Assembly: GCA_019057375.1 (NCBI GenBank)
Contig: DXJF01000074.1
Coordinates: forward strand, 1-35,125
Direction of reading: 5' to 3'
Source: Candidatus Heimdallarchaeota archaeon
GTDB taxonomy: Archaea > Asgardarchaeota > Heimdallarchaeia > Heimdallarchaeales > Heimdallarchaeaceae
Length of the DNA: 35,125 bases
Every line of letters begins with the position of its first letter. Position 1 is the first letter of the stretch. A program made the position numbers and the translations under genes. The notes under the pieces were generated by a model. The model had not been told where the DNA came from, made no database searches, and saw only the letters and a program-made list of their open reading frames with translations. Below, in pieces: positions 1 to 35,125 of this stretch.

Positions 1-96
1 AGGTTTTTCCTTGACTTCAGCTTTAGGTTTTTCCTTGACTTCAGCTTTAGGTACTTCTTTGACTTTAGCTTTAGGTACTTCTTTGACTTCAGCTCT
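1..96. repeat. Four tandem 24-bp repeats encoding (K/R)A(E/K)VKE(V/K)P in the Rrp41 C-terminal tail
   Basis: aggtttttccttgacttcagcttt x2 (1-48), aggtacttctttgactttagcttt (49-72), aggtacttctttgacttcagctct (73-96). The array may continue beyond position 1. Confidence 0.95.
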
Positions 97-816
97 AATA
101 TCTGTATATTTCTGTTTTAAGGCGTTTTTTTGAATTTCAAATATTTCCTTTGCACCTTTGACAGCCAAATCTAAGCTTTCTTCAAATTGATCTATGGTGA
201 AGACTCCATCTAGTTGAAGTAAAGAAATTTCATCTAAAGTAGGAGCATATGCTAGAGGCATATCGCCCGATCCCTTTTGGTCTTCTAAATCATATAGATC
301 TAGAGCAACTTTGTCATTAATTAACCCTGCTGCTACTGAGGAAACTATGCCTCTCATTGGAACTCCAGCATCAGCTAGAGCAACAGAAGCAGCTATTAAA
401 CTTGCACAACGAGTTCCACCATCAGCTTGAAGTACTTGCATATATACATCTATCGCTGTTCTTGGATACTTTTCTGTTAGAACAACTGAAGATAAGGAAT
501 CTGCAAGAATCATAGAAATTTCCTTTTCTCTCCTTGAGGGAGCAGGGCTTTTTCTGTCATTGACTGAAAAAGTTGACATTCGATAAAAACATTGAATTAA
601 TGCTCTATCTGGTAATGCTCTGTGTTTTGGATGCAGTTCTCTAGGTCCGTAGATCGCAGCAACAATAATGTTTTTTCCCATGCGAATTTCTGCAGAACCA
701 TCTGCATTTTTTAATACGCCAATTTTAATACTTAAAGGACGTAATTCGTCTAAATCTCGTCCATCTACTCTTTTTCCTTTTTCATCGATTAGTTGGACGG
801 TTCCATCTCCTGCCAT
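1..816 (-). CDS. rrp41: Exosome complex exonuclease Rrp41 (RNase PH family); 3' end runs off the window
   Basis: Not in the ORF track because there is no stop in the window. Manual translation from the ATG at 816 (alternative in-frame ATG at 831) gives MAGDGTVQLIDEKGKRVDGRDLDELRPLSIKIGVLKNADGSAEIRMG...YGPRELHP...RREKEIS...IDVYMQVLQADGGTRCAS...DMP, the RNase PH signatures. It lies directly downstream of rrp4. Confidence 0.95.
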   Translation of the reverse strand, partial: MAGDGTVQLIDEKGKRVDGRDLDELRPLSIKIGVLKNADGSAEIRMGKNIIVAAIYGPRELHPKHRALPDRALIQCFYRMSTFSVNDRKSPAPSRREKEISMILADSLSSVVLTEKYPRTAIDVYMQVLQADGGTRCASLIAASVALADAGVPMRGIVSSVAAGLINDKVALDLYDLEDQKGSGDMPLAYAPTLDEISLLQLDGVFTIDQFEESLDLAVKGAKEIFEIQKNALKQKYTDIRAEVKEVPKAKVKEVPKAEVKEKPKAEVKEKP

Positions 817-820
817 AATA

Positions 821-1522
821 TCACTTCTCATTTTCTGTTTGACCGTTAGATAGCATATCACGTATTCTGTCAGTTAATCCTTGTGTATGTGCTTCTAACT
901 CTATTTTTGTAATTGATTCAATAGCCTTTATTTCATCTTCAGGCTTCTTTCCTTGAATCCAAATTCTTCCATTTTGACCTGTTATAATTTGTGTTCTTGT
1001 AAGTCTTTTAACCATATTAATCATAGTGCCCTTCTTTCCAATAACTCGAGGAATATGTGCTGCTTCAATCTCAATCACTCTTCCTCCTCTTAATTTTCCT
1101 AAACCTCTCTCATTTGTGAGTATTGAAGGATCTCTGGTTCTGTCAAAACTTGCAATTTTTGTTAGAATAATATCCCCAATATCGAATATTTTTCTGGTAT
1201 CATCCTTAACTGGATCAAATCGTTTCTCTGTTGCATTATTGGCTAGTAACACCGCCGAATAAGGGGCGCCAACATCAACAATCCAATTAGTTAATCCAAC
1301 TTCAACTATCTTACCGATTACTAGATCTCCAGGTCTAGGGATATATTTACCTTTCAGAGATTTTACTTGAATAAACTCTCCTTTATCTTGAAAAAGACCT
1401 ACAAGTGTAGAGTAATAGACATTTCCCTTTCTTATGACGCCTTCGCCATATTTGAAATTGCCTTCTGCTAGTAAATCACCTGGAATAACTATTTCATGAT
1501 TCTTTACTTTAATAACGGACAT
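821..1522 (-). CDS. rrp4: Exosome RNA-binding subunit Rrp4 (S1 + KH)
   Basis: IVIPGDLL N-terminus, YIPRPGDLVIGKI (S1 domain), IPRVIGKKGTMI (KH GxxG), GQNGRIWI. Located between SBDS and rrp41. Confidence 0.96.
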   Translation of the reverse strand: MSVIKVKNHEIVIPGDLLAEGNFKYGEGVIRKGNVYYSTLVGLFQDKGEFIQVKSLKGKYIPRPGDLVIGKIVEVGLTNWIVDVGAPYSAVLLANNATEKRFDPVKDDTRKIFDIGDIILTKIASFDRTRDPSILTNERGLGKLRGGRVIEIEAAHIPRVIGKKGTMINMVKRLTRTQIITGQNGRIWIQGKKPEDEIKAIESITKIELEAHTQGLTDRIRDMLSNGQTENEK

Positions 1523-1548
1523 TATTAATCACAATCTTTGTTATTTAT

Positions 1549-2292
1549 TTATTCAGCAAGTCTTTCTAATATTTTGACTTGCGCTTTTCCTTTAGTTCTC
1601 GAAGTTACTTGTTCCAAGAAATCTGCTTGAGTTCCAGATGGTATTTGGGTCACCACAGCTAAACTACCATCAGATAACCATTCTTCTTGAATTAAATTGC
1701 CTGCAGATAGTATAAAACCATAAAGTGGTCCAGTATAATTTGGAGGTATTTTTAATGCTAATTTAACTGATTCCAGTCGAATAGGCATAACAGGTTTTAG
1801 TTGATTAATTATTTCTAAAGCTTGATTTTTTGCTTCTTCCTTGTAATCAATATTAACTCCTAAATCAAGAATGGCCTTTTCTATCCTATCCTTGGGGATA
1901 GGAACATTTTCTCGCGGATTTATACAGTGAATATGAATGAAGTCAACAATTTCAATTCTCTTTTCTTTAAGAATTTCATTTCGCTGGTCAGCAGTTAATT
2001 GAAGTTTGCCTTCTTTCAGAATTTTAACTGCTATTTCTCTTTCTGTCAGTCCTTCAAAAGCAACTTCTAAATCATCTTTTGTTGCTTTAACTCCCCGCGA
2101 TAAATTTTCATAAACTGCAAATACTTCAAATATATCATCTATTTCAACCTCTTCCCCTTGTAAAAACCTCCAAGCCGGTTCAGGATTGACAAGTAATTCA
2201 TATCGCCTCCCATGTTTTTCAAAACGAACGATAGACTTTCCTCGTAAATCTATTCGTCTATCTATTGTAACGCCTCTAAAATCTTGGCTCAT
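1549..2292 (-). CDS. sbds: Ribosome maturation protein SBDS/Sdo1
   Basis: GRRYELLVNP, QLTADQRNE, IHIHCINPRENVPIP..RIEKA, W..DGSL. The likely start is the ATG at 2292 rather than 2340. Canonical position upstream of rrp4. Confidence 0.93.
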   Translation of the reverse strand: MSQDFRGVTIDRRIDLRGKSIVRFEKHGRRYELLVNPEPAWRFLQGEEVEIDDIFEVFAVYENLSRGVKATKDDLEVAFEGLTEREIAVKILKEGKLQLTADQRNEILKEKRIEIVDFIHIHCINPRENVPIPKDRIEKAILDLGVNIDYKEEAKNQALEIINQLKPVMPIRLESVKLALKIPPNYTGPLYGFILSAGNLIQEEWLSDGSLAVVTQIPSGTQADFLEQVTSRTKGKAQVKILERLAE

Positions 2293-2420
2293 TTTTACCA
2301 CTCTCTTGTAACATACTAACTTCGCTGATTTTGAGAACAATGAAAGCCAGATTTATAAGATTTTTCAAGATTGAGAACTTGAAAAGAAAGAGATAAAATA
2401 AGATTTCATAGAGGATAATT

Positions 2421-2933
2421 ATGCCAAACATCTTGATAACTGGATATCCAAGAGTAGGAAAAACCACCTTAATTAATAGAATTGTGGAAACAAAAAAAAG
2501 AAAAGTTGTTGGATTTGTCACTAATGAGGTTAAGTTAAACAATAGAAGAGCAGGGTTTAATATTGAATCATTTTCAGGTCTTAAGCTACAATTAGCTTCA
2601 AAGGAAAATCGACAAAGTTTGTATCGTGTAGCCAACTATGGTGTTTATTTGAAAAATGTTGACACGATTGTTGATCAAGTTAATCAGGATATGGAAGAGT
2701 TAAGTTATGAATTGATCATCTTAGATGAAATCGGAAAAATGGAACTCTTTTCTTCTAAATTCAAACAATTTGTTGTAAAATGTTTAGAACAGAAATGTGT
2801 TTTAGGCACAATTATGATGAGAGATAATAATTTCACTAGTAAAATTAAAAATAGTTTAGATACAATTGTTTATCAGCTCACAGAAAAAAATAGAGCTCAT
2901 GCTGAAAAAGACATTCTTAAGTTGATGATGTAA
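2421..2933 (+). CDS. THEP1/NTPase_1-family P-loop NTPase
   Basis: ILITGYPRVGKTT (Walker A), VGFVTNEV...RAGF, IILDEIGKMEL (Walker B). Confidence 0.9.
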   Translation: MPNILITGYPRVGKTTLINRIVETKKRKVVGFVTNEVKLNNRRAGFNIESFSGLKLQLASKENRQSLYRVANYGVYLKNVDTIVDQVNQDMEELSYELIILDEIGKMELFSSKFKQFVVKCLEQKCVLGTIMMRDNNFTSKIKNSLDTIVYQLTEKNRAHAEKDILKLMM

Positions 2934-3782
2934 ATGCCAGAAGGTCCAGAAGTTGAATGCACAAGACTTTCTCTAAGAAGGTTTGAAGGCAAAAAAATAG
3001 CGAAAATAGAATTGACTAAACTTTCACAAAAATACAAAAAATATAAAGGAAAGCAGAAAATATTCGACGAGTTTATTGGAAGAACAATAACAAAAATTGA
3101 AAGAAAGGGAAAATTTCTTATATGGGGTTTTGATTTCCCTAAAGTCATTCTAAATCATCTGGGAATGTCTGGACATTGGATTATCTCTGAAGTAGAAGAT
3201 GTTCCAGCTCATATTATTCACCTCAAGATAAAAATTCTGTTTAAAAATGAAAATATGATAGCTATTTTTGAAGACACAAGAAATTTTGGGCAATTCAGAA
3301 TTTATGATACTTATCAAGATGTAATGAATCATTTACCTATTAGAAATTTAGGCCCCGATGGACTGAAGGTTCCCTTCCCTCAAGAAGCATTTGCTGAAAA
3401 ACTTAAACTGAAAAAAAATGCAAACAAAGAAATTGGAAGAATTCTTCTTGATCAAAGTTTAATCGCAGGAATAGGGAACATTTACAAATCAGAATCTTTA
3501 GCATTAGCGAAAATAACCCCCTTAAAATTAGTAAAAAAACTCAAACCTGAAGAAATAGAAAGGTTAGGGGGCTCAATTTCAATTATTCTTCGCAAAGCAG
3601 TCAAATCCATGGGAAGTTCAATACAATCATATAGAACATCTACTGGAGAAGAAGGCTCTGCTCAGAACTGGCATAAAGTGTATGCAAAAGCAGGGAGTAA
3701 TTGTGAAAGCTGTGGCAATAGAATCATAAGGATTGTACAAGATAAAAGAAGTACCTTCTATTGTGAAAAATGTCAAGTTTAG
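2934..3782 (+). CDS. Fpg/Nei-family DNA glycosylase/AP lyase (MutM-like)
   Basis: N-terminal MPEGPE (catalytic Pro/Glu), ERKGKFL, HLGMSG, DTRNFG, H2TH motif LLDQSLIAGIGNIYKSESL, and a C-terminal CX2CX16CX2C zinc finger. Confidence 0.95.
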   Translation: MPEGPEVECTRLSLRRFEGKKIAKIELTKLSQKYKKYKGKQKIFDEFIGRTITKIERKGKFLIWGFDFPKVILNHLGMSGHWIISEVEDVPAHIIHLKIKILFKNENMIAIFEDTRNFGQFRIYDTYQDVMNHLPIRNLGPDGLKVPFPQEAFAEKLKLKKNANKEIGRILLDQSLIAGIGNIYKSESLALAKITPLKLVKKLKPEEIERLGGSISIILRKAVKSMGSSIQSYRTSTGEEGSAQNWHKVYAKAGSNCESCGNRIIRIVQDKRSTFYCEKCQV

Positions 3783-3837
3783 GAATTTGTTAAGCTGACT
3801 ACAAAAGAGATATAATTAGGATTTTCTTTTTTTCTTT

Positions 3838-5829
3838 ATGGATTTACAGGAACTTATTAACAAGGTCGCTCATGAATTATCCGGAGAAAAAACAAAACGG
3901 ATGACTAGTTTCTTGAGCTTGTATCATCGAATTCAAGCTAGTAAGGAATTTCATACAGCTGCTGAATTTCTACAGAAAGAACTAATAAAGCTTGGAGATG
4001 AGAATTCGTATATTCACGAATACATAGCAGACGGTACAAAGCGATATTCTGAATGGGAAACACCAATTTCTTGGGATATTGAGGATGGGTCATTATATCT
4101 TGTTGAACCCATTAAAAAGGTACTCTGTCGCTTTTCAGAAGTTCCTGAGAGCGTTTGTACTCATTCAAAATCAGTAAATCTAACTTCTGAGGTAGTTCAT
4201 GTTGGAGCAGGTAAAGAAGAAGATTTTGAAGACATTGATGTAAGGGGGAAGGTTGTTTTAACATCTGCAAGCCCAAGAACAATGATTGAAAGATTAGCCA
4301 AACATGGATCTATTGGTATTATTGCATATCCTTCTGAACAAAGAGCTCAAGGATATCAAGAAATGATACAGTATGTAGGTCTATGGCCTAATGCAGAAAA
4401 TGTTGAAAAGTCAACGTTTGGATTTTCTCTTTCAAGAAAACAAGCCTTGGAACTTATTGATTTCTTGAATAAGGGAAAGAAAGTTATGATAAGGGGAGAA
4501 ATCAAAGCTGAACTATATGAAGGAAAAATGCATGTATTATCCACTAAAATTGAAGGAAGTAATTATCCAGAAGAAGAAATAATACTTATCGCACACATCT
4601 GTCATCCAGCTCCTTCAGCAAATGATAATGCATCAGGAAGTGCATTATTGTTTGAGATATATAGAACAATTAATGCATTAATTGAAAAGAAAGAAATTGG
4701 CCATCCTGAACGTACAATCAGATTCTTATGGGTACCGGAATTTAGTGGAACTATTCCCTGGATTGGAGAACAGGAAAAAAGAAAAAATTTCAAACCAATT
4801 TTCTGTATTAATCTAGATATGGTTGGAGAACATCCTTCTCTTGTAGGCTTTCCTTTTACTGTAAATAAAACAAGCATTTCAACACCATCGTTTCTTAATG
4901 ACTTAATATCAGAATGCATAGAAAATGTCAAAGACAATCCACTAACTATAGAACAAGGAGGATGGCAGTTTCCTTGGAATTACAGAATTAAACCTTTTGC
5001 GGGTGGTTCAGACCATTTGTTGTTTAATGATGAACCTCTAAGAATTCCCTCAGTTATGTTTGGTCATCCCGATACTTTTCATCACACAAACCTTGACACA
5101 ATCGAAAAAGTAGATCAAACAACATTGAAGAGAGTAGGATCTGTTGCAACAAGTACAGTTATTTCTTGTTGCTATAAAGACAAATTTTCAAAAGAAATTC
5201 AAGGTAGTTTTCTTAAAGGATTAGAAAAAAGGAAGGGTTCATTCCTCAATATGATATTAAAGGAATTAAACATATTGAACCATTTAGATAAGGGAGAAAA
5301 AGATGAAAGAGAATATCTGATTCGAAATCTTCTTCCACCGTATTTGAAGTATGAAAGAAGGGGATTGCAATCGATTGAAAATCTATTTGGGGGTTTGGAT
5401 ACAAAAATAAGTGATTTACAAAGAAATGGTCTAAATCATTTTGAGACTTCAATTCATACATTAACGAGAGAATTAGCTGATGAAATAATAAGTAAGACAA
5501 CTCAACAGCTACTAGGTAAGATACCAAAGCGGTTATGGAAAGGACCATTTAATGCTAGTATGATTTACAGATCTATGAGTGATCTAGATTCATTAAAAGA
5601 TGAAATAAAACTCTCTGAAAATCAGATTATGGATATCAAAAAGCTATCGCAAGGTATGATGACAAATTATGGGGGATTAATGTTTGACACAATTAATCTC
5701 ATCAATAATGAAAGAAGTGTTTTAGAAATTGCATTGTACCTAAGTATAGTGGAGTGGAAAACCATAGATATAAAAATTATTGGAAGTTTTATAGAACTGA
5801 TGAGAAAATTGGAGTTTATATGTTATTAA
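3838..5829 (+). CDS. M28-family Zn aminopeptidase with PA domain (DUF4910-like)
   Basis: Metal-binding motifs AHICHP, ANDNASG, WVPE, INLDMVG, GSDH and HHTNLD, with a PA-like insert at VRGKVVL. Confidence 0.85.
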   Translation: MDLQELINKVAHELSGEKTKRMTSFLSLYHRIQASKEFHTAAEFLQKELIKLGDENSYIHEYIADGTKRYSEWETPISWDIEDGSLYLVEPIKKVLCRFSEVPESVCTHSKSVNLTSEVVHVGAGKEEDFEDIDVRGKVVLTSASPRTMIERLAKHGSIGIIAYPSEQRAQGYQEMIQYVGLWPNAENVEKSTFGFSLSRKQALELIDFLNKGKKVMIRGEIKAELYEGKMHVLSTKIEGSNYPEEEIILIAHICHPAPSANDNASGSALLFEIYRTINALIEKKEIGHPERTIRFLWVPEFSGTIPWIGEQEKRKNFKPIFCINLDMVGEHPSLVGFPFTVNKTSISTPSFLNDLISECIENVKDNPLTIEQGGWQFPWNYRIKPFAGGSDHLLFNDEPLRIPSVMFGHPDTFHHTNLDTIEKVDQTTLKRVGSVATSTVISCCYKDKFSKEIQGSFLKGLEKRKGSFLNMILKELNILNHLDKGEKDEREYLIRNLLPPYLKYERRGLQSIENLFGGLDTKISDLQRNGLNHFETSIHTLTRELADEIISKTTQQLLGKIPKRLWKGPFNASMIYRSMSDLDSLKDEIKLSENQIMDIKKLSQGMMTNYGGLMFDTINLINNERSVLEIALYLSIVEWKTIDIKIIGSFIELMRKLEFICY

Positions 5830-5958
5830 CTATTAAATTTGTTTAGACCATTTTTAGCCTTCAAACATCAATTAACGTTAAAACGACCACAGTTAGAACC
5901 TCCTACCTTTAGCAATGGTTTTATATGTATAAAAATAAAAGTAACTTGTAGATTTAAG

Positions 5959-6858
5959 ATGGCAAAAGATGAAGTAAAATCATTGGTGAATTCTGTCAAC
6001 ATGGTAAAAAACATGGTCGAAAGTATAGTTTCAGCTGTCCAAGAAAGATTCAAAGATTATGATAATGTTGTTGTATCATTAAAAGAAAAAATAGAGAATT
6101 TAGAGAATAAAATATCTGTACTTGAGCAATCAGGAGTTCCTGTTGGGGCACCTAGTTCTCCAGATCAAGTTTCTCGATTAGAAAAAAGATTGGATGGTCT
6201 CAATGAAAGAATTCTTTTGATTGAAGCAACTAGAAGTGTGCAACAAGATGCAGTAGTTGAACCAGCTGACGTTCAAGCTCTAAAAGACATTGCAGAAAAA
6301 GAAACAAAACCTGAATCTGTTATTGAAATGCCTACAGCGCCCATAACTCCACCACCTACACCAGAGGTTATAACCTCAGCACTAGAACCTGATGTTGAAA
6401 AACAACCTGAACCTCCAACAGTTGAAGCTCCATCAATACCTGCACCTACACCTCCATCTCCAATCAGTAGTACTGTAACAGAACCCAAAGAGTTACCTGA
6501 AATACCAAAACCAACAGATGTTTCACTAATCGAAACTCAAGAACTCGCAGCTGTACCTGCAAAACCCGAGATTCCATCACCAGCAACATTTCCTAAACCT
6601 GCGACTCAAGTCACTGAACCAGCTGAAAGAGATGTGAGCCCAATTTCTAAAGAAGTATCGGGTAGCATACCAATGCCTCCATCACAAGTTGATTCGCCTA
6701 CACAGCAACCACAAGCAGTTCAACTTCCAGTACCAAAGGCAGATGATGGAGAAGCTGTAGCTCCAGAAGAGAAAAAATCAGCAGAACTATTTGGAGAAGC
6801 TGTAAGTGGAGACAAAGCTGAACTTCTAAAAGCTTTGAAGAAATTGGAAGATTTGTAA
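5959..6858 (+). CDS. Hypothetical protein: N-terminal coiled coil, long Pro/Glu/Thr-rich disordered region, C-terminal amphipathic helix
   Basis: The likely start is the ATG at 5959 (MAKDEVKSLV). Heptad-like LKEKIENLENKISVLEQ and LEKRLDGLNERILLIE, a P/E/T/V-rich middle, and the end AELLKALKKLEDL. Confidence 0.8.
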   Translation: MAKDEVKSLVNSVNMVKNMVESIVSAVQERFKDYDNVVVSLKEKIENLENKISVLEQSGVPVGAPSSPDQVSRLEKRLDGLNERILLIEATRSVQQDAVVEPADVQALKDIAEKETKPESVIEMPTAPITPPPTPEVITSALEPDVEKQPEPPTVEAPSIPAPTPPSPISSTVTEPKELPEIPKPTDVSLIETQELAAVPAKPEIPSPATFPKPATQVTEPAERDVSPISKEVSGSIPMPPSQVDSPTQQPQAVQLPVPKADDGEAVAPEEKKSAELFGEAVSGDKAELLKALKKLEDL

Positions 6859-6905
6859 ATCTAATCTACAGTAAATTTCATATAGCGTTTACAGATTTTT
6901 GCTTA

Positions 6906-7952
6906 ATGGCTCCTACTATAGCACCAATCATTATTTACATTTTATCCTTCATTACCCCTTTTATCATTACTTTGCTAGGGTTGCCGCTTCATATAAAACT
7001 GATGCACAAAAGAGGGATCAGTGGCGTAGATATTCATAAAGAGGATAAGCCAAAGGTTGCGGAAAGGGGAGGAATTGTGATATTAATAGCCATTATACTA
7101 TCTTCGGTGTTAATGATTATTTTAGTTAATGACCCAGAATTAAGATTATCAATAGGAATATTTTGCATAACAGTTACTATAGCAGGTTTAATAGGATTAG
7201 TTGACGATATTTTCAACTTAAGCGCATTACTAAAACCGTTTCTACTTTTATTTGCTTCAATTCCTATAATTACATCTAAAAGATATAAACCTGAACCAAT
7301 TTTACCATTCATTGGAAAAACAAGGTTAACTATTGCTTATATTGTACTTTTGCCATTTATTATTGCAGTCCCAGCTAATTCAGTCAATATGTTAGATGTA
7401 TTTAATGGTTCAATGGCTACAACTACAATTATTGTGCTGATTGCAGTGTTCTTTTCAAATATGATTGTCTTTGGTAATGGTTTTGATCAATTGGATAACT
7501 CAGGATTAACATATGTGTTTGTTTTAATCATGGTTGGTACACTACTGGCATTTTGGATTTTTAATCGGTATCCAGCGAAGGTTTTTGGAGGAGATACAGG
7601 GAGTCTTGCAATTGGCGGAGCTTTAGGTGCTATTGCAGTGATGGGAAGGTTAGAGGTAGTTGTGATTATTGCCATGATACCTTTCATCATGAATGCATTC
7701 GGAATTATTAGTAGTGTTAAAGGGTTATTGGAAAGAAGAGAAATGACTCGCCCCACAAAAATGACTAAAGATTGGAAAATAGAATCAACCAGAGATAGAA
7801 AGGCACCAATCACACTAGTAGGTTTAGTTATACAAAAGGGGCCTCTTCATGAGAAGGATGTTGTAAAAACATTCAATGTTTTAGCAATTGTAAGTGCTAT
7901 TCTTGCAATAGTGATTGCTGTTTTAACCAATCTATCGGGGGTAGTTTCATGA
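6906..7952 (+). CDS. MraY/GPT-family polyprenyl-phosphate N-acetylhexosamine-1-phosphate transferase (AglH/DPAGT1-like)
   Basis: Multi-pass membrane protein with GLIGLVDD, ANSVNMLDVFNG and FNRYPAKVFGGDTGS motifs. Confidence 0.9.
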   Translation: MAPTIAPIIIYILSFITPFIITLLGLPLHIKLMHKRGISGVDIHKEDKPKVAERGGIVILIAIILSSVLMIILVNDPELRLSIGIFCITVTIAGLIGLVDDIFNLSALLKPFLLLFASIPIITSKRYKPEPILPFIGKTRLTIAYIVLLPFIIAVPANSVNMLDVFNGSMATTTIIVLIAVFFSNMIVFGNGFDQLDNSGLTYVFVLIMVGTLLAFWIFNRYPAKVFGGDTGSLAIGGALGAIAVMGRLEVVVIIAMIPFIMNAFGIISSVKGLLERREMTRPTKMTKDWKIESTRDRKAPITLVGLVIQKGPLHEKDVVKTFNVLAIVSAILAIVIAVLTNLSGVVS

Positions 7953-8278
7953 GTATTATTCAATCAGTATCAAGTTTTGTAAAAAACATTGGTTCAGGAA
8001 TAATGAGCTATTTTAGACTTACACCAAGACTTGCGAAGTTAATAGGTTTAGAAATCTTTGTCTTTGGAACTTTTATTGCCATTTGTGTAGTGATTAGCGA
8101 AGGAATTATGAGAATCCCTGATTCCCCAAAACCTGGATTAAATTTCTTGTTTGCAGCATTGAAAGTAGGGATTAGTCTTCTCCTAATTGGCCTATGGACA
8201 GGTGTATGGTATTATTTAACAAAAAGACTCATGAAAAATGATAGACAAAAAAATAAGGAAAAAGAAGAAAATAAATGA
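7949..8278 (+). CDS. Small membrane protein (2 predicted TM helices)
   Basis: 4-bp ATGA overlap with the GPT gene, two hydrophobic stretches and a charged C-terminus. Confidence 0.7.
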   Translation: MSIIQSVSSFVKNIGSGIMSYFRLTPRLAKLIGLEIFVFGTFIAICVVISEGIMRIPDSPKPGLNFLFAALKVGISLLLIGLWTGVWYYLTKRLMKNDRQKNKEKEENK

Positions 8279-8281
8279 ATC

Positions 8282-8938
8282 TTACACTTTAGTCTCTAAG
8301 AGATATAGTCTTTTCTTTAAATTATAGAACCTTTTAGCAAATTCTAAACTTGAAATATCGTAATCTTCAAATTGTTGTTCAATTGCGAAAAGTTCACTTT
8401 CAACATTCAAAATCTCGTCATCAAGGTGTTTTTGTTTTTCTTGTTCTAGAGCTCTGTTAGTAAGATGTTGAGATTTCTTGCCTTTAATTTCATTCAAGAT
8501 TCTTTTCTTATCTTCAAGAATTACAGCTAATTGCTCTTTCTGCGTAATTATTGGATTAAGTTGTTCTTGAGAATCTACAATTTGAGGTTTTTCTTCAATA
8601 CATCTTGCAGGAACTTTTGAGAAGAGTCTTAGTAATTCCACTATAACTTGGAACAAGCGATAACTGTCTCTCCAACGTGCTAGCATTCTCATCTCGAGAA
8701 TACCTTCTGGGGTCATATTTGGATGAGTAATTGGACTAAGAATTTGAACTACTGGAGGAGATTCGGGATAATTTTCTGGTAATTTTATTTCAACATCTAC
8801 GAATATTTCTCCTTCATTTGTGATTACTGGAACAAAACCTTTCCAAGTTGTTAGATCACCATCTTTTGGCTCGAAAGCATAAGCTCTCTCCATTACAAGA
8901 CTATATTCTTTTGCTAGGACACTATCTGGAATAGGCAT
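8282..8938 (-). CDS. Ubiquitin E2 variant (UEV) + coiled coil + steadiness-box protein (Vps23/Vps37 ESCRT-I-like)
   Basis: UBC fold motifs IKLPENYPESPPVV and ITHPN..EGILEM...W. The catalytic Cys position is Glu82. The C-terminus FEDYDISSLEFAKRFYNLKKRLYLL resembles the SB/Mod_r box. Confidence 0.8.
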   Translation of the reverse strand: MPIPDSVLAKEYSLVMERAYAFEPKDGDLTTWKGFVPVITNEGEIFVDVEIKLPENYPESPPVVQILSPITHPNMTPEGILEMRMLARWRDSYRLFQVIVELLRLFSKVPARCIEEKPQIVDSQEQLNPIITQKEQLAVILEDKKRILNEIKGKKSQHLTNRALEQEKQKHLDDEILNVESELFAIEQQFEDYDISSLEFAKRFYNLKKRLYLLETKV

Positions 8939-9100
8939 ATTTTACACCTTTATTTCGATAATCTATTTCTATAGATTAATTTCAAATAATTAGAACAAAT
9001 TGTACCTTAAAAACCTTCGTAAACTCATTTGTTGAAGTAGAAAACACCTAGCACCTATTCAGCATGTTTTGTGTTTAAATATTAAGTTTAAATTATAAAA

Positions 9101-9250
9101 GTGAATCAACACGCACGTTATGAAACTTGGTTAAACTTGCCAGAAGGCGTTTAACTGTCGTTTGAGTGGGTCCCCTACACGTGCGGTGAGGGGAAGGAAT
9201 CGTTAGGAAGGAGGGTACCTGGAAGAGAAGCAATGTTATGAGCAGCATTA
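9101..9250 (-). ncRNA. Putative TnpB omega-RNA (reRNA) scaffold overlapping the tnpB 3' end; 5' boundary approximate
   Basis: Hairpin TCCCCT/AGGGGA (9171-9194), hairpin GTTAAAC-GCC/GGC-GTTTAAC (9130-9155), and a 7-bp complementarity between 9112-9118 and 9179-9185 (possible pseudoknot). The position matches known TnpB reRNAs. Confidence 0.6.
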
Positions 9251-11100
9251 TCGTGTGTGTTGACCTGTTGACCACATTTCTTACAAGGAGCAACATCATA
9301 TAGCCCTTTTTGACGAGTAAGTACCCCTCCACACCCATAATGAACGGTACTGGTGTGATAAGGACGAACGGATTCTAACTGGACATCATAGCCCAACTCC
9401 AAAGAAGCTAACCACACAGCCTTTTTGTAAATAAACAAACTGTCAGGCATGGTGTAAATTGCTTTAGCTAAAGCACCTTTGGTACCAGTGGGATCAACAG
9501 TTAAACGTTCAATCTTGAGTACTTGACACTTCTTTTTCACCATCACTGCAGCAAGAAAGTGGGGGAGAAGACGAGTGATTTCGCGAAGGATACGATGACG
9601 ACGAGTATAGACTCGATTGAGTTCGCCTTTGAGTTTACAACTACCTCGAGAGTTATACTCCTTTCGTTTACGGAGTAAACCTTTGTTAAGTTCGTCTAAG
9701 ACTTTCGTACTGAGATGCTCATACTGTGCAGCTAAATCTAGTAAATCTTGAGGGAGAGGGATAGGGGCGTTAAACGTAATCATGTATTGGCCTAATCGGT
9801 TAATATCTACTCCAAGGATGGATGTTTTCTTTGCAGAAATATTTCTTAGATAGTGGTGGAGAAGTCTAGTTGAACGGAAACAAGCATGCACTCCTTCTAG
9901 TACCACATCTACCCGAGGTTTGAACCTAGGCGCTTGTCCACTCGTTACTTGAAAGACTTTGATGTGAGCACCATTATTGAGATACTCTACTACTTTTGGT
10001 GGAAAATGAACTTGAGCAGTTAATTTTTGTTTTCCTTTACTTGGAAAACCGAGTTCGGTCCATCCTTGCTTCTGGATTTGTGCAGTCACTTCTTGGGCAT
10101 TCCCTTGGCGGGTGATAACATAGTTTTTATTCATTAATAATATGATTGGTAATCTTCCTTTCTTTTTTCGTTTAAATGGTGGAGGAACAACATTGGTTAT
10201 AGGTAGAACCTTGACTAACTGAGGGACACTCTGCATGTAATAATCAAAGAGTGTGAAAACGACTATTTGCCTAACGGCTGAAAAGAGTTTTCGGGAAGGT
10301 TTGCCTATTATTACTGCTAGTTGTTCAGCTAAGGTTTTGAGACTTTTCCATCGAGAAGCTTGAGGACTATTGATCCATGAGGTGAGAAAAGGGACAACAG
10401 TTGTTTGTTCTTTCTTTAAGAGCTTGAGTTTCTTCAGAAACGCTTGTTGATTCTTCGTCAGTTGTGGGAGGAGGGAAAATTCGTGCTGGTGGTAAAACAA
10501 CGCATCATCCAGAGCTTGCAAGACATCGCGTTGAGTAGAAGGGGGGAGAAGGGTGTTTAATTGGAGGAAATTGGAGGAATAGGTCATCTTATGCTTTTTT
10601 CTCCAGTAGGAATCGGTTTGGGATCGGGTACTAGTGAGGAGATTGATGATATACCTTCTTTTGAGTCGCCAAAAGTTTTCTAGACTCCGTTCAGTATACG
10701 ACGAACGACCAAAAATCAGCCATTCTATCAACTGTTGAGGGTTTTTTAGCAGAAAGTTGAATAAGCCTTGCACTTTCTTCTCCTTGTTTATTTTTCCTTT
10801 GATAGCGATGTGCAACCAATGGAAGGCACTTTCAGTAATATTCGAGCTTTTTCCCACTTTTTTGCAGAGTTGGCGGGTGAAGAATCCTTCTTTCGGATTG
10901 GTTCGAAACAGTTCCACCGCTTGTGTAATCACTTGAGGAGTGAGTAGCTTGTACTGTTGTTCTTCTAGTGATCTTATCCTTTGGTTAATCTCTTCTCGTT
11001 GGACTTGGCCTGCACAGTTGAGCACTACTTGATAGCTTCTCATCACTCCCTTTGAAGTAGGGGGGAGGAGTGTTGGTAGTTTGGTTGCGTATGTGACCAC
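9175..11100 (-). CDS. tnpB: Large TnpB/Cas12f-like RNA-guided RuvC protein (641 aa)
   Basis: RuvC-I ILGVDIN (D432), RuvC-II LKIERL (E531), zinc-finger region TSTVHYGCGG...CKKCG, and RuvC-III-like NTHDNAAHNI. GTG start. Confidence 0.88.
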   Translation of the reverse strand: MVTYATKLPTLLPPTSKGVMRSYQVVLNCAGQVQREEINQRIRSLEEQQYKLLTPQVITQAVELFRTNPKEGFFTRQLCKKVGKSSNITESAFHWLHIAIKGKINKEKKVQGLFNFLLKNPQQLIEWLIFGRSSYTERSLENFWRLKRRYIINLLTSTRSQTDSYWRKKHKMTYSSNFLQLNTLLPPSTQRDVLQALDDALFYHQHEFSLLPQLTKNQQAFLKKLKLLKKEQTTVVPFLTSWINSPQASRWKSLKTLAEQLAVIIGKPSRKLFSAVRQIVVFTLFDYYMQSVPQLVKVLPITNVVPPPFKRKKKGRLPIILLMNKNYVITRQGNAQEVTAQIQKQGWTELGFPSKGKQKLTAQVHFPPKVVEYLNNGAHIKVFQVTSGQAPRFKPRVDVVLEGVHACFRSTRLLHHYLRNISAKKTSILGVDINRLGQYMITFNAPIPLPQDLLDLAAQYEHLSTKVLDELNKGLLRKRKEYNSRGSCKLKGELNRVYTRRHRILREITRLLPHFLAAVMVKKKCQVLKIERLTVDPTGTKGALAKAIYTMPDSLFIYKKAVWLASLELGYDVQLESVRPYHTSTVHYGCGGVLTRQKGLYDVAPCKKCGQQVNTHDNAAHNIASLPGTLLPNDSFPSPHV

Positions 11101-11130
11101 TTTGTCTCACTAAGTATATCCTCAAAATGC

Positions 11131-11144
11131 TATTTAAACTCGAT
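11131..11144 (-). promoter_or_regulatory. Archaeal BRE/TATA promoter for tnpB
   Basis: The minus strand reads tcgagTTTAAATA about 30 nt upstream of the GTG start. Confidence 0.55.
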
Positions 11145-11172
11145 AAAATCCCTTGTTTTCTGGTGGTGCTTT

Positions 11173-11229
11173 TCACTCCTCAGTTGTGTATGGTTTATCA
11201 TGATCCTTGGTGACCTCATCAGAGAGTGA
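11173..11229 (-). ncRNA. Candidate box C/D sRNA (no target identified)
   Basis: 57 nt: TCACTC-tc-TGATGA ... CTGA-g-GAGTGA, i.e. box C, box D and a 6-bp terminal stem. The internal ATGA(TAA) could be D' or C'. Confidence 0.45.
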
Positions 11230-11387
11230 TTTAGGTCAGGCATGAAAGATTACTGTGTTATTCAAATAATTGATGAGATAGAAGAAGAAATAGCAATCAT
11301 TTAAAGCAATCCGAAAGCATTTCCCAAACGAAGTGTGAACGGGGTAGGAGGATACGTGATTTATCCAATAGAGTAAATATTCAACTG

Positions 11388-11431
11388 TAAGCGAGTCATC
11401 TGATAGTTGGTATGATGAGCTCTATAACTGA
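11388..11431 (+). ncRNA. Candidate box C/D sRNA core (guide-D'-C'-guide-D); 5' end and box C uncertain
   Basis: TAAGCGAGTCAT-CTGA-tagttggt-ATGATGA-gctctataa-CTGA. The first guide is near-complementary to LSU rRNA helix 69. Confidence 0.45.
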
Positions 11432-11538
11432 ACCCACAACATGACTAAAAATGACAAAAAAATCATAGATTCGCTTTCAAATCTTCAATATTCTATCTCA
11501 TCTCTAAATTTTTAAATCGACCCATTTGCTTATTTTTA

Positions 11539-13401
11539 ATGACTCGAGTAGCTGTGATTAATCAAGAGAAATGCAGACCTGATAAATGTGGGCATCTATG
11601 TTACAAAGTTTGTCCTTCTGTTCGAGCGGGAAGAGAAACAATTACTTTTGAACCCCCTAGCAACAAAGCTGTTATTCATGAACCATTATGCTCTGGGGTT
11701 GCAATTTGCGTTAAGAAATGTCCTTTCCATTGTATTACTGTTGTTAATCTTCCTGAAGAATTGGATAAAGAGGTTACACACAGATATGGAATAAATGGAT
11801 TTAAACTTCACAGATTACCAATGCCAAAAATAAGTAAAGTTATTGGTTTAGTAGGTCAAAACGGTTCTGGCAAAAGTACAACTCTCAATATTTTGCAAGG
11901 AAATTTACAACCAAATTTAGGAAGATTTGATCAACCACCAGATTGGGATGAAATTATAGAAAATTACAGAGGAACAGAAGCTCAATCTTATTTTGAAAAA
12001 TTAGCAAATGAAGAGTTAAAAATTATCCTCAAACCGCAAAATGTAGATAAATTACCTAGAGTTACAAAAGGAAATGTTTCTGATTTAATTTCAAAAGTTG
12101 ATGAACGTGGTTTAAAAGATGAAGTCAAGGAAATTTTCTCCTTAACCAAGGTTTGGGACAGAAATATTTCGAAATTGAGTGGGGGTGAACTACAAAAATT
12201 AGCAATTGCAGCTACTATAATTAGAGAAGCAGATGTATATCTCTTTGATGAACCGACCTCATATTTAGATGTTCATGAAAGAGTCAAGATAGCCCAATAC
12301 ATCAATGAAATGAAATCACCAAATCACACTCTTATTGTAGTTGAACACGATTTAGCTATGTTAGACTATCTGAGTGATCATGTACATATGTACTATGGAG
12401 ATGCTGGTGTTTACGGTATTGTAAGTCATCCATATTCAGTGAGAGAGGGTATCAATATCTTTCTAGATGGATATATTCCTTCAGAAAATATGCGTTTCAG
12501 AGCTGAACCAATTATCTTCAAAAAAGCCAGTCTCGAAGATAAAGTCACTTCTCAGAGATTAGCAATAAGATATGGTGACATGACTAAAAAATTTGATGTT
12601 TTTGAGCTTTCAGTTAAAGGTGGAGAACTCTACAAGGGAGAAGTAGTGGGAATCATTGGACCCAATGGAATTGGAAAAACAACTTTTGTAAAAATGCTAG
12701 CAGGCATTCTTGAACCTACAACAATATCTGAACCTACTGAATTATTAGTTCAGATGGCAACTAGAGACAAAGAAGCTAATGGTCTTCAAAAGAAGGATCA
12801 GGGTGGCGGAATCAATGAACAATTAAAAGTAAGCCATAAACCACAATATCTCTATACTGAGTCAGAACAAACCGTTGTAGATTATTTACGTGAAATTAAT
12901 CCCGTAATGTTAACAAGTGGTTGGCACAAATCAGAAATTATTGAACCTCTAAAGTTCTCTAAACTTCTAGATTCTAAATTGTGTGACCTTTCAGGAGGAG
13001 AACTTCAAAAAGTTTCAATTGCAGCATGTCTAGGGAGAAAAGCTCATTTGTATCTTCTAGATGAACCTTCAGCATATATCTCTTCTGAGGATAGAGTAAA
13101 TGTAGCAAAAGTAATTAAAAGAGTAGTTTCACATTATGAGATGGGATGTTTTGTTGTTGAACATGATATGATGATGTTGAATTTCTTCTCTGATCGTTTA
13201 ATGGTTTTTGATGGAATTTCTGGCATTGAAGGAAAAGCTATGAGAATCGCAAGAGTACAAGCTGGGATGAATACCTTTCTAAGAAAGATGGATATAACTT
13301 TCAGACAAGATCCCCGAACCCTTCGACCTAGAGTCAACAAAAAGGGTTCCCAACTAGATAAGAAGCAAAAATCTGAAGGAAATTACTTCATAGCAGCTTA
13401 G
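11539..13401 (+). CDS. rli: Ribosome recycling ATPase ABCE1/RLI
   Basis: N-terminal Fe-S domain CRPDKCGHLCYKVCP, two ABC domains (GQNGSGKST, LSGGELQK; GPNGIGKTT, LSGGELQK, LDEPSAY) and the C-terminal RPRVNK. Confidence 0.97.
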   Translation: MTRVAVINQEKCRPDKCGHLCYKVCPSVRAGRETITFEPPSNKAVIHEPLCSGVAICVKKCPFHCITVVNLPEELDKEVTHRYGINGFKLHRLPMPKISKVIGLVGQNGSGKSTTLNILQGNLQPNLGRFDQPPDWDEIIENYRGTEAQSYFEKLANEELKIILKPQNVDKLPRVTKGNVSDLISKVDERGLKDEVKEIFSLTKVWDRNISKLSGGELQKLAIAATIIREADVYLFDEPTSYLDVHERVKIAQYINEMKSPNHTLIVVEHDLAMLDYLSDHVHMYYGDAGVYGIVSHPYSVREGINIFLDGYIPSENMRFRAEPIIFKKASLEDKVTSQRLAIRYGDMTKKFDVFELSVKGGELYKGEVVGIIGPNGIGKTTFVKMLAGILEPTTISEPTELLVQMATRDKEANGLQKKDQGGGINEQLKVSHKPQYLYTESEQTVVDYLREINPVMLTSGWHKSEIIEPLKFSKLLDSKLCDLSGGELQKVSIAACLGRKAHLYLLDEPSAYISSEDRVNVAKVIKRVVSHYEMGCFVVEHDMMMLNFFSDRLMVFDGISGIEGKAMRIARVQAGMNTFLRKMDITFRQDPRTLRPRVNKKGSQLDKKQKSEGNYFIAA

Positions 13402-14300
13402 ATTTTGGTTTTTACATCAATAGTAATTTCCATTTCCTTATCTTTTAATAAAGATTTTTCCAACTCTAATTTCTTGAGATTGGCTAATCTTGCTCTATTT
13501 ATTTGCTCTGCTATTTGGAAAGTAATTTTTTCCTTAAATGAACTAAATCTAGTGGTTATCCACAAGAGTGGGATAAATGATTTAGGTCGAATCAAGTTGT
13601 TTTTCGGCTTAGTTATGAGCTGTGCAATATTCCTAGCAAGTTTGTCAACCTCACTTCCATTCACAAGTTTATCACTTAATCCAGATATTTTGTTAAATTC
13701 TGTTTTATATGGACCCGGTAAAACGGTTGAAACTGATACACCATAATTTTTGAGCTCTTGTCTTATACTATCACCAAATACTTTAACTGCAGATTTTGTT
13801 GCACAATAAACTGCAAAAGGATAAACGGGAAGCATCGCAAGGGATGAAGATATGTTGATAATGTTGCCTTCACCTTGTTGTTCCATAATAGGTACAACTG
13901 CATGTGTCATCTTAATTAAAGACAAAATATTTGTTTCTATTAATTGATCAATTTCTTCTTCAGGCTGCTCTAAAAACAGGTTTGCTTTTCCTACTCCTGC
14001 ATTATTTATTAGAACATCAATTCTTCCAAATGTCTTCAAAGTAAGATCTATAATCTTCATTCTGTCATCTCGATTTCTTACATCACCAACAATGGTTAAA
14101 GTTTTGATTGTATATTTTTTCAATAAACTTTCAGTATGCAGCAGCTTTTTCTTTCTTCTAGCAACAAGAACAAGCTTCGGTTTGTATTTGACTAGGGCTA
14201 GAGATACAGCCTTACCAATTCCTGAGGAGGCCCCAGTAATAATGATGACTTTGCTTTCATCAAAAAACGCGTTGTTAGAATATTGAGCTCTTTTTTGCAT
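13398..14300 (-). CDS. Classical short-chain dehydrogenase/reductase
   Basis: TGASSGIG, NNAG and YCATK (YxxxK) motifs. Confidence 0.93.
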   Translation of the reverse strand: MQKRAQYSNNAFFDESKVIIITGASSGIGKAVSLALVKYKPKLVLVARRKKKLLHTESLLKKYTIKTLTIVGDVRNRDDRMKIIDLTLKTFGRIDVLINNAGVGKANLFLEQPEEEIDQLIETNILSLIKMTHAVVPIMEQQGEGNIINISSSLAMLPVYPFAVYCATKSAVKVFGDSIRQELKNYGVSVSTVLPGPYKTEFNKISGLSDKLVNGSEVDKLARNIAQLITKPKNNLIRPKSFIPLLWITTRFSSFKEKITFQIAEQINRARLANLKKLELEKSLLKDKEMEITIDVKTKI

Positions 14301-14364
14301 AATATCAAGAATGCATCTAAATAATCTTATAAAAACTCAAAAAAAGAGAGAAGGAAGTTGAACC

Positions 14365-14802
14365 TTATTCTTCCTTCAAGTGATCAAACCACTCTGGAAG
14401 TTTAATTTCATCAACAGAAACGCTATCTCCAGGTAAATATGGCTTAATATCTAGTACAGGTGTTCCGTCAATTGCATCAATTCTATCTATGTACAGTTTG
14501 TTATTTTCTACCCTTAGTAGTCTGACTTTGGTCAAACCGATTGGATTAGGTCGTGTAGGACTTCTAGAAGAAAAAACTCCTGTTTCTATAGTAGTTCTTA
14601 ACTTTGGGGGTGTCGCTAGCATCTGAGATCTATCCTGAGGATTATCTCTCATAGATATCCACCACAAGACATAGATGTGACTAAACTTCTCAATATGACG
14701 TAAACCAGTAGTATACAGCTGAGATATCTCAATATAACATGCTTCTTTTTCTATTTTTACTACACCAATTTGATGAATTCCAAAAGATGTCATTATAACC
14801 AT
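14365..14802 (-). CDS. trmO: TrmO/TsaA-family tRNA m6t6A37 methyltransferase-like protein
   Basis: GVFSSRSPTRPNPIGLT and IDAIDGTPVLDIKPY. Confidence 0.88.
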   Translation of the reverse strand: MVIMTSFGIHQIGVVKIEKEACYIEISQLYTTGLRHIEKFSHIYVLWWISMRDNPQDRSQMLATPPKLRTTIETGVFSSRSPTRPNPIGLTKVRLLRVENNKLYIDRIDAIDGTPVLDIKPYLPGDSVSVDEIKLPEWFDHLKEE

Positions 14803-14864
14803 TCATCAATAGATTGTCCTTCTTTTTAATTTTTCTTTATCACTTAGTTCTAGAAATATGATAG

Positions 14865-15536
14865 CTAATCAAAAAAGAAATCTAAAGTATGTTTTTCTTT
14901 ACGTTGTTCAACAACCTTTTCATAAAATTTCTTTTCAATTTTCATGTGTGCTTTTTCTAACGCATATTTAGGAATAAATTTATGAAATAATTTAACATTC
15001 AATCTCTGTTCAAGGAACTGAGTCTCATAATAATTTTCCCAAAGAAAATCACCATCTTCTAAAAATATATCCTTAGGAAAATTATCTTTGATAGTTTCTT
15101 TTGCATATTCTCGCACATTGATTATGACTTCATTCTTTGAACTACTCCTAAACTGAGGAAATGTCGGAAGGTCTCTTCTATTTGTTGCTACAGAAAAAGT
15201 ACTCTCAGCGAAAACAATAACAACGAATTTATCAAATCTTCTAGCTAAGGACTTGGTTATCAAATAACAAGTATCATGTTTAGGATTACACTCTCCCACT
15301 AATACCATTTCTGAATAAGGTTTAAGCCGCATATAAGCTGATAGAAGATGTACTTCTCTTAGAACAGCATTTCCTCTTTTTTTGATTAGTTTTCCTAAAT
15401 CTGAACAACCCGTAGTGATCTCAAATGGTTTTGATTGCAATAAGAGTTTTGCTTTCTCAATTGAATTTTCATTGGAATCTTTGTGGTATCTTGCTGCTTG
15501 GACATATTCTTTTGCAGATAAATTACAAACAAACAA
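14865..15536 (-). CDS. DUF4130 (TIGR03915-like) putative DNA metabolism protein
   Basis: HLLSAYMRL...P.HD....RF and WENYYETQFLEQRLN..LF..FIPKY match the DUF4130 pattern. It is adjacent to its usual radical-SAM partner. Confidence 0.8.
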   Translation of the reverse strand: MFVCNLSAKEYVQAARYHKDSNENSIEKAKLLLQSKPFEITTGCSDLGKLIKKRGNAVLREVHLLSAYMRLKPYSEMVLVGECNPKHDTCYLITKSLARRFDKFVVIVFAESTFSVATNRRDLPTFPQFRSSSKNEVIINVREYAKETIKDNFPKDIFLEDGDFLWENYYETQFLEQRLNVKLFHKFIPKYALEKAHMKIEKKFYEKVVEQRKEKHTLDFFFD

Positions 15537-15541
15537 AACTT

Positions 15542-16717
15542 CTATACACCTCCTTGGGAATTTCCAAAATTATCCAGAGTAAGCTGTTTCTTTGAACCAA
15601 CTTTAAGAAATGGTAAAGCTCTTTTTAAAACAACACCAATTGATTTCAGTTGTTGGTTCTTAGTAAGTTTCACTCCTTGTTGTTGCAGTTTTAGAATTCT
15701 TGTAGCAGAAGTATGACCTATACCAGGTACTCTCATAAGTTCACTATAGGTTGCATTATTTACATCAATTGGGAAAAATTCAGCATTCATCCTTGCAAGA
15801 GTAACTTTTGGATCCATATTTAGAGGAATGAAACCATCATCGTTTATAACAGTCATAAGCTCTTCAGGTGAAAACTTATAGATTCTTCTTAACCAATCAA
15901 TCTGATATAATCTATGTTCTCTGAGGAAATAGGAACGAGGATATGATTGAGTTTTTTCCTCCAAAGGGAGGCAAGTAGAGTAATATTGCCTCCTGAAATC
16001 CCAATCATCGTTATAAAAATCGAATACAGTATCCAAAATTTCTTTATCGGTTTCTTCAGCTGCTCCGATTACATATTGAGTCGTGTATCCCGCAGGAATT
16101 TCTCCTTTCTTTCTCATTTCTGGGAGAAATTTAGTTACTTTTATTATATCAGAATAGAAGTCTTTAGTTGAACAAGTTTCACTGAAACGAGATTTGTTTG
16201 GCAATTCAACATTTATACTAACGCGGTCTGCTAATTCTGCGATTCTAAAAAGTTCATCCTTCCCAATACCTGGAAGAACTTTAGCATGAACATATCCATC
16301 AAATTGATATTTATTCCGCAAGACATGGAGAGCTTCATGTATTATTTCAGCTTGACAGTTTGCGCTTTTTCCTATTCCAGAACTTAAAAACAGTCCTTCA
16401 ATATAATTTCTTATGTAGAATCCAATTGTTAATTTTGCTAATTCTTCAGGCTCAAAGGAGGTAACTGAATGCTTGAATTGTTTTCTATTTTTCGTCGAGT
16501 TAATGCAATAAGCACAATCATGTATACACTGATTAGTAATTAATACTTTAAGTAAACTTATGCAACGGCCATCAGGAAGAAAAGAGTGGCAGATTCCTGT
16601 AGATACCGCTTTACCAATTGATCCTTGGGTATGTACTCGAGGAGAAGCTGTAGATGCACATAAATCATACTTAGCTGCTTCACCTAATATGCGTAATTTC
16701 TCCAAGATACTTGGCAA
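15542..16717 (-). CDS. Putative DNA modification/repair radical SAM protein with HhH (TIGR03916-like)
   Basis: KL.ILGEAAKYD, GICHSFLPDGRCISLLK, CIHDCAYC (CX3CX2C), YIEGLFLSSG, REHRLYQIDWLRRIY and the HhH motif LMRVPGIG. TTG start. Confidence 0.92.
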   Translation of the reverse strand: MPSILEKLRILGEAAKYDLCASTASPRVHTQGSIGKAVSTGICHSFLPDGRCISLLKVLITNQCIHDCAYCINSTKNRKQFKHSVTSFEPEELAKLTIGFYIRNYIEGLFLSSGIGKSANCQAEIIHEALHVLRNKYQFDGYVHAKVLPGIGKDELFRIAELADRVSINVELPNKSRFSETCSTKDFYSDIIKVTKFLPEMRKKGEIPAGYTTQYVIGAAEETDKEILDTVFDFYNDDWDFRRQYYSTCLPLEEKTQSYPRSYFLREHRLYQIDWLRRIYKFSPEELMTVINDDGFIPLNMDPKVTLARMNAEFFPIDVNNATYSELMRVPGIGHTSATRILKLQQQGVKLTKNQQLKSIGVVLKRALPFLKVGSKKQLTLDNFGNSQGGV

Positions 16718-16761
16718 TTTTATTCATAAAAAATAGAACTTTAGATATAAAAACCCCAAGC

Positions 16762-17196
16762 TTATTCTTTCTGTACAAACAAGCTTACAGTAGCCAAAAT
16801 CCATTTCAATAAAATAATTGAACCTAAAATAATCATAGCAATTTTATCACTTGTTATAATTGAATTGAGTATATTTGTTAAGTATAAAATAACAAATAGA
16901 ACAATCAAGGTACCTAGAAATATCGCTGATAAAGTAAATGGGCTCAACCACTTAAATTTCTTAAACAATGAAGCCCTGATTGGGTAAACCAATGCACACA
17001 TTGTAGTTCCTACAATTGCGAGAGCAATGAATGCAGATCTGTCATTGTTAACAAATGGGAAATTTCCACCTTTGAATACTGAAATAAGCAACCAGATTGC
17101 AAAACCTCCACCTACTGCTCCTAAAATTGCTGAAGTATATACAATAACGTAAGTAAAATCAAAGCTCTTGGTATCAGTTGATGCAGCCATGTACAA
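16762..17196 (-). CDS. Hypothetical membrane protein (~4 TM)
   Basis: Four hydrophobic segments with no recognisable family motif. Confidence 0.7.
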   Translation of the reverse strand: MYMAASTDTKSFDFTYVIVYTSAILGAVGGGFAIWLLISVFKGGNFPFVNNDRSAFIALAIVGTTMCALVYPIRASLFKKFKWLSPFTLSAIFLGTLIVLFVILYLTNILNSIITSDKIAMIILGSIILLKWILATVSLFVQKE

Positions 17197-17329
17197 TCAT
17201 AATAAGAGGGGATATGTTCTTTATATATTCTTTTAATAAAAAATCATCAAAATCACAACTTTTAAAACTAATTCTTTGTTTGGGAACATACCGACGAGAT
17301 GTCCACCCGGGAATCGTTAGGTGATTATC

Positions 17330-17959
17330 ATGACCAAAAGTATGTATAAGTATATTGGCGAATTTTGGAGAAATCGCGAAACTCCTGAGTTTAAGGAGCT
17401 TATGCGAAGTAGACTTATTCAATGGAGAAGAGAGGGAGCTACTGAGAGAGTTGAAAAACCAACAAGACTTGATAGAGCAAGAACTCTTGGTTATAAGGCT
17501 AAACAAGGATATGTAATTGTAAGAGCTAAAGTTAGGAGAGGAGGAAGGAGAAAGAAAAGACCTGTAAGAGGAAGAAAGTCTCGTAATATGGGTGTCAACA
17601 AAATAACTCCTAAGAAAAGCATTAAGCTCATAGCCGAAGAAAGAGTAGCAAGAAGATATTCCAATCTTGAAGTTCTAAACTCTTATTGGGTAGGTCAAGA
17701 TGGAAGACACAAATTCTTTGAAGTGATTTTAATAGATCCTCAACATCCTGTTATTGCAAAAGATCCAAGAACTAGCTGGGTTTCAATTAAAGAATATCGG
17801 GGCGATGACATAGTTTATCTCAAGAACCCAGTTCATAGAGGAAGGGTTCACCGTGGATTGACAAGTGCAGGTAAGAAATCAAGGGGACTCCGAACAAAAG
17901 GAAAAGGTGCTGAAAAAGTCAGACCATCTTTAAGAAGACATGGACGAAGAGGTAACTGA
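17330..17959 (+). CDS. rpl15e: 50S ribosomal protein L15e
   Basis: [37 protein letters not shown] and RGLTSAGKK. The ATG at 17330 is preceded by an AGGTGA Shine-Dalgarno. Confidence 0.97.
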
Positions 17960-18016
17960 CCTCTAATTTATCTCTTTTTACATTACTGCCTAATTTTAAG
18001 AAAAAAAGGGAATAAG

Positions 18017-18475
18017 ATGGACATCACTATTAGCAAAGTTGAATGTAGTTTTTCAGTTCATGCTACTGAAAATTTTGATAAAAACATGGAAGCACTGGAA
18101 AATCTTATTCCTGATGAACTTATAGAAGAAACAGAGATAATTGTAGAAGAACTTGAGGGAGGATATGAAAATCCAATTGAATATGTGGTAACTTCCTTTA
18201 GTAATAAGAAGTTAGTTGCTAAAATTCTCAAACACATAGTATCTAAACTCTCAAAAGAACAGAAAATGCAGCTTTACAATGAATTCGAAGAAAGATTCAA
18301 TCAAGATAAAAAATCTTTCCACATTAGAATAGACAAGCAAGGGATATACAATAATCAACTAATCATTAGTTCAGCAACCAATGTTATCAAAATAGAAATT
18401 AAACTGAGATCATATATTAAGGATGTAGATTATAAGCAATTCCTAATAGATGAAGACCTATTATTAAAAAAGTGA
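18017..18475 (+). CDS. DUF54/RNA-binding-family protein
   Basis: SVHATE...ALENL, GGYENPI and HIRIDKQ. Follows rpl15e as in the conserved archaeal superoperon. Confidence 0.82.
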   Translation: MDITISKVECSFSVHATENFDKNMEALENLIPDELIEETEIIVEELEGGYENPIEYVVTSFSNKKLVAKILKHIVSKLSKEQKMQLYNEFEERFNQDKKSFHIRIDKQGIYNNQLIISSATNVIKIEIKLRSYIKDVDYKQFLIDEDLLLKK

Positions 18476-18532
18476 GAATAATTATCCAGCCTCAAAGAGT
18501 CTGTTTATATTTTTAGATAAACATGACGCAGT

Positions 18533-21004
18533 ATGAAAAAGAAGTTAACCTTAGCTATCTTGTTCTTAATGCTTACATCGATTCTGTTCATTAATTCATC
18601 AAACTTAAACTTAGCAAGTTTTGAATCTAGTGTGGGTAGTGTTTCTACATTCGATGTTGATACGCCAGAATTTGATCACATATTTGGTCCTCCTGGTCAT
18701 GTTGCATTGGCAGTAGCAGAAGATGATAACTTAATCTTTACAAACGCTCCTGAAGGGTTAGCATTAATACAATTAGATGATTTAACTAATCAAACTGTAT
18801 ATATGGATGAGATAGGTTTAACTGATGTTCAAATACAAAATATAGAAGTTGACATAGACTTGAAACTTCTCTATATTGGTTCTGTTCAGGGAGTAGATAT
18901 TTTGAATTATTCTTTAGAACCGCTTAGTGTAACACCTCTCATAACTGGCGTTGCTACTAATTTTGAATTAGGTGATTTCATCGATATAGACCCAGAAACA
19001 CACTTTGCTTGGATAGTCACTCAATCACATGGATTATTTGTTTATGATCCTTTTAATGATCAATTTGTTGATACAAGTGGCTATAATATTCCTGTTGCAA
19101 GTGTTGACATGCTTGCTATAGAAGTTAACTCCACTGCTGGTTATGCCTTTATTGGGTCAAAACAAGGATTGTGGATGACTGATTTAGGTGCAAACACAAC
19201 CACTTCATATGATTTAGTAGATGGTCTTCCTTATGATGAAATTACATTAGTCAAATATCTTCCATCTATACTTACAACCCTAGTTGTAACACATGATCCT
19301 GTTACAGGCGTCTGTGGTGGTTTAACTGTACTCGATATGCAATCCTTATTAATTACGTCTTCCTATAATTGGACATCAAATCCATATAATCCAAGATCTA
19401 TTATTGACATTGAAGTAGATCTAGATAGAGGCCTGGGATATATCGCTTCATTCCATACAACAGATGCAGAATCTGGTTTTCTTGTCTTCAACATAACAGA
19501 TTATTCAGGTATAGCAAAATCCACTTATGGTAGTGCAGGAGCATTTGGTCCTCCTATGATGATGGGATCCCCTGAACCTATTGAATCACTTCTAGCCACT
19601 GTAGAAATAGATGAATCAACTGGCGATGTGATTTTAGGTACTGTACAAAGAATACAAAAAATCACATACACTCCACCAACCACTGCGGTGACAGAGAACA
19701 GTCCAATAATTGGTATTCAGCACAATTTTGCAACGGATATTGTTTATGATCCTATTGACGATAAGGTATATGTTGATACTCTTCTTGGACTTGATCGAAT
19801 CGATCCACATACAAGAGTTATTGAACATTTAATGCCACCTCCGTATATGGGAGGAGCTGGAGGAGACACAAGCGGAGCATTAGCTGTAAATGCAAGAATA
19901 TTCTATCATCACAGATATGAATACAACATCACATCAGGTACATACAGGGTTATGGAAGCCGTAGTAACAAACTTAACAGAATATAGATATGTTGATGATA
20001 TTTCAATATCACAAGATGAAACTTATGTGTTCTATTCTACATCACAACAAAATAATGGATATAGTGGAAATGGCTCTTTACTTATCTTCAATAGATTAAA
20101 TGATACAACCTACATTATTGATTTTGGTCTCGACAAAACACAATTAGAAGTGAATCAAGCCCTCGAAGATACAACAAACAATGTACTTTATGTTGCTACA
20201 AATAAGGGATTAATCTTATTCAACTTAACAACTTTTACAGAAATAAAGAGATTTGGTGAAGTAGAAGGTTGGGATGTTCAATCACTAGAACTCATTGATG
20301 GGAAACTTTGGTTTGGGATGGAACCTTCTCCATATGTACAAATTTTCGATCCTATAACAGAAAATATCATTCCATGGGATAAAGCACATCTAATTGTTAA
20401 TCCAGCTATCAATGATATATATTACGAAGAATCACGAAATGAAACCTACATATTAACAAATTCAGGTCTTTATGTGCATAATAGAACAAATGGATGGATA
20501 AAAACAGAAGTTGAATCTGATGGTCTTTCTACTTTATTTGTACGTCGAATGGACTTCATACCAACAACTGATGAAGCATGGATAGGAAGTTTTCAAGGAA
20601 TTAATATCTATGATCCAAACTATGATGATAAAGCTCCTTCTGTTACTGTTTATTTCCCAAGCACTATATTGTCTGGTCTGAATAACATAGACATTTCTGC
20701 TGAAGATTTTGCTGGAATTAAAGAAATCAGAGTAAGAATGGAAAATGGTTCCTGGAATCAAGAATGGACAATAAATGCCAACTTTCTACGAATAGAACTT
20801 GATACCACACTCTACGAAAACGGTTATTATGATTTCAATGTAACTGTAACAGATTGGAATGATTTAACAACTGTAGATTTAAACGAAGATATTCTATTCA
20901 ATAATGTTATTGTTGGAGAGTTCAATAAAACAATACTAATTACAATCTTTCCAGTTATAATCGGTATTAGCATTTTATTCAGAAGAAAGCGCTTTAAGAT
21001 ATAA
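18533..21004 (+). CDS. Secreted, membrane-anchored beta-propeller protein with Ig-like domain and C-terminal TM + basic tail
   Basis: Signal peptide MKKKLTLAILFLML, repeated beta-blade motifs (DGLPYDEIT, DGLSTLFVR, WIGS..GI.IYDP), an Ig-like DDKAPSVTV segment and the C-terminus VGEF...IIGISILFRRKRFKI. Confidence 0.8.
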   Translation: MKKKLTLAILFLMLTSILFINSSNLNLASFESSVGSVSTFDVDTPEFDHIFGPPGHVALAVAEDDNLIFTNAPEGLALIQLDDLTNQTVYMDEIGLTDVQIQNIEVDIDLKLLYIGSVQGVDILNYSLEPLSVTPLITGVATNFELGDFIDIDPETHFAWIVTQSHGLFVYDPFNDQFVDTSGYNIPVASVDMLAIEVNSTAGYAFIGSKQGLWMTDLGANTTTSYDLVDGLPYDEITLVKYLPSILTTLVVTHDPVTGVCGGLTVLDMQSLLITSSYNWTSNPYNPRSIIDIEVDLDRGLGYIASFHTTDAESGFLVFNITDYSGIAKSTYGSAGAFGPPMMMGSPEPIESLLATVEIDESTGDVILGTVQRIQKITYTPPTTAVTENSPIIGIQHNFATDIVYDPIDDKVYVDTLLGLDRIDPHTRVIEHLMPPPYMGGAGGDTSGALAVNARIFYHHRYEYNITSGTYRVMEAVVTNLTEYRYVDDISISQDETYVFYSTSQQNNGYSGNGSLLIFNRLNDTTYIIDFGLDKTQLEVNQALEDTTNNVLYVATNKGLILFNLTTFTEIKRFGEVEGWDVQSLELIDGKLWFGMEPSPYVQIFDPITENIIPWDKAHLIVNPAINDIYYEESRNETYILTNSGLYVHNRTNGWIKTEVESDGLSTLFVRRMDFIPTTDEAWIGSFQGINIYDPNYDDKAPSVTVYFPSTILSGLNNIDISAEDFAGIKEIRVRMENGSWNQEWTINANFLRIELDTTLYENGYYDFNVTVTDWNDLTTVDLNEDILFNNVIVGEFNKTILITIFPVIIGISILFRRKRFKI

Positions 21005-21033
21005 TTTTCTCTTTTCTTCCTTTTTTTGTTTTT
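21005..21033 (+). terminator. Oligo-T/pyrimidine tract (archaeal-type terminator)
   Basis: ttttctcttttcttcctttttttgttttt immediately after the stop codon. Confidence 0.45.
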
Positions 21034-21206
21034 CAGAATTTTTCAACAAGTAGTTGACAGAAAGTTTTAAAATGTGAAATGAGGAGAAAGAATAGGCACA
21101 GAGGAATTAGGATGGATCGCGAAATTCGCTAAAAAGAAATTCTTTTTTAAATACCCTTATAGCGTGCCTTATAGATTTCCTAAAGAACATTTTGGAGTAG
21201 ATTACA

Positions 21207-24200
21207 GTGGTTAATGAGAAACAGATATTTGAATCAGTTAAAGCCTTGCCTTCATTTTCTGAAGAAGAAGAGAAAGTATTAGACTTCTGGAAGAAAAATG
21301 AGGTTTTTGATAAATTACGAGAAATGAGAAAGGGAGGTCCTCTATTCAGATGGCTAGAAGGTCCCCCTACAGCAAATGGCCTTCCTCATATAGGTCATGC
21401 TTTAACTAGAGCTATCAAAGATGTATTCCTTCGACATAAATCAATGCACGGATTTGATGTTGTACCTTGGGTTGCAGGATGGGATTGTCATGGACTCCCA
21501 GTAGAATTAGAAGTAGAAAAAACCCTTGGATTTTCAGATAAGAGCCAAATTGAAGAATTTGGAATGGTAAACTTCAATGCAGAGTGCAGAAAATCTGTCT
21601 TCAAATATGTTAAAGAATGGCAAGATATGTCCAAACGAATAGGTTTCTGGCTTGATTTTGAGAACAGATATTCAACCATGGATGAAAACTATGTTGAAAG
21701 CGTTTGGTGGTCATTGAAGGAGATTCACAAAAAAGGATTGTTATATTTAGGGTATAAAGTAGTTCCTTATTGTCCTAGATGTGGAACACCATTGTCTTCT
21801 CACGAGGTAGGACAAGGAATGATGGAAACAACAGACCCCTCAGTTCATGTGAAATTTAAATCACTTGATTTTGAAGATACGTACTATTTAGCCTGGACAA
21901 CAACACCATGGACTCTAATATCAAATGCATGTTTGACAGTGCATCCAGAGGTTGATTATGTTCAAGTAGAGTATAATGGAGAAAAATTAATTCTAGCTGA
22001 AAGTAAAGCGGAAGAACTTCTAGATGATTATACAGTTCTGCAGAAACTAAAAGGAAAGGATTTGGAATACAAGAAGTATGAGCAACTCTTTCCCTTTATA
22101 GTACCTGAAGAGGATGCTTTCTATGTAACTCTTGCTAATTATGTAACAACAGATGAAGGAACAGGAATAGTTCATTCAGCTCCAGCTTTTGGAGAAGATG
22201 ACGCTGAGATCGGGAAAAAATACGGACTGCCGGCGATGAATCCAGTTCTTGAAGATGGTAGTTTCTCAGAGGAAATTACAGATTTTGCTGGATTATTTGT
22301 CAAAACAGCAGATCCCAAGATAATGGATAATTTAAAGGAAAGAGGATTGCTTTTCAAAAAGGGAGTGTATAAGCACATTTATCCCTTCTGTTATCGTTGT
22401 GATGGTCCTCTTCTCTATTATTCTATAGAAGCTTGGTACATTGAGATGTCTAAGATGCGTGATAGGTTAGTAGCTAATAACAAACAAGTAAGATGGCAAC
22501 CTGCACACCTTAAGACAGGAAGATTTGGTAATTTTATAGAAGAAGTAAGAGATTGGGCTTTATCACGTAATAGATACTGGGGAACTCCACTACCAATTTG
22601 GTTATGTGAAAACAATCATAGAACAGTGGTAGGAAGTAGAAAGGAACTAGAAGATTTATATGGAAAGCCTTTAGCTGAAGATTTTAGTCTGCATAGACCT
22701 TGGGTTGACGAAATAACTTTTGATTGTCCTGAATGTCAGAAGATCTGCGAGAGAGTACCCTATGTCACAGATTGTTGGTATGATGCGGGAAGTGCATTTT
22801 TTGCACAGTATCATTACCCTTTTGAAAATAAGGAGTTGTTCAAAGAACATTTTCCATTTGATTTCATAACAGAAGCAATTGATCAGACAAGAGGATGGTT
22901 TTACACTTTACTGGCCATTAGTACAGTCCTATTTGACAAACCCGCGTATATGAATTGTTTAACTATGGGTCACACTCTTGATGGAAAGGGAAAGAAAATG
23001 AGCAAGAGTAAGGGAAATATGATAGTTGCAGGGGATGTTATACCAAAGTATGGTGCAGATGCAGTTAGATGGTTTCTTTATTCATATCCTACATGGAATA
23101 GTGTAAGAGTTAATCCTGAACAGATATATGATTCAATGAAAAAATTCATCCTTACATTATGGAATGGTTACAGTTTCTTCGTATCTAATGCGAATGTAGA
23201 TAATTTTAATCCAACAACATTCGAGGTCCCTCTAGAGGAAAGACCAGAACTTGATAAATGGTTAATAAGCGAAGTTAATTATCTGATAAAATTCATTGAG
23301 GATGCTCTTGAAAACATGACTGTTCATTTAGCTATACAAGCGTTTGAAAAATTTGTAATAGACAAATTCAGTAATTGGTATCTTAGACAATCTCGTCGTC
23401 GGTTTTGGAAAAACGGGCTTGATAAGGACAAAAAATCAGCATATGTAACAACCTATGAAGTACTTGTTAAATTATCTAAACTATTAGCTCCTTTCATCCC
23501 ATTTATAGCAGAACAATTACATCAAAATCTAGTTAAACGATTAGACTCTGAGGCACCATTAAGTGTGCATCTTCTACCCTATCCCGTTCTAAATAAGAAA
23601 GAGTTGGATCCCAATCTTTCAAGAGATATGAACAAGGTTCTTTCACTCGTTATTGCTGGAAGAAGTATACGTTCCTCAGCAAATATAAAACTAAGACAAC
23701 CTCTTTCAGAGCTTATATTGATATCTCCACTTGGAAAAAAGGATTTGATAGAAAAATATGAAACTGTATTCAAAGAAGAACTAAATGTGAAGAAGATAAC
23801 ACTTAGTAAGAGTTCTGAAGAATTAGTGAGTTATATAATAAAACCCAATTTCAAGGTTTTAGCTCCGAAAGTAAAATCTTCAGTAAAAGGCATAGGAGCA
23901 CAATTGGAAAAATTAGATTCCAATCAATCGAGAAAATATGTGGAATTGTTAGCTAAAGGAGATTCAATTGTATTAAGCGTAGAGGGAACTGAATTTCAAC
24001 TCTCTCCAGAAGATTTAGAATACAAAATAGAGGTTCAAGAAGGTTTTGCAGGTGAAGAAGCAGAAGGTTATTTGTTACTTTTCAATTTAACAATAACTAA
24101 TGAACTAAAGCAAGAAGGATATGTAAGAGACATAATAAGACGTGTCCAAACAATGAGAAAAGATTTGGATTTGGAATATACACAACAAATTGTTCTATCC

Positions 24201-24365
24201 ATAGAAACTGACGAATTTGGTCTAGAAGCTATTAAAAAACATGAAGAATATATCAAAGAAGAAACACTAAGTAAGAATTTGCAATTCAAAAGACCATCAG
24301 AAGGACACTTCAAAGAATGGGAATTTGATGGGTTTAAAGTAACAATTGGTATAGAACCTCTCTAA
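21207..24365 (+). CDS. ileS: Isoleucyl-tRNA synthetase (archaeal/eukaryote-type)
   Basis: EGPPTANGLPHIGH (HIGH), GWDCHGLP, editing domain WTTTPWTL and GTGIVHSAP, WALSRNRYWG, DQTRGWF and KMSKS. Confidence 0.98.
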   Translation: MVNEKQIFESVKALPSFSEEEEKVLDFWKKNEVFDKLREMRKGGPLFRWLEGPPTANGLPHIGHALTRAIKDVFLRHKSMHGFDVVPWVAGWDCHGLPVELEVEKTLGFSDKSQIEEFGMVNFNAECRKSVFKYVKEWQDMSKRIGFWLDFENRYSTMDENYVESVWWSLKEIHKKGLLYLGYKVVPYCPRCGTPLSSHEVGQGMMETTDPSVHVKFKSLDFEDTYYLAWTTTPWTLISNACLTVHPEVDYVQVEYNGEKLILAESKAEELLDDYTVLQKLKGKDLEYKKYEQLFPFIVPEEDAFYVTLANYVTTDEGTGIVHSAPAFGEDDAEIGKKYGLPAMNPVLEDGSFSEEITDFAGLFVKTADPKIMDNLKERGLLFKKGVYKHIYPFCYRCDGPLLYYSIEAWYIEMSKMRDRLVANNKQVRWQPAHLKTGRFGNFIEEVRDWALSRNRYWGTPLPIWLCENNHRTVVGSRKELEDLYGKPLAEDFSLHRPWVDEITFDCPECQKICERVPYVTDCWYDAGSAFFAQYHYPFENKELFKEHFPFDFITEAIDQTRGWFYTLLAISTVLFDKPAYMNCLTMGHTLDGKGKKMSKSKGNMIVAGDVIPKYGADAVRWFLYSYPTWNSVRVNPEQIYDSMKKFILTLWNGYSFFVSNANVDNFNPTTFEVPLEERPELDKWLISEVNYLIKFIEDALENMTVHLAIQAFEKFVIDKFSNWYLRQSRRRFWKNGLDKDKKSAYVTTYEVLVKLSKLLAPFIPFIAEQLHQNLVKRLDSEAPLSVHLLPYPVLNKKELDPNLSRDMNKVLSLVIAGRSIRSSANIKLRQPLSELILISPLGKKDLIEKYETVFKEELNVKKITLSKSSEELVSYIIKPNFKVLAPKVKSSVKGIGAQLEKLDSNQSRKYVELLAKGDSIVLSVEGTEFQLSPEDLEYKIEVQEGFAGEEAEGYLLLFNLTITNELKQEGYVRDIIRRVQTMRKDLDLEYTQQIVLSIETDEFGLEAIKKHEEYIKEETLSKNLQFKRPSEGHFKEWEFDGFKVTIGIEPL

Positions 24366-24445
24366 TTCTTTCTCCCCTTCACACATTTTTTCTAATTTAA
24401 ACTCAGTAAGAGTAATAAATAAAAACTTCGAAGTTTAACCTACAT

Positions 24446-24505
24446 GTGGCGATGATTTAACCGTCCCAGACTGAAATGTGATGTTCTCACGACGATATGA
24501 GCCAC
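24446..24505 (+). ncRNA. Dual-guide box C/D sRNA predicted to direct 2'-O-methylation of 23S rRNA G2251 and U2593 (E. coli numbering)
   Basis: Terminal stem GTGGC/GCCAC, box C-like GCGATGA, D' guide ACCGTCCCAG, D' CTGA, C' GTGATGT, D guide TCTCACGACG and D-like ATGA. The guides pair with the conserved LSU segments CUGGGGCGGU and CGUCGUGAGA. Confidence 0.85.
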
Positions 24506-24579
24506 CATAATTTTTTCTTAATCTAAATACGTTAGACTTGAATATAAAAGTTAATTAGTTCTTTGAAATTCGAATAATT

Positions 24580-26163
24580 GTGAACAATCAAGATACCAAT
24601 TTTACAGAAATTCTTTATCATCAACCAGGCCATCTTAGAGGTGTCAATGTCATTAGGGAAATTGATGGATATTTGCTAACTGGGGGGCAAGATGGGAGAA
24701 TCTGCATATGGGATCTTAATTTAGAAAAAGAACTTGGGTGTATTTTTGCACATAAAGCAGCTATTACAGATATTCAGAAATTAGAAAATATGGACTTAAT
24801 AATTTCTACAGCTTGGGAACTAGATTTGAAAGCATGGTCATTAACTGATTTTAGTAAAATTGAAAGACCAAAAGCTCACATATCCTCTATTATTGGAGCT
24901 AAACCTTTGAAGGGATTCATCATAACTGCAGGAAGAGATGAGCAACTAAGGAAATGGATAATTAAGGATGGCAAATTCAAACTTCTTTCGAAGACAAAAA
25001 TTGTTACAATGAGTCAAATTCTCTCTTTAGATAACCGATTATTGATTTCATGTCAAGAAGGAGACAAATTTATTTTTGATGTTGAAAGTTTTAAAGAAGG
25101 AAGAGCATTTTTCATTAAAGACTCAAAAGTTGTTAAAGCTATTAGAAAGGCATCCAAATATCTGAAGGATTTTGAGAAAAAAGATCCTTATGCTTTGCTT
25201 TTTAAGATTTCCAGGAGAAATGGGTTTCCTGCAATAGTAAGTACGATTACTGAAGATAGCATCATTCTAGGTCATGAATTTGGATTTGTTTCTATCTGGA
25301 AAAAAGATAATTTAAAAATATCAAAGGTTTTCTTTGTTCATGGAAAACACATTACAGGATTAGAAATAATAAACAACATTTTGTACACTACTTCATTAGA
25401 TTCAACAATTTCTATGTTCAATATTGAATCATCAAAAATCATTAAATCAATTAACCTTACATCAAAACCCTTTTCACTATTAAAAACATCAAATAGCGAT
25501 TTTGTGGTAGGTTTAGAGACTGGCGAACTAATAATTTTTGACACACAACTTGAAAAAAAGGGACATCATAAAGAAATAAGTCTAATAACAGGAACAGCGA
25601 TAACTCCTGATAATCTTGCTTTTGCCCTAAATTCAGGAAATATTGTTTTATTAAATAATGAGGACTTAGAAATAACAAAGAAACAGAGGATACATGACAA
25701 GAACGTTCTAGGTCTTTTTTATTACAATAACAAATTAATCTCCATCGGGGAAGATAAAAGAGTAGTAATTCTAGATGGTGATTTGAAAATAATTAAGGAA
25801 ATTGATTTTAAGCACAAAATTACCAATCCTCGTCAAATTAAGCATTATATTTCCCTAACTCCTAATCATGTATTAGATCTCCGAAAAGACGAGATAATTA
25901 AAGGTGAAATTTCACAAGAAACAGATGATGAAATAGAGAGAATTTACCCCATAGATTTTGAATTAGTAAAAGGAGATATAAGAATCAAAATAAAAAATCA
26001 GATTCTTCAAAAATTAGAAGAAAAAGAACTAGATTCTTTGTACAAAGGCAAAATAGTGAATTCTCTAAGAAAGCTTTCGAAAGCAAAAGAGAAAACATTT
26101 TACAAACAAAAAACTAAAAATATAATTATTTCCGAGAAATTAAAATTCTCTAAAGATAAGTAG
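24580..26163 (+). CDS. WD40-repeat beta-propeller protein
   Basis: GH/WD-type blades: GHLRGVN...LLTGGQDGRICIWD, AHKAAI...DLKAWS, AHISSI...RDEQLRKW and HGKHIT...SLDSTISMFN. Confidence 0.85.
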   Translation: MNNQDTNFTEILYHQPGHLRGVNVIREIDGYLLTGGQDGRICIWDLNLEKELGCIFAHKAAITDIQKLENMDLIISTAWELDLKAWSLTDFSKIERPKAHISSIIGAKPLKGFIITAGRDEQLRKWIIKDGKFKLLSKTKIVTMSQILSLDNRLLISCQEGDKFIFDVESFKEGRAFFIKDSKVVKAIRKASKYLKDFEKKDPYALLFKISRRNGFPAIVSTITEDSIILGHEFGFVSIWKKDNLKISKVFFVHGKHITGLEIINNILYTTSLDSTISMFNIESSKIIKSINLTSKPFSLLKTSNSDFVVGLETGELIIFDTQLEKKGHHKEISLITGTAITPDNLAFALNSGNIVLLNNEDLEITKKQRIHDKNVLGLFYYNNKLISIGEDKRVVILDGDLKIIKEIDFKHKITNPRQIKHYISLTPNHVLDLRKDEIIKGEISQETDDEIERIYPIDFELVKGDIRIKIKNQILQKLEEKELDSLYKGKIVNSLRKLSKAKEKTFYKQKTKNIIISEKLKFSKDK

Positions 26164-26183
26164 ATTCAAAAAATAATCTTACA

Positions 26184-26669
26184 CTACTTACTTTCATTAT
26201 ATTTCTCAAAAATAACATCTGAGGAATCTAACCAACCTGAACGTAATATAGAATCAGAATAATCCTCAATGTAAATGACTTTTCGTATACCAGCATTAAT
26301 TATAGCCATTGTACAGTTTCCACAAGGTCTTGTTGTGGAATAAAGTGTTGTTCCTTCAGAGCTAATCCCAGCAGTAGCTGCTTGTATTATTGCGTTTAAC
26401 TCAGCATGAACTGCTGGACACACCTCATTTTTTTCACCAGACTTTTCGTATAACTTAGTACAGGTTTCTTTCGTGCAATGAACAATTCCACGAGGAACTC
26501 CATTATAACCTGTAGAAATAATTTGGTGCTTATCATTGACAAGAACTGCCCCCACTTGTCGTCTAATGCATGAAGATCTAGTTTTAGCAATTTCTGCTAT
26601 CCCCATAAAATATTCATCCCAAGAAGGTCTATTCAGTTCCTTAATCAAAGAATCATCGGTATTCTTCAT
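26184..26669 (-). CDS. dCMP deaminase family (Zn-dependent CMP/dCMP deaminase)
   Basis: RPSWDEYFM, RQVGAVLV, STGYNG, HAELNAI and PCGNC. Confidence 0.92.
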   Translation of the reverse strand: MKNTDDSLIKELNRPSWDEYFMGIAEIAKTRSSCIRRQVGAVLVNDKHQIISTGYNGVPRGIVHCTKETCTKLYEKSGEKNEVCPAVHAELNAIIQAATAGISSEGTTLYSTTRPCGNCTMAIINAGIRKVIYIEDYSDSILRSGWLDSSDVIFEKYNESK

Positions 26670-26722
26670 TCTAAGCTAAATCTGAAGTTGGATTTAATCA
26701 ATATTGTTGTCTTGGTTTATGA

Positions 26723-27043
26723 CTATGTAAGATACTTCTTGGCTTTGTTAATTACTCCACTAACATAGATTGGATGAAGGATTATATCTATACCATCTAT
26801 TTTTGTTATAAGAGCTAAAACTGTAAGTAAAGATGAAAGAGAATCATGAGAGCACCTAATGATTCCACTCTTTTTCTTTTCATCAAAATGCTCAAAATAT
26901 AGACCAGCGCTTGAAGATCCAGAAATACCAAAAACATTTTGATAGGTTTGCCAAACCTTGGTTTTAATTAAATTCATACTGACACATGATTCATCAGTTA
27001 TAACATTAACAACAACGTATCTATCTCTAGTAATAATTACCAA
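26723..27043 (-). CDS. rnp2: RNase P protein component 2 (Pop5/Rpp14)
   Basis: R.RYV, GIIRCSH and VSGVINKAK. TTG start with a GGAGG Shine-Dalgarno, abutting rnp3. Confidence 0.88.
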   Translation of the reverse strand: MVIITRDRYVVVNVITDESCVSMNLIKTKVWQTYQNVFGISGSSSAGLYFEHFDEKKKSGIIRCSHDSLSSLLTVLALITKIDGIDIILHPIYVSGVINKAKKYLT

Positions 27044-27889
27044 CTATATACCCTCCTTTACCCCTTCAAAAATTGAAGAATCATGGAGTTTTATAATATT
27101 TGAAATTAAGGCAGAAAATTGATTTTCAAAAACAGCTTTCTTGGTTTGATTATATGAAACACCTAATAATTCCCCTAAGAATCGCATTTGAGAACCATTA
27201 CGTAAATGTAATGGGGATTTTGGATTCATTGAAAATATGAAGGGGATGCGATTCTGTATTAATAATTTCATCAACTTCTTGCCGTTTCGTAATGATTGAC
27301 TAAATTCTTTATCATCGCATGAAGTTAACAAAGAGGCTAAAGATAACTCTACAAATTTATTATTTTGTTTTATAAGGGAACAAAGGGCGGCATCAACTGA
27401 AGAAATGTTTGAGCTAAGGTCTACTGCAAAAAAATCAATTCTTCTGTCATTAGCTGCCCATTTCAGTATATTTTTTGTTTCTGAAAAAATACCTATTAGT
27501 TCATATTGAAAGCGAATTTTTGGTAGATTCCTTTTTATTTCATCTATATTTTTACCAGATATGTTTTTTCTTGTCACAATGATGTGTTGATTTGAGTCCA
27601 TATCTATTAAACGGTTTCGAAGAACGGTTATGGCTTGTTCTAAATTGTAACTTGTATCACAGTACAAATCATACATGTGTGTTGGAGAGACTAAAGAAAA
27701 CTTTGAAATGCTAGCATCATCAATCAACTTGTTTCTTTCATCAATTGTTAGATTATCAATCGCCATAATAGGTATCTTGGTTATGTTAGCAATTTCGATA
27801 TAATCTAGTATTGTGAAACCGCCAATCAAGGATACATTGCTTTCAAAAGAAAGCTGAACGTTATTGACATGATTCTCTCTGTTTGACAT
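27044..27889 (-). CDS. rnp3: RNase P protein component 3 (Rpp30)
   Basis: WAANDRRIDF, VELSL, IPFIFS...SPLHLR...LLGV are consistent with the Rpp30 TIM barrel. It lies upstream of Pop5. Confidence 0.82.
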   Translation of the reverse strand: MSNRENHVNNVQLSFESNVSLIGGFTILDYIEIANITKIPIMAIDNLTIDERNKLIDDASISKFSLVSPTHMYDLYCDTSYNLEQAITVLRNRLIDMDSNQHIIVTRKNISGKNIDEIKRNLPKIRFQYELIGIFSETKNILKWAANDRRIDFFAVDLSSNISSVDAALCSLIKQNNKFVELSLASLLTSCDDKEFSQSLRNGKKLMKLLIQNRIPFIFSMNPKSPLHLRNGSQMRFLGELLGVSYNQTKKAVFENQFSALISNIIKLHDSSIFEGVKEGI

Positions 27890-28174
27890 GTTATTTTCAC
27901 TTTCAACTAATCTTTAATTTTTTACTTTCTTCAAAAATCTTCCTTCTTAGTCGTTAGTACTCACAGCTCGTAAACTTACTAATATGCTTCAATAGATTGA
28001 ATGTATAAAGGATAAAATACTCTAACATCTATCTCTCAGAAGAAAGATTTTATTGCAGTAATAAAATCAGAAAGCCAAAAGTTAATAAACTGCTTGGGTT
28101 ATGAAACCTCGTCATAAAACTTCATTATACGCAACCTGCTAAAATGGAGAAAACAGAATAGGTGTCAAATTCAA

Positions 28175-28654
28175 ATGGGTTTATACGAAAGAATTTGGAA
28201 AGATGAAAAGAACAGAACACTTCTCATAGGTTCAATAGTTGCATTAACAGTTCTAATATTAGCTTTTATTTTTTCAGGTTGGAATCTAAATAGTGCTCCA
28301 AGTTGGTTAAAAGGATTATATTTGGAAGATCCAACAGAAACATACAATGTTGGTTTGACAATTCTAGTTGGTTTTCTTGTTTCAATTTTCTACTTCTTCC
28401 TAATGTTAGCTCTAGCAACTCTTAGGGAAATCAGAGCTAGTTTACCGTCTTGGGGTTCATTTGTTAGTTCTTCCGTAATTGCCATATTGATTACTTGGAT
28501 AATTACTTCAATTAAACCAGGATTAGCTCAAGAAACCAATTACACTACAGCAATGCAATGGACCATTTTTGGAATGCTCATTTTGACAATCATTCTCTCA
28601 ATTGTATATATTTTCTTCACAGAATCTCCTGATGAAGAGGAAAAAAAGAAGTAG
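28175..28654 (+). CDS. Hypothetical membrane protein (~4 TM)
   Basis: Four hydrophobic segments and a charged tail EESPDEEEKKK-like. Confidence 0.72.
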   Translation: MGLYERIWKDEKNRTLLIGSIVALTVLILAFIFSGWNLNSAPSWLKGLYLEDPTETYNVGLTILVGFLVSIFYFFLMLALATLREIRASLPSWGSFVSSSVIAILITWIITSIKPGLAQETNYTTAMQWTIFGMLILTIILSIVYIFFTESPDEEEKKK

Positions 28655-28680
28655 TTAAGGGATAAATTCCCTTCATTTTA

Positions 28681-29088
28681 TTAACTAGAACTAACTTCTG
28701 AGATTAATTCTTCTAAAGCCTTAGAACCAGCTTTTAAAACTTTCATATTGATTTGATATGATGCTTCAGAAATAGTATTCCCACGGACTGCTTTTCTTAC
28801 ACGCCTACCTTTGCGTAGAACTTTGTATCCGACGCCGCCCTTTAATAGGTATTTTCTTCTACTAGCACCATCAATACTTGCTCTGTGGGGAAATCCATCT
28901 CTATCACTCCCACCAGTGATTATAAACTCCCAAGAAGGCAAACCAACTAAATTCCCTTCAACTTTAGCTCCAAGTTTTAAGCCAATTAGGGAATTTGCCT
29001 GAGCATCTCTAACGATTTTGGTGTGGCATTTACCTTTTTGATCTCCTATATTCAATTTAAACTCAAGTTGTCCTGCTTTTTGTGACAT
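28681..29088 (-). CDS. rps6e: 30S ribosomal protein S6e
   Basis: ITGGSDRDGFP and GRRVRKAVRGNTI. The ATG at 29088 is preceded by GGAGTG. Confidence 0.96.
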   Translation of the reverse strand: MSQKAGQLEFKLNIGDQKGKCHTKIVRDAQANSLIGLKLGAKVEGNLVGLPSWEFIITGGSDRDGFPHRASIDGASRRKYLLKGGVGYKVLRKGRRVRKAVRGNTISEASYQINMKVLKAGSKALEELISEVSSS

Positions 29089-29266
29089 TTTTTGCACTCC
29101 ATGATTAAGGGACTGTTGTATCTTATTACTAAATTATTAGCCAAATGTGATGTTTTTAACAGTTTTCATCATTAACTTATTTATTTATGTCCTTTGAAAG
29201 GAATTTTCATTCGAATTTTCTCACATTTTTGCTACTTTGAGTTACCAGAAAATGAGTAGGAAAGTT

Positions 29267-29282
29267 CAGCCAAATTTAAATA
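29267..29282 (+). promoter_or_regulatory. BRE/TATA promoter for tfb
   Basis: cagccaaaTTTAAATA about 43 nt upstream of the ATG. Confidence 0.5.
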
Positions 29283-29324
29283 CTCAATAGTTAAGCTATA
29301 TCCAGACTGCCCTAGGGTGTTATT

Positions 29325-30272
29325 ATGGCTCCGAAACCTATTAACATTACAACTAGTACTGAAGCTTCTCTTCCAAGGTGTCCTGACTGCAACTCATTGA
29401 AACTTACATTTGATGCCACTAGAGGCGAAGTGAGCTGTGGTAGCTGTGGATTAGTAGTTGAAGATTCTTATATTGATCAAACCGCTGAATGGAGAGCTTA
29501 TTCCAAAGAACAACATGTCAAAAGAGCTAGAACAGGAACTCCAAAAAATCTTCTTACTTATGATCATTATGGAACACTAATAGATTATTCAAACAAAGAT
29601 ATTTTTGGAAATTCAATATCTCCAGAAAAAGCTAGCCAGATGTTTAGATTACGTACTTTACAACGTAGGGCAGTTTTGCAATATGGAACTGAAAGAAATC
29701 TGCTTAGAGCCTTGAACGAAATTAAACGAATAAGTAGTCAACTAAATCTAACAGTTAAGGTTCGAGAGACAGCAGCAATGATTTATAGAAAGATTCTGAA
29801 AACTGGTTTAGTTAGAGGGAGATCTACTGAAGCTCTTGTATCAGCAGCACTATATCTTTCTTGCAGACTACATAAACAACCTGAGACATTGGAAGATGTT
29901 GCAGATAAAACCAGATTAAGTAAGAAAAAACTAGCAAAGAACTTTCGACTTCTTTTAAAGCATTTAGACTTGAAAATGCCTCTAGCAAGTCCTGAAAGTA
30001 GTATTGCCAAGTTCGCATCGGTTCTTAATTTCTCAACTAAAATACTTAATGATGCCCAAATAATTCTCACTAAAGCGAAAGCTGCTAAAATTACAGCTGG
30101 AAAGAATCCTAATTCTCTTGCTGCAGCTGCATTATATATTGCTGCTTTGCAAAATAAAACAAAGTGTCCTCAGAATGAAATTGCTAAAACATGTCAAATT
30201 ACTGAAGTGACATTGAGAAATAGATACAAAGAATTTATTCGAGTACTTAATCTGAAGGTTAGTTTAAACTAA
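29325..30272 (+). CDS. tfb: Transcription initiation factor IIB (TFB)
   Basis: Zinc ribbon CPDC...CGSCG, EWRAY, and two cyclin repeats (ERNLLRALNEI..., GKNPNSLAAAALYIA, ITEVTLRNRYKE). Confidence 0.96.
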   Translation: MAPKPINITTSTEASLPRCPDCNSLKLTFDATRGEVSCGSCGLVVEDSYIDQTAEWRAYSKEQHVKRARTGTPKNLLTYDHYGTLIDYSNKDIFGNSISPEKASQMFRLRTLQRRAVLQYGTERNLLRALNEIKRISSQLNLTVKVRETAAMIYRKILKTGLVRGRSTEALVSAALYLSCRLHKQPETLEDVADKTRLSKKKLAKNFRLLLKHLDLKMPLASPESSIAKFASVLNFSTKILNDAQIILTKAKAAKITAGKNPNSLAAAALYIAALQNKTKCPQNEIAKTCQITEVTLRNRYKEFIRVLNLKVSLN

Positions 30273-30682
30273 CCTGTTTTAATCACTTTTTCAATTGTGA
30301 TTCCAGTTACTTCAGCAATTGAACTTAAACTAGTTTCAATTTCATCTACTTCTACTGTTAAATCCTTTTCTTGTAAAAATCCTTCCCAGAAACACCTGTT
30401 TTCAACTAGGCATAACCCGGTACTATAAACTACCTTTGTAGATATTTTTGAAATGTTATTCATAATTTTTGCAACTATTTCAGGAGTTAGTGGAAAAATT
30501 TGAATACTCAGTTTAAAGACATCTGAAGCAACTGGAAAGAAGTAAATTGCACGGGCATTCATAGAATAAATGCTTAATATGTTATTTGTCTCTGAGACTT
30601 CCGAGAGAGTATCTAGAATTTCCTTTTCGATGGTTACATCGTCTGTAGAATTGTAAATTGTTGAATGGGTTAGTTCTTCCAT
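30269..30682 (-). CDS. Hypothetical protein, possible ACT-like fold
   Basis: 137-aa ORF with host-like codon usage. The alternating beta/alpha pattern is only suggestive of ACT. Confidence 0.65.
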   Translation of the reverse strand: MEELTHSTIYNSTDDVTIEKEILDTLSEVSETNNILSIYSMNARAIYFFPVASDVFKLSIQIFPLTPEIVAKIMNNISKISTKVVYSTGLCLVENRCFWEGFLQEKDLTVEVDEIETSLSSIAEVTGITIEKVIKTG

Positions 30683-30806
30683 ATAGTTTCACCAAGCTAT
30701 AGTTTTTGGATATCTTTTTATTTTTCTATCATATATAAATCAATAGTTTTTGCATTTAAACTCTTTCATAGAAAAAGACTAATAAAAACCTAGAAAAGTT
30801 ATATTA

Positions 30807-31379
30807 ATGGAAATTCATTTTGTAACTCACAATTCTTCAAAATACGAAGAAGCTTCGAGTATTGCTAAAGAGTACAACTTGTTAATTAGATGGTATGATC
30901 ATGAATACGAGGAACCTCAAGAAGATTCACTTGAAATTATTGCACGAAAAAGCTGTTCTAGAGTAATTCAAGAGAAACCTGAACTAAAAACACTTAATTT
31001 TTTTCTTGAAGATGCGGGAATGTTCATAGAAGCTCTGGATGGCTTTCCTGGGCCATATTCCTCATATGTGTTCAAAACAATAAGTAATGATGGAATACTA
31101 AAATTAATGGAGGGTAAAGAAAATAGAAGGGCATATTTTAAATCAGTGATAGCATTTCACAATGGGAAGTCTATAGAGACCTTTGCTGGAATAACAAAGG
31201 GTTCGATAATTCTTTCTACTATCGGTGATAAAGGATTTGGATTTGATCCAATTTTTAAACCAGAAGACAATGAACAAACTTTTGCTGAAATGACACTAGC
31301 AACCAAGAATTTATATTCTCACCGCCAAAAGTCACTTCGAATATTATTCACCTCCTTAACCGCCTTCGCAAAGCAATAA
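30807..31379 (+). CDS. rdgB: Non-canonical purine NTP pyrophosphatase (RdgB/HAM1 ITPase)
   Basis: [25 protein letters not shown] and KN.YSHR. Confidence 0.95.
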
Positions 31380-31392
31380 ACTGGTGAAATTA

Positions 31393-31845
31393 ATGGCAAG
31401 AATGCACGCAAGAAAAAGAGGACAAGCGAGTTCAACTCGTCCTTATAGAAATCAACCCCCTGAATGGATGCCTTACGATAAGGACTTCGTAGTTAAGAAA
31501 ATTGAAGAACTTCGAAGACAAGGTCAATCTTCAGCAGTGATTGGAGTTATTTTACGAGACCAATATGGAGTTTCCAACGTAAAGGAAGTTTTTGGCACAA
31601 AAATGAGCAAAATTGTAGAAGATTTAAATTTAAAGCCAAAATATCCTGAAGATTTAGTTAATCTTGTTAGACAAGCTTCTAATCTAAGAAAACATTTAGA
31701 AGAAAATAAGAAGGATCTTCATAGTAAAAGGGGATTACAATTAATCGAATCAAAGATTCGAAGGTTAGTTAAATACTATAAGAAGAAGGGAATTTTTCCA
31801 ACAAAATGGAAATACGATCCAAAAACTGCTGGTCTTTTACTCTAA
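31393..31845 (+). CDS. rps15: 30S ribosomal protein S15/S13e
   Basis: [23 protein letters not shown] and [18 protein letters not shown]. Confidence 0.97.
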
Positions 31846-31903
31846 GTTACGATATTCTTTTATCTTTTTATCTTTATTTTATTTTGTAGGATAGTGGTAA
31901 CTA

Positions 31904-33397
31904 ATGTCATCAATAGAAGTTCCCTTTGATAAAATTCAAGATCTTAAGGACAAGGCAAGCAAAATTTCTGAGTTACTTAAAGGTTTAGAAGAAAATCTTG
32001 TAATAATTTGCAAGGTTAACCCTGATAATTTATGTGCATCAGGTATTCTGGTCTCTTGTTTAAGAGAAATAGATTTGGGGTGTCACATAATCTTTATTGA
32101 TAACAACTCAGATTTGGATGAACGAGTTAAGAAAATCAACTATTCAACACACATATTTATTGGTTTTCAGGTAAAAGAATTACCTAGTAAACTTCTCAAA
32201 GATGAAGCAAAAAATATTATCATAATAGACAATAAATTCACAATTGATAAGAGATTAAAGTTGCCTTGGAATGATATATTAACACTTTCATTAAAAGAAT
32301 TAGATATTCCAGTTATAGCCTTATCAAATGCAGGACTAGCTTACTTCATTGCTGAAGGTTTTACAGAAGATTATCCAAAATTCTCAGGATTAGCTGTAGT
32401 AGGTGGTTTAGCAAACAAGCAAGTTGACTCAAAAAGCCAGAAGTTGATTGGTATAAACAGGTTTATTCTAGAAGAGGGGAAGAAAGAGGAGATACTTAAA
32501 GAATCAATGGGAACAAGAATATCAGGTAGAGAAAGTCTTCCGATTCATTTAGCTTTGAAATATTCAATCAATCCATATTTTCCAGGGTTAACTGGAAATG
32601 AAGAAGCTTGTACATCCTTCGTATCTAAACTGGGGATTTCAATGAAAGATCAAGATGGTAATTGGAGAACCATTTCATCGCTTACAACAGAAGAAACAAA
32701 GAAATTGTATGACAGGTTGATTGCTCTTCTGGTAGAAGGAAAATCCCAATTCAGGACAGAATTGCTAATCGGCACCATCTACATTATTCTTACAGAAATA
32801 AACAAAAGTCAAACAAGAAATGCAGAAGAGTATTTATGGCTGTTAGAGGGAGCATGTCAAATAAAGAAATATGGTTTGGCCCTTGCAGTTATTTTAGGAG
32901 ATAGAACCAATTTATATGATGAGCTTAAACGAAAAATGGAAAATTACCACGGAAAAGCAGCACAAATAATTGAAAAAATTACCCAAGACTCAACAATTGT
33001 TGAAAATAAGGAATATTATAGGATTATAGAAAATCAGGATATTTTTGATTTAGAATCTGCTCCTCTTGTAATAAAAGCCCTTATTGAGAGTAATATCATA
33101 TCGATTGACATACCGCTTCTTCTTCACCTAAAAGAGGCAAACACGAACTATTTGTATATGCATGATTCACCAACACAGATTCAAAAAGGATTTCTAATAT
33201 ATCACATCTTTCAGGATTTAGTGAAAAAAAAGGTTCTAGTAGAAACATGCTTCAAAGGAGAAACTAAGTTTTTCAGATTAATACTTTCTGATGAGGAGTA
33301 TCCTGTCATTCTTGAAGAATTTAAGAAATCACTAAAGTATCATCATAAAGGTACAAAAACAGAAGCTAATTCAAAAGAGAAGGAAGACAATAAATGA
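31904..33397 (+). CDS. RecJ/DHH-family protein (GAN/Cdc45 orthologue) with degenerate catalytic motifs
   Basis: DHH-fold layout (LSNAGLAY, LAVVGGL..KQ, GINRFILEEG, PYFPGLTG, RNAEEY..LLEG) in the conserved rps15-RecJ-pcc1-rps3ae context. Confidence 0.8.
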   Translation: MSSIEVPFDKIQDLKDKASKISELLKGLEENLVIICKVNPDNLCASGILVSCLREIDLGCHIIFIDNNSDLDERVKKINYSTHIFIGFQVKELPSKLLKDEAKNIIIIDNKFTIDKRLKLPWNDILTLSLKELDIPVIALSNAGLAYFIAEGFTEDYPKFSGLAVVGGLANKQVDSKSQKLIGINRFILEEGKKEEILKESMGTRISGRESLPIHLALKYSINPYFPGLTGNEEACTSFVSKLGISMKDQDGNWRTISSLTTEETKKLYDRLIALLVEGKSQFRTELLIGTIYIILTEINKSQTRNAEEYLWLLEGACQIKKYGLALAVILGDRTNLYDELKRKMENYHGKAAQIIEKITQDSTIVENKEYYRIIENQDIFDLESAPLVIKALIESNIISIDIPLLLHLKEANTNYLYMHDSPTQIQKGFLIYHIFQDLVKKKVLVETCFKGETKFFRLILSDEEYPVILEEFKKSLKYHHKGTKTEANSKEKEDNK

Positions 33398-33651
33398 TTT
33401 CACATGAATCTAGCTTTACGATGGTTATTGAATGTAAGAATAATGATATGGCAAATATTATTGCCAGAGGTTTGGAACCTGAAAATAAGCAAGTGGATGA
33501 CAAGACAACGATAACTATGGAAATTGATGATAATAAATTGATTCTAAAGCTTAAGTCCTCATCTTCGATTTCAACTTTAAGAAATACAGCAGATGACATA
33601 ATTGGTACAATAAGTACTATTGAATCAGTTTACAAGAGTGTGAATAGCTGA
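33394..33651 (+). CDS. pcc1: KEOPS complex subunit Pcc1
   Basis: 85 aa, with I..GLEPEN and L.LKSSSISTLRNTADD. Canonical position between the RecJ-like gene and rps3ae. Confidence 0.85.
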   Translation: MISHESSFTMVIECKNNDMANIIARGLEPENKQVDDKTTITMEIDDNKLILKLKSSSSISTLRNTADDIIGTISTIESVYKSVNS

Positions 33652-33763
33652 TATTTAGCTAGTCTATAGTCCTTATTTTCTCTAGTTTTAAAGTTTATAA
33701 CCAAACATAATATTTAAAACTCGATTAAAGAAGAAGAAAAACAATATATTAGAGGTTAAACCA

Positions 33764-34420
33764 TTGTCATCTCAAAAATCAACTCGAAAAACTAAAGGAA
33801 AAACAAAAGTAGTGGACAAATGGAAAGAAAAATCATGGTACGAGGTAGTTGCTGCAAGTTATATTGTTGATAAATCCTTAGGAGAAACTCCTGCAAGTGA
33901 GCCTGAAAAACTAATTGATAGAGTGATTGAGATGGCTAGACTTGGAGTCGCTGAGGACATCTATTATGATATAAATCTAAAAATCAGATTTCGAATAACA
34001 AGTGTTGAAGGTAATATTTGCAGAACAGAATTTGATGGCCATGAAATTGCTAAAGAACAAATCAGATCTCAAATAAGAAGAAATCGTTCTAAGGTTGAAG
34101 CAATACAAAATGTTGTTACAAAAGATAAAGCAAGATTAAGAGTTTCATCTATTGTTATCACACCTATTAGATGTGGAGCAAGCACACAAAAAGTTGTTAG
34201 AAAAGCAATTGAAGATTTAGTAAAAACAACAGCTAGAGCCCAAATATTTGTAGAATTTACTCAAAACATGATAAATGGAACAATTGCTGGAGAGATGAAA
34301 AAAATCGTTGGGAAAATATACCCAATGGTTATGGTGGATATCAGAAAAAGCAAGGTATTATTGCTACCAGGTACCACTGCATCAACTCAACAAACCGCTG
34401 AAACTACTGTAACAGCTTAG
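33764..34420 (+). CDS. rps3ae: 30S ribosomal protein S3Ae
   Basis: DKWKEKSWYEV, F.GHEIAKEQIRSQIRR.RSK and KIYP....IRKSKVL. TTG start. Confidence 0.95.
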   Translation: MSSQKSTRKTKGKTKVVDKWKEKSWYEVVAASYIVDKSLGETPASEPEKLIDRVIEMARLGVAEDIYYDINLKIRFRITSVEGNICRTEFDGHEIAKEQIRSQIRRNRSKVEAIQNVVTKDKARLRVSSIVITPIRCGASTQKVVRKAIEDLVKTTARAQIFVEFTQNMINGTIAGEMKKIVGKIYPMVMVDIRKSKVLLLPGTTASTQQTAETTVTA

Positions 34421-34460
34421 AAGATTTATTCCTCCACTTCTTTTTATTCTTAATTTAACT

Positions 34461-35125
34461 TTATTTTACAGCTGATACAATCTTTATTATGTCATTATTT
34501 TGTAACTCGTAATCAGCTCCTACTCTCCTACCAGATGGTGCTAACGTGCCATGAATAAAGTTCTTGGCAAAGTCTGTATGTATTTTTCCCGCAAACTCTT
34601 TAGCAGTTGTACCCTGGGGGACAAGATAAGCATCAGGAAGTACGTTTCCTGATTTATCGGTAAATTTGGAAATATCTTCAACAGGAAAGACCACAATCAT
34701 GTTGAACAAGTTGAAAACAACGTGAGACAATATCTCTTGTATTCCAGAAGAACCATATTTTTGAAGTAAATCAGTATTAATTCTTTCAAGAAGCTGTGCC
34801 TTTTTCTCTCCCAGTTTTTCTTGATTCAGAATCTTAAAACTAGAACCACCTGGAGAGTAAGAAATAGTGCCATTTTTCTGTTCAGTTCGCAGAAAAACCT
34901 CTGCTAGGGCTGAAGCTGGAAAAATATCTACATCTAGTTCTTCCTTCATCTTAAGGAAATTCTTGTTGGATGTAGGTTGATCAATTTTGTTTGCAACAAT
35001 TATAATTGGTTTGGCTTTTCTTCTTATCGTTGTAATTAGTTCATCTAGTTTGTTATCCCAAGTTTTTGCATCATCGTCAATTAATCCAATTTCTCTAATA
35101 GATGCTTCAATCGTATGTTTCTTTA
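34461..35125 (-). CDS. ychF: YchF/OLA1-like Obg-family GTPase/ATPase, C-terminal part with TGS domain (5' end outside the window)
   Basis: The frame stays open to 35123. Translation gives KPIIIVANKID (G4), PASALAE, VLPDAYLVPQGTT..FAGKIHTD and TGS motif YELQNNDIIKIV. Confidence 0.9.
   Translation of the reverse strand, partial: KKHTIEASIREIGLIDDDAKTWDNKLDELITTIRRKAKPIIIVANKIDQPTSNKNFLKMKEELDVDIFPASALAEVFLRTEQKNGTISYSPGGSSFKILNQEKLGEKKAQLLERINTDLLQKYGSSGIQEILSHVVFNLFNMIVVFPVEDISKFTDKSGNVLPDAYLVPQGTTAKEFAGKIHTDFAKNFIHGTLAPSGRRVGADYELQNNDIIKIVSAVK

Follow-up and report, generated by a model that had tools for sequence, protein, structure and literature searches.

The window, the whole stretch of 35,125 nucleotides that was analysed, carries on its minus strand a tnpB-like gene of 641 intact codons, uninterrupted as the preliminary description had it. 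The gene lies within an inserted element flanked by an E2/UEV-like gene and by ABCE1, in their divergent promoter region (Table 1); a glycosyltransferase and an SDR are also encoded nearby. No CRISPR-like array, tRNA, Rfam family, tnpA or cas adaptation gene was found in the window, so that within these limits the reported absence of a CRISPR array, cas gene and tnpA near the ORF is correct, and tandem repetition in the window is confined to a 24-nt unit at 7-94.

Table 1. Features of the tnpB-like element and of its predicted guide RNA
Feature	Position	Strand	Remarks
Whole inserted element, most likely a tnpA-less IS607-family derivative	9114..11191	-	2,078 bp (ends +/-2 nt); empty sites in sisters
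Element left end	11150..11191	-	resembles an LE terminal box fused to an internal repeat that full-length copies have at the 3' end of tnpA
Putative promoter box TTTAAATA	11131..11138	-	~30 nt 5' of the GTG; conserved in 18 close copies, recognisable in distant ones
tnpB-like ORF	9175..11100	-	641 aa; 622 aa if started at ATG 11043
RuvC-I Asp432 codon (GAT)	9805..9807	-	motif GVDINR; invariant in 22/22 family and 106/106 superfamily rows
RuvC-II Glu531 codon (GAA)	9508..9510	-	motif KIERL; invariant in 22 diverse family members
Zinc-finger (TNB) segment H587-x2-C590 ... C606-x2-C609	9274..9342	-	R596 and D602 invariant between the halves
His616 codon (CAC), RuvC-III catalytic Asp slot	9253..9255	-	aligned with Asp of the Cas12f/TnpB motif N-A-D-x-N-A-A
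Omega-RNA scaffold, predicted	9112..9245	-	3' limit firm, 5' limit approximate
Omega-RNA hairpin 1, predicted	9171-9194	-	spans the stop codon
Omega-RNA hairpin 2, predicted	9123-9163	-
Omega-RNA pseudoknot, predicted	9179-9185 with 9112-9118	-	6/7 pairs with compensatory changes
Predicted guide TGTTGATTCACTTTTATAAT	9092..9111	-	host flank adjoining the right end

The frame is translated to 641 aa from a GTG, a plausible start to judge from distant homologues, in which an M-x-T-Q N-terminus is kept at the GTG position and Met20 is not conserved; the distance of the putative promoter box TTTAAATA from this codon would fit a leaderless mRNA. Pfam and NCBIfam matches of the window copy are weak and under the curated cut-offs (PF07282, E 1.8e-4); several paralogues exceed the PF07282 cut-off. 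Comparison of the window ORF with its paralogues gave dN/dS of 0.11-0.19, and the ten diverged full-length copies of the host genome are evidently under purifying selection. Synonymous constraint is present in the middle of the gene, at window 10144-10323, where neither an overlapping ORF nor a stable RNA fold was found to underlie it.

Three sister genomes (G013, G009 and G011, flanks 93-96% identical to the window, same neighbouring genes) have precise empty sites that give the borders of the element: in them the sequence ending at 9113 is joined straight to that beginning at 11192. Against these three empty sites, no target-site duplication was found beyond a C(G/A)T common to both junctions, and terminal inverted repeats are absent from the element, which matches what is expected of IS607. 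Left ends begin with C(C/T)GT in 13 of 16 copies, or 14 of 17 if the CCAT of the window copy is counted. The first 24 nt of the window copy's left end match the LE box of a full-length copy (L003) at 20 of 24 positions without gaps, and its nucleotides 20-42 are matched by sequence 5' of the tnpB promoter; this left end apparently arose by deletion. The window copy has lost tnpA and retains both termini, the putative promoter, the ORF and the predicted omega-RNA. A relic right end in the left host flank was considered and rejected: ACCAAGGTTCAT and ACCAAGTTTCAT agree at 11 of 12 positions, but local alignment of the 140-nt flanks is no better than that of shuffles.

Relatives encode a 197-aa protein, composed of a MerR-type helix-turn-helix and a resolvase domain, directly upstream of tnpB (L018:3475-4068, 167.5 bits against NF033518, cut-off 110), and at no fewer than eight relatives' loci, by coordinates, a TnpA match precedes a tnpB-like match by 60-110 bp. 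The host genome, which is 89% complete, yielded no tblastn match to this cognate IS607 TnpA (none at 1e-10) and no Y1 (IS200/IS605) TnpA; its four PF00239 genes are on other contigs and were rejected as the cognate TnpA. Most likely, on these sequence comparisons, the gene encodes the TnpB-type protein of an IS607-family insertion sequence specific to the Heimdall-group (Asgard) lineage. It would thus be cargo of an element whose relatives have TnpA directly upstream, and not the stand-alone gene that had been described.

A count of copies, recommended with the preliminary description, found ten full-length copies in the host genome (39-82% identity), nine of them without an internal stop, and 12 right ends of the subfamily, five of which have no full ORF. 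The copies within the genome are at most 82% identical, with no sign of very recent bursts. Eighteen genomes of the same genus contain 1-17 matches each to the protein query, decayed fragments among them. Close homologues of equal length number 120, and the same motifs recur in 386 clusters of a superfamily that diverges to <30% identity; the named homologue matches are Heimdallarchaeota, as befits the Asgard-like host that had been supposed. The closest database homologue (P0003, 90% identity) was rejected as independent evidence because its contig passes from the 5' flank of a paralogue (C145, 100% identical) into the 3' part of the window copy.

The AlphaFold2 model of the 641-aa protein (pLDDT 87) has the predicted WED-REC-RuvC-TNB fold common to TnpB and Cas12f, to both of which it was matched by Foldseek (probability 1.0, E 3e-9). 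VIA superpositions, spanning residues 1-610 with 330-360 residues aligned, gave Z of 13.7 with AsCas12f, 12.2 with ISFba1 TnpB and 12.0 with ISDra2 TnpB; for Fanzor2, Z was 9.7. The extra length is modelled as an all-helical N-terminal block (residues 13-285) that runs from the first WED strand to the WED/RuvC core; the protein is indeed an oversized TnpB/Cas12-like one (Z 12.0-13.7 with those families), enlarged at the N-terminal side as first noted.

RuvC-III of this protein reads VNTHDNAAHNI, and single-sequence and profile HMM alignments alike place His616 where solved Cas12f and TnpB chains have their catalytic Asp. The TNB insert between RuvC-II and RuvC-III is present with HxxC...CxxC versus the CxxC...CxxC of Cas12f and TnpB, His587 of H587-YG-C590 ... 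C606-KK-C609 being aligned to the first Cys of CxxC. Among the best 150 of the 386 superfamily cluster representatives, the RuvC-I slot is D in 106 of 106, the RuvC-II slot E in 107, D in 17 and H in one of 125, and the RuvC-III slot H in 118 and Q in five of 123; the first zinc-finger ligand is H in 109 and C in 18, and the other three Cys are essentially invariant. The D-E-D triad of RuvC is therefore absent clade-wide, with His616 at the third position and Asp in none of the 123 rows, and the finger, HCCC by alignment and not C4, probably still binds zinc. The preliminary description was right about intact RuvC-I (D432) and RuvC-II (E531), both invariant in 22 diverse members, about His616 in the Asp slot and about HYGC as an HxxC first zinc pair; conservation of the two histidines across the family and the wider superfamily excludes a lone decaying copy, an idea also rejected by the ten genome copies, the homologues and the dN/dS values. 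Its proposal that Asp617 is a catalytic residue shifted by one has to be abandoned, since the position is variable, family members having D, S, N, A, F, H, I, K, T, E, L, Y, Q or V there. Conservation of HDNAA in the clade, which was to be checked, thus extends to the His and not to the Asp.

Non-coding conservation continues for ~62 nt beyond the stop codon and then ends abruptly at 9112-9114, and dS drops to 0.45 over the final codons of the ORF. The scaffold predicted here (fold z-score -2.34) includes a pseudoknot with compensatory changes in six of seven pairs and 95% of cells paired, values that none of 500 shuffles reached. In the hairpin stems, 97% of cells pair in the 18 close copies, which is no better than shuffles; covariation is not visible there because the stems barely vary. 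A long-range UAUGA/UCAUA pairing proposed by RNAalifold is invariant and was set aside as uninformative, and the RNA has no match in Rfam, RAGATH-18 included. The copies diverge in sequence exactly where the guide, its length predicted by analogy to TnpB, would start. In the empty sites of the sister genomes the guide stretch is identical; in the host genome it matched only its own flank, with no second target elsewhere. The predicted RNA would thus combine a scaffold overlapping the 3' end of tnpB with a guide derived from the flank, as in TnpB/OMEGA systems; its 3' part would read ...ACGUGCG and continue into ~16-20 nt of flank.

By analogy to characterised TnpB proteins, the window protein is probably an active RNA-guided homing nuclease with a D-E-H catalytic centre. 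The full-length element would comprise, in order, the left end, a serine-recombinase tnpA, the promoter, the 641-aa tnpB and an omega-RNA that overlaps the 3' end of tnpB and extends as far as the right end. The 3' part of the transcript would form a two-hairpin scaffold locked by the pseudoknot, as in ISDra2 and IS607 TnpB, and would carry ~20 nt of host flank as guide; the protein with its RNA would find a vacant site through a motif of the left flank and a match to the guide, and cut it, upon which homologous repair would bring the element back. Expression of the omega-RNA and the TAM are putative in this scheme. Catalysis would be by D432-E531-H616, with His in place of the usual third carboxylate, and zinc would be bound by His587 and three Cys. 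Other nucleases of RNase H fold also have Asp and His interchanged at a metal-ligand position, as in the DEDD/DEDH tetrad of Argonaute. His is a poorer ligand of Mg2+ than Asp. No assays of a D-E-H TnpB were found in the literature searched; clades with a conserved Asp-to-His RuvC-III are read as probably active in PMC10691335.

The main alternative, possible though doubtful, is that the Asp-to-His change ended cleavage and left a nuclease-dead RNA-guided DNA binder resembling TldR or Cas12k/Cas12m, which would bind guide-matched DNA, for example in repression or in marking sites for a transposase. The clade-wide disappearance of the canonical third carboxylate would be explained in this way, and so would ten diverged copies kept by purifying selection in a genome that yielded no cognate TnpA. 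Yet D432, E531, H616, the N-A-A helix motif and the Arg and zinc ligands of the TNB are invariant at <30% identity, whereas known dead derivatives, according to PMC10691335, lose such residues irregularly or are truncated. The window copy, moreover, is an insertion polymorphism and not a syntenic fixed gene, its guide matches its own flank only, and in relatives an intact IS607 TnpA still accompanies the family.

Ten diverged, selected copies without a cognate TnpA fit a function retained by the host better than purely selfish homing. In the most far-reaching form of the active-nuclease reading, which we regard as rather unlikely, D-E-H would be a working alternative site that differs in its preferred metal or in how it cleaves, the protein a Cas12-sized TnpB whose REC lobe was enlarged independently in Asgard archaea, and the ten transposase-less copies would serve the host in RNA-guided control or defence. 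That the window copy itself has been exapted as a host gene, for instance to regulate E2/UEV-like or ABCE1, and is no longer a transposon, is improbable: the element does lie in a divergent promoter region without tnpA, its guide 154-173 nt before the start codon of the E2/UEV-like gene, but the closest sisters have the same neighbouring genes and no element, the guide is merely adjacent flank as in any TnpB element, and genomes of the same genus have anywhere from 1 to 17 copies, with decayed fragments present. A decaying pseudogene or chance ORF with degenerate motifs, to which the sub-threshold domain matches and the loss of tnpA might point, is refuted by conservation and selection (an intact frame, low dN/dS, the 120 close homologues and 386 clusters) and, with a confidently predicted fold, is scarcely credible.

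As a probable D-E-H homing nuclease, the window protein may be compared with IS607-family TnpB, exemplified by that of ISFba1 (PDB 8iaz; PMC11061315), with which it shares a whole-protein fold match (Z 12.2), a serine-recombinase TnpA directly upstream in its relatives, the lack of inverted terminal repeats and of evident target duplication, and a predicted guide scaffold over the tnpB 3' end, for which the flank supplies the guide. It differs in size (~640 versus ~390 aa, the helical REC block having ~270 residues), in having RuvC D-E-H instead of D-E-D and an HCCC zinc finger, and in an omega-RNA without an Rfam match. Cas12f supplies the best structural and sequence matches (AsCas12f, 8dzj, and CnCas12f1, 8hr5; Z 13.7 and 12.8, phmmer E 4e-5) and a RuvC-III context of the N-A-D-x-N-A-A type, but the window gene is transposon-borne, has His for Asp and is accompanied by neither CRISPR array nor cas gene.

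TldR, Cas12k and Cas12m likewise are missing the canonical RuvC-III carboxylate and are encoded with a guide RNA, whereas the window family keeps D and E strictly and a full-length C-terminus, and its locus in the window is mobile and polymorphic, with no sigma factor, flagellin or Tn7 partner gene. The eroded or truncated RuvC, fixed syntenic locus and guide to a host promoter elsewhere that mark TldR are not seen in the window copy. Fanzor1 and Fanzor2 also derive from TnpB, exceed it in size and have an IS607-like ancestry, but they are eukaryotic or viral, and the special link to Fanzor suggested at the outset does not hold, the Fanzor2 match (Z 9.7) being weaker than those to Cas12f and TnpB, with no specific affinity seen. 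The known rearrangement of Fanzor concerns the RuvC-II Glu and not the RuvC-III Asp.

A similar active site is that of clade RIIIr-4 of Altae-Tran 2023, in which, according to PMC10691335, the RuvC-III Asp-to-His change is conserved and the C4 finger is not intact. RIIIr-4 and the archaeal RHH/MazE-linked TnpBs of that source resemble the window family, as described, in a clade-wide His and archaeal hosts, and perhaps in the lack of an intact C4; giant Odinarchaeota relatives of the window family have weak matches to a MazE/AbrB domain. The window family differs from them in that it keeps an HCCC finger, is linked to an IS607 TnpA and not to a small RHH/MazE gene, is Asgard-specific and is much longer. 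The expectation of an undescribed system is therefore disappointed: the gene belongs, most likely, to an IS607-family element, and RuvC-III Asp-to-His without a C4 finger appears already in PMC10691335. The class is catalogued, and what the window family adds to it is incremental. Its locus is nonetheless a well-delimited case, with exact ends, a covarying predicted guide RNA, a natural target and an intact cognate transposase in relatives, in which an assay would tell whether D-E-H cleaves, nicks or only binds, and would show how TnpB became as large as Cas12 in the archaea most closely related to eukaryotes.

The tnpB-like gene is an uninterrupted reading frame of 641 codons with a GTG start and a G+C content of ~0.41, against ~0.33 in its surroundings. 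The 641-aa reading is reasonable because a conserved TTTAAATA box lies ~30 nt 5' of the GTG, distant homologues have their N-terminus (M-x-T-Q...) at the equivalent position, and Met20 is not conserved in them. Sequence-library matches to the protein are weak and confined to the C-terminus; PF07282 TNB is matched at E 1.8e-4 and CnCas12f1 in the PDB (phmmer) at E 4e-5, and the NCBIfam Cas12f2 and TnpB models score far under their cut-offs. In phmmer and library alignments, and in those of the family profile with four Cas12f/TnpB chains, His616 falls on the catalytic Asp of N-A-D-x-N-A-A (RuvC-III) and His587 takes the leading Cys position of the CxxC...CxxC finger, as the preliminary description had correctly read. 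An AlphaFold2 model built from an alignment of 22 members (pLDDT 87, pTM 0.69) is matched over its whole length by Cas12f and TnpB (Foldseek E 3e-9, probability 1.0), with VIA Z of 13.7 for AsCas12f, 12.8 for CnCas12f1, 12.2 for the IS607-type ISFba1 TnpB, 12.0 for ISDra2 TnpB and 9.7 for Fanzor2. The extra length, previously assigned to the N-terminal recognition lobe, is indeed modelled there, as a helical block (residues 13-285) that separates the first WED strand from the WED/RuvC core and is predicted to be an enlarged REC lobe.

Although at first described as standing alone, the gene is part of an IS607-family transposon, given the TnpA upstream in relatives and the borders read from empty sites. 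In three sister genomes whose flanks are 93-96% identical to the window, the sequence up to 9113 is joined directly to that from 11192, and the element therefore measures 2,078 bp (ends +/- ~2 nt). Compared with the three empty sites, the junctions have no target duplication; only C(G/A)T is common to both ends, as expected for serine-recombinase crossover. The nucleotides left of the crossover vary among the four sites (AAACC in the window), the flanks of which are otherwise 93-96% identical. To the left of the insertion, ~8 nt from the junction, the host DNA (ACCAAGGTTCAT) resembles the right-end motif of the element (ACCAAGTTTCAT), agreeing with it at 11 of 12 positions and lying at nearly the same offset; similarity over the wider flank is not significant, and either coincidence or target-site mimicry on the part of the transposase could account for the likeness.

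The span conserved among copies runs from ~90 nt 5' of ATG 11043 (~30 nt before the GTG) to ~62 nt past the stop codon, and in several relatives its upstream block coincides with the 3' end of a gene. This gene is intact in one relative (L018), where its 197-aa product combines a MerR-type HTH with a resolvase domain and scores 167.5 bits on the NCBIfam model of the IS607 transposase (cut-off 110), and by coordinates a TnpA match lies 60-110 bp upstream of the tnpB-like match in at least eight relatives' loci. Neither a cognate IS607 TnpA nor a Y1 TnpA was found in the window's own genome (89% complete). Full-length copies start, after an A, with C(C/T)GT-AGACTACTGAGGGGTGAAAACTTNNCCAATCTTACC, followed by tnpA. 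The first 24 nt of the window copy agree with this terminal box at 20/24 positions, ungapped, and the nucleotides that follow match a repeat normally found at the tnpA 3' end, from which we infer that a deletion between two similar boxes removed tnpA along with the left end's second half.

The same 3.47-Mb genome encodes 10 full-length copies (39-82% identity, nine without internal stop) and ~17 further, more canonical TnpB genes. It has 12 right ends of the window's subfamily, five of them (right-end/omega-RNA scaffolds 81-91% identical to the window's) without a full-length ORF; these may be relics or solo guide RNAs. Matches occur in all 18 same-genus genomes searched (1 to 17 per genome, plus many fragments) and, at E <= 1e-25, in 8 of 91 genomes drawn evenly over the phylum, mostly from the window's family and order. 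The dN/dS of the window copy against 14 paralogues or orthologues is 0.11-0.19; thus, the protein is under selection. A paralogue on contig C145 (90708-92600) has an intact tRNA-Val(CAC) gene directly upstream and a tRNA-like sequence 3' of its right end; no tRNA gene adjoins the window copy. In a near-identical public assembly (L036: GCA_002505645.1, DAVS01000069.1, 1-7869), the 5' part and flank of a C145 paralogue (100% identical to G000:C145:61855-64654) are fused to the window copy's 3' part and right flank, either by an assembly chimera across paralogues or by real recombination between two copies.

Features of the window, its insertion site and related loci (G000 is the window's own genome; a spaced slash marks a junction, in element orientation)
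Feature	Location	Strand	Remarks
IS607-family element	9114-11191		
tnpB-like ORF	9175-11100	minus	
Constrained segment	10144-10323	minus	codons 241-300 from ATG 11043
Hairpin 1	9171-9194		spans stop codon
Composite hairpin 2	9123-9163		
Pseudoknot	9179-9185 with 9112-9118		CGCACGU with ACGUGCG
Predicted guide	9111-9092		TGTTGATTCACTTTTATAAT
Left junction			...GATAAACC / ATACACAACTGAGG...
Right junction			...TTTCATAACGTGC / GTGTTGATTCAC...
Empty site, L028			...AAGCC / GTGTTG
Empty site, L030			...AAACA / GTGTTG
Empty site, L027			...AAATC / GTGTTG
Left-flank/right-end similarity	11194-11211 vs 9117-9133	minus	
E2/UEV-like gene	8282-8938	minus	adjoins right end of element; UBC/UEV fold (PF00179 E 4e-13, UEV E 2e-6); Asgard 'eukaryotic signature' type protein
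ABCE1/RLI	11539-13401	plus	opposite side of element
Tandem repeat	7-94		24-nt unit, 3.7 copies, 92% matching; contig end, within open frame
Orphan scaffold	G000 C65:8488-8566		
Orphan scaffold	G000 C81:24659-24737		
Orphan scaffold	G000 C40:63-141		
Orphan scaffold	G000 C124:13365-13440		
Orphan scaffold	G000 C7:12638-12714		short C-terminal ORF fragment retained
tRNA-Val(CAC)	L006 (G000:C145:89208-94100) 3529-3606		intact

The 3' region folds (z-score -2.34) into two hairpins whose stems (97% of cells paired in 18 close copies) barely vary and so add no covariation evidence. The pseudoknot suggested earlier for this window, between the loop of hairpin 1 and a segment directly ahead of the flank, is borne out: among 21 copies, three of them at ~40% protein identity, six of its seven pairs have changed on both sides (e.g., CACAUAC/GUAUGUG, UGCAUAC/GUAUGCA), 95% of cells are paired, and 0/500 shuffles reach the observed values. 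Directly 3' of the helix the copies diverge, T being the first base in 19/21. The empty sites of the sister genomes carry the predicted guide unchanged, and the window's own genome has no second match to it; the guide-RNA region matches no Rfam family. This is the anatomy of a putative TnpB omega/reRNA directed at the element's own vacant site. On the left flank, A precedes C(C/T)GT in 13 of 16 copies (15 of 16 counting CCTT and CTTT), a candidate TAM or recombinase core, two roles that computation does not separate.

Inside the ORF, one segment is under strong synonymous-site constraint (median pairwise dS 0.36 versus 0.9-1.5 elsewhere, with average dN and long invariant runs at third positions). 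Neither a stable fold (z -0.64) nor an overlapping ORF accounts for this; the segment may serve as a DNA-binding site, as an internal promoter or as an RNA element.

Close relatives of the same length number 120, all named ones being Heimdallarchaeota. Invariant in 22 members (39-83% identity) are D432, N434, R435, E531, H587, C590, R596, D602, C606, C609, H616, N618, A620 and N622. When 1.84 billion cluster representatives were searched with a profile, a superfamily of 386 clusters emerged, and among the best 150 of these RuvC-I has D in 106/106 rows, RuvC-II has E in 107/125 and D in 17/125, the RuvC-III slot has H in 118/123, Q in 5/123 and D in none, and at the first zinc ligand H occurs 109 times and C 18 times.

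On this sequence evidence the D-E-H protein is probably a working nuclease: D, E, H, the N-A-A helix, the TNB Arg and the zinc ligands are strictly kept across the deep superfamily, linkage to a transposase continues, and the insertion is polymorphic. Asp/His interchange at a metal ligand occurs in other RNase H-fold nucleases (Argonaute DEDD/DEDH). Altae-Tran et al. made the same inference of activity for their own Asp-to-His clade (PMC10691335). Counting against cleavage are the ten diverged copies kept by a host in which the cognate transposase was not found, and the literature searched, which yielded no biochemical data on any D-E-H TnpB. A cleavage-dead binder seems less likely than a working nuclease. 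The histidine of the HDNAA motif proved clade-wide, but the following position, where the preliminary description had placed a shifted catalytic Asp617, takes at least 14 different residues, which rules out a relocated Asp. Decay is likewise ruled out as the source of His616 and His587, which are clade signatures, since both are kept alongside the other catalytic residues across the superfamily.

The two oddities first flagged, the RuvC-III His and the altered finger, both fit the published description of RIIIr-4, the largest of six TnpB branches with altered RuvC-III, which has His for the RuvC-III Asp, is without the C4 finger motif, and counts among its members archaeal TnpBs with linked RHH/MazE genes (PMC10691335). 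Archaeal-only rearranged branches are also listed there, one of them associated with a serine recombinase (Ser-6). A D-E-H TnpB-like module also forms the C-terminus of proteins of 1,200-1,800 aa (P0176, P0175 and P0157/P0272 of Odinarchaeota; P0147, P0264, P0224). Two giant Odinarchaeota relatives (1,669 and 1,784 aa) have weak MazE/AbrB matches near residues 650-700, ahead of the TnpB module, that hint at kinship with RIIIr-4; the N-terminal ~1,000 residues of the giants match no Pfam family. Compared by published description, the window family shares with RIIIr-4 the Asp-to-His change, and its finger, probably still a zinc site, is not C4; it differs from the described members in its larger size (641 aa, with a large REC lobe), its HCCC finger, its IS607 linkage and its Asgard host.
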